From Gammaproteobacteria bacterium (GTDB taxonomy: Bacteria > Pseudomonadota > Gammaproteobacteria > Ga0077536): a stretch of 64,000 nucleotides of DNA. Both the position numbers and the translations under genes were made by a program. Location of the stretch: NCBI GenBank assembly GCA_030830685.1, contig JAURMM010000016.1, positions 11,723-75,722 on the forward strand, read 5' to 3'. Shown in pieces: positions 1 through 64,000 of the stretch (the stretch's first letter is position 1; each line of letters begins with the position of its first letter). The notes below the pieces were generated by a model. It did not search any database and was not told where the DNA came from. It saw nothing but the letters and a program-made list of their open reading frames with translations.

Positions 1-410
1 ACTGGAAGGAACATCTCGCGGCGATGGACCAGCTGCGTCAGGGAATACACTTGCGCGGATATGCGCAGAAAGATCCCAAGCAGGAGTACAAGCGCGAGTC
101 CTTCGACATGTTCGCCAAGATGCTCCAGAGCCTGATGCGGGAAGTGGTCGCCATCCTGTGCCGGGTCGAAGTGCGCGCCCGGGAGGATGTGGAGGCTCTG
201 GAAGAAGAGAGGCGGCGAGAAGCGACGGTCAAGCAGCAGGAAGTCCACGAAACAGCGGTCAGCGCGCTTGCCAGCGAATCACCGCCAGCGCCGCGCGCGG
301 CACGGGTGCAGTCGCCGGTTGTGCGCCAGGGCGAGAAGGTGGGTCGCAATGATCCCTGCCCATGCGGATCCGGAAAGAAGTACAAGCACTGTCACGGACA
401 ACTTGCCTGA
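1..410 (+). CDS. secA: Preprotein translocase ATPase SecA, C-terminal fragment (5' end outside window)
   Basis: Reading frame is open from the window edge. Translation '...[39 protein letters not shown]...' ends in the [14 protein letters not shown] zinc-binding tail typical of SecA. Confidence 0.9.
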
Positions 411-422
411 ACACACACTCGG

Positions 423-1655
423 GTGATGCACATGACGAGCACGAATGAAACGCCAGTCACGGAAAACGCTTTGCCGATCGCAGGAATCCGCCTTGCGACT
501 GCCTCGGCCGGAGTGCGCAAGGCAGGCAAGATTGATCTCTGCGTGATCGAAGTTGCAGAAGGCGCCCGCACCGCCGGTGTGTTCACGCGCAATGTGTTCT
601 GTGCTGCACCGGTCATGATCTGCCGGGACCACCTGGCTCGCGCGGCGCCCCGTCTGCTCGTCATCAATTCGGGTAATGCAAACGCCGGTACCGGTGAACA
701 AGGTTTCGCGGATGCGCGTGCCGTCTGCGCCGCCGGCGCCCGGCAGCTGGGATGCGCGGATGAGGCCGTGCTACCTTTCTCCACGGGAGTCATAGGCCAG
801 CGTCTGCCCGCGGAGAAGATCATCGCGGCGTTACCGACGGCAATCTCAGCCCTGACGACGCACGCGTGGTCCGACGCTGCAGCTGCAATCATGACAACCG
901 ACACCTTCCCCAAATACCGCAGTGCGCAGGTCACGTTGGATGGCAGCACTTATACCGTAACAGGGATTGCCAAGGGGGCCGGCATGATCAAGCCGGACAT
1001 GGCGACTATGCTTGCCTTCATCGCGACAGATCTGCCGCTCAGTACCGAGGCCGTGTCGCAGATGGTGCGCGAGGTGAGCGACCGCTCCTTCAATCGCATC
1101 ACGATCGATGGCGACACCTCGACCAACGACAGCTGCATGCTGATTGCGACTGGCGCCTTGGAGACGGGCGCCATCGAGCCAGGTGATGTGCGTTGGGAAG
1201 CGGCCCTCGGCGCAGTGGAAGCGGTGTTCAAGACGCTCGCCCGGGCCATCGTGCGCGACGGTGAGGGCGCCACCAAGCTTGTCAGTGTCCAGGTCAATGG
1301 AGGCGCGTCGGAGGTCGACTGCCTCAAAGCCGCCTATGCGGTGGCGGAATCTCCGCTGGTCAAGACCGCGCTGTTCGCCAGTGATCCCAACTGGGGCCGC
1401 ATCCTCGCGGCCGTGGGGCGTTCCGGCGTGGCAGGACTGCGCATGGAGAACATCGGGATTGCACTCGACGACTATCCAATCATTCAGCGGGGCGAGCCCG
1501 TACCCGGCTACGATGAGTCCGTTTCGGCGCGCATCATGGCCGGCAAGGAGTTCGCCATCCGCATTTCGCTCGGTGATGAACCTCATGCGGTAGAGGTGCT
1601 GACCTGTGACTTCTCCTATGACTACGTCCGCATCAACGCAGAGTACCGCAGCTGA
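423..1655 (+). CDS. argJ: Bifunctional glutamate N-acetyltransferase / amino-acid acetyltransferase ArgJ
   Basis: 410-aa ORF containing the ArgJ self-cleavage region '...ATMLAFIATD...' and a conserved C-terminal '...LTCDFSYDYVRINAEYRS'. The secA-argJ-mutT order matches Pseudomonas. Confidence 0.9.
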   Translation: MMHMTSTNETPVTENALPIAGIRLATASAGVRKAGKIDLCVIEVAEGARTAGVFTRNVFCAAPVMICRDHLARAAPRLLVINSGNANAGTGEQGFADARAVCAAGARQLGCADEAVLPFSTGVIGQRLPAEKIIAALPTAISALTTHAWSDAAAAIMTTDTFPKYRSAQVTLDGSTYTVTGIAKGAGMIKPDMATMLAFIATDLPLSTEAVSQMVREVSDRSFNRITIDGDTSTNDSCMLIATGALETGAIEPGDVRWEAALGAVEAVFKTLARAIVRDGEGATKLVSVQVNGGASEVDCLKAAYAVAESPLVKTALFASDPNWGRILAAVGRSGVAGLRMENIGIALDDYPIIQRGEPVPGYDESVSARIMAGKEFAIRISLGDEPHAVEVLTCDFSYDYVRINAEYRS

Positions 1656-2715
1656 GCGTGGCGTTACCCTCGCTGCGTCAGTGATGCAGGGTTCGTTGCG
1701 CGGTGGCGACCACGGGCTGCCGCCCATCGAAGTCGTTGCCGCCGTGATTCGTCGCGCAGACGGTGCCGTGCTGCTCAGCCTGCGGCGTCCCGAGCAGCAT
1801 CAGGGAGGACTTTGGGAATTTCCGGGCGGCAAGCGCGCCCCGGAGGAATCGGCTCTGTCGGCGCTGTCGCGCGAGCTCGAGGAAGAGCTGGGTATGTACA
1901 TCGATCCGGCGCGGCTGCGTCCTCTGGTCCAGCTGACCCATCACTATCCCGACAAGTCGGTGCAGCTCACGGTCTGGGAGATCTTTGACTGGACGGGCAC
2001 GCCCGTCGGGCGTGAGGGTCAGGAGATTGCCTGGGTCCTGCCCGAGGCGCTCGGCGAGTTCGCGTTTCCCGCAGCAAACTACCGTATTCTGGCTGCGGCC
2101 ACCTTGCCGCGGCTATACCTGATCACTCCTGAGCCGGACCTTGCAGAACCCACTGCTTTTCTCGACGCGCTTGAAGTCAGTTTGAGCGGCGGAATCCGTC
2201 TGGTGCAGTTGCGTGCAAAGTCATTGCACCTCGCGGATCTGTTGCCGCTGGCGCGGGCCGCGGTAGCGCTCTGCCATCAGCATGGTGCGCGCGTACTGAT
2301 CAATGCGCCTGCCAGCCTGCCCGCCGCGCTACTTGAGGACCTAGGCGTGGACGGATTGCATCTGCCGTCACGCTTGATGCACCAATATCGCGAGCGTCCG
2401 GTGCCAGCCGGGCAGTTGCTCAGCGCCGCATGCCACGATGTGGACGACATCCGCCAGGCCTCGCGTCTCGGTGTGGACATGGGTTTGCTCGGGCCGGTGC
2501 TACCCACGCCTTCCCATCCAGGGCAGCCTGGCCTTGGTTGGGATGTAGCCGCAGCGCTTGGCCGGCACGCGGACTTTCCGCTATTCGCACTCGGCGGACA
2601 GGGGCCGCGGACGGTTGATGCGGCACTGACTGCCGGTTTTCACGGGGTGGCTGCGATCACGGCGTTGTGGAACCGGCGCGAGTTGCCGGACGCCCGCTTG
2701 CGGCAGGATCGCTGA
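1606..2715 (+). CDS. NUDIX hydrolase (MutT-like) fused to a thiamine-phosphate-synthase-like (ThiE/TenI fold) domain
   Basis: N-terminal Nudix box 'GGLWEFPGGKRAPEESALSALSRELEEELG'. C-terminal half resembles the TMP-synthase fold ('RLVQLRAKS...', 'GVDGLHLPS', 'FALGG'). The annotated ATG overlaps argJ by 50 nt; a later start near 1684 (MQGSL) is plausible. Confidence 0.75.
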   Translation: MTSPMTTSASTQSTAAERGVTLAASVMQGSLRGGDHGLPPIEVVAAVIRRADGAVLLSLRRPEQHQGGLWEFPGGKRAPEESALSALSRELEEELGMYIDPARLRPLVQLTHHYPDKSVQLTVWEIFDWTGTPVGREGQEIAWVLPEALGEFAFPAANYRILAAATLPRLYLITPEPDLAEPTAFLDALEVSLSGGIRLVQLRAKSLHLADLLPLARAAVALCHQHGARVLINAPASLPAALLEDLGVDGLHLPSRLMHQYRERPVPAGQLLSAACHDVDDIRQASRLGVDMGLLGPVLPTPSHPGQPGLGWDVAAALGRHADFPLFALGGQGPRTVDAALTAGFHGVAAITALWNRRELPDARLRQDR

Positions 2716-2720
2716 GCTCG

Positions 2721-3554
2721 CTACATCGCACAGCAATGGAGTTCGAAGGTCAGGGGCTCCTGGACGACCTGTGGACGTGCATCGGGATCAGTGTGCCGGA
2801 AGAAGCGGATGGCGAAGCGATGCCTGCCACCGCTGATCTCGGGGTAGTAATCGGCATTCGCCTCCAGCTTCACACGCACCATCTGGCACAGTGTGCCGGG
2901 CTCGATCTGCTGCTGGTAGAACCCGTTCTCCACGGCGATCTGCCGCGGTTGCGCACTCACTCTGACCAGCTCAAGCACCAGTTGCACGGCATCCTCGATC
3001 ACCCGCAGATCCCGCAGCCAGTCATGTAGCTGGCGGTCCCGCTGCAGAGGCTCGCGATGTAGCCAGAAATGCAGCCCCGGAATGTCAAAACTGCAGGTTG
3101 CGCCCGGCAGGGCCAGACGCTGCTTGAACTGCATCAGCAGCTCGCTTTGCCGCAGCCGCGCGCCGGGCTGGAAGGCATTGGATTTCAGCAGAATGAGCAA
3201 GGGTTGCAGCCGCCCCATGGTGCGTTCCAGCGCCTCCTGATTGACCTGTGGGTTGTGGCGCAGGTGCTGGAGCAGGTTCACATGCCGTTCCAGCTCCTTG
3301 ATGAGTTCGCCACGGATATCCACCCGCCCAAGCTGGTCACAGAGTTCGATCATGCTGACGAGCACGTTGCGCGCATCCCAGGTGCTGCCGCGCTCCAACC
3401 CAAGGTGTATCGAGTGGAAGATCGATTCCAGGCGCATCATCGTGCGCATGCGTTCGCTCAGCGGCAGTTCATACAGCCCTCGCTGGTTGTGCGGCGAGAA
3501 CAGCGATTTCTGGCCCTTTGCGGAAGCCTTGTCCTGAGTGGGGGAATCAGGCAT
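2721..3554 (-). CDS. zapD: Cell division protein ZapD (YacF)
   Basis: Translation aligns with E. coli ZapD: 'LYELPLSERMRT', 'CSFDIPGLHFWLH', 'RFAIRFF', 'FELHCC'. The N-terminus is about 20 aa longer than E. coli if the first ATG is used, so the true start is uncertain. Confidence 0.82.
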   Translation of the reverse strand: MPDSPTQDKASAKGQKSLFSPHNQRGLYELPLSERMRTMMRLESIFHSIHLGLERGSTWDARNVLVSMIELCDQLGRVDIRGELIKELERHVNLLQHLRHNPQVNQEALERTMGRLQPLLILLKSNAFQPGARLRQSELLMQFKQRLALPGATCSFDIPGLHFWLHREPLQRDRQLHDWLRDLRVIEDAVQLVLELVRVSAQPRQIAVENGFYQQQIEPGTLCQMVRVKLEANADYYPEISGGRHRFAIRFFRHTDPDARPQVVQEPLTFELHCCAM

Positions 3555-4160
3555 CGACAGTCTGCTCCGCCAGCGCGAGGTAGCGTTGATGCAGTTGAAC
3601 CACCTCTGCCCGTACGGCGTGCAGGTCGCCTCCGTTCACAATCACTTCATCCGCGAGCGCGAGGCGCTGGGCACGGGTGGCTTGGGTCTTCATGATCGCA
3701 ATGACTTCCTCACGTGTCAGACCATCCCGCTGCATCACCCGGGATTCCTGCACTTCTTCCGGACAATCGACGACCAGTACGCGATCCAGATAGCTCTGGC
3801 TTTTGCGATCAGAGAGCAAGGGAATTCCGACCAGGCAGTAAGGGGTGGTGACCTTCGCAATATGGGCAGCCACTTGAGCACGAATCCTGGGGTGCAGGAT
3901 CTGCTCCAGCTGCACACGCAGCGCAGGGTTCTGGAAGACGAGCTTGCGCAGTGCGGCGCGATCAAGCTCCCCCCGCGGGGTGAGGATGTCCAAGCCGAAG
4001 ACGGCTACTACCGCGGAGAGCCCTTCGCTGCCGGGTACCACTACTTCGCGCGCCACCTGATCGGTGTCGATCACGGGAATGCCGAATTCGGCAAACATTG
4101 CACATACCGTGGACTTGCCGGAGCCGATGCCACCAGTCACGCCTATCACCAGCGGTCGGC
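3547..4160 (-). CDS. coaE: Dephospho-CoA kinase CoaE
   Basis: P-loop 'LVIGVTGGIGSGKST' near the N-terminus. The ORF-track N-terminal extension (to 4455) overlaps pilD and is read-through; a real start near 4160 is inferred. The pilBCD-coaE order is conserved in Pseudomonas. Confidence 0.82.
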
Positions 4161-5042
4161 TCACAAAGCGCCGCCCTGGCCGAGCCAGAAGCCCATGATA
4201 GGGTCGCCCCAGATCAAGGCGATGAAGCCCGCGCCTGCAAGATAGGGCCCGAAGGGCAGAGGCTGATTGCGCTGATGGCCGGCAAAGGCGATGAGCGAAA
4301 TGCCCACCACTGCGCCCACCAGCGACGCCGCCAGCAAGATTACCGGCAAGGATTGCCAGCCCAGCCATGCGCCGAGCATGGCCAGTAGCTTGAAGTCGCC
4401 ATAACCCATGCCTTCCTTGCCTGTGGTGAGCTTGAAGGCCCAGTAAACCGACCACAACAGCAGATAGCCGCAGACGGCTCCGGCGAGTGCATTACGCAGA
4501 TCCGTGAATATGCCCGCACTGTTCAAAAGCAGACCCAGCCATAGGAATGGCTGGGTGATACCGTCCGGGAGCAGCTGGGTCTCGGCGTCGATCATGGCAA
4601 GCGCCAGCAAGGCCCAGGTCAGCAGGCCTGCGCAGAAGCCTTGCCAGCCAGCCCCGAAATGCCAGGCTGCAAGCCAGGCGAGTCCACCACTGGCGAGCTC
4701 AATCAGGGGATAACGAAGAGAAATGCTGGCGCGGCAATGACGGCAGCGTCCACCGAGCAAGAGATAGCTCAGTACCGGGATGTTGTCGTGGGCCGCGATC
4801 AGGTGTTCGCAATGTGGGCAACGCGAGCGCGGCACCACCAGGTTGTAACGCTCAGCAAGGACGGGCGCAGCCATCTCCGGGTTGGCAAGGGCCGCACATT
4901 CGGCCTGCCATTGGCGTGTCATGATGATGGGCAGTCGATGGATGACCACGTTCAGGAAGCTGCCGGTCAGGAGCCCCAGTACACCCATCAGTGCGGGAAA
5001 CGCCCAAGGCTGGGCGGAGAGCATAGACCAGAGCTCCTGCAT
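4161..5042 (-). CDS. pilD: Prepilin leader peptidase / N-methyltransferase PilD
   Basis: 293 aa. Tetracysteine motif 'CPHCEHLIAAHDNIPVLSYLLLGGRCRHCRASIS' and multiple TM helices are typical of PilD/GspO. Confidence 0.9.
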   Translation of the reverse strand: MQELWSMLSAQPWAFPALMGVLGLLTGSFLNVVIHRLPIIMTRQWQAECAALANPEMAAPVLAERYNLVVPRSRCPHCEHLIAAHDNIPVLSYLLLGGRCRHCRASISLRYPLIELASGGLAWLAAWHFGAGWQGFCAGLLTWALLALAMIDAETQLLPDGITQPFLWLGLLLNSAGIFTDLRNALAGAVCGYLLLWSVYWAFKLTTGKEGMGYGDFKLLAMLGAWLGWQSLPVILLAASLVGAVVGISLIAFAGHQRNQPLPFGPYLAGAGFIALIWGDPIMGFWLGQGGAL

Positions 5043-5063
5043 GGAGGCGCGGGCTGCGCGGGC

Positions 5064-6287
5064 TCAGACCACCTGGCCCATCTTGAAGATGGGCAGGTAC
5101 ATGGCAACGACCAAGCCACCGATGATAACGCCGAGGACCGCCATGATGATGGGTTCGAGCAGGCTGGTGAGCGAAGACACGGCGTCATCGACTTCCTGTT
5201 CGTACCAGTCTGCGACCTTGCCGAGCATGGTATCGAGCGCACCAGACTCTTCGCCGATCGCCACCATTTGCACGACCATGTTCGGAAACAGGCCGGTATC
5301 CCGCATGCTCACCTGTAACTGGGTGCCGGTCGCAATGTCGTCACGCATCTTCATCACGGCATCGTAATAAACGATGTTGCCAGTGGCGCCGGCCACCGAG
5401 ACCATCGCTTCCACCAGCGGCGTGCCCGCCGCGAACATGGTGGACAAGGTTCGGGCAAAGCGCGCGACGGCGGACTTGTTGAGGATGTCGCCAATCACCG
5501 GAATGCGGAGCGAGAGACGGTCGAAGAAATGCGCCACGGCCGGGTAGCGGTTCTTGGCGTGTAGTGTGCCCACCACTGCGACCGCGATACCGCCCATCAG
5601 GTAGTACCAGTAGGCCTGGAACCAGTTGGACATCCCGATCACCATCTGGGTGAGCGCCGGGAGGTCCGCGCCGAAGCCCTTGAACAGATCCTCGAACTGC
5701 GGAATCACGTAGATCATCAGGATGGACGTGATGATGAAGGCCACCACGATCACCGCAGTGGGGTAGAACAGCGCACCCTTCACCTTGGATTTCAGTGCTT
5801 CGGTCTTCTCCAGGTACAGCGCGACCTTGTGCAGGATGTCCTCGAGGATACCGGCGTGTTCGCCTGCGGTGACGAGGTTCACGAACAGCTGGTTGAATTG
5901 CTTCGGGTGCTTGCCGAGTGCATCGGCCAACTGGCCACCCGCTTCGAGGTCTGCCTTTACGTTGAGGATGAGTTCCTGCATGGCCTTGTTGGAATGGCCG
6001 CGGCCGACGATCTCGAAGGCCTGCACCAGCGGCACGCCGGAGGAGATCATCGTTGCCAACTGGCGGCTGAAGACTGCGATGTCTTTGGTGACAATCTTCC
6101 CGCTGCTTGCTCCGAACAGAGGCTTGGCCTTTTTCTTGACCCGTGTGGCATTGATGCCCTGGCGACGTAGCGTACTGCGCACGATGATGTCACTCTGCCC
6201 GGACATCTCGCCCTTGACGCGCTTGCCGTTCCTGTCCATTCCCTCCCAGACATACATGTCCGAGCGGGCCACCGCAGTCTGTGCCAT
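5064..6287 (-). CDS. pilC: Type IV pilus assembly platform protein PilC
   Basis: 407 aa inner-membrane protein with the duplicated GspF/PilC domain (motifs 'GVPLV.AF', 'LSTMF.AG.PL'). Sits between pilB and pilD. Confidence 0.9.
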   Translation of the reverse strand: MAQTAVARSDMYVWEGMDRNGKRVKGEMSGQSDIIVRSTLRRQGINATRVKKKAKPLFGASSGKIVTKDIAVFSRQLATMISSGVPLVQAFEIVGRGHSNKAMQELILNVKADLEAGGQLADALGKHPKQFNQLFVNLVTAGEHAGILEDILHKVALYLEKTEALKSKVKGALFYPTAVIVVAFIITSILMIYVIPQFEDLFKGFGADLPALTQMVIGMSNWFQAYWYYLMGGIAVAVVGTLHAKNRYPAVAHFFDRLSLRIPVIGDILNKSAVARFARTLSTMFAAGTPLVEAMVSVAGATGNIVYYDAVMKMRDDIATGTQLQVSMRDTGLFPNMVVQMVAIGEESGALDTMLGKVADWYEQEVDDAVSSLTSLLEPIIMAVLGVIIGGLVVAMYLPIFKMGQVV

Positions 6288-6290
6288 GCC

Positions 6291-8039
6291 TTACTCCAGA
6301 GTGACGCGGTTGATTTCGGCCAGGCTGGTGATGCCGCGCTTGGCTTTCTCCAGGCCTGAACGACGCACGTCCCAGATACCTTCGGAGGTGACCTGGTCGG
6401 CAAGCTGCACGGCATTGGCGCCGTCCATAATGAGGCGCTTGATGGCATCCGAGATGGGCATCACCTGATAGATGCCGGTACGTCCCTTGTAGCCACTCGG
6501 ACAGTCGCTACCGCCATTACCCGGATTGAAGAGGCGGACACCTTCATCGATATCGGCCTGTTGGAAGCCCTCTTCGCGCAGGGCTTGAGGTGGCAGGGTC
6601 AGGGGTACCCGGAATTGCGGGTGCAGCTTCCGCACGAGGCGCTGCGCCGTGATGAGGTTGATCGAGGTCGTCACGGCAAAGGGGGGAATACCCATATCCT
6701 GCAGGCGTGTGATGGTTTGCGGCCCGTCATTGGTGTGCAGGGTAGACATCACCATATGGCCCGTCTGCGCCGCCTTGACGGCAATCGAGCCTGTCTCCAG
6801 ATCGCGGATCTCACCCACCAGAATGACGTCCGGATCCTGACGCAGGAATGCGCGCAGCGCCTTTGCGAAGGTCATGCCGGTACGTTCATCCACCTGTACC
6901 TGGTTGATTCCGGCGAGATTGATTTCGATTGGATCCTCGACTGTCGAGATATTGATGTCTTCCCGGTTCAACATGCTGATGCCGGTATACAGCGACACCG
7001 TCTTGCCGCTGCCCGTGGGCCCTGTCACCAACAGCATGCCGTAGGGCTTGTAGAGATTCTTGACGAACAGATCCCGCTGGAAATCCTCATACCCCAGTTG
7101 TTCGATGTTGAGCTTGGCAACGTCTGAATCGAGGATACGCAGCACCACCTTTTCGCCATATAGCGTGGGACAGGTGCTGACCCGGAAATCGATGGCCTTG
7201 TTCTTGGACAGGCGCAGCTTGATGCGCCCATCCTGAGGTATGCGGCGCTCCGATACATCCAGACGCGACATCACCTTGATCCGCGCTGCGATCTTGAAGG
7301 CCAGCGCTAACGGAGGCTTGATGATCTCGGTCAGCATGCCATCGACCCGGAAGCGCACGCGGTAGTATTTTTCGTAAGGCTCGAAGTGCAGATCCGAAGC
7401 CCCGCGCTTGATCGCATCAAGCAGGATGCGGTTCACGAACTTCACCACCGGCGCATCATCGATTTCGGCGTTGTCTGCCAGGGAATCGGGCTGCGCGGTG
7501 GATTCCAGATCCACCAGGCTGTCGGCGGAAGTTTCGTCCAGACCGCCCAGATCATCGAAGCCACCGAACGCTACATCCAAGGCCTTTTCGATGGCCTTGG
7601 TCAGCTTGGAATCCTCCACCAGCACGGCCTCGGTGGAAGCACCACCGATGTGGAACTTGATTTCATCCAGCGCGCGGAGGTTGGTGGGATCGGAGACTGC
7701 AATGAAGACCCGGTTCCCACGGCGGAAGATGGGCAGGACGGAATGGCGCGTGATCAGTGGTTCGCTGACCAGCTTGACCACATCCGGATCGATTTCGATG
7801 GCATCGATGTCGAGCAGCGGCATGCCGAACTCGACCGAGGCCTCATGTGCGAGTGTCTTGCTGTCGACCAGTCTGCGTTCGATGAGGTAGCGGACGAAAG
7901 GGGTACGGGAGTCGAGCGCTTCCTTGAAGGCTTTTTGCGCGCTCTGCTCGTCAAGCAGGCCGTCCGTGACCAGCTTGCGCGCCAAGCCCCCCAAGGGCAT
8001 TTTGCTGCTCGAAACCGCCACTGTTGAGGCCTCTGTCAT
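6291..8039 (-). CDS. pilB: Type IV pilus assembly ATPase PilB
   Basis: 582 aa with N-terminal GspE_N domains, Walker A 'GPTGSGKT', Asp box, His box and a C-terminal tetracysteine-like motif. PilB/GspE family. Confidence 0.92.
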   Translation of the reverse strand: MTEASTVAVSSSKMPLGGLARKLVTDGLLDEQSAQKAFKEALDSRTPFVRYLIERRLVDSKTLAHEASVEFGMPLLDIDAIEIDPDVVKLVSEPLITRHSVLPIFRRGNRVFIAVSDPTNLRALDEIKFHIGGASTEAVLVEDSKLTKAIEKALDVAFGGFDDLGGLDETSADSLVDLESTAQPDSLADNAEIDDAPVVKFVNRILLDAIKRGASDLHFEPYEKYYRVRFRVDGMLTEIIKPPLALAFKIAARIKVMSRLDVSERRIPQDGRIKLRLSKNKAIDFRVSTCPTLYGEKVVLRILDSDVAKLNIEQLGYEDFQRDLFVKNLYKPYGMLLVTGPTGSGKTVSLYTGISMLNREDINISTVEDPIEINLAGINQVQVDERTGMTFAKALRAFLRQDPDVILVGEIRDLETGSIAVKAAQTGHMVMSTLHTNDGPQTITRLQDMGIPPFAVTTSINLITAQRLVRKLHPQFRVPLTLPPQALREEGFQQADIDEGVRLFNPGNGGSDCPSGYKGRTGIYQVMPISDAIKRLIMDGANAVQLADQVTSEGIWDVRRSGLEKAKRGITSLAEINRVTLE

Positions 8040-8118
8040 GAATCCCTGTTACCGCATTGAAAATGGTAGAGGAAAGCCGGGTCAATAGCCAACCGACCCG
8101 TCAGACAGGTGGCCGGAC

Positions 8119-8137
8119 GCCGGGCTTCTCGCCCGGC
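8119..8137 (-). terminator. Perfect GC hairpin (GCCGGGC-TTCTC-GCCCGGC) just downstream of the clpB stop; candidate terminator with no U-tract
   Basis: 7-bp perfect stem with a 5-nt loop seen directly in the sequence, 15 nt past the clpB stop on the minus strand. There is no obvious T-run, so the terminator call is weak. Confidence 0.25.
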
Positions 8138-8151
8138 GCCCTCCAAGGCCT

Positions 8152-10728
<2,577 letters not shown>

Positions 10729-10827
10729 ACGGGTGCTCCGGTAATTGCTTGATGAATCTCCACATGGGGGTGGGCATGGGAGCAATCAAGGCCGCGTCGC
10801 GAGTGCATGCACCCCGATTGATCTTCG

Positions 10828-11556
10828 TCAGGTCAGCCAGATGAGTGAGGCGAAGCGCCCCGTCAGGCCGTCGCGGCGATAGGAGAAGAAGCGCTCGTGT
10901 TCTGCAGCAGTACAGCCGGCATAGCGGGTGATGTTGTAGATGCCCGCGGCCATCAGCTGCTCAGCAGCAATGCCTGGCAGGTCGGCGCATGTGCCCTGTG
11001 TGGTGGTGATGAAATGTCGGGACCAGCGCGGTTCCCGCGCGATGAAACGTGCCGCGAGATCGGGTCCCACCGTGTAGGCGGCCTGGCTGATGCCAGGCCC
11101 TATCCACGCCATCCACGCTGCAGGATCCTCCGCGAGGGTTTGAAGGCAGTGAGGGATGATCCCGTCGAGCAGGCCTCGCCAGCCGGCGTGGATGGCCAAC
11201 ACCGTGGTGCCGGTGCGGTTGCAGAGCAGAATTGGCAGGCAGTCTGCGGTAAGGATTGCGCAAACCTGACCGGGCGTTCGGGAGAAGGCCGCGTCGGCCT
11301 CCGGGGGGCGTTCTGAGGGTATTGCTTCGACCACCCCTGTGCCATGCGTCTGGTTCAGCCAGCAGGGCTCCTCAGGCAAAGCCAGCGCCTGCCTCAGATG
11401 TGCACGGTTACGCTGCACGGCCTCCGCGTCATCCTGTACATGGCTGCCGAGGTTCAGGCTGGCATGAGGCCCCTCACTGAAGCCGCCACGACGCGTGGTG
11501 CACACGGCACGCACATTCGGCGGTGCTCGCCAGCCCGGCGTTAGGGTTTCAGGCAA
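10828..11556 (-). CDS. pgeF: YfiH/PgeF family purine nucleoside phosphorylase (laccase-domain protein)
   Basis: 242 aa containing 'AILTADCLPILLC...VLAIHAGWRGL', characteristic of YfiH/DUF152. The rluD-yfiH pairing is conserved. Confidence 0.8.
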   Translation of the reverse strand: MPETLTPGWRAPPNVRAVCTTRRGGFSEGPHASLNLGSHVQDDAEAVQRNRAHLRQALALPEEPCWLNQTHGTGVVEAIPSERPPEADAAFSRTPGQVCAILTADCLPILLCNRTGTTVLAIHAGWRGLLDGIIPHCLQTLAEDPAAWMAWIGPGISQAAYTVGPDLAARFIAREPRWSRHFITTTQGTCADLPGIAAEQLMAAGIYNITRYAGCTAAEHERFFSYRRDGLTGRFASLIWLT

Positions 11557-12538
11557 GAGAGCGCGGCTCCTCTGACTGCAGCGTCTTGAGGTCTGCCGTC
11601 AGGGCAGTCAATGCGCGCCTGAAATCGGAGGGCAGGGGACTGCGCACTTCAATCAATTCCCCCGACTCAGGATGTTCGAATTCGAGTCGGCAGGCATGCA
11701 GGGCCTGGCGGGTCAGACCGGCAAGACGTTTCTGCAGGCCTTCCGACATGCGACCGGGTGCAACCCTGCCTTGGGTGTAGGTTGGGTCGCCCAGCAGCGG
11801 ATGACCGAGATGCTGCATGTGAACGCGAATCTGGTGCGTTCGTCCGGTTTCCAGCGTCAGTTCAAGCTGCGCGTGGCAGCGGAAACGCTTTACCACTCGG
11901 TAATGCGTCACGGCGTCGCGTCCTTCGCCGGTGATACGCATCCGGGTGCGATGCATGCGGTCCCGCCCTACGGGCGCATCGACGCTGCCGCTGGATACTG
12001 GCACACCGTTGACGATTGCGGCATACACGCGGTGAATTTCTCTTGCGGCCATCTGGCGGGTGAGGGCTTGGAAGGCCGCCGAGGTGCGTGCCACCAGCAG
12101 CAGGCCGGAGGTGTCCTTGTCCAGTCTGTGAATCACGCCCGCGCGGGGGAGGGCGGCGAGTTCCGGCTCGCGGTGGAGCAGGCCATTGACCAAGGTTCTG
12201 TCCGGGTTGCCGGCACCCGGGTGCACGACCAGCCCCGCAGGCTTATCCACCACCAGAAGCGTTTCGTCCTCATAGGCCACGCGGAAAGCGACGTCCTGCC
12301 CCGCTAGACACAGCATAGGCGCTGCCGGAGACTCCAGTGCAATCGTGTCTCCGGTGCGCACGGTCTCCCGGGGCTTGCGGCACACGGTACCCTCGAGCGA
12401 TACATGTCCTTCCTCTATCCACTGCTTGAGCACGGTCCGCGATTGCGCCGGATAGAGGGCCGCCAGCGCTGCATCGAGGCGCTTGCCCGCGAGGCTGGCC
12501 GGGACTTCGAACTGTTCCTGGAGTGAGGCATTCATCAT
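11549..12538 (-). CDS. rluD: 23S rRNA pseudouridine(1911/1915/1917) synthase RluD
   Basis: S4 domain followed by catalytic 'HRLDKDTSGLLLVA'. The N-terminus aligns with E. coli RluD when started at MMNASL. Overlaps yfiH by 8 nt. Confidence 0.88.
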   Translation of the reverse strand: MMNASLQEQFEVPASLAGKRLDAALAALYPAQSRTVLKQWIEEGHVSLEGTVCRKPRETVRTGDTIALESPAAPMLCLAGQDVAFRVAYEDETLLVVDKPAGLVVHPGAGNPDRTLVNGLLHREPELAALPRAGVIHRLDKDTSGLLLVARTSAAFQALTRQMAAREIHRVYAAIVNGVPVSSGSVDAPVGRDRMHRTRMRITGEGRDAVTHYRVVKRFRCHAQLELTLETGRTHQIRVHMQHLGHPLLGDPTYTQGRVAPGRMSEGLQKRLAGLTRQALHACRLEFEHPESGELIEVRSPLPSDFRRALTALTADLKTLQSEEPRSLA

Positions 12539-12719
12539 GGCGCCCAGTCTAGCAGCCATGGCGGCCGTGTTCGTCGTGTGGCCGTGGCCACAACCGGCTA
12601 GAATGGCATCCGGGCTGAGTCTGCGCTGCGCGCGACTGCCCGTCCTGTCATGTGGTGGTGAGGTGCGCGTGCGTTTGAATCAGATTGCCCGGCCGCTGTG
12701 CCGGTGGACTCGCAGTCTC

Positions 12720-13484
12720 ATGGTGCTGGGCCTGTGCCTCACCCTGGCTGCGTGCGGCCTCTGGCCGGAGAAGAATCCGGACGAACTGCCGGAGAACTGG
12801 TCCGAAGAGAAGCTCTATCTGGCGGCCAAGGACCGGCTCGAGTCCGGCTCCTGCGCCAGCGCGATCGAATATTACGAGAAGCTGCAGGCGCGTTACCCCT
12901 TCGGCGCCTATGCGGCGCAGGCCCAGATCGAGCTGGCTTATTGCCAGTACAAGTCCGAAGAGGGGCCAGCGGCGCTCGCGACCATCGATCGATTCCTCAA
13001 ACTGAACCCCACCCATCCGCACACCGACTACGCGTTCTATCTGCGCGGACTCATCAACTTCAATCTGGATATGGGGGTCACTGCCCGCTACCTGCCGCGG
13101 GATCCTTCCCAGCGTGATCCGGGCGCAGCGTTACAGGCTTTCAACGACTTCTCCGAGCTCATCCGTCGTTTCCCGGAAAGCAAATACGTGACGGACAGTC
13201 AGTTGCGCATGCGTTACCTGCGTAACATCCTCGCCCAGCACGAGGTGAACGTCGCCAATTTCTACATGCGGCGCGGCGCATTTGTCGCGGCTGCCAATCG
13301 CTCACGCTATGTGGTGGAAAACTTCCAGCAGACGCCCGCAATGCCGGAGGCGCTGGTATTGCTCGCCAAATCCTACAAAGTGTTGGAGCTGGATGATCTT
13401 TCGGCAGATGCCTTGCGGGTATTGGAACTCAACTATCCCAACCACCCCGGGATTGAAGAGGTCAAGCGCACACGCGTGGAGTGA
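12720..13484 (+). CDS. bamD: Outer membrane protein assembly factor BamD (ComL/YfiO) lipoprotein
   Basis: Lipobox 'LTLAAC' then TPR-like repeats ('EYYEKLQARYPFGAYAAQAQIELAYCQYK...'). Start chosen at the ATG giving the MVLGLCLTLAAC signal; the long upstream ORF extension is probably not translated. Confidence 0.8.
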   Translation: MVLGLCLTLAACGLWPEKNPDELPENWSEEKLYLAAKDRLESGSCASAIEYYEKLQARYPFGAYAAQAQIELAYCQYKSEEGPAALATIDRFLKLNPTHPHTDYAFYLRGLINFNLDMGVTARYLPRDPSQRDPGAALQAFNDFSELIRRFPESKYVTDSQLRMRYLRNILAQHEVNVANFYMRRGAFVAAANRSRYVVENFQQTPAMPEALVLLAKSYKVLELDDLSADALRVLELNYPNHPGIEEVKRTRVE

Positions 13485-13499
13485 GTGCGTTCGCGCCCG

Positions 13500-13520
13500 G
13501 GCCGCGCGCGCTGCGCGGCC
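13500..13520. terminator. Perfect 8-bp GC hairpin (GGCCGCGC-GCGCT-GCGCGGCC) between convergent bamD and nadE; candidate bidirectional terminator
   Basis: Seen directly in the sequence, centred between the bamD stop (13484) and the nadE stop (13525). No flanking U-tract on either strand. Confidence 0.3.
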
Positions 13521-13524
13521 GCAT

Positions 13525-15174
13525 TCACACAGCGGGTTCGTCGAGTTCCGAATAACGCGAGGTGATGGGGAAGCGACGGTCGCGCCCGAAGGCTCTCTGT
13601 GACAGGCGCACTCCCGGGGCGGCCTGACGGCGTTTGTACTCATTGCGATCAACCATCGCGGCCACACGTCTCACGGTAGCCGTCTCAAATCCGCGCGCCA
13701 CGATTTCCTGTGGCGTCAGATCCTGCTCCACATAGAGCTCCAGAATCGGATCAAGAATCTCGTAGGGTGGAAGGCTGTCCGAATCTTTCTGATCCGGACG
13801 AAGCTCCGCACTCGGGGCGCGTTCCAGCACGCGCCGGGGGATCACTTCCTCATGCCGATTGCGCCAGGCGCAGAGTCGGTAGACCAGCAGCTTGGGACAA
13901 TCTTTCAGAGGTGCATAACCGCCCGCCATGTCACCGTAGAGCGTGGCATAGCCGACCGACATCTCGCTCTTGTTGCCGGTGGTGAGCACCAGCCGGCCAC
14001 GCTTGTTCGAAACAGCCATCAGCAACACGCCACGACACCGGGCCTGGATGTTTTCCTCGGTCACGTCGGGCGCGGCGCCCTCGAACACCGGCTGCAGGGT
14101 TTCCGTGAAGGCCGCGAAGGTTTGCTCGATCGGTACCACCAGACATTCGCACCCCATGCGTTCTGCTTGGGCGAGCGCATCATCGATGCTCATCTCGGCG
14201 GTATAGCGTGAGGGCATGGAGATGGCGGTCACGTTCTCCGCCCCAAGGGCATCCACTGCAAGCGCCAGCGTGAGCGCAGAATCCACACCACCCGAAACCC
14301 CGATGACCGCACCATTGAAGCGGTTCTTCTGAACGTAGTCCTTCACCCCCAGCACCAGCGCCCGGTAGATGTTTTCCTCATTTTGCGTGGGTGTGGCCAG
14401 CGGACCCTCGAAAATCAGGCCATATGCGTTGCGTTTGACCGTGACTGGAATCAGTTCAGGGGCGAAATCAGTGCCGCGTGCGACGATCTGTCCGCCCGCA
14501 TCCATGACCATGGATCCACCATCGAACACCAGTTCATCCTGACCACCCACCAGGTTCAGGTAGACGACTGGCAACCCGCTTGCCTCATGGGCGGTCTTCA
14601 AGGCGTCCAGACGCTGATCACGTTTGCACGTGCTGTAAGGCGAAGCGTTTAGATTGATGATGAGCTCGGCGCCTGCGTCGCGGTTGGCCACCGCAGTCAG
14701 GGGATCCCATATATCCTCGCAAATGCTCAAGCCCAGCTTGAAACCTGCCACGTCCACCACGCAGGGACCGACACCCTCGATGAAGTACCGTTTCTCGTCA
14801 AAGACCGCATAGTTCGGGAGGCGTTGCTTGCGATAAGAGGCGAGTCGCTTGCCATTCTGGAAGAGAGTCGCGCTGTTGTAGAGCCCGGCAGCGGTCTGTT
14901 CTGGATGGCCCACCACCACGGCAAGATCTGTGCTCGCGCGCTGGATGGCCTCCAGCGCATGGCTCACCCGGCGGTGCAGGCCGGGCCGGAAAAGCAGGTC
15001 TTCCGGGGGATAGCCGGTGATGGCCAGCTCAGGAAAGACCACCAGATCCGCCCCATGCTCGGTGCGGGCCTGGTTTAGCGAGTCGAGAATCTGCCGGGTA
15101 TTGCCGTCAATGTCACCGACGCAGAGGTTGAGTTGCGCAAGCACCATGCGCAGGGCGGCTTGGGGCATGCGCAA
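13525..15174 (-). CDS. nadE: Glutamine-dependent NAD+ synthetase NadE (nitrilase domain plus NAD synthetase domain)
   Basis: 549 aa. N-terminal CN-hydrolase domain and C-terminal PP-loop ATPase 'GVSGGVDSAL'. Confidence 0.9.
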   Translation of the reverse strand: MRMPQAALRMVLAQLNLCVGDIDGNTRQILDSLNQARTEHGADLVVFPELAITGYPPEDLLFRPGLHRRVSHALEAIQRASTDLAVVVGHPEQTAAGLYNSATLFQNGKRLASYRKQRLPNYAVFDEKRYFIEGVGPCVVDVAGFKLGLSICEDIWDPLTAVANRDAGAELIINLNASPYSTCKRDQRLDALKTAHEASGLPVVYLNLVGGQDELVFDGGSMVMDAGGQIVARGTDFAPELIPVTVKRNAYGLIFEGPLATPTQNEENIYRALVLGVKDYVQKNRFNGAVIGVSGGVDSALTLALAVDALGAENVTAISMPSRYTAEMSIDDALAQAERMGCECLVVPIEQTFAAFTETLQPVFEGAAPDVTEENIQARCRGVLLMAVSNKRGRLVLTTGNKSEMSVGYATLYGDMAGGYAPLKDCPKLLVYRLCAWRNRHEEVIPRRVLERAPSAELRPDQKDSDSLPPYEILDPILELYVEQDLTPQEIVARGFETATVRRVAAMVDRNEYKRRQAAPGVRLSQRAFGRDRRFPITSRYSELDEPAV

Positions 15175-15199
15175 CTCCGGATCGTGGCGTGAGGATGGG

Positions 15200-16075
15200 T
15201 CAGCGACCCATCACACGCTGCATGGTCAGACCGAGCTCGGCGGGGCTGTTGACCGTATGCACGCCCGCCTTCTGCAGAGCGGCGTACTTGTCTGCCGCCG
15301 TGCCTTTGCCGCCCGCGATGATGGCGCCGGCATGGCCCATGCGCTTGCCGGGAGGCGCAGTCACACCTGCGATGTAACCCACCACCGGCTTGGTGACGTG
15401 CTTCGCGATGAATTCGGCGGCCTCTTCCTCGGCCGAACCACCGATCTCTCCGACCATGATGATGCCCTCGGTCTGAGGATCAGCCTGGAACAGGGTCAGG
15501 CAGTCGATGAAGTTCATACCATGGATGGGATCTCCGCCAATGCCCACGCAAGTGCTCTGGCCGAGGCCCGCTCTGGATGTCTGGTGCACGGCCTCGTAAG
15601 TCAGGGTGCCAGAGCGAGACACGATGCCGATCTTGCCGGGGGTGTGGATGGCCGCCGGCATGATTCCCATCTTGCACTCACCGGGCGTGATGACGCCGGG
15701 GCAGTTGGGGCCGATGAGGTAGACATCCGGATGTTCAGCCAGCATGGCCTTGACCTTCAGCATGTCCAGCACGGGAATGCCTTCCGTGATGCAGGCAATG
15801 ATCTTCACGCCACCATCCACTGCCTCGGCTATGGCGTCGGCCGCAAACGGGGGGGGCACGAAAATCATGCTGGCGTTGGCGCCAGTCTCGCGTACCGCAT
15901 CGTGCACGGTGTTGAAGATCGGACGGTCCAGATGCTTGCTGCCACCGCGGCCCGGCGTGACACCACCCACCAGCTGCGTGCCATAGGCAATCGCCTGCTC
16001 GGCGTGGAAGGTTCCCTGCTTCCCTGTGAAACCCTGAACGATGACCCGGGTGCTCTTGTTGATCAGAATCGACAT
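15200..16075 (-). CDS. sucD: Succinyl-CoA synthetase alpha subunit
   Basis: 291 aa '[24 protein letters not shown]...' with the conserved CoA-binding and phosphohistidine region. Immediately downstream of sucC with a 1-nt overlap. Confidence 0.95.
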
Positions 16076-17241
16076 TACTTGGCTCCTCCCGCGGCGGCCA
16101 CGACCTTGCGCGCGGCATCGCCCAAATCTTCGGCGCTGGTGATGGCAAGCCCACTCTCGGCGAGCATCTTCTTGCCTTCGTTGACGTTGGTGCCTTCCAG
16201 ACGCACTACCACTGGCACATTCACGCCAACCTCTTTCACCGCCTGCATGATGCCGGTGGCGATGAGATCGCAGCGCACGATGCCGCCGAAGATGTTGACC
16301 AGGATGGCCTGCACGTTGGGATCGGAGGTAATGATCTTGAACGCTTCCGCCACACGCGCTGCGGTGGTGCCACCGCCCACATCGAGGAAGTTGGCGGGTT
16401 CGCCACCGGAAAGCTTCACGATGTCCATGGTGGCCATGGCGAGCCCTGCGCCGTTCACCATGCAGGCAATATTGCCGTCCAGAGTCACATAGTTGAGATC
16501 GAACTCCTTGGCGCGGCGTTCCTTCTCGTCTTCCTGGCTGGCATCACGCCAGTCCGCAATGCTCTGGCGATAGAGGGCGTTGTCGTCGATGTTGATCTTG
16601 CCATCGAGCGCCGCAAGGCTGCCGTCCGTGAGGATGGCGAGCGGATTGATCTCGACCAGGCTCAGGTCCTTGTCCATGAAGAGCCTGTACAGGCCATGCA
16701 GAATCTTGCCGAGCTGCTTGCGCTGGGCGTCGTCCAGCTCCAGCGCGAAGCCGAGCAGGCGAGTCTGGTAGTCCTGCAGCCCGAGCACCGGATCCACCTT
16801 CACGGTGAAGATCTGTTCCGGTGTGGTCGCGGCCACTTCCTCGATATCCATGCCGCCAGCGCGGGAAGCCATGAAGGTCACACGCTTGGAGGCACGGTCC
16901 ACCAATGCGCCCAGGTAAAGCTCATGGGCGATGGAGGCCGCGCTGTCGATGAGCACGCAATTGATGGGCTGGCCGGCCGGACCCGACTGTTTGGTCACGA
17001 GCTGGGTACCGAGCAGGGCCTTGGCCGCCGCCTTCACATCGTCCACGCTCTTGCAGAACTTCACCCCACCGGCCTTGCCGCGGCCACCGGCGTGCACCTG
17101 TGCTTTCACGAGCCAAGCCTGGCCCCCGAGCACTTTGGCATGGGCTTCGGCTTCGTCCACGGTGGTGGCGGGTTTCCCGGGCAGGACCGCGATCCCGTAG
17201 TCCGCGAACAGGCTCTTGGCCTGATATTCATGCAGATTCAT
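16075..17241 (-). CDS. sucC: Succinyl-CoA synthetase beta subunit
   Basis: 388 aa '[17 protein letters not shown]...' ATP-grasp N-terminus, canonical SucC. Confidence 0.95.
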
Positions 17242-17447
17242 CTATCACTCCCTAGGCAACGACCAGGTCTTGCTGACTGCCAGGCCACGTTCCGCGCGGA
17301 CTTGTTCCTGCGGGAAAGAGTGGCGAAACTAGGTCCCCATGCGCCGGCAGATTGGAGCCGGGCGCCCGATGAGGGCGAGCAGGGACCGCCCGGCACTATA
17401 TCGGATACCTCACCCGGATTGAACGACGCCCCGCGCGCAGGAGCCCT

Positions 17448-17648
17448 ATGGGTCTGACACGTGTTCTCTTGATCGCTCTGGTGGTGTGGCTGGCTTTGGT
17501 CTTCATCCGTCGCCAGCTCGGCCAGATGCGGCGCCGGCCAGAGCAAGCACAAGCAAGGCTCGTGCGCTGCGCCCGGTGCGGGATTTATCTGCCGGAATCG
17601 GAAACCAAGCCTGATGCGAATCAGGCGAGAATCTGTGCCCATCACTGA
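17448..17648 (+). CDS. Small membrane-anchored zinc-ribbon protein (PP_0621-like family) upstream of pilS
   Basis: 66 aa: hydrophobic helix 'VLLIALVVWLALVFI', basic linker, then 'CARCGIYLPESE...' with a terminal 'CAHH'. Position immediately 5' of pilS matches a small conserved protein family seen upstream of pilS in pseudomonads (from memory). Its end overlaps the pilS 5' region. Confidence 0.5.
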   Translation: MGLTRVLLIALVVWLALVFIRRQLGQMRRRPEQAQARLVRCARCGIYLPESETKPDANQARICAHH

Positions 17649-19332
17649 AAAGAACGCCACACCTGGCACGATGGCCTACGCACCTGCGGAGTCCATCCCC
17701 TTGTCGGCAACATCGGCAGACCCGGGACGGGGAAACCCCGTGCTGAGCCCGGACATCCCCACTTCGCGCAACGTCTGGATTGCGCTCCGCCTGTTCAACC
17801 TTTATCGGTTGATAGTGGCCGGTCTTTTCGCGCTGCTCGGCGGCCTGGCGCGGCTGCCACCCGCATTTGGCGACTTCAACCAGCAGACCTTGGCCTGGAT
17901 TGCCGGCAGTTATCTCTTTGGCGCAATCGTGCTGCAGATAGCGATCGAGCGCCGGGTGTTGCCGTTCTTTGCCATGCGCAACCTGCTGGTGAGCCTCGAT
18001 GTGGCAGCCCTCGTGCTCATCATGCATGCGAGCGGCGGACCTTCCGGCGGTTATGGCGTGCTGCTCGTGGTGGCAATTGCCGGTGCCTGTCTGGTCTCCG
18101 CCCCGCGCGCCTCGGTGGCCTTTGCCGCAATCGCCTCGCTCGCCGTGCTCGCGGAGACGGCCATCGGGCACAGCACCCACGCCTTTGGCCAGGACAGCTA
18201 CACCCAAGCCGGCTTGCTCGGTATTGCACTCTTTGCCACCGCAGTCCTGTCTTCGATTCTCGCCACCCAGGTCCGCCGCAGTGAAGAGCTCGCTGCCGAG
18301 CGCGCGCTGGCCATCGCCCAACTCTCGCGGCTGAATGAGTACGTCGTGCAGCGCATGCGTTCCGGCATCATGGTGCTGGGGGAGGATTCTCGCATCGTAC
18401 TGAGCAATGCCGCAGCGAGACGCATGCTCGGTGGCACCTCAGAGCCCGCGCTGGACGCGTCCCTGCGCGAGGCTCTTTTTCGCTGGCGTGCGCGTAGCGA
18501 AAACCGTAAGACTCCCTTGAAGCTCGCAGGCGGTGAGGAGGTCATCCTGTCCTTCAGTCGGCTCGGTGAGGGCGGTATGGGCGATACCTTGGTGTTCCTC
18601 GAAGATGCGGCAGAGATTCAGCAGCGTGCGCAGCAGATCAAGCTAGCCTCGCTCGGCCGGTTGACGGTAAGCATCGCGCACGAAATCCGCAATCCTCTGG
18701 GCGCCATCAGCCAGGCCGGCCAGTTGCTGGCCGAAGATGCGGATCTCGCGCCCGGCAATGCAAGGCTCGCCCACCTCGTGGTGGAGCAGTCTGCCCGCGT
18801 GAACGAGATCATCAAGAACGTGCTGACTCTGGGGCGCAGGCAGCCCTCGGCTGTAGAGTCCTTCGCACTTGCCGACTTCGTGCGCAAGTTTTCGGAGAGC
18901 TTCCGTGAGCGCCACGCACTGGACGTCTCAGCATTGCATATCGATTGCTTGGAACCCGATCTCCGGGTGCAGATGGATCTCGGTCATCTGGAGCAGGTGC
19001 TTTGGAATCTCTGCGACAACGCTTTGCGCCATGGTCGAGCTGTGGACAACGGCACGTTTCTTCTGACCCTGCGCTGCGGTGTGCACAGCGAAAGCGCCAG
19101 ACCATGGCTCGAAATCCAGGATTCGGGGCGCGGTATGACGGACGAAGTTGCGCAGCAGATATTTGAACCCTTTTTCACGGGCGTCATGGGTGGGACCGGG
19201 CTCGGCTTGTATCTCTCGCGGGAACTGTGTGAGGCCAACCAGGCCAGCCTTGCGCTGCTAGCCCATGATGCGCGGGGCTGCTGCTTCCGGATTCTTTTCG
19301 CGCATCCGGATCGGCAACTGCTGAGCGCATAA
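17614..19332 (+). CDS. pilS: Sensor histidine kinase PilS
   Basis: N-terminal polytopic membrane domain ('LFNLYRLIVAGLF...'), HisKA 'SIAHEIRNPLGAI', HATPase ('DNALRHG', 'GLGLYLSREL'). Paired with pilR. An alternative start at MAYAPA (17671) is possible. Confidence 0.88.
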   Translation: MRIRRESVPITEKNATPGTMAYAPAESIPLSATSADPGRGNPVLSPDIPTSRNVWIALRLFNLYRLIVAGLFALLGGLARLPPAFGDFNQQTLAWIAGSYLFGAIVLQIAIERRVLPFFAMRNLLVSLDVAALVLIMHASGGPSGGYGVLLVVAIAGACLVSAPRASVAFAAIASLAVLAETAIGHSTHAFGQDSYTQAGLLGIALFATAVLSSILATQVRRSEELAAERALAIAQLSRLNEYVVQRMRSGIMVLGEDSRIVLSNAAARRMLGGTSEPALDASLREALFRWRARSENRKTPLKLAGGEEVILSFSRLGEGGMGDTLVFLEDAAEIQQRAQQIKLASLGRLTVSIAHEIRNPLGAISQAGQLLAEDADLAPGNARLAHLVVEQSARVNEIIKNVLTLGRRQPSAVESFALADFVRKFSESFRERHALDVSALHIDCLEPDLRVQMDLGHLEQVLWNLCDNALRHGRAVDNGTFLLTLRCGVHSESARPWLEIQDSGRGMTDEVAQQIFEPFFTGVMGGTGLGLYLSRELCEANQASLALLAHDARGCCFRILFAHPDRQLLSA

Positions 19333-19339
19333 TTGCGGC

Positions 19340-20680
19340 ATGATGGCTTGCGCACTCATTGTCGACGATGAGCCCGCCCTGCAGGAGCTGGTGGCGATCA
19401 CCCTTGGCCGCATGGGAGTCGAGTGCGTCGGCGCGGCTGATCTCGCGGCAGCCCGACGCGAACTCGCAAAACAGCGCTTTGATTTCTGTCTGACCGATAT
19501 GCGGCTCCCGGATGGTAATGGCCTGAGTCTCGTGGAGTACATCCAGCATCATTACGCCGGACTTCCGGTGGCGGTGATCACGGCGCATGGCAGCATGGAA
19601 GCCGCAATCGAAGCGCTCAAGGGAGGCGCTTTCGACTTCGTGAACAAGCCGGTGGATATCAATGACCTGAGAAGCTTGGTCGCCCAGGCCTTGAAAGTCC
19701 CACCGCAGGAAACCCGGGGGCTGACCGCGGACCGTGGCCTCATCGGCAAGTCTCCGGCCATGGCCCAACTGCGCGAGAAAGTGCGCAAGGTTGCGCGCAG
19801 CCAGGCTCCGGTCTACATCAGTGGTGAGTCCGGTACGGGCAAGGAGCTGGTGGCAAGACTCATCCATGCCCAAGGCCCGCGAGCTGCGGGCCCGTTCGTG
19901 CCGGTGAACTGCGGCGCGCTGCCTCCGGATCTGGTGGAAAGTGAATTGTTTGGTCACCTCAAGGGAAGCTTCACCGGCGCCACCACGGATCGGCCGGGGC
20001 TTTTCCAAGCGGCGCAGGGCGGCACCTTGTTTCTGGACGAAGTGGCAGACCTGCCGCTGCCGATGCAGGTGAAACTGTTGCGTGCCATTCAGGAAAAGAG
20101 AGTCCGGCCCGTGGGTGCGGCACAGGAGGAGGCGGTGGACTGCCGGATCCTCTCGGCGACCCACCAGTCGCTGTCCGAGCTGGTTGCCGCGGGGCGTTTC
20201 CGTCAGGACCTCTTTTATCGCATCAACGTGATCGAATTGAGAATACCGCCCCTGCGTGACCGCGGTGAGGATGTGCTGCTCATCGCTGAGCATTATCTGC
20301 AGGGGCTGGACGCGGACGGGCGCTCACTGGTGCTGGATGAGGGCGCGCGGGCGGCGCTTCGCGCGTATCCCTTCCCTGGCAATGTCCGAGAGCTGGAAAA
20401 CATCCTGGAGCGGGCTGCGGCCCTGTGCGAGGACGAAGCAATAGGCCTTGACGCGCTGCAACTGGAAGACACATCTTTTTTGCTGATGGCTGACTCAAAG
20501 TCTGACCGCCGCGAGGTGGAGGACAAGGCCTTGGCTCCCGATGAGCGCGCCCGGCTGCTGGAAGCGCTGGAAAAAACCCGCTGGAACCGGACCAAGGCCG
20601 CGCAACTGCTGGGAATGACTCTGCGCGCCCTGCGTTACCGCCTGGGAAAGCTGGGGCTGGATCAGGACGATACGTCATAA
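19340..20680 (+). CDS. pilR: Sigma-54-dependent response regulator PilR (NtrC family)
   Basis: Receiver domain (D at 'LTDMRLPDG'), AAA+ sigma-54 activator core ('GESGTGKE', the GAFTGA variant 'GSFTGA', 'ESELFGH') and a C-terminal HTH. Confidence 0.92.
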   Translation: MMACALIVDDEPALQELVAITLGRMGVECVGAADLAAARRELAKQRFDFCLTDMRLPDGNGLSLVEYIQHHYAGLPVAVITAHGSMEAAIEALKGGAFDFVNKPVDINDLRSLVAQALKVPPQETRGLTADRGLIGKSPAMAQLREKVRKVARSQAPVYISGESGTGKELVARLIHAQGPRAAGPFVPVNCGALPPDLVESELFGHLKGSFTGATTDRPGLFQAAQGGTLFLDEVADLPLPMQVKLLRAIQEKRVRPVGAAQEEAVDCRILSATHQSLSELVAAGRFRQDLFYRINVIELRIPPLRDRGEDVLLIAEHYLQGLDADGRSLVLDEGARAALRAYPFPGNVRELENILERAAALCEDEAIGLDALQLEDTSFLLMADSKSDRREVEDKALAPDERARLLEALEKTRWNRTKAAQLLGMTLRALRYRLGKLGLDQDDTS

Positions 20681-20708
20681 AATGACGTAATTGTCATAAA
20701 GTGACGTG
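20672..20708. promoter_or_regulatory. Tandem palindromic elements ACGTCATAAAATGACGT / TTGTCATAAAGTGACGT; candidate PilR enhancer (UAS) for pilA
   Basis: Perfect 7-3-7 palindrome at 20672-20688 and an imperfect copy 19 bp later (20691-20707), seen directly. They lie about 110-145 bp upstream of the sigma-54 -24 element. The TGTC-containing repeats are reminiscent of P. aeruginosa PilR sites. The first copy overlaps the pilR stop codon. Confidence 0.4.
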
Positions 20709-20816
20709 GACTGGGCCGCCAGAATGGACGTGGTAGGCTTTGTTAAGAACATTAAAGCCCACGCGCAGCGAGGCTTTCTGCGCCAGGGGCGGCGCACTAG
20801 CATGACCTCATGCAAC

Positions 20817-20832
20817 GGGCACGCTATGTGCA
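20817..20832 (+). promoter_or_regulatory. Sigma-54 (RpoN) -24/-12 promoter of pilA: GGGCACgctatGTGCA
   Basis: GG at 20818-19 and GC at 20830-31 with canonical spacing. Matches TGGCAC-N5-TTGCW at 9 of 11 fixed positions. Lies about 95 nt upstream of the pilA ATG; the RBS AAGGAG is 7 nt before the ATG. Confidence 0.6.
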
Positions 20833-20926
20833 GTGACTGCTGCAAGGCGCAGGTCAACCTGGAGTCCAAGGGAATGGGCCAACCGTGCGACCGGGAACTC
20901 AATACAAACTCTTAAGGAGCATCACC

Positions 20927-21370
20927 ATGCGCAGCATGCAGCGCGGTTTCACACTTATCGAACTCATGATCGTGGTGGCAATCATCGGCATTCTGGCCGC
21001 GGTCGCCATTCCGGCGTATCAGGATTACACCATTCGCGCGAAAGTGACGGAGGGCTTGGGCCTTGCGTCCGCCGCCAAGACATCTGTGTCCGAATACTTC
21101 ACCAGCGAAGGCACGCTACCGACCAATAACACGCAGGCTGGCTTACCAAGCGCTAACTCCGTCAAGGGGAATAATGTCCGGTCTGTGTCTGTCAAGGATG
21201 GGAATGTGACTATCACGTTCAATTCGAAGACGCCACAGATCGCCTCTCGGACGCTGATCCTGCGGCCAGGCACCGCCGCTGGAAGCGTAACTTGGTCCTG
21301 CACGGCGGGTGGAGACGACACTATTGCCAACAAGTACCGTCCGTCAAATTGCCGAAACATCGGCAGTTAA
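20927..21370 (+). CDS. pilA: Type IVa major pilin PilA (prepilin with 7-aa leader MRSMQRG)
   Basis: '[40 protein letters not shown]' has Gly-1, Phe+1 and Glu+5. Ser/Thr-rich alpha-beta loop. C-terminal disulfide loop C...C followed by 'RNIGS', ending in Ser. Strong RBS upstream. Confidence 0.9.
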
Positions 21371-21486
21371 GGCTGCACTTCAGAATTCCCGCCTGTACCG
21401 ATGGTCGGCATGAACTAGGCTTTTAGAGCAAGCGCATGCCGGCCTAACAAGGCTTCTGATTACCTCTAGCCCTGCAAGATAGAGGG

Positions 21487-43323: not shown

Positions 43324-43453
43324 GCCCGGCTACGGACCCTGCCGCATCCCGGCCGCGAGGCCGCCGACGCGGCAGCACCCGCATGGACGCCCTCGCTGCG
43401 CGGGATTAAGCTGCAAGCGTGAACACACGCAAGCGCCATGAGGGTGCAACCAC

Positions 43454-44242
43454 ATGAACAATGCACGTGAACCAGGGCAGGTCTTCAAGCTGATCCCGCC
43501 CCGGGTCCCCGGAGTCCGCGGCCGGGGCATCTATCTGCTGCCGAATCTTCTCACCACCAGCGCCCTGCTGGCCGGTTTCTACGCCATCGTCGAATCCCTT
43601 CATGCCAACTACCAGGTGGCGGCTATCGCGGTCTTTGCCGCGATGGTGCTGGATGGGCTCGACGGCCGTATCGCCCGCCTCACGAACACCCAGAGTGCAT
43701 TTGGGGCCGAATACGACAGCCTTGCAGACATGGTGTCTTTCGGCGTGGCCCCGGCCATTCTGGCGTATGAATGGCTGCTGCACGAGACAGGCAAGTTCGG
43801 GTTCCTGGCAGCGTTTCTCTATGTTTCGACGGCCGCCTTGCGTCTCGCCCGCTTCAACGCACAGGCGGCTACCAGTGACCGCAAGTATTTCAAGGGGCTG
43901 CCGAGCCCCGCATCAGCTGCGGTGGTGGCAGGATTCATCTGGTGTTTCGATGCCCATGATCTGCATGCATCCGGCCTGCTCGTGGCGCTCACCTTCCTGG
44001 TCACTGTGGCCTGTGGTGCGCTCATGGTGAGCAATATCCGCTTCTACAGCTTCAAGGATCTCGACCTGCGAGGCCGTGTGCCTTTCATCAAGGTGTTGCT
44101 GGTGGTGGCAGGCCTCGGTGCCATCGCAGTCAACCCTCCGGTGGTGCTGCTCACGGGCTTCGTGGCCTACGCCAGTTCGGGTCCGATCCTCACCCTCTAT
44201 CAGTTACGCCGCAGACGCGCCGGCCGCGCGCGCACGCCCTGA
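43454..44242 (+). CDS. pssA: CDP-diacylglycerol--serine O-phosphatidyltransferase (CDP-alcohol phosphatidyltransferase family)
   Basis: 262 aa with motif '[26 protein letters not shown]'. Confidence 0.85.
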
Positions 44243-44252
44243 AGGAAATCCC

Positions 44253-45791
44253 ATGAAAGACCGCCTCATCATTTTTGATACCACGCTCCGTGATGGCGAA
44301 CAGAGCCCGGGCGCAGCCATGACCAAGGCGGAGAAGATCCGCATCGCCAAGGCGCTCGAACGACTCAAGGTGGACGTGATAGAGGCAGGTTTCCCGATTG
44401 CGAGCCCGGGTGACTTTGAAGCAGTTCAGGCGGTCGCGCGCACCATCAGGGACAGCACCGTGTGCGGCCTCTCCCGCACGGGCGATGCCGACATCGATCG
44501 CGCCTATGAAGCGCTCAAGGATGCCCCGTCCTACCGCATTCATACCTTCATCGCCACCTCGCCCATCCACATGCAGAAGAAGCTGAAGATGGAGCCGGAC
44601 GAGGTCTTCGAGGCGGCGGTGCGCGCGGTGAAACGTGCCCGCAACTACACCGACAATGTGGAGTTTTCGTGCGAGGACAGCAGTCGGTCCGAGTTCGACT
44701 TTCTCTCGCGCATTGTGGAGGCCGTGATCGCAGCCGGGGCCACCACCATCAACCTGCCGGACACCGTGGGCTACGCGGTGCCGGAGCAGTACGGCGATTT
44801 CATCCGGCGCATCCTGTCCAATGTCCCTAACAGCGACAAGGCTGTGTTTTCCGTGCATTGCCACAATGATCTCGGGCTGGCAGTGGGCAATTCACTGGCA
44901 GCGGTGATGAACGGGGCGCGTCAGGTGGAATGCACCATCAACGGACTCGGCGAACGGGCGGGCAATGCGTCGCTGGAAGAAATCGTAATGGCAGTGCGCA
45001 CGCGCAAGGACTATTTCCCTTGCGAAACGCGCATCGAGACCACGGAAATCATGAACTGTTCGCGGCTGGTCTCCACCATCACAGGTTTCCCGGTGCAGCC
45101 CAACAAGGCCATCGTGGGGGCGAATGCCTTCGCCCACGAGTCCGGCATCCACCAGGACGGGGTGCTCAAGCACCGCGAAACCTACGAAATCATGCGCGCG
45201 CAGGATGTGGGCCTGAACTCTAACCGCATCGTGCTCGGCAAGCTCTCCGGTCGTAATGCCTTGCGCACCCGGCTCAAGGAACTCGGCATCGAGTTCCAGA
45301 GCGAGCAGGACATGAATGAGACGTTCAAGCGTTTCAAGGATCTCGCGGACCGCAAGACCGAGATCTACGACGAGGATTTGCAGGCACTGGTGTCCGATTC
45401 CGCGACGGAAATCGCCAACGAGCACATCCGTCTGGTGTCGCTCAAGGTACGCACGGAAACGGGTGAGACGCCGCGCGCGACGCTGGTGTTGTCCATCGGG
45501 GGTAACGAGCGCACCGCAGAGGCGGACGGCGACGGTCCTGTGGACGCGGCCTACCGTGCGATCGAGCAAATGATGAGCAGCGGTGTTCAACTCCAACTGT
45601 ATTCGGTCAACGCCATCACAACCGGCACGGATTCCCAGGGCGAAGTGACTGTGCGGCTCGAGCGCGCGGGTCGTATCGTGAACGGCCAGGGCGCTGATAC
45701 GGACATCATGGTGGCCTCGGTGAAGGCGTACTTGAACGCCCTGAACAAGGTGCTGTTCCCCGTCCACCGGGAACATCCGCAAACCGCCTGA
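44253..45791 (+). CDS. leuA: 2-isopropylmalate synthase
   Basis: '[24 protein letters not shown]...' plus '[17 protein letters not shown]'. Start at 44253, after removing the upstream extension. Confidence 0.92.
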
Positions 45792-45803
45792 GGCCATGCA
45801 GTC

Positions 45804-46535
45804 ATGTCGAGTTTGCGCCAGAAGGCGTGCCTGGCGGCGATGGGCGTGGATATCTGGGTGCGTCGTGCGCGGGAACCGGACAGCATGACCCCTCCGCGCG
45901 CACCGCGTACCTCGGTGGCCCGCGAACAAGAGCCTGTGTCCGCTGCGACGCCAGTGCCGACTCAGCCTCTGCTGGACTGGGAAACCTTGGCTACCCGGGT
46001 TGCCGATTGCAGGGCGTGCGAACTGCACGAGGGCCGCACCCAGACGGTCTTCGGCACCGGCAGCCGCAGCGCCGAGTGGCTCGTCATCGGTGAGGCTCCC
46101 GGTGCCGAAGAAGACAAGCGGGGTGAACCTTTCGTCGGCCGTGCCGGGCAGTTGCTGACCTCCATGCTGGGTGCCGCGGGACTGCCCAGGCCACAGGTCT
46201 ATATCGCCAACATCCTCAAGTGCCGGCCGCCTTCCAATCGCGATCCCAAGCCTGAGGAAGTCACCAGTTGCGAGCCCTACCTGTTCAACCAGATAGCCTT
46301 GCTCAAACCGCGGATCATCCTGGCCGTGGGCCGCATCGCCGCCCAAAACCTGCTCAAGACCCAGACCCCCATCGGCAAGCTGCGCGGCCAACGGCATGCT
46401 TTCGGTCCGGAAGAGATTCCGGTGGTCGTGACTTACCATCCGGCCTACCTGCTGCGTTCGCCTGGCGAAAAACGCCGGGCCTGGGAGGATTTGCTCTTCG
46501 CGCGCCAGGTTTACGAATCCCTGCCCGCGCGCTGA
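45804..46535 (+). CDS. Uracil-DNA glycosylase, family 4
   Basis: 243 aa with '[23 protein letters not shown]' and '[14 protein letters not shown]', plus Fe-S cysteines ([10 protein letters not shown]). Confidence 0.75.
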
Positions 46536-46546
46536 TCCTGCACTGC

Positions 46547-47047
46547 ATGAGTGCCGGCGCCACCCCTGCCAATCTGCTGCTCAGGCCCATGCGGGAGCAT
46601 GACCTGGTGCAAGTGATGGAGATCGAGCAGCGTGCCTACGAGTTCCCCTGGACGAGCGGCATCTTTGCCGACTGTCTGCGTGCGGGGTATTCATGCTGGA
46701 GTCTGCTCGAAGATGACCGCCTGCTCGGTTACGGCATCATGACCATGGCGCTGGATGAGGCGCATGTGCTCAATCTGTGCGTGGACCCGCATCGGCAGCG
46801 GCGCGGCCACGCCCAGCAGTTGCTCGACCATCTGGTAGAGGTCGCCCACGGCCGCGGTGCGAGCCGGATCTTCCTGGAAGTGCGTCCCTCCAACCTGCCG
46901 GCCCGGCGGCTCTATGCACGCAACGATTTTGTGCAGATCGCTGTCCGGCGCGGGTATTACCCCGCGCACGGGGGGCGTGAGGATGCCTGGGTCCTGAGCC
47001 GTCGCCTTGCGCAAAGCACTGGCAGTGAGGCGCGGAGCACCGGTTGA
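46547..47047 (+). CDS. rimI: Ribosomal-protein-alanine N-acetyltransferase RimI (GNAT)
   Basis: 166 aa GNAT with 'VDPHRQRRGHAQQLLDHLVEVAHGRGASRIFLEVRPSN'. Start at 46547, after the UDG stop. Confidence 0.75.
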   Translation: MSAGATPANLLLRPMREHDLVQVMEIEQRAYEFPWTSGIFADCLRAGYSCWSLLEDDRLLGYGIMTMALDEAHVLNLCVDPHRQRRGHAQQLLDHLVEVAHGRGASRIFLEVRPSNLPARRLYARNDFVQIAVRRGYYPAHGGREDAWVLSRRLAQSTGSEARSTG

Positions 47048-47109
47048 AACAAGGCGGTCGCTGGGCTAGCCTTCGGCCATCGACAACCCCAGACCGAACA
47101 GGATTACCC

Positions 47110-47658
47110 ATGGTGTCCACTTCTCTCCGCGGCCTGCTGTGTGCGGGTCTCCTCGCCACTGCCGGTGCGGCTTCCGCGCTCGACCGCGTGACGTTCGAAT
47201 ATGGCAATTCCGCAGGGGACGCGGATATCGATCGTTATGGCGCCAACGTGACCTTTGACTTCGGGGTGCATTGGCTGGAGAGGGGTAGCTGGTTTCTCGG
47301 CGCGTACCAGGAGGTAGGCATCAGCTATTGGCACAGCGACCCTGGCCGTTACGACAACGATTCTCTGGTCGATTTCGGCGCCACTCCGGTCCTGCGCTGG
47401 CAAAAGACACCCGGCCAAGGGCTCGCCCCCTTTCTGGAACTGGGCGCAGGGATTCATGTCACTACTGAAAGCGAAATCGAGAACAAGGATTTCGATCTCA
47501 ATTTCACCTTTGGCAGCCATGTTGGGGGTGGGGTGCGATTTGGCGACAAAGGCCGTTACGAGCTGATGTATCGCTTCCAGCATCTTTCCAACGCGAGCAT
47601 CGGCGAGAAGAACCCCGGGGTGAACTTCCACCTCTTCAATCTCGGCTACCACTTCTAG
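47110..47658 (+). CDS. pagL: Outer-membrane lipid A 3-O-deacylase PagL-like beta-barrel
   Basis: Signal peptide 'MVSTSLRGLLCAGLLATAGAASA'. Alternating amphipathic beta-strands. Candidate His/Ser active site 'HLSNAS'. C-terminal aromatic 'GYHF' OMP signature. Confidence 0.55.
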   Translation: MVSTSLRGLLCAGLLATAGAASALDRVTFEYGNSAGDADIDRYGANVTFDFGVHWLERGSWFLGAYQEVGISYWHSDPGRYDNDSLVDFGATPVLRWQKTPGQGLAPFLELGAGIHVTTESEIENKDFDLNFTFGSHVGGGVRFGDKGRYELMYRFQHLSNASIGEKNPGVNFHLFNLGYHF

Positions 47659-47705
47659 GACATCGCGCCTAGTGAGGCCCCCGGCCCGGGGGTAGAATCC
47701 CGGGC

Positions 47706-48596
47706 ATGGATTACCCCACCATCGAGGAAACGGTCGGCAGCACGCCGCTCGTGCGTTTGCAACGCCTCCCCGGCGAAACCTCCAACCGGCTGCTGGCCAA
47801 ACTTGAAAGCCACAACCCTGCTGGGTCGGTGAAGGACAGACCGGCCCGCAACATGGTTGTGCGGGCCGAGGCGCGCGGGGAGATCAGGCCTGGTGACACG
47901 CTCATCGAGGCAACCAGCGGAAATACCGGCATTGCGCTCGCCATGGTGGCTGCTATGCGCGGATACCGGCTCATCCTCATCATGCCGGACAACATGAGCA
48001 TGGAGCGCCGGGCAATCATGAAAGCCTACGGTGCCGAGATCATCCAGGTCCCTCGCGAGGGCGGCATGGAGTCGGCGATCGACCTCGCACGCTGCATGGA
48101 GGCGGACGGCGAAGGCCATGTGCTCGACCAGTTTTCCAATCCCGACAATCCGCTGGCCCATTACGAGTCCACAGGGCCCGAGATCTGGCGAGACACCCAC
48201 GGGCGGATCACGCATTTCGTGAGTGCCATGGGTACCACCGGCACCATCATGGGGACCGGCCGCTATCTCAAGGAACAGAATCCAGCGGTGGAAATCATCG
48301 GTGTACAGCCAGGGGAGGGCGCCAGCATCCCCGGCATCCGGCGCTGGAAGCCACCGTATGTCCCCCAGATTTTCGATCCGGCGCAGGTAGACCGCCTGTT
48401 CGATGTGACTCAGCAGGAAGCCGAGGAAATGGGGCGCCGGTTGGCTGCGGAGGAAGGAATTTTCGGTGGCATCTCAGCCGGGGGTGCAATGGTCGCGGCG
48501 CTGCGCGTGTGTGCCGAAGTCAACGACGCCACCATCGTCACAGTCATCTGCGATCGCGGCGATCGCTATCTCTCCACCAAAGTCTTCCCAGCCTGA
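47706..48596 (+). CDS. cysM: Cysteine synthase (CysM/CysK family, PLP-dependent)
   Basis: 296 aa with 'NPAGSVKDRPA' (PLP lysine) and 'TSGNTGIALA'. Confidence 0.85.
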   Translation: MDYPTIEETVGSTPLVRLQRLPGETSNRLLAKLESHNPAGSVKDRPARNMVVRAEARGEIRPGDTLIEATSGNTGIALAMVAAMRGYRLILIMPDNMSMERRAIMKAYGAEIIQVPREGGMESAIDLARCMEADGEGHVLDQFSNPDNPLAHYESTGPEIWRDTHGRITHFVSAMGTTGTIMGTGRYLKEQNPAVEIIGVQPGEGASIPGIRRWKPPYVPQIFDPAQVDRLFDVTQQEAEEMGRRLAAEEGIFGGISAGGAMVAALRVCAEVNDATIVTVICDRGDRYLSTKVFPA

Positions 48597-48605
48597 GCAT
48601 CCGCC

Positions 48606-49394
48606 ATGAATTTCAATTGCCTGGTTTTCGATATCGAAACAGTTCCGGATGTGGACGGTGCGCGGCGGCTCTGGGATCTCGTGGGTCTCAGCGACGCGGA
48701 TGTCGCCAAGGTGATGGTGGCCAAGCGCCAGCAGGAAACGGGCGGTCAGAGCGAATTCCTGAGGCATCACCTGCAGCGCGTGTGTTCCATTGCGGCGGTA
48801 TTCCGGCATGACGATCGCCTGACCGTGTGGTCGCTGGGCGAAGAGGACTCCAGCGAAGCCGATCTCATCCATCGTTTTTTTGATGGACTCGAGCGTTATT
48901 CGCCCACGCTGGTGTCCTGGAACGGCGGCGGTTTCGATTTCCCTGTGCTGCATTACCGGGCACTGCTGAACGGCGTCGCGGCGCCACGCTACTGGGAAAC
49001 TGGCAACGACGATAACAGCTTTCGCTACAATAATTACCTCAGCCGATATCACTGGCGGCATCTGGATCTGATGGATGTGCTCTCCGGCTATCAGCCCCGT
49101 GCGGTCGCCAAGCTCGACGAAATCGCGACGCTCATGGGCTTTCCCGGTAAGCTCGGCATGACAGGCGCGGACGTATGGCCGAAGTATCTGGCAGGCGCGA
49201 TCCGCGAGATTCGCGATTACTGCGAAATCGATGTACTGAATACCTGGCTGGTTTACCTCGGCTTCGAGCGCATGCGCGGCAACCTGCATGCCAGCCAGCA
49301 TGCCGAGGAACTCGTGCGCCTCCGCCAGTACCTTCAGGAACAGGACAAGTCCCACTTCCATGACTTTCTGGCCGCCTGGCCGCCCGGGGCATGA
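48606..49394 (+). CDS. Predicted 3'-5' exonuclease (RNase H-like fold, PolB-exonuclease-related)
   Basis: 262 aa beginning 'CLVFDIETVPD' (Exo I-like DIET motif), and a later 'YCEIDVLNT'. Confidence 0.55.
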   Translation: MNFNCLVFDIETVPDVDGARRLWDLVGLSDADVAKVMVAKRQQETGGQSEFLRHHLQRVCSIAAVFRHDDRLTVWSLGEEDSSEADLIHRFFDGLERYSPTLVSWNGGGFDFPVLHYRALLNGVAAPRYWETGNDDNSFRYNNYLSRYHWRHLDLMDVLSGYQPRAVAKLDEIATLMGFPGKLGMTGADVWPKYLAGAIREIRDYCEIDVLNTWLVYLGFERMRGNLHASQHAEELVRLRQYLQEQDKSHFHDFLAAWPPGA

Positions 49395-50707
49395 GGCGCA
49401 AGGACAACTCTCCTCGTGAATATGCACTGACGATCGAGCGGCTCTCGCATGAGGGGCGCGGCGTCGGACATGTCGACGGCAAGACCGTGTTCGTGGCCGA
49501 TGCTCTGCCAGGCGAGCGGATCCAGGCGCGGGTGACGCGGCGGCACCGCCGCTTCGATGAGGCAGCGACGGAGACTCTCGAGAATCCGAGTGCCGATCGC
49601 GTCGCTCCGCGCTGTGCGCACGCTGCACTCTGCGGTGGCTGCTCGCTACAGCACCTCGCACCCGCGGCGCAGATCGCCCACAAGCAGGCGGTGCTCATCG
49701 AGCTACTCAAGCATCAGGGTAATACCCGGCCGATCGACATTCTCCCACCCATCACCGGGCCCCTGTGGGCCTACCGGCGACGCGCCCGGCTCAGTGTGCG
49801 CATGGTTCACAAGAAAGGGCGGGTGCTCGTCGGCTTTCGCGAGAAGGCCACGCACTACGTGACCGAGGTGATCCAGTGTGCGGTGCTTCATCCTGCAGTG
49901 GGCGAACGCTTGCCGGCTCTGCGCGACATGATCGACAGTCTCAGCATCCGTGAGCAGATCCCGCAAATCGAGGTGGCAGTCGACGATGACAAGGCGCTGC
50001 TCGTGATTCGCAACATGGCCACGCCCACTGAGGAAGATCTTCGGCGTCTGTGGGCCTTCGAGACGGAGACCGGGCTGCACCTCTACCTGCAGCCTGGAGA
50101 CCCCGCCAGTTGCACTCCGGTGAGCGCACCGGTTGAGCTGCACTACACGATGTCTGGCATCCGGTACGGTTTTCGCCCCGGGGATTTCGTCCAGGTCAAT
50201 GCGGCCATCAATGCGCGGCTGGTCGAGGCTGCGGTCACGATGCTTGCGCCTGGTGCGGATGAGCGGGTGCTGGATTTGTTCTGCGGTCTTGGCAACTTCA
50301 CCTTGCCGTTGGCGGCGACCGGCGCAGCCTCCGTCCTGGGGCTGGAAGGTGAAGCGGCGCTCGTTGAGCGCGCACGCGAAAATTCGCAGGCGAACGGACT
50401 GTCCAATGTGCTTTTTGCGCGTGCTGACCTCTTCACGCCGGAGGGTGTGGCACCACTCGCCGGTCGCCCGTTCGAGAAAATCCTCCTCGACCCGCCGCGC
50501 AGTGGCGCGGAGCAGGTGCTGCAGACCCTCGATCTCAGCGCCACGCGGCGCCTTGTGTATGTGTCCTGCAATCCCGTGACCCTCGCGCGGGATACCGCCA
50601 TCCTGGTCCGGGATCGGGGCTTTCGCCTGCAGTCGGCCGGGATCGTCGACATGTTCCCGCATACCGCGCATGTCGAATCGATCACCCTGTTCGAACCGCG
50701 GCGCTGA
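49391..50707 (+). CDS. rlmD: 23S rRNA (uracil1939-C5)-methyltransferase RlmD (RumA)
   Basis: TRAM domain, Fe-S cysteines, SAM-MTase motifs ('LDLFCGLGNF', 'DPPRSG') and catalytic 'VYVSCNP'. Confidence 0.85.
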   Translation: MRRKDNSPREYALTIERLSHEGRGVGHVDGKTVFVADALPGERIQARVTRRHRRFDEAATETLENPSADRVAPRCAHAALCGGCSLQHLAPAAQIAHKQAVLIELLKHQGNTRPIDILPPITGPLWAYRRRARLSVRMVHKKGRVLVGFREKATHYVTEVIQCAVLHPAVGERLPALRDMIDSLSIREQIPQIEVAVDDDKALLVIRNMATPTEEDLRRLWAFETETGLHLYLQPGDPASCTPVSAPVELHYTMSGIRYGFRPGDFVQVNAAINARLVEAAVTMLAPGADERVLDLFCGLGNFTLPLAATGAASVLGLEGEAALVERARENSQANGLSNVLFARADLFTPEGVAPLAGRPFEKILLDPPRSGAEQVLQTLDLSATRRLVYVSCNPVTLARDTAILVRDRGFRLQSAGIVDMFPHTAHVESITLFEPRR

Positions 50708-52196
50708 GCTTCTCAGCCTGCTCCTGCTGGTGAGCCTGCTCATCGGCTGCGCAGAGCAGCCGGATGCAGTGCTGCGTGTGGGGCTCTCCAGTGCACCAGC
50801 AACGCTGGATCCACGCCATGCCACCGATGCCGCTGCCGCGCGTCTGTGCCGCCTTTTGTATGCGTCCCCTGTCGATTTCGATGCGGCGTTCCGCCCACAG
50901 CCCGCGCTCATGACCTGGGAGATGCACGCGCCGGAGCATTATGTGTTCCGCCTGCGCGGTGAGGCGTTCTTCCATGACGGCACACCCATTCGCGCAGAAG
51001 ACGTGGCCGCAACCTATCGCAGTGTGCTGGACCCTGCGCAGGCTTCACCGTTCCGCGGCGCTCTCGCCCACATCATCTCGCTGGAAGCGACTTCCCCGAA
51101 GACGCTCGAGGTGCGGTTGTCGCGACCTGATCCGCTGTTTCCGGGCTTGCTCACCCTGGGGGTGCTGCCAGCGCGCGAGCTCGAACAGGCGCGCAGGACC
51201 TCTGCCTATACAGGAAGCGGCGGGTTTCGCCTGGCGGCAGAGTTCAATCCGCAACACGTGCAGCTGGTGCGACAGGTCGACGGCCAGCGTGTCGACTTTC
51301 TGGTGGTGCCGAATGAAACTACACGTGCACTCAAAGTGTCGCGTGGTGAACTTGACCTCGTGCAAGGCGGAATGTCTCCGGAATTGACTGCCTGGCTGTC
51401 GCGCCAACCCGGGATTACGGTGCGACGCGTGAAAGGCACGGTCTATACCTATCTAGGGTTCAATCTGCATAGCGGACCCACCCGCGATTTGCGCGTGCGG
51501 CAGGCCATTGCGCATGCGATCGATCGTGATGCCTTGGTGCGCCATGCTTTCAAGGCTCAGGCACGCCTGGCAGACGGCGTACTCGTGCCGGAACACTGGG
51601 CTGGTGTGCCTGATCCAGAGCGGCTTCGGCATGATCCGGCACGGTCACGCAGTCTTCTTTCTGAGCTCGGCTACGGGCCCGCGGATCCCCTCGAACTCAC
51701 CTACAAGACTTCGAATGACTTCTTCCGTCGCCGCATCGCTACGATTCTGCAGGACCAGCTCGCCGCCGTAGGCATACGACTCGAGATCCGCAGCCATGAC
51801 TGGGGCACGTTCTTCGGTGATATCAGACGCGGAGATTTCCAGGTTTACGCCCTGTCCTGGGTTGGCTTGCAGCTTCCCGACATTTTCCGCCAGGCATTTC
51901 ATAGCGCCTCCGTGCCGCCAACAGGCGCCAACCGGGGACGCTATGCCAGTGCTGAAATGGATGCCCTGATCGAGCAGGCGGAACGCGCCCCCGACGAGGC
52001 CGCGCGCGCCGCAGGCTACCGCGCAGTGCAGCGTCTGCTGGGGCGGGATCTGCCGTATGTATCGCTGTGGTTCGAGGACATCGTGGTGGTTCAGGGCGCC
52101 CGAGTGGTCGGTTACGATACCAACCTGAACGGTCACTATGACGGATTGCTGGAGACCCGGCTTGCCCTCGATGAACATCGCGCTGCCCCGCATTGA
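50670..52196 (+). CDS. ABC transporter substrate-binding lipoprotein, family 5 (DppA/OppA/MppA-like)
   Basis: Lipobox 'LLLLVSLLIGC'. About 500 aa, typical SBP_bac_5. The start overlaps rlmD by 38 nt. Confidence 0.8.
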   Translation: MSNRSPCSNRGAELLSLLLLVSLLIGCAEQPDAVLRVGLSSAPATLDPRHATDAAAARLCRLLYASPVDFDAAFRPQPALMTWEMHAPEHYVFRLRGEAFFHDGTPIRAEDVAATYRSVLDPAQASPFRGALAHIISLEATSPKTLEVRLSRPDPLFPGLLTLGVLPARELEQARRTSAYTGSGGFRLAAEFNPQHVQLVRQVDGQRVDFLVVPNETTRALKVSRGELDLVQGGMSPELTAWLSRQPGITVRRVKGTVYTYLGFNLHSGPTRDLRVRQAIAHAIDRDALVRHAFKAQARLADGVLVPEHWAGVPDPERLRHDPARSRSLLSELGYGPADPLELTYKTSNDFFRRRIATILQDQLAAVGIRLEIRSHDWGTFFGDIRRGDFQVYALSWVGLQLPDIFRQAFHSASVPPTGANRGRYASAEMDALIEQAERAPDEAARAAGYRAVQRLLGRDLPYVSLWFEDIVVVQGARVVGYDTNLNGHYDGLLETRLALDEHRAAPH

Positions 52197-52662
52197 AGTC
52201 AGCCTTGCACGCCAGACCGTGCGGCTGTGTTTCGGCGAGATCGTCTTGCGGGAATATGCAGTCTCCACCGCGCGCAATGGTCCCGGGGAACGCATCAACA
52301 GCGAGTGCACACCCCGTGGCAGGCATTACATCGGGGCCAAGATCGGCGCGGGCATGCCGGCCAATACGGTCTTCACGGCGCGCAAGCCGACTGGCGAAGT
52401 GCACAGCCCCGAATATGCAGCTACCCAGCCGTCGGGGCGCGACTGGATTCTCACCCGTATCCTGTGGCTCGCAGGCGCAGAGCCCGGGTTCAACCAGGGT
52501 GGGGAATGCGATACCTGGGCGCGCTACATCTATCTGCATGGCACACCGGATGATGTGGTGCTCGGCAGTCCGGGCTCGCGGGGCTGCGTGCGCATGCGCA
52601 ATGCGGACATCATCGAACTCTTCACCCGCGTGGAAGTTGGCACGCCGGTGCTCATCCACTGA
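52171..52662 (+). CDS. L,D-transpeptidase catalytic-domain protein (YkuD)
   Basis: 'YIYLHGTPDDVVLGSPGSRGCVRMRNADIIELF' is the canonical HG(T)...S.GC(V/I)R(M/L) LDT active site. Confidence 0.7.
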   Translation: MNIALPRIEVSLARQTVRLCFGEIVLREYAVSTARNGPGERINSECTPRGRHYIGAKIGAGMPANTVFTARKPTGEVHSPEYAATQPSGRDWILTRILWLAGAEPGFNQGGECDTWARYIYLHGTPDDVVLGSPGSRGCVRMRNADIIELFTRVEVGTPVLIH

Positions 52663-52686
52663 ACCGCATCCCCGGGGAGAACCTGC

Positions 52687-53499
52687 ATGCAATTCCAGAC
52701 GCTGGACGTGAGCCTTGAAGCGGGCGTTGCCCATATCCGTTTCAACCGGCCCGAAAAATCCAATGCCCTGAACGAGCCGATGTGGTTTGAGCTGCGCGAC
52801 GCCTGCCGTTGGGCCGACGAAACGCCGGCTGTGCGTGTGGTGATCCTCTCCGGCAACGGGCGCAACTTCTGCTCTGGCATTGATCTCTCCATGCTGGGCG
52901 CACTTCAGCAGACCGTGCTTGCAGTGCCGCCAGGGCAGCGACACGAAGTGCTGCGACATCGAATCCGAGCCTTGCAGGAGTGCGTCAGCGCCCTGGAGGG
53001 CTGCCGCAAGCCCGTGATTGCGCAGATCCACGGTGCCTGTTTTGGTGGAGGCATCGATCTCATCACCGCCTGCGACCTACGTCATGCAACGGCAGACGCC
53101 CGCTTCTGCGTGAAGGAAATCGATGTGGCGATCGTCGCCGATGTTGGCACTTTGCAGCGCCTGCCGCGAATCGTGGGCGAAGGGCTTGCCCGCGAGATGG
53201 CACTGACTGCCCGTGAATACACGGGAACAGAGGCCGCAGGAATGGGGCTGGTGACCAGGTTGCACGCCAATCAGGAAATCCTCGCAAAGGAGGTCTCTAT
53301 GCTGGCCGCCGTCATGGCCGCAAAATCTCCGCTGGCGATGCGTGGGACCAAAGAATCCCTCAACTTCAGCCGCGATCACACCGTGGCCGAAGGTCTCGCC
53401 GAGGTTGCGGCACGCAATGCCGGACTGCTCTTCTCTCCGGACATCGAGGAAGCCATTGCGGCGCAACGGGCAGGCCGCGCGCCGCGGTTCGCCGACTGA
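52687..53499 (+). CDS. Enoyl-CoA hydratase/isomerase (crotonase) family protein
   Basis: 270 aa 'VAHIRFNRPEKSNALNEPMWFEL...GNGRNFCSGIDL'. Confidence 0.8.
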   Translation: MQFQTLDVSLEAGVAHIRFNRPEKSNALNEPMWFELRDACRWADETPAVRVVILSGNGRNFCSGIDLSMLGALQQTVLAVPPGQRHEVLRHRIRALQECVSALEGCRKPVIAQIHGACFGGGIDLITACDLRHATADARFCVKEIDVAIVADVGTLQRLPRIVGEGLAREMALTAREYTGTEAAGMGLVTRLHANQEILAKEVSMLAAVMAAKSPLAMRGTKESLNFSRDHTVAEGLAEVAARNAGLLFSPDIEEAIAAQRAGRAPRFAD

Positions 53500-53533
53500 A
53501 GCGCATCGTGGGCGTCCTGATGAGTGCGCAGTA

Positions 53534-54460
53534 ATGGGCGTGGTGCAGCTCGCGGCACGATTGTTCGCGATGCTGGTCACCCTGTTCGGCGTTTCCCTGC
53601 TCGTATTCCTGATGATGCAGGCGATACCGGGAGATCCGGTGGATGCGATGCTGGGCGAACAGGCCTCGGGCGCAGACCGCACGGCCCTGCGCGCAGCGCT
53701 GGGGCTTGATGCGAGCCTCCCAGAGCAATTACGCCGCTATTACGGTGGCCTGCTCGTCGGGGACTGGGGGCTTTCCCTGCAGACGCAGGAGCCCATTCTG
53801 GGCACTCTGGCCGCGCGTGCACCGGGCACCCTGCTGCTCGCGGGCAACGCCTTGGTGTTCGCACTGCTGTTGGCATTGCCACTCGGGATCTGGAGTGCGT
53901 TGCGACCCGGCCGTGTCCCCGATCATTTTGCCGGCTTGGTTGCGCTCATTGGCGGGGCAGTGCCCGGTTTCATCCTGGGGCCGGTGCTCATCGTGGTGTT
54001 CGCCGTATGGTTGGGGTGGGCGCCCGTCGGGGGCGCCGATAGCCACGGCAGCGTGGTCCTGCCTGCCCTAACGCTGGCCATCGGCATGGCGGCTATCCTG
54101 TCGCGCCAACTGCGTGCAGCCTTGCTGGAAGTACTGGCAGAGCCGTTCATGCGCGCCGCGCGCGCACGTGGGCTCGGCTTTGCAGCCGCGCTCTGGCGTC
54201 ATGGTCTGCGCAATGCGGCGATTCCGGTCCTCACCGTCCTTGGCATGCAGCTCGGGGCGCTGCTGGGAGGGGCAGTCATCACCGAAACCGTCTTCGCATG
54301 GCCGGGGCTCGGCACGCTCACGGTGGAGGCAATCGAGCGCCGGGACTACCCGCTGCTGCAAGGGTGTGTGCTGGTCATCAGCGCGGCCTATGTGGTGGTG
54401 AACCGCCTGACCGATCTCCTCACCGCCTGGTGCGACCCTCGCATCGACTGGTCTCGCTGA
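53534..54460 (+). CDS. ABC transporter permease (DppB/OppB-like)
   Basis: 308 aa 'MGVVQLAARLFAMLVTLFGVSLLVFLMMQAIPGDPVDAML' and the EAA loop region. Start at 53534, after removing the upstream ORF extension. Confidence 0.85.
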   Translation: MGVVQLAARLFAMLVTLFGVSLLVFLMMQAIPGDPVDAMLGEQASGADRTALRAALGLDASLPEQLRRYYGGLLVGDWGLSLQTQEPILGTLAARAPGTLLLAGNALVFALLLALPLGIWSALRPGRVPDHFAGLVALIGGAVPGFILGPVLIVVFAVWLGWAPVGGADSHGSVVLPALTLAIGMAAILSRQLRAALLEVLAEPFMRAARARGLGFAAALWRHGLRNAAIPVLTVLGMQLGALLGGAVITETVFAWPGLGTLTVEAIERRDYPLLQGCVLVISAAYVVVNRLTDLLTAWCDPRIDWSR

Positions 54461-55248
54461 TGCTGCGGCAGTGGTACGTTGGTGTGTTGTGCGTCTGGCT
54501 GGTGCTGGCTTGCATTGCGCCTTGGTGCATGGAATCTGGCAACCGCATCACATTGGAAAATGCGTTCGCACCGCCCACCGCGGGCGCGTGGCTGGGGACT
54601 GATGATCTTGGCCGTTCGATCCTTCTGCGCACGGTTGCTGGGGCCGCGGTATCTGCACCACTGGCGGCGGGTGTGGTGCTGGTTTCCTTGTGCGTCGGCA
54701 CTTTGCTCGGGGCACTTGGTGCCTGGCGTGGCGGTTTGCTCGATGCCTGCTTGCAGCGGATCATTGAGCTCTTCCAGGCCTTCCCTGGTCTGCTGCTTGC
54801 CATAGCACTCGCCGGAATCCTGGGCCCCGGAACAGGCAATGTCGCCCTGGCGCTCTGCCTGGTGGGATGGGTCGGCTTTGCGCGCCTCGCGCGTGCCCAG
54901 GTGGCAAGCCTGCGATCTCGGGAGCACGTGCTGGTGGCGAGGGCGCTCGGCACACCCGACCGACGCATCCTGTCGAACCACATCTTGCCACTGCTCGTCG
55001 CGCCGCTGCTGGTGGAGGCCACGTTCGCATTCGCGGCCACACTTGCAGCGGAGGCAGGCATGAGTTTCCTCGGCCTCGGCGCTCAGCCACCCACGGCGGC
55101 GTGGGGCAGCATGCTGCGCGAGGCGACACAATTTCTTCTGGTAGCCCCGCACATGCTGCTCGGGCCGGGTCTTGCCATTCTCTCGCTGGTCATGGCAATG
55201 CAGTCCGCCGGTGAACGCTTGCGGCTGCATTGGCAGTTGCCCCGCTGA
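54460..55248 (+). CDS. ABC transporter permease (DppC/OppC-like)
   Basis: 262 aa. TGATG overlap with the upstream permease. Contains 'APPTAGAWLGTDDLGRSILLR'. Confidence 0.85.
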   Translation: MLRQWYVGVLCVWLVLACIAPWCMESGNRITLENAFAPPTAGAWLGTDDLGRSILLRTVAGAAVSAPLAAGVVLVSLCVGTLLGALGAWRGGLLDACLQRIIELFQAFPGLLLAIALAGILGPGTGNVALALCLVGWVGFARLARAQVASLRSREHVLVARALGTPDRRILSNHILPLLVAPLLVEATFAFAATLAAEAGMSFLGLGAQPPTAAWGSMLREATQFLLVAPHMLLGPGLAILSLVMAMQSAGERLRLHWQLPR

Positions 55249-55317
55249 GCCGCGGTTGACAGGGCATTCTCAGGCGCGCTTATTCCATTATCATGCCGGC
55301 GAGCGCCGCATCCCGCG

Positions 55318-56391
55318 GTGATGGAGAGCAGCATGTCCCTGGGTTCCCTGATGATCGACATCCAGGGTACGACGCTGAACGCGGAGGATCGCAACCTCCT
55401 CTCCCATCCGTCGGTGGGCGGTGTGATCCTTTTTTCGCGCAACTACGAGTCCCGTGAACAGCTGACTGCGCTCACCCGCGAGATTCATGCCCTGCGCACG
55501 CCGCAGCTTCTCATTGCAGTCGATCACGAGGGGGGCAGGGTGCAGCGCTTCCGCGAGGGATTCAGTGCGCTGCCGCCGCTGATAAAACTCGGCCACCACT
55601 ATGACGACGCACCTGCCGAGGCACTCAAGCTGGCCTCCGATCTCGGCTGGTTGATGGCGAGCGAACTGCGCGCCGCCGGAGTGGATTTCAGTTTCGCGCC
55701 CATCCTCGATCTCTATTCCAGTCACAGCCGGATCATCAACGACCGTGCCTTCCATGCTTCGCCCGAGGTGGTCGCGAAACTTGCCCAAGCCTATGTGCGG
55801 GGTATGCATGCCGCAGGCATGGCGGCAGTAGGCAAGCACTTCCCCGGGCATGGCTCGGTGGTCGCGGACTCCCATCACGAGCTGCCGGTGGACAGACGTA
55901 CCCTGCAGACGCTGCGCAACCGTGACCTGGTGCCTTTCCGCTTGCTCGCGGCTGCAAGCCTCGAGGGCATGATGCCCGCGCACATTCTCTTTCCCAAGGT
56001 GGACAGCGTACCGGTTGGCTACTCCAGCCGCTGGTTGCGCGAGGTCCTGCGTGAGGAGCTCGAATTCAAGGGAGCCATCTTCAGTGACGACCTGAGCATG
56101 TCCGGTGCCGCGATTACCCAAGGTTTCGTGGAGCGCGCGCACATGGCCTTGTCCGCCGGCTGTGACATCTGCCTCATCTGTAACGACCGCGCCGCTGCCA
56201 GTCATGTCATCGACCGACTCGCGTTCTCGCCGGAACCACTGTCGCAGGTGCGTCTGATGCGCATGCATGGGCGACGGATGGACGGTGGGGGCGACTGGCT
56301 GAGTCATCCGCGCAGGCAGGATGCCCTGGCGGCGCTGACCCGGCTGGACGCCGATCCCACGCTTGCCCTGGGCGATGACGCGCCGGCCTGA
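55318..56391 (+). CDS. nagZ: Beta-N-acetylhexosaminidase NagZ (GH3)
   Basis: 357 aa. 'GGVILFSRNYES', the 'KHFPGHG' motif and the catalytic Asp region. Peptidoglycan-recycling enzyme. Confidence 0.88.
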   Translation: MMESSMSLGSLMIDIQGTTLNAEDRNLLSHPSVGGVILFSRNYESREQLTALTREIHALRTPQLLIAVDHEGGRVQRFREGFSALPPLIKLGHHYDDAPAEALKLASDLGWLMASELRAAGVDFSFAPILDLYSSHSRIINDRAFHASPEVVAKLAQAYVRGMHAAGMAAVGKHFPGHGSVVADSHHELPVDRRTLQTLRNRDLVPFRLLAAASLEGMMPAHILFPKVDSVPVGYSSRWLREVLREELEFKGAIFSDDLSMSGAAITQGFVERAHMALSAGCDICLICNDRAAASHVIDRLAFSPEPLSQVRLMRMHGRRMDGGGDWLSHPRRQDALAALTRLDADPTLALGDDAPA

Positions 56392-57313
56392 CCGCGGACG
56401 ACTGAACGGGGGCGCGTGGAGCCTCGCCCGGTTCCTGTGTCTTTTCTGCCTCGCCCCGCCTGCCCTGGCTCTGGAGTGCGCGCCGTGGTCGAGCGCCGCG
56501 CCTGCGGAAGTAGACGCTCGCTATGCCGACAGCCTGTTGTGGCAGGTCGTGAGCCCCGAGGGCAGGGTGAATCATCTGTTCGGGACCATCCATCTGGATG
56601 CGGAGCAGGTTGCCCAGCCGAGTCCGTTGCTGGTGTCGCTGCTGCGCGACAGCCATGCGTTGTGGCTCGAAGTGGCACTGGACTCTGCGGCAATCAAATC
56701 CCTGCCGGCACTGATGATGCTGCCGCGCGGCGAGGGACTCGATGGCCTCATCGGAGAGGAGCTCTTTGCGCACACGGCGCGTCTGCTGGAGGCTTACGGA
56801 ATAGACCCTGTCGTTACCAATCGCCTCGCACCTTGGGCCGTCTACACCACGCTCAACCTGCCGGCGGACATGCGGGGCACCCCGCTCGACGTGGCGCTCG
56901 ACAGGCTGGCCCGGGAACATGCGAAGCCCGTGCATGGGCTGGAGACCTTTGCGGAACAGACCGCCGTCTTCACGGCGATTTCCCGCTCTGACCAGATTAA
57001 TCTGCTGGAGCATACTGTCTGTCATTACGAGCGGCTACAGACTGAAACCCGGGAAATCGTCGAGCATTACCGGGCGGGTGATCTGAAATCACTGCTTGCG
57101 GCGTCCACGCACGAGGCAGGTGAGGCTGAAGAGCGTTTGAACCAGCGTCTCGTGGCCGAGCGCAACAGAAGCATGGCGCAGCGCCTGCTCGGCCCGTTGC
57201 GGAAAGGTGGACAGCTGGTGGCCATCGGGGCCCTGCACCTGCCCGGCGCCGAGGGCGTGCTGGCGCTGCTCGCGCGCGAGGGTTTCTTGCTCCGTCCGGT
57301 GCCTGTGCATTGA
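56363..57313 (+). CDS. TraB/GumN family protein (secreted)
   Basis: Signal peptide, then 'LLWQVVSPEGRVNHLFGTIHLD', typical of TraB/GumN. Confidence 0.6.
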   Translation: MPWAMTRRPDRGRLNGGAWSLARFLCLFCLAPPALALECAPWSSAAPAEVDARYADSLLWQVVSPEGRVNHLFGTIHLDAEQVAQPSPLLVSLLRDSHALWLEVALDSAAIKSLPALMMLPRGEGLDGLIGEELFAHTARLLEAYGIDPVVTNRLAPWAVYTTLNLPADMRGTPLDVALDRLAREHAKPVHGLETFAEQTAVFTAISRSDQINLLEHTVCHYERLQTETREIVEHYRAGDLKSLLAASTHEAGEAEERLNQRLVAERNRSMAQRLLGPLRKGGQLVAIGALHLPGAEGVLALLAREGFLLRPVPVH

Positions 57314-57387
57314 ATGCGCGTGATCGGCAGTGGGGTCAAAATCCGCTACGATGCGCGCCCACCCAGCGAGACATTTCAGGCCCAACA

Positions 57388-58218
57388 ATGCAAAGCCACT
57401 TCGTCAAGATGCAGGGACTGGGCAACGATTTCGTGCTGCTTGATCTGAGGGACCGGGAGCTGCCGCTCGAACCGGCAAGATTGGCGCGTCTCGCCGACCG
57501 TCGCTACGGCGTGGGCTGCGATCAAATTCTGGTCCTCGAACAGCCAGATGTCCCAGAGGCGGCGGTACGCTACCGCGTCTTCAACGCCGACGGTTCCGCG
57601 GCTGAACATTGCGGCAATGGCGTACGCTGTGTTGCGCGCTACCTGCAGCTGCGGGGGGAAATCGACGGCGGCGAGCTCAAGGTGCAGATCGGCAATCGCA
57701 GTTTTGCGCTCGACTTGCTGGCAGATGGGCAGGTGAGGGTGGAAATGGGAGTGCCGGTCTTTACACCGGCGCACATCCCGCTCGCCGTGACTCACGAAGC
57801 GCCGCGCTATGAGCTTTCATTCGAGGGCCACACGTGCGCTTTTGGCGCGGTGTCAATGGGCAATCCCCACGCCGTATTTCTGGTCGATGACATCGAGACC
57901 GCGCCCGTCGCCAATCTCGGCGGATGCCTGCAGGCACATCCGCTCTTCCCGGCGCGCGTCAATGCGGGGTTTCTGCAGATCACTGACGCCGCGCATGCAA
58001 TGCTGCGGGTGTTTGAGCGCGGTGCAGGCGAGACGCCGGCATGCGGCACCGGTGCCTGTGCGGCGGTTGCCGTCGGTCGGCTGTGGGATCTGCTCGGCGC
58101 GGATGTCCTCGTCACACTGCGGGGTGGGCAATTGCGCATCCAGTGGGAGGGTCCAGGGTCGATTCTCTACATGACGGGGCCGGCAGAAGAAGTCTTTGAA
58201 GGAAAAATCGCACTATGA
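57388..58218 (+). CDS. dapF: Diaminopimelate epimerase
   Basis: 'MQSHFVKMQGLGNDFVLLD', and the catalytic Cys pair ('HCGNGVRC', 'ACGTGACAA'). Confidence 0.9.
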   Translation: MQSHFVKMQGLGNDFVLLDLRDRELPLEPARLARLADRRYGVGCDQILVLEQPDVPEAAVRYRVFNADGSAAEHCGNGVRCVARYLQLRGEIDGGELKVQIGNRSFALDLLADGQVRVEMGVPVFTPAHIPLAVTHEAPRYELSFEGHTCAFGAVSMGNPHAVFLVDDIETAPVANLGGCLQAHPLFPARVNAGFLQITDAAHAMLRVFERGAGETPACGTGACAAVAVGRLWDLLGADVLVTLRGGQLRIQWEGPGSILYMTGPAEEVFEGKIAL

Positions 58219-58916
58219 GACTGCCCGACCCGGCAGACCGTGAATCATTGACTGACGCCGAGAATGTGCTTGCATTCCTGCAACAGCATCCCGCGTTCTT
58301 CACCGAACACCCGGAGATCCTGTCTACACTGGTCCTGCCGCACGATGCGGGCGGTGCAGTGTCCCTGGTGGAGCGACAGGTGCAGCGACTGCGCGAAGAA
58401 AATCGCGCGCTGAAGGCGCAGGCTGAATCATTCCTGGAATCTGCGCGGGGCAACGAGCGACTGATTTCCAAGATTCATGTGCTGACTCTGGCGCTGATGA
58501 GTGCCAAGGGCCCACGCGCAGTCATAGATCTGCTGGCGCGTGGGATAGCCGAGGATTTCGGCGCAGACCGGGTGACCTTGCTGGTCTTCGCCGAGGCACG
58601 GCGTCCCTCCAAAGCGACGACGGAGTTCGTCGGGCGCGAATCGTCGCGCCGGGTGCCGTTTGAAAGCCTAATCCACAGCCTGCGCACACACTGCGGCGGG
58701 CTCGACATCCTGCAGATGGCAGCACTGTTCGATGGCACCGCGTTTGAGGGCTCGCATGTGCTGCTGCCCTTGCGGGCGGCGGAATGGGATGGCGTGCTCG
58801 CCATCAGCAGCCACGATCCGGCACGCTTCAATGCCCAGCTTGCCACCGATTTTCTGGCCTTTCTGCGCGATGTTCTGACCTTGCTGCTCAGTCCATGGGT
58901 GGCCCCGCGCGCATGA
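58215..58916 (+). CDS. DUF484 family protein
   Basis: 233 aa in the conserved dapF-DUF484-xerC arrangement. 4-nt overlaps on both sides. Confidence 0.7.
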   Translation: MRLPDPADRESLTDAENVLAFLQQHPAFFTEHPEILSTLVLPHDAGGAVSLVERQVQRLREENRALKAQAESFLESARGNERLISKIHVLTLALMSAKGPRAVIDLLARGIAEDFGADRVTLLVFAEARRPSKATTEFVGRESSRRVPFESLIHSLRTHCGGLDILQMAALFDGTAFEGSHVLLPLRAAEWDGVLAISSHDPARFNAQLATDFLAFLRDVLTLLLSPWVAPRA

Positions 58917-59815
58917 CCGCGCAGACCGCGCAACTGAGCCGGAAGATGCTGGACAGGTTTCTCACCAGCCTTGCCGCGAGTTCACCGCACACGGTGATGG
59001 CCTACACGCGTGACCTCGGCAAGTTCGCGGATTTCTGCGCGCTGGAATCCGAAGGGGTGCGCGAGATCGACACCCATCTCATCCGGAGCTGGCTCGCACA
59101 CCTGCATCGGGCGGGCGCGGCACCTCGGTCGATTGCGCGAGCCTTGTCGTCTTTGCGGCGCTTTTGCGAACACCAGTGCCGGCATGGCATGGCGCTGGCC
59201 AACCCTGCGCTGGGGTTGCACGCGCCCAAGGCAGGACGGCGACTGCCTTCATTGCTTGAAGTGGACCAGGCCGCGCGCCTGCTGCAGCACACACCCGGTA
59301 CGCCGCTGGAAATCCGCGATCTCGCGATGTGGGAGCTGACTTACTCCTGTGGCTTGCGTGTTTCTGAACTGGTGGGCCTCGACCCGGAGGCGCTGGACCT
59401 GTGCGCAGGCGAAGTCCGCGTGCTGGGCAAGGGGCGGAAGGAGCGTGTGCTGCCGGTCGGGACGCTGGCCGTGGCGGCTGTGCAGCGCTGGCTGGCGGAA
59501 CGCGTGCGGTATGCCAGGCCGGAATCGGTCGCGCTGTTCCTGAACCAGCGCGGGGGGAGACTCACCACTCGGCAGGTCCAGTTGCGGCTCAAAGCCTGGG
59601 CGCAGCGCCAGGGGCTGGATGCGAGCTTGCATCCGCACATGCTGCGCCACTCCTTTGCAAGCCATCTGCTCGAGTCTTCCGGCGATCTGCGCGCGGTCCA
59701 GGAACTCCTCGGGCACAGCAATATCCGCACGACACAAATCTACACCCATCTCGATTTCCAGCATCTGGCCAAGGTTTACGACCAGGCGCACCCCCGCGCC
59801 CGGCGACGCTCCTGA
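58913..59815 (+). CDS. xerC: Tyrosine recombinase XerC
   Basis: 300 aa with 'RHSFASHLLESSGDLRAVQELLGHSNIRTTQIYTHL' (RHR-Y catalytic set). Its position after dapF/DUF484 points to XerC rather than XerD. Confidence 0.9.
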   Translation: MTAQTAQLSRKMLDRFLTSLAASSPHTVMAYTRDLGKFADFCALESEGVREIDTHLIRSWLAHLHRAGAAPRSIARALSSLRRFCEHQCRHGMALANPALGLHAPKAGRRLPSLLEVDQAARLLQHTPGTPLEIRDLAMWELTYSCGLRVSELVGLDPEALDLCAGEVRVLGKGRKERVLPVGTLAVAAVQRWLAERVRYARPESVALFLNQRGGRLTTRQVQLRLKAWAQRQGLDASLHPHMLRHSFASHLLESSGDLRAVQELLGHSNIRTTQIYTHLDFQHLAKVYDQAHPRARRRS

Positions 59816-59897
59816 GATCTCGATCCGCGGCAGGCAGGGGGGCTGCCTGATGTACAATCGCGGTTCTTCCCGGAAGCCCGACCCATGAGCCCGACCG

Positions 59898-60437
59898 ATG
59901 AGTAATTTCCACGCGACCACCATTCTCTCCGTACGCCGGCCGGGCCATGTCGCCATCGGGGGTGACGGGCAAGTCTCGATGGGCGACCAGATCCTCAAAG
60001 GCAACGCCCGCAAGGTCCGGCGCCTGTTCCAAGGCCGGGTCATCGCCGGCTTCGCCGGCGGCACCGCAGACGCCTTCACCCTTTTCGAACGCTTTGAAGC
60101 CAAGCTCGACAAGCATCAGGGCAACCTCATGCGGGCCGCCGTGGAGCTTGCCAAGGACTGGCGCACCGACCGCATGCTGCGCCGGCTCGAGGCACTGCTG
60201 GCCGTTGCCGATGTCGAGAACTCACTGATCATCTCCGGCACCGGTGATGTCATCGAGCCCGAGGATGCGGTGATGGCGATCGGCTCGGGGGGATCCTTCG
60301 CCCGGGCTGCCGCGCGTGCGCTGGTCGAGAACACCGAGCTCGACGCCGCCACCATCGTGCGCAAGGGTCTCGCGATCGCAGGTGACATCTGCGTGTACAC
60401 CAATTCCAACCATGTGATTGAAGAGCTGAGGTTCTGA
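59898..60437 (+). CDS. hslV: ATP-dependent protease subunit HslV
   Basis: 179 aa '[21 protein letters not shown]', with the N-terminal Thr nucleophile. Confidence 0.95.
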
Positions 60438-60438
60438 C

Positions 60439-61785
60439 GTGCCGGCCTATGTGGATTCAATGATGGCGCTGACCCCGCAGCAGATCGTGGAGCAGCTCGA
60501 TCGACATATCGTGGGGCAGGATGCGGCCAAGCGCGCGGTGGCCATCGCGCTCCGCAATCGCTGGCGCCGGATGCGTGTGTCGCCCGACTTGCGCCATGAG
60601 ATCACACCTAAGAACATCCTGATGATCGGACCAACGGGTGTCGGCAAGACGGAGATCGCACGACGCCTGGCGCGTCTGGCCGGTGCGCCCTTCATCAAGG
60701 TCGAGGCGACGAAGTTCACCGAGGTCGGCTATGTCGGGCGGGATGTCGAGTCGATCATCCGCGACCTCGTGGAGGTTGCAGTGAACATGATGCGTGAGGA
60801 GGCGACCAGCCGGGTCCGCGCCCAGGCGGAGGATGCAGCCGAGGAACGCGTGCTGGATGCACTGCTGCCTCCACCACGCGGTCTCGAGACAGCGACCGGA
60901 GATGACACCTCCGGAACGCGGCAGCGCTTCCGCAAGATGCTCCGCGAGGGCAAGCTCGACGACAGGGAAATCGAGATCGAGATTTCTCAGTCGCAGCTCG
61001 GCGTGGAGATCATGGCTCCGCCCGGCATGGAGGAAATGACCAGCCAGCTGCAGAGCATGTTCCAGAATCTGGGCGCGGGGCGCCGTCGCACACGGCGTTT
61101 GCGCATTCCCAATGCCTTCAAGCTGCTGATTGATGAGGAAGCCGCCAAGCTCATCAATGAAGAGGATATCCGCAGCCGTGCCATCGACAATGTGCAGCAG
61201 AACGGCATCGTGTTCCTTGACGAGATAGACAAGATCGCCCGACGAGGCGAGGTCAGCGGTGCTGATGTCTCGCGCGAGGGCGTTCAGCGTGATCTTCTGC
61301 CGCTGGTCGAAGGCTGCGCCGTCACCACAAAGTACGGCACGGTGCGCACGGATCACATCCTGTTCATCGCTTCGGGCGCATTCCACCTTTCAAAACCGGC
61401 CGACCTCATTCCCGAACTGCAAGGACGCCTGCCGAACCGGGTAGAACTGGAGCCGCTAGGCGTGGAAGATTTCGAGCGCATTCTCACCGAACCCAGCGCC
61501 TCGTTGACCGAGCAGTACCGGGCCCTGCTCGGGACCGAAGGGGTTGAGCTCGGTTTCAGCGCGGATGGCGTGCGTCGAATTGCGGAAATCGCCCACCACG
61601 TGAACGAGCGCAGTGAGAACATCGGCGCTCGGCGCCTGCATACGGTGATGGAACGCCTGCTCGAGGCCTTGTCCTTCGTCGCCCCCGAGGGCCTGCAGAC
61701 CGCGGTGCATATCGATGCAGCCTATGTGGACCGTTACCTCGGCGAGCTGGTGAAAGACGAAGACTGGGCTCGCTACATCCTTTGA
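60439..61785 (+). CDS. hslU: ATP-dependent protease ATPase subunit HslU
   Basis: 448 aa. '[15 protein letters not shown]', the I-domain and a C-terminal '...WARYIL'. Confidence 0.95.
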
Positions 61786-61798
61786 GAGAGACAGCGTA

Positions 61799-62170
61799 AT
61801 GGCACATTACCAACCCACGAATCTTGTTCTGCACCAGCTTTCCCGGATTCTGGAAGTGAGTTTCGCGGACGGCGCGACCTGGCATCTGCCCTGCGAGTAT
61901 CTTCGGGTGTATTCGCCTTCCGCCGAGGTGCGCGGGCATGGCCCTGGACAGGGAACCCTGCAGACCGGCAAGGAAGAAGTGAACATCGATGACATCGAGC
62001 CGGTCGGCAACTATGCAGTGCGCCTGGTGTTTGACGATGGCCACAACTCGGGCCTCTACACCTGGGACTATCTCTACCTGCTTGGCAAGCAATACGACCA
62101 CAACTGGAAAGAATACCTCGCGGCCCTGGGCGAGGCTGGGCATACCCGCAAGGTTCGCGCAGATGGCTGA
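61799..62170 (+). CDS. DUF971 (gamma-butyrobetaine hydroxylase-like N-terminal domain) protein
   Basis: 123 aa with '[17 protein letters not shown]'. Conserved downstream of hslU in pseudomonads (from memory). 8-nt overlap with ubiE. Confidence 0.65.
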
Positions 62171-62933
62171 GCCGGGCACGGGCGGCGCGCGCGGAGAGGA
62201 AACGGATTTCGGCTTTGAACGCGTGCCTGCCGGCGAAAAGACGGCGCGCGTGCGGCATGTCTTTGAATCCGTGGCGAGTCGCTACGACCTCATGAATGAT
62301 CTCATGTCCACCGGCCTGCATCGCTGGTGGAAGCGCTTCACGGTCGCGTCGATGGCCGCGCGTCCCGGGCAGCGGGTGCTCGACCTGGCCGGCGGCTCGG
62401 GTGATCTCACGCGCCTGCTCGCGCAACAGGTGGGAACGACGGGCGAAGTGGTGCTGGCCGACATCAACGACAGCATGTTACGCGTGGGCCGCGATCGGCT
62501 GTGCGACCGCGGTCTGGTAGACAATGTGCGTGTAGTGCAAGCAAACGCGGAGGCTTTGCCTTTCGGCGATCGTCATTTCGACCGTGCGACCATCGCCTTC
62601 GGTCTACGCAACGTCACCTGGAAGGACCGGGCGTTGTCCGAGCTCTACCGCATCCTGAAGCCGGGCGGCCGCCTGTTCATCCTCGAATTCTCACAAGTGC
62701 AGGCCCCTGCACTGGCCCGGCTCTACGATCTTTACTCCCTGCATGTGTTGCCAAAGCTGGGCCGGTGGGTGGCGCGTGATGAGGCCAGCTATCGATATCT
62801 TGCGGAATCCATTCGCATGCATCCGCCGCAGGAGCGCCTGCTTCAAATGATGCAGGAGGCCGGCTTCGAGCGCTGCCGCTACCACAATCTGACTGCCGGG
62901 GTTGTCGCGGTTCACGAAGGAATGCGGCTGTGA
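62163..62933 (+). CDS. ubiE: Ubiquinone/menaquinone biosynthesis C-methyltransferase UbiE
   Basis: '[41 protein letters not shown]' and '[11 protein letters not shown]', canonical UbiE. Confidence 0.9.
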
Positions 62934-63565
62934 TTTCCAGATTGCCTGAACTCCTTTCCCGGGAGCAGCTGCTGATGAGCCTGTCGCGGGCGATCATGCA
63001 GGTGCTGCGTACCGACTCGCTCGCAACCGCGCGCCTGCAGGCGCTTGCCGGGAGAGTCATCGGCATCAGGATCACCGGCATCGAGACGGCAATTTTTGCC
63101 GCAGTGGACGAAGACGGACTGCTGCTCGCGCGGGAAACACTGCGTGAGCCAGATGTCGTCCTGTGCGGGCGACTCGCGGATTTTGCGGCGTTTGCCCAGG
63201 CTCGTCAGGCCTCCGAAGCGCTGCCAGCGGGAGCCTTGAAAATCCAGGGTGATCTGGCGACGGCACAGGCCGTGCAGCGCCTGCTCGATGAACTGAATCT
63301 CGACTGGGAAGCTTTGCTCGCAGAACGCGTGGGGGAAGTAGCCGCCCGACAGATTGGTCGTGGCGTGCGTGGCGGCATGAGCTGGTTGCAGCAGGCCACG
63401 GAGGCGCTGCGGGCAGACATCCCGGCGTGGTTGCAGGACGAGCGCAGGCTGGTGCCGGCAGCGGACGAAGTTGAAACCCTGGCACGCGAGAGCATGTCGC
63501 TGGCTTCGGATGTCGACCGCCTCGCGGCGCGCATCGCGCGTCTGCGTACCCGCGGGGCCACCTGA
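62930..63565 (+). CDS. ubiJ: Ubiquinone biosynthesis accessory factor UbiJ (SCP2 domain, YigP-like)
   Basis: 211 aa lying between ubiE and ubiB, as in E. coli. No strong motif; the call is positional plus composition. Confidence 0.6.
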
Positions 63566-64000
63566 TGCTGCTCACGCCCGCGCGCCTGCTGCGTGTCCTC
63601 GCCATCCAGCGGGTACTTATCCGGCATGGGTTCGACGAGATGCTGTTCGCCCTGCCGTGGCTGCGCTCACTCGCCTTCCTGCGCATGCTCATGCCGTGGA
63701 ACTGGCTACGACGGGACTATGCACCGCGTGCAGCACGCCTGCGGGGTGTGCTCGAGGATTTGGGACCAGTGTTCGTCAAATTCGGGCAGATCTTGTCCAC
63801 TCGCCGCGACCTGCTGCCGGATGACATTGCAGAGGAATTCGCGCGACTGCAGGATCACGTGCCACCCTTTCCGGGCAGTGTGGCGCGCCAGATCATCGAA
63901 CGTGCTTTCGGCCAGCCACTGGAGGAAGTCTTCGATGCCTTCGAGGAGGTCCCTTTGGCCTCGGCCTCCATCGCCCAGGTGCATGCCGCGCGCCTGAAGG
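63565..64000 (+). CDS. ubiB: Ubiquinone biosynthesis protein kinase-like UbiB, N-terminal fragment (3' end outside window)
   Basis: 'LEDLGPVFVKFGQILSTRRDLLPDDIAEEFARLQDHVPPFPG' matches the UbiB/ABC1 N-terminus. The ORF runs off the window end. TGATG overlap with ubiJ. Confidence 0.8.
   Translation, partial: MLLTPARLLRVLAIQRVLIRHGFDEMLFALPWLRSLAFLRMLMPWNWLRRDYAPRAARLRGVLEDLGPVFVKFGQILSTRRDLLPDDIAEEFARLQDHVPPFPGSVARQIIERAFGQPLEEVFDAFEEVPLASASIAQVHAARLK

Follow-up and report, generated by a model that had tools for sequence, protein, structure and literature searches.

The genes for a PilS-type sensor kinase, a PilR-type response regulator and a type IVa pilin follow one another (pilS, pilR, pilA) in the stretch of 64,000 nucleotides analysed here (the window), and the question raised by this locus is how pilA is switched on from the DNA that separates it from pilR. 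In Pseudomonas, Xanthomonas, Lysobacter and Geobacter, pilA is known to depend on RpoN and to be activated by PilR (PMC6058289, PMC7170775, PMC8035640, PMC2725144). Judged from the sequence, the pilR-pilA intergenic region is very probably a PilS/PilR- and sigma-54-dependent pilin promoter of the ordinary activator-dependent type. This was the core of the original prediction, which had placed paired PilR sites some 110-145 bp upstream of a sigma-54 promoter, and both gene content and phylogenetic footprinting support it; PilR as the binding protein, the requirement for RpoN, the transcription start and the bending of the spacer are what we infer.

The kinase has the six-helix membrane domain of PilS and is the cognate partner of the adjacent enhancer-binding protein, in which a receiver domain, an AAA+ domain with its sigma-54-interaction loop and a Fis-type helix-turn-helix were found; the product of the target gene is a major pilin of type IVa, recognised by both of its Pfam domains (Table 1). 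The PilR loop reads GSFTGA, a GAFTGA-type variant shared by 138 of 160 related pilR loci. The protein is 53-80% identical to the PilR of pilS-pilR(-pilA) loci, with 69% as the best value in the genomes searched and 80% in the metagenomes. A PilR-specific model was not found in NCBIfam, where PilR matched generic NtrC/AtoC-type models only, all of them under the cut-off.

Table 1. Features of the pilS-pilR-pilA locus (coordinates of the window).
Feature	Position	Strand	Remarks
pilS, sensor histidine kinase	17614-19332	+	Pfam PF25323 6TM_PilS (1.8e-31), HisKA, HATPase_c; directly 5' of pilR
pilR, sigma-54-dependent response regulator	19340-20680	+	Pfam Response_reg, Sigma54_activat (7.4e-69), HTH_8 (REC, AAA+, Fis-type HTH)
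Putative upstream activating sequence (four half-sites, alternately oriented)	20672-20707		Unique in the window; 33 other loci have the triplet in this register
Half-sites	GTCA 20674-77, TGAC 20683-86, GTCA 20693-96, TGAC 20702-05		Start-to-start 9, 10 and 9 bp
AT-rich block, core GTTAAGAACATTAA at 20742-20755	20738-20760		About 65% A+T (window 62% G+C)
Putative sigma-54 -24/-12 element GGGCACGCTATGTGCA, weak variant	20817-20832	+	GG 20818-19, GC 20830-31; supported by position and by conservation in locus L081
Predicted pilA 5' untranslated region	20843-20926	+	Start near 20843, estimated from the -24/-12 spacing
pilA, type IVa major pilin	20927-21370	+	Pfam PF00114 Pilin (1.7e-25), PF07963 N_methyl (2.4e-10)

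The candidate enhancer is built from two repeats, ACGTCATAAAATGACGT at 20672-20688 and TTGTCATAAAGTGACGT at 20691-20707, and the coordinates and 19-bp start-to-start phasing originally given for them check out. The first had been described as a perfect palindrome, which is right for its 7-bp arms; as three nucleotides (AAA) separate these, the 17-mer is not self-complementary throughout but an exact inverted repeat with a spacer. Likewise, the TGTC core attributed to both repeats is present in the second only, the first having CGTC. On both strands of the 64 kb, the motif GTCAYNNNRTGAC (GTCA-N5-TGAC) has no occurrence besides GTCATAAAATGAC (20674-86) and GTCATAAAGTGAC (20693-705); 0.17 matches are expected by chance, and two were reached in 1 of 100 shuffles. 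Moreover, the only three-half-site array of the window is found at this locus: the three promoter-proximal half-sites correspond to a widely conserved core, to which the window adds a fourth, upstream half-site.

The conservation of this core was established in 33 loci, many of them distant, with PilR in the identity range given above, taken from two independent collections, of genomes and of metagenomes (fetched loci L003-L160). In all 33, pilA is preceded by TGGCAC-N5-YTGC and, upstream of it, by a TGAC/GTCA/TGAC half-site triplet. Measured from the start of the triplet, the GG is reached after 134-137 bp in 28 loci, after 125-126 bp in three and after 144-146 bp in two (135 bp in the window), and the differences in register among loci are steps of one helical turn. 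Where pilA lies directly 3' of pilR in the genome collection, TGGCAC-N5-YTGC was present in 23 of 23 loci, 77-143 bp before the mature N-terminus of the pilin; relative to this element, half-sites cluster at -135, -124 and -115 in the 23 loci and stand at -143, -134, -124 and -115 in the window. The specificity of the arrangement was assessed with the pattern TGAC-N5-8-GTCA-N4-6-TGAC over 1.22 Mb and 0.59 Mb, both strands being counted. In 16 loci of each collection, genomes and metagenomes alike, a sigma-54 element and a pilin follow the match, and in metagenome locus L114 the triplet and the sigma-54 element are followed by the end of the contig before any pilin. The other matches, besides reverse readings of the same arrays, were in L097, whose array is cut by the contig end, and in L101, L118 and L160, which are minus-strand matches with no pilin within the fetched DNA. 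Furthermore, in L077 the array stays with pilA, 2.4 kb from pilR, and sites of the form GTGAC-N7-GTCAC lie ahead of the sigma-54 promoters of pilA in loci of Xanthomonas, Lysobacter, Thermomonas and Novilysobacter. The array tracks pilA, not the 3' end of pilR.

The loci of Woeseiaceae, Steroidobacteraceae and related uncultured Gammaproteobacteria (L003-L160) share with the window the pilS-pilR-pilA order, the GSFTGA loop and the TGAC-N6/7-GTCA-N5-TGAC core, placed some 135 bp before the GG at -24. Their -24/-12 element is a canonical TGGCACG-N4-TTGCT, and many of them carry an IHF-like site at -31, whereas the element of the window is weaker and an IHF-like site is missing. The window also has the extra upstream half-site and N6 instead of N7 between the first two core half-sites, both of which it has in common with L081, its closest relative (PilR 80% identical). 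The array of that locus, GTCA-N5-TGAC-N6-GTCA-N5-TGAC, is identical to that of the window in 16 of 16 core bases, the six differences all falling in spacers and flanks; it also keeps GGGCATGCTATGTGCA at the same place, the intervening sequence having diverged.

The promoter element itself is less regular. It had been presented as a near-consensus RpoN promoter, and its existence and position stand, but the wording was too strong. In the form GGGCAC-N5-GTGCA it agrees with 10 of the 12 positions of the consensus (TGGCAC-N5-TTGCW), with the GG-N10-GC bases and their spacing intact, and it departs from 23 relatives at two positions, by a G for an invariant T and by a G for a pyrimidine at -15. 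A matrix built from the relatives gives it 5.2 bits, against 13.4-28.7 for their own sites, and 33 of 127,960 positions in the window score at least as well; a consensus scan of the window allowing up to two mismatches returned 14 matches against 15.5 expected, so the element alone is not above chance. Within the intergenic region it is far ahead of the runner-up (-5.4 bits), and the 135 bp from the TGAC at 20683 to its GG match the spacing in the relatives. Its significance comes only via its position relative to the repeats (P about 2e-4 to 1e-3 when the five positions occupied in the relatives are allowed); what makes the element convincing is thus position and conservation, not the sequence match alone.

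A score so far under those of the relatives would also be expected if the enhancer were real and the degenerate -24/-12 element dead in this lineage, with pilA expressed by read-through from pilSR, a route along which no terminator was found between pilR and pilA, or from an unrecognised promoter. This is unlikely, since the odd sequence GGGCAYGCTATGTGCA is kept at 18 of 19 positions in the closest relative despite diverged neighbouring sequence, the GG-N10-GC essentials persist, the 135-bp enhancer register is maintained, and the + strand of 20300-21600 yielded no sigma-70-like promoter.

The array can be compared with known enhancers. Those of the NtrC/NifA type (glnAp2; the nifH upstream activating sequence, TGT-N10-ACA) are dyad sites for dimers with a Fis-type helix-turn-helix, at least two being needed for oligomerisation; they lie 100-150 bp upstream, depend on the face of the helix and frequently have an IHF site in the spacer. 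The window differs from them in its GTCA half-site, in a shorter dyad spacing (TGT-N9-AC) and in adjacent dyads with a continuous periodicity of about 10 bp in place of two separated 17-bp sites. For P. aeruginosa pilA, Jin et al. are said to have described, in 1994, four tandem (N)4-6(C/G)TGTC repeats. The P. aeruginosa promoter (PilS-PilR, RpoN; Ishimoto & Lory 1992; Jin, Ishimoto & Lory 1994) is likewise a sigma-54 type IVa pilin promoter, at which an NtrC-family PilR activates from several sites at least about 100 bp upstream, with a GTC/GAC core and about one per helical turn. The PilR site quoted for that species is TGT-N11-ACA, or TGT-N11-AGA with GTCT elements (PMC8035640, PMC6058289), whereas the window half-sites alternate (GTCA/TGAC) and form YGT-N9-ACG dyads, namely CGT-N9-ACG and TGT-N9-ACG, with one TGTC only; they do not make up a site of the P. 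aeruginosa type (TGT-N11-ACA/AGA with GTCT/TGTC). A further difference is that pilA lies directly 3' of pilR in the window, the enhancer abutting or overlapping the pilR stop. In Geobacter sulfurreducens and Myxococcus xanthus, pilA is also immediately 3' of pilR, and its RpoN-dependent promoter responds to activation by PilR (PMC2725144, PMC6211767); these phyla are distant, and the likeness concerns gene order and promoter type. The texts of the DAP-seq and SELEX papers do not give a PilR motif.

The repeats could instead be operators of another regulator, of PhoB type, of CRP/Clp/Vfr type or some other dimeric factor, with PilR binding elsewhere or nowhere. TGTCAT resembles a half-site of the Pho box, a direct CTGTCAT repeat with a 4-bp AT-rich linker, and in Rhodanobacter the pilin gene is a DAP-seq target common to Clp and PilR (both bioRxiv 10.64898/2026.06.06.730518); moreover, GTGAC includes the CRP half-site GTGA. 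Nevertheless, the Pho box (direct CTGTCAT, 11-bp periodicity) has no match with up to three mismatches in the whole window, and the two GTCAT copies are 19 bp apart with inverted half-sites between them, which is not a Pho box. The CRP-type TGTGA-N6-TCACA has no match with up to three mismatches inside 20672-20707, and the only one with three mismatches, which falls in the AT-rich block (20741-56), does not exceed chance. The half-sites are inverted and 9-11 bp apart, as neither 11-bp direct repeats nor GTGA-N6-TCAC would be, and the array is in strict helical register with a sigma-54 promoter, which needs an enhancer-binding protein; PilR is encoded adjacent in most loci. There is accordingly little chance that a regulator other than PilR is the one served by these sites.

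The TAA of pilR (20678-20680) sits in the spacer of the first repeat and abuts its first half-site, an overlap from which autoregulatory coupling had been thought conceivable. The overlap is confirmed; the coupling is without support because the overlap is not conserved, the relatives' arrays overlapping the pilR stop or lying 2-110 bp or 2.4 kb from it, and the closest relative having no overlap. It looks like the product of tight packing, and is best explained by this and by five additional codons at the 3' end of pilR in this genome: on comparison with the C-termini of relatives, the residues QDDTS form a C-terminal extension and run into the enhancer. That the palindromes act as RNA, in a stem-loop serving as terminator or 3' stabiliser of the pilSR transcript, is very improbable: the 51-nt RNA at 20665-20715, at the very end of pilR, is predicted to form a nested hairpin (-15 kcal/mol, z = -3.4 against shuffles), but A and U predominate in the middle of its stem, it is not followed by a U-tract and a terminator scan of the + strand was empty, unlike an intrinsic terminator; the 4-nt cores are invariant in the relatives and the fifth arm position shows no co-variation (GTCAG/GTGAC, GTCAC/CTGAC, GTCAA/GTGAC); the half-sites number three, an odd count, in most relatives; and the position of the array is constant with respect to the pilA promoter but varies with respect to the pilR stop, the array occurring also upstream of pilA genes away from pilR.

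The spacer between enhancer and -24 element (20708-20816) does not contain the IHF consensus WATCARNNNNTTR: the best matches reach 6/9, which is chance level (four found, 2.15 expected). The suggestion that its AT-rich stretch is an IHF bend site is therefore not borne out, the block being kept, besides, in the closest relative only. Many relatives have an IHF-like WATCAANNNNTTR, with an 8/9 match, at the fixed position -31, which is G+C-rich in the window. The block includes GTTAAGAAC, found at the same position (-75) in the closest relative only; GTTAA was rejected as a conserved spacer motif, its positional conservation extending to the window and that relative only. The block may be a site for a bending protein or a nucleoid-associated one, and IHF may bind in the spacer with relaxed specificity.

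The predicted pilA leader has a ribosome-binding site, AAGGAG, at 20914-19, and two of its blocks, TGCAAGGCGCAGG (20841-53) and 20866-20896, are near-identical in the closest relative. No Rfam family matched in 20600-21000, and the predicted folding of the 5' untranslated region is not unusual (z = 0.5). A 5'-proximal hairpin considered in the relatives' pilA leaders was discarded, RNAalifold giving no consensus structure and the covariation of a hand-drawn helix not going beyond controls.

A PilR enhancer with a sigma-54 promoter is thus a well supported reading, owing to the conserved array, its register, and the core and element kept in the closest relative. According to this model, dimers of phosphorylated PilR would bind the four GTCA/TGAC half-sites (20674-20705), which, being about one helical turn apart, would present them on the same face of the DNA, and PilR would assemble there into an active AAA+ oligomer. 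Looping of the spacer, of about 110 bp, would then bring the oligomer into contact with the closed complex of RNA polymerase and sigma-54 at 20817-32, and ATP hydrolysis would open the promoter, with pilA transcribed from about 20843.

More tentatively, the arrays may represent a hitherto undescribed PilR operator grammar common to many Gammaproteobacteria (Woeseiaceae, Steroidobacteraceae, Lysobacterales and this lineage), in which alternating GTCA and TGAC half-sites, one per helical turn, would be locked at 125, 135 or 145 bp from the -24 element by a strict face-of-helix constraint, unlike the tandem or TGT-N11-ACA site of P. aeruginosa. As part of the same doubtful but possible scheme, the missing -31 IHF box and the lineage-specific mid-spacer AT block with GTTAAGAAC suggest that the lineage of the window has a different bending solution.

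The promoter is of a known kind, and the general understanding of pilin regulation is unchanged by it. What is gained is that the regulation of the pilin gene can be annotated with confidence in an organism without a close sequenced relative, and that there is now a concrete and testable model of the PilR operator, GTCA/TGAC half-sites in fixed helical register with a sigma-54 promoter, which could serve for predicting PilR regulons across many environmental Gammaproteobacteria.

The region between pilR and pilA very probably consists of a PilR enhancer and a sigma-54 promoter for pilA, a reading of the original prediction that is supported by gene content, by a conserved half-site array (GTCA/TGAC) and by the register of array and promoter across related loci, binding by PilR being what we infer from these. 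The individual elements that had been listed were all found where they had been placed. The dependence of pilin transcription on PilS/PilR and RpoN is textbook knowledge. It has been described in P. aeruginosa, Xanthomonas oryzae, Lysobacter enzymogenes, Myxococcus and Geobacter (PMC6058289, PMC7170775, PMC8035640, PMC6211767, PMC2725144), and in the last two pilA directly follows pilR (PMC6211767, PMC2725144), as in the window, where the gap is 246 bp. The PilR of the window carries a GSFTGA loop, the family's usual form (138 of 160 related loci).

Genes and control elements around pilA in the window
Feature	Coordinates	Strand	Remarks
sucD, sucC		-	before pilS on the map
pilS	17614-19332	+	6TM_PilS, HisKA, HATPase_c domains
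pilR	19340-20680	+	Response_reg, Sigma54_activat, HTH_8 domains
First repeat, ACGTCAT-AAA-ATGACGT	20672-20688		perfect 7-bp arms, 3-nt centre
pilR stop TAA	20678-20680	+	within first repeat
Second repeat, TTGTCATAAAGTGACGT	20691-20707		19 bp beyond first repeat
AT-rich patch	20738-20760		between array and promoter
Sigma-54 -24/-12 element, GGGCACGCTATGTGCA	20817-20832		
pilA, type IVa pilin	ATG 20927, stop 21370	+	Pilin, N_methyl domains

Directly 3' of pilA, two ORFs on the + strand (21487-23451 and 23379-25340) are paralogues with 35% identity over 450 aa; both measure about 650 aa, their translations look hydrophobic and membrane-spanning, and each has an N-terminal FxFDD motif. Neither gave an above-threshold Pfam family or any NCBIfam family, the second showing a weak TPR match in its C-terminal part, under the Pfam cut-off. 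GT2 and GT4 glycosyltransferases follow on the opposite strand, and the two paralogues may be candidate pilin glycosyltransferases.

In the 64 kb, GTCAYNNNRTGAC occurs twice, both times in the array (0.17 expected; at least two in 1 of 100 shuffles). Relative to the T of the TGGCAC position, the half-sites lie at -143 (GTCA), -134 (TGAC), -124 (GTCA) and -115 (TGAC). A PilR protein scan with one genome per species yielded 80 loci (52-69% identity), of which 23 have a pilin gene after pilR at a similar gap; all 23 show TGGCAC-N5-YTGC 77-143 bp upstream of the pilin's mature N-terminus, and their TGAC, GTCA and TGAC tetramers cluster at -135, -124 and -115 from the same T. Three half-sites are thus common to the window and its relatives in equal register, and the window has one further upstream. 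The best match of the genome collection, L001 (CAMATU010000021.1), is metagenome-assembled and bears the title Klebsiella pneumoniae, apparently through mislabelling or contamination of the bin; its PilR is 69% identical, its gene order is pilS-pilR-pilA and its pilA has a sigma-54 promoter.

The composite TGAC-N5-8-GTCA-N4-6-TGAC, searched over 1.22 Mb (both strands of the 80 genome loci plus the window), was found in the window and in 16 genome loci, each time ahead of a sigma-54 element and a pilin, and nowhere away from pilA upstream regions. An independent metagenome scan, which added another 80 loci (0.59 Mb with both strands counted), gave the array pattern again in 17 loci (the contig of L114 stops before any pilin); the only other matches were in L097, whose array is cut by the contig end, and on the minus strand of L101, L118 and L160, with no pilin within the fetched DNA.

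The -24/-12 element is not significant alone, the sigma-54 consensus with at most two mismatches giving 14 matches in the window against 15.5 expected. Under a matrix built from the elements of the 23 relatives it scores 5.2 bits, compared with 13.4-28.7 bits for their own, and 33 of about 128,000 window positions score as high; moreover, it carries G at the T of TGGCAC (T in 23 of 23 relatives) and G at -15, a pyrimidine in the same relatives, so that the term near-consensus was generous. The essential bases, GG-N10-GC, are intact, and given the register the chance of an equally good sigma-54-like site in the right five positions is about 2e-4 to 1e-3. That the promoter is dead and pilA is transcribed by read-through appears unlikely, since the odd sequence is kept at 18 of 19 positions (GGGCATGCTATGTGCA) in the closest relative, L081, and a search for sigma-70-type promoters found none.

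L081, with a PilR 80% identical, shares the architecture GTCA-N5-TGAC-N6-GTCA-N5-TGAC; the two arrays differ at 6 of 36 bp and at none of the 16 core bases, an outcome expected from random placement in about 2% of cases (hypergeometric estimate). Conservation is poor over 20708-20740, GTTAAGAAC of the AT-rich block is kept at -75 in both, and the TGCAAGGCGCAGG block at the predicted start (20841-20853) and a 31-nt leader block (20866-20896, CCAAGGGAATGGGCCAACCGTGCGACCGGG) are nearly identical, with a 14-nt indel between these two. The predicted leader of the window gave no Rfam match and folds in an ordinary manner; its GGA-containing motifs and AAGGAG ribosome-binding site might be candidate CsrA/RsmA-type sites. 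Woeseiaceae-type pilA leaders (L003-L025, L082-L100) conserve GTACAGGCG-N4-6-GCCGT from +5 to +30 past -12, a block absent from the window; one possible hairpin runs through it, with covariation no greater than in controls.

Many Woeseiaceae-type relatives show, at exactly -31 from the T of TGGCAC, an 8/9 match to the IHF consensus WATCAANNNNTTR (as quoted in PMC7962754); at this position the window and L081 are G+C-rich and the IHF-like box is missing. The proposal that the AT-rich stretch is an IHF bend site found no support, the best matches in the window spacer being 6/9, which is chance level. Together with the conservation in L081, this marks the AT-rich block, on comparative grounds, as a lineage-specific conserved element. 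Its TGTTAAGAACATTAAA (20741-20756) agrees with the CRP/Clp-type TGTGA-N6-TCACA at 7 of 10 positions, again chance level; in Rhodanobacter, the pilin gene is reported to be a common target of Clp and PilR (preprint, bioRxiv 10.64898/2026.06.06.730518). That the repeats are operators of a regulator other than PilR is unlikely: the window contains no Pho-box match and the array no CRP-type match, in orientation and spacing the half-sites fit neither, and a sigma-54 promoter requires an enhancer-binding protein, PilR being the one encoded alongside.

Judged by its position across loci, the array belongs to pilA and not to the 3' end of pilR. In L077 it lies 2.4 kb downstream of pilR, yet 223 bp before the pilin mature N-terminus, and the pilA promoters of the Xanthomonas, Lysobacter, Thermomonas and Novilysobacter loci (TGGCACG-N4-CTGC), in which pilA stands apart from pilR, are again preceded by GTGAC-N7-GTCAC dyads. 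Although the region can fold as RNA (-15 kcal/mol, z = -3.4), a hairpin at the 3' end of pilSR is a very unlikely explanation, the missing U-tract, invariant rather than co-varying half-site cores, three half-sites in most relatives and the tracking of the pilA promoter all favouring a protein-binding DNA site.

Autoregulatory coupling through the overlap with the pilR stop codon went unsupported, as the distance from stop to array varies: in L003, L004, L007 and L013 the first TGACA half-site begins with the stop codon TGA, the gap is 2-110 bp in other loci, and in L081 the stop lies 11 nt upstream. The overlap in the window arises because its PilR (C-terminal end at 20666-20680, ...KLGLDQDDTS) has five extra residues (QDDTS), reaching into the array, beyond the terminus usual in relatives, L081 included (...KLG(I/L)(E/D)). 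Nothing in these comparisons favours a conserved coupling of pilR translation or termination to the operator; bound PilR could possibly, as a hypothetical role, be a roadblock to read-through transcription.

Jin et al. (1994) reportedly described four tandem (N)4-6(C/G)TGTC repeats in P. aeruginosa. For the PilR site of this species the literature gives TGT-N11-ACA, or else TGT-N11-AGA with GTCT elements nearby (PMC8035640, PMC6058289). The array of the window resembles it in number of sites, periodicity of about 10 bp, GTC core and location, but its half-sites alternate in orientation and its dyads are YGT-N9-ACG. The Lysobacter PilR target was described as being without the P. aeruginosa consensus, and its authors suggest that the site may have diverged (PMC8035640); from sequence, GTGAC-N7-GTCAC upstream of Lysobacterales pilA may be the motif missing in that study.

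Finally, counted from the first TGAC, the GG of -24 follows at 134-137 bp in 28 of the 33 loci, at 125-126 bp in three and at 144-146 bp in two, the last two groups being shifted by one helical turn; in the window the distance is 135 bp. Spacing quantised in this way implies, as far as sequence can tell, that activation by PilR depends strictly on the face of the helix in these lineages. The type of control region is itself well known, and what is newer, to a modest degree, is the clear definition and wide conservation of the half-site grammar and of its helical register.
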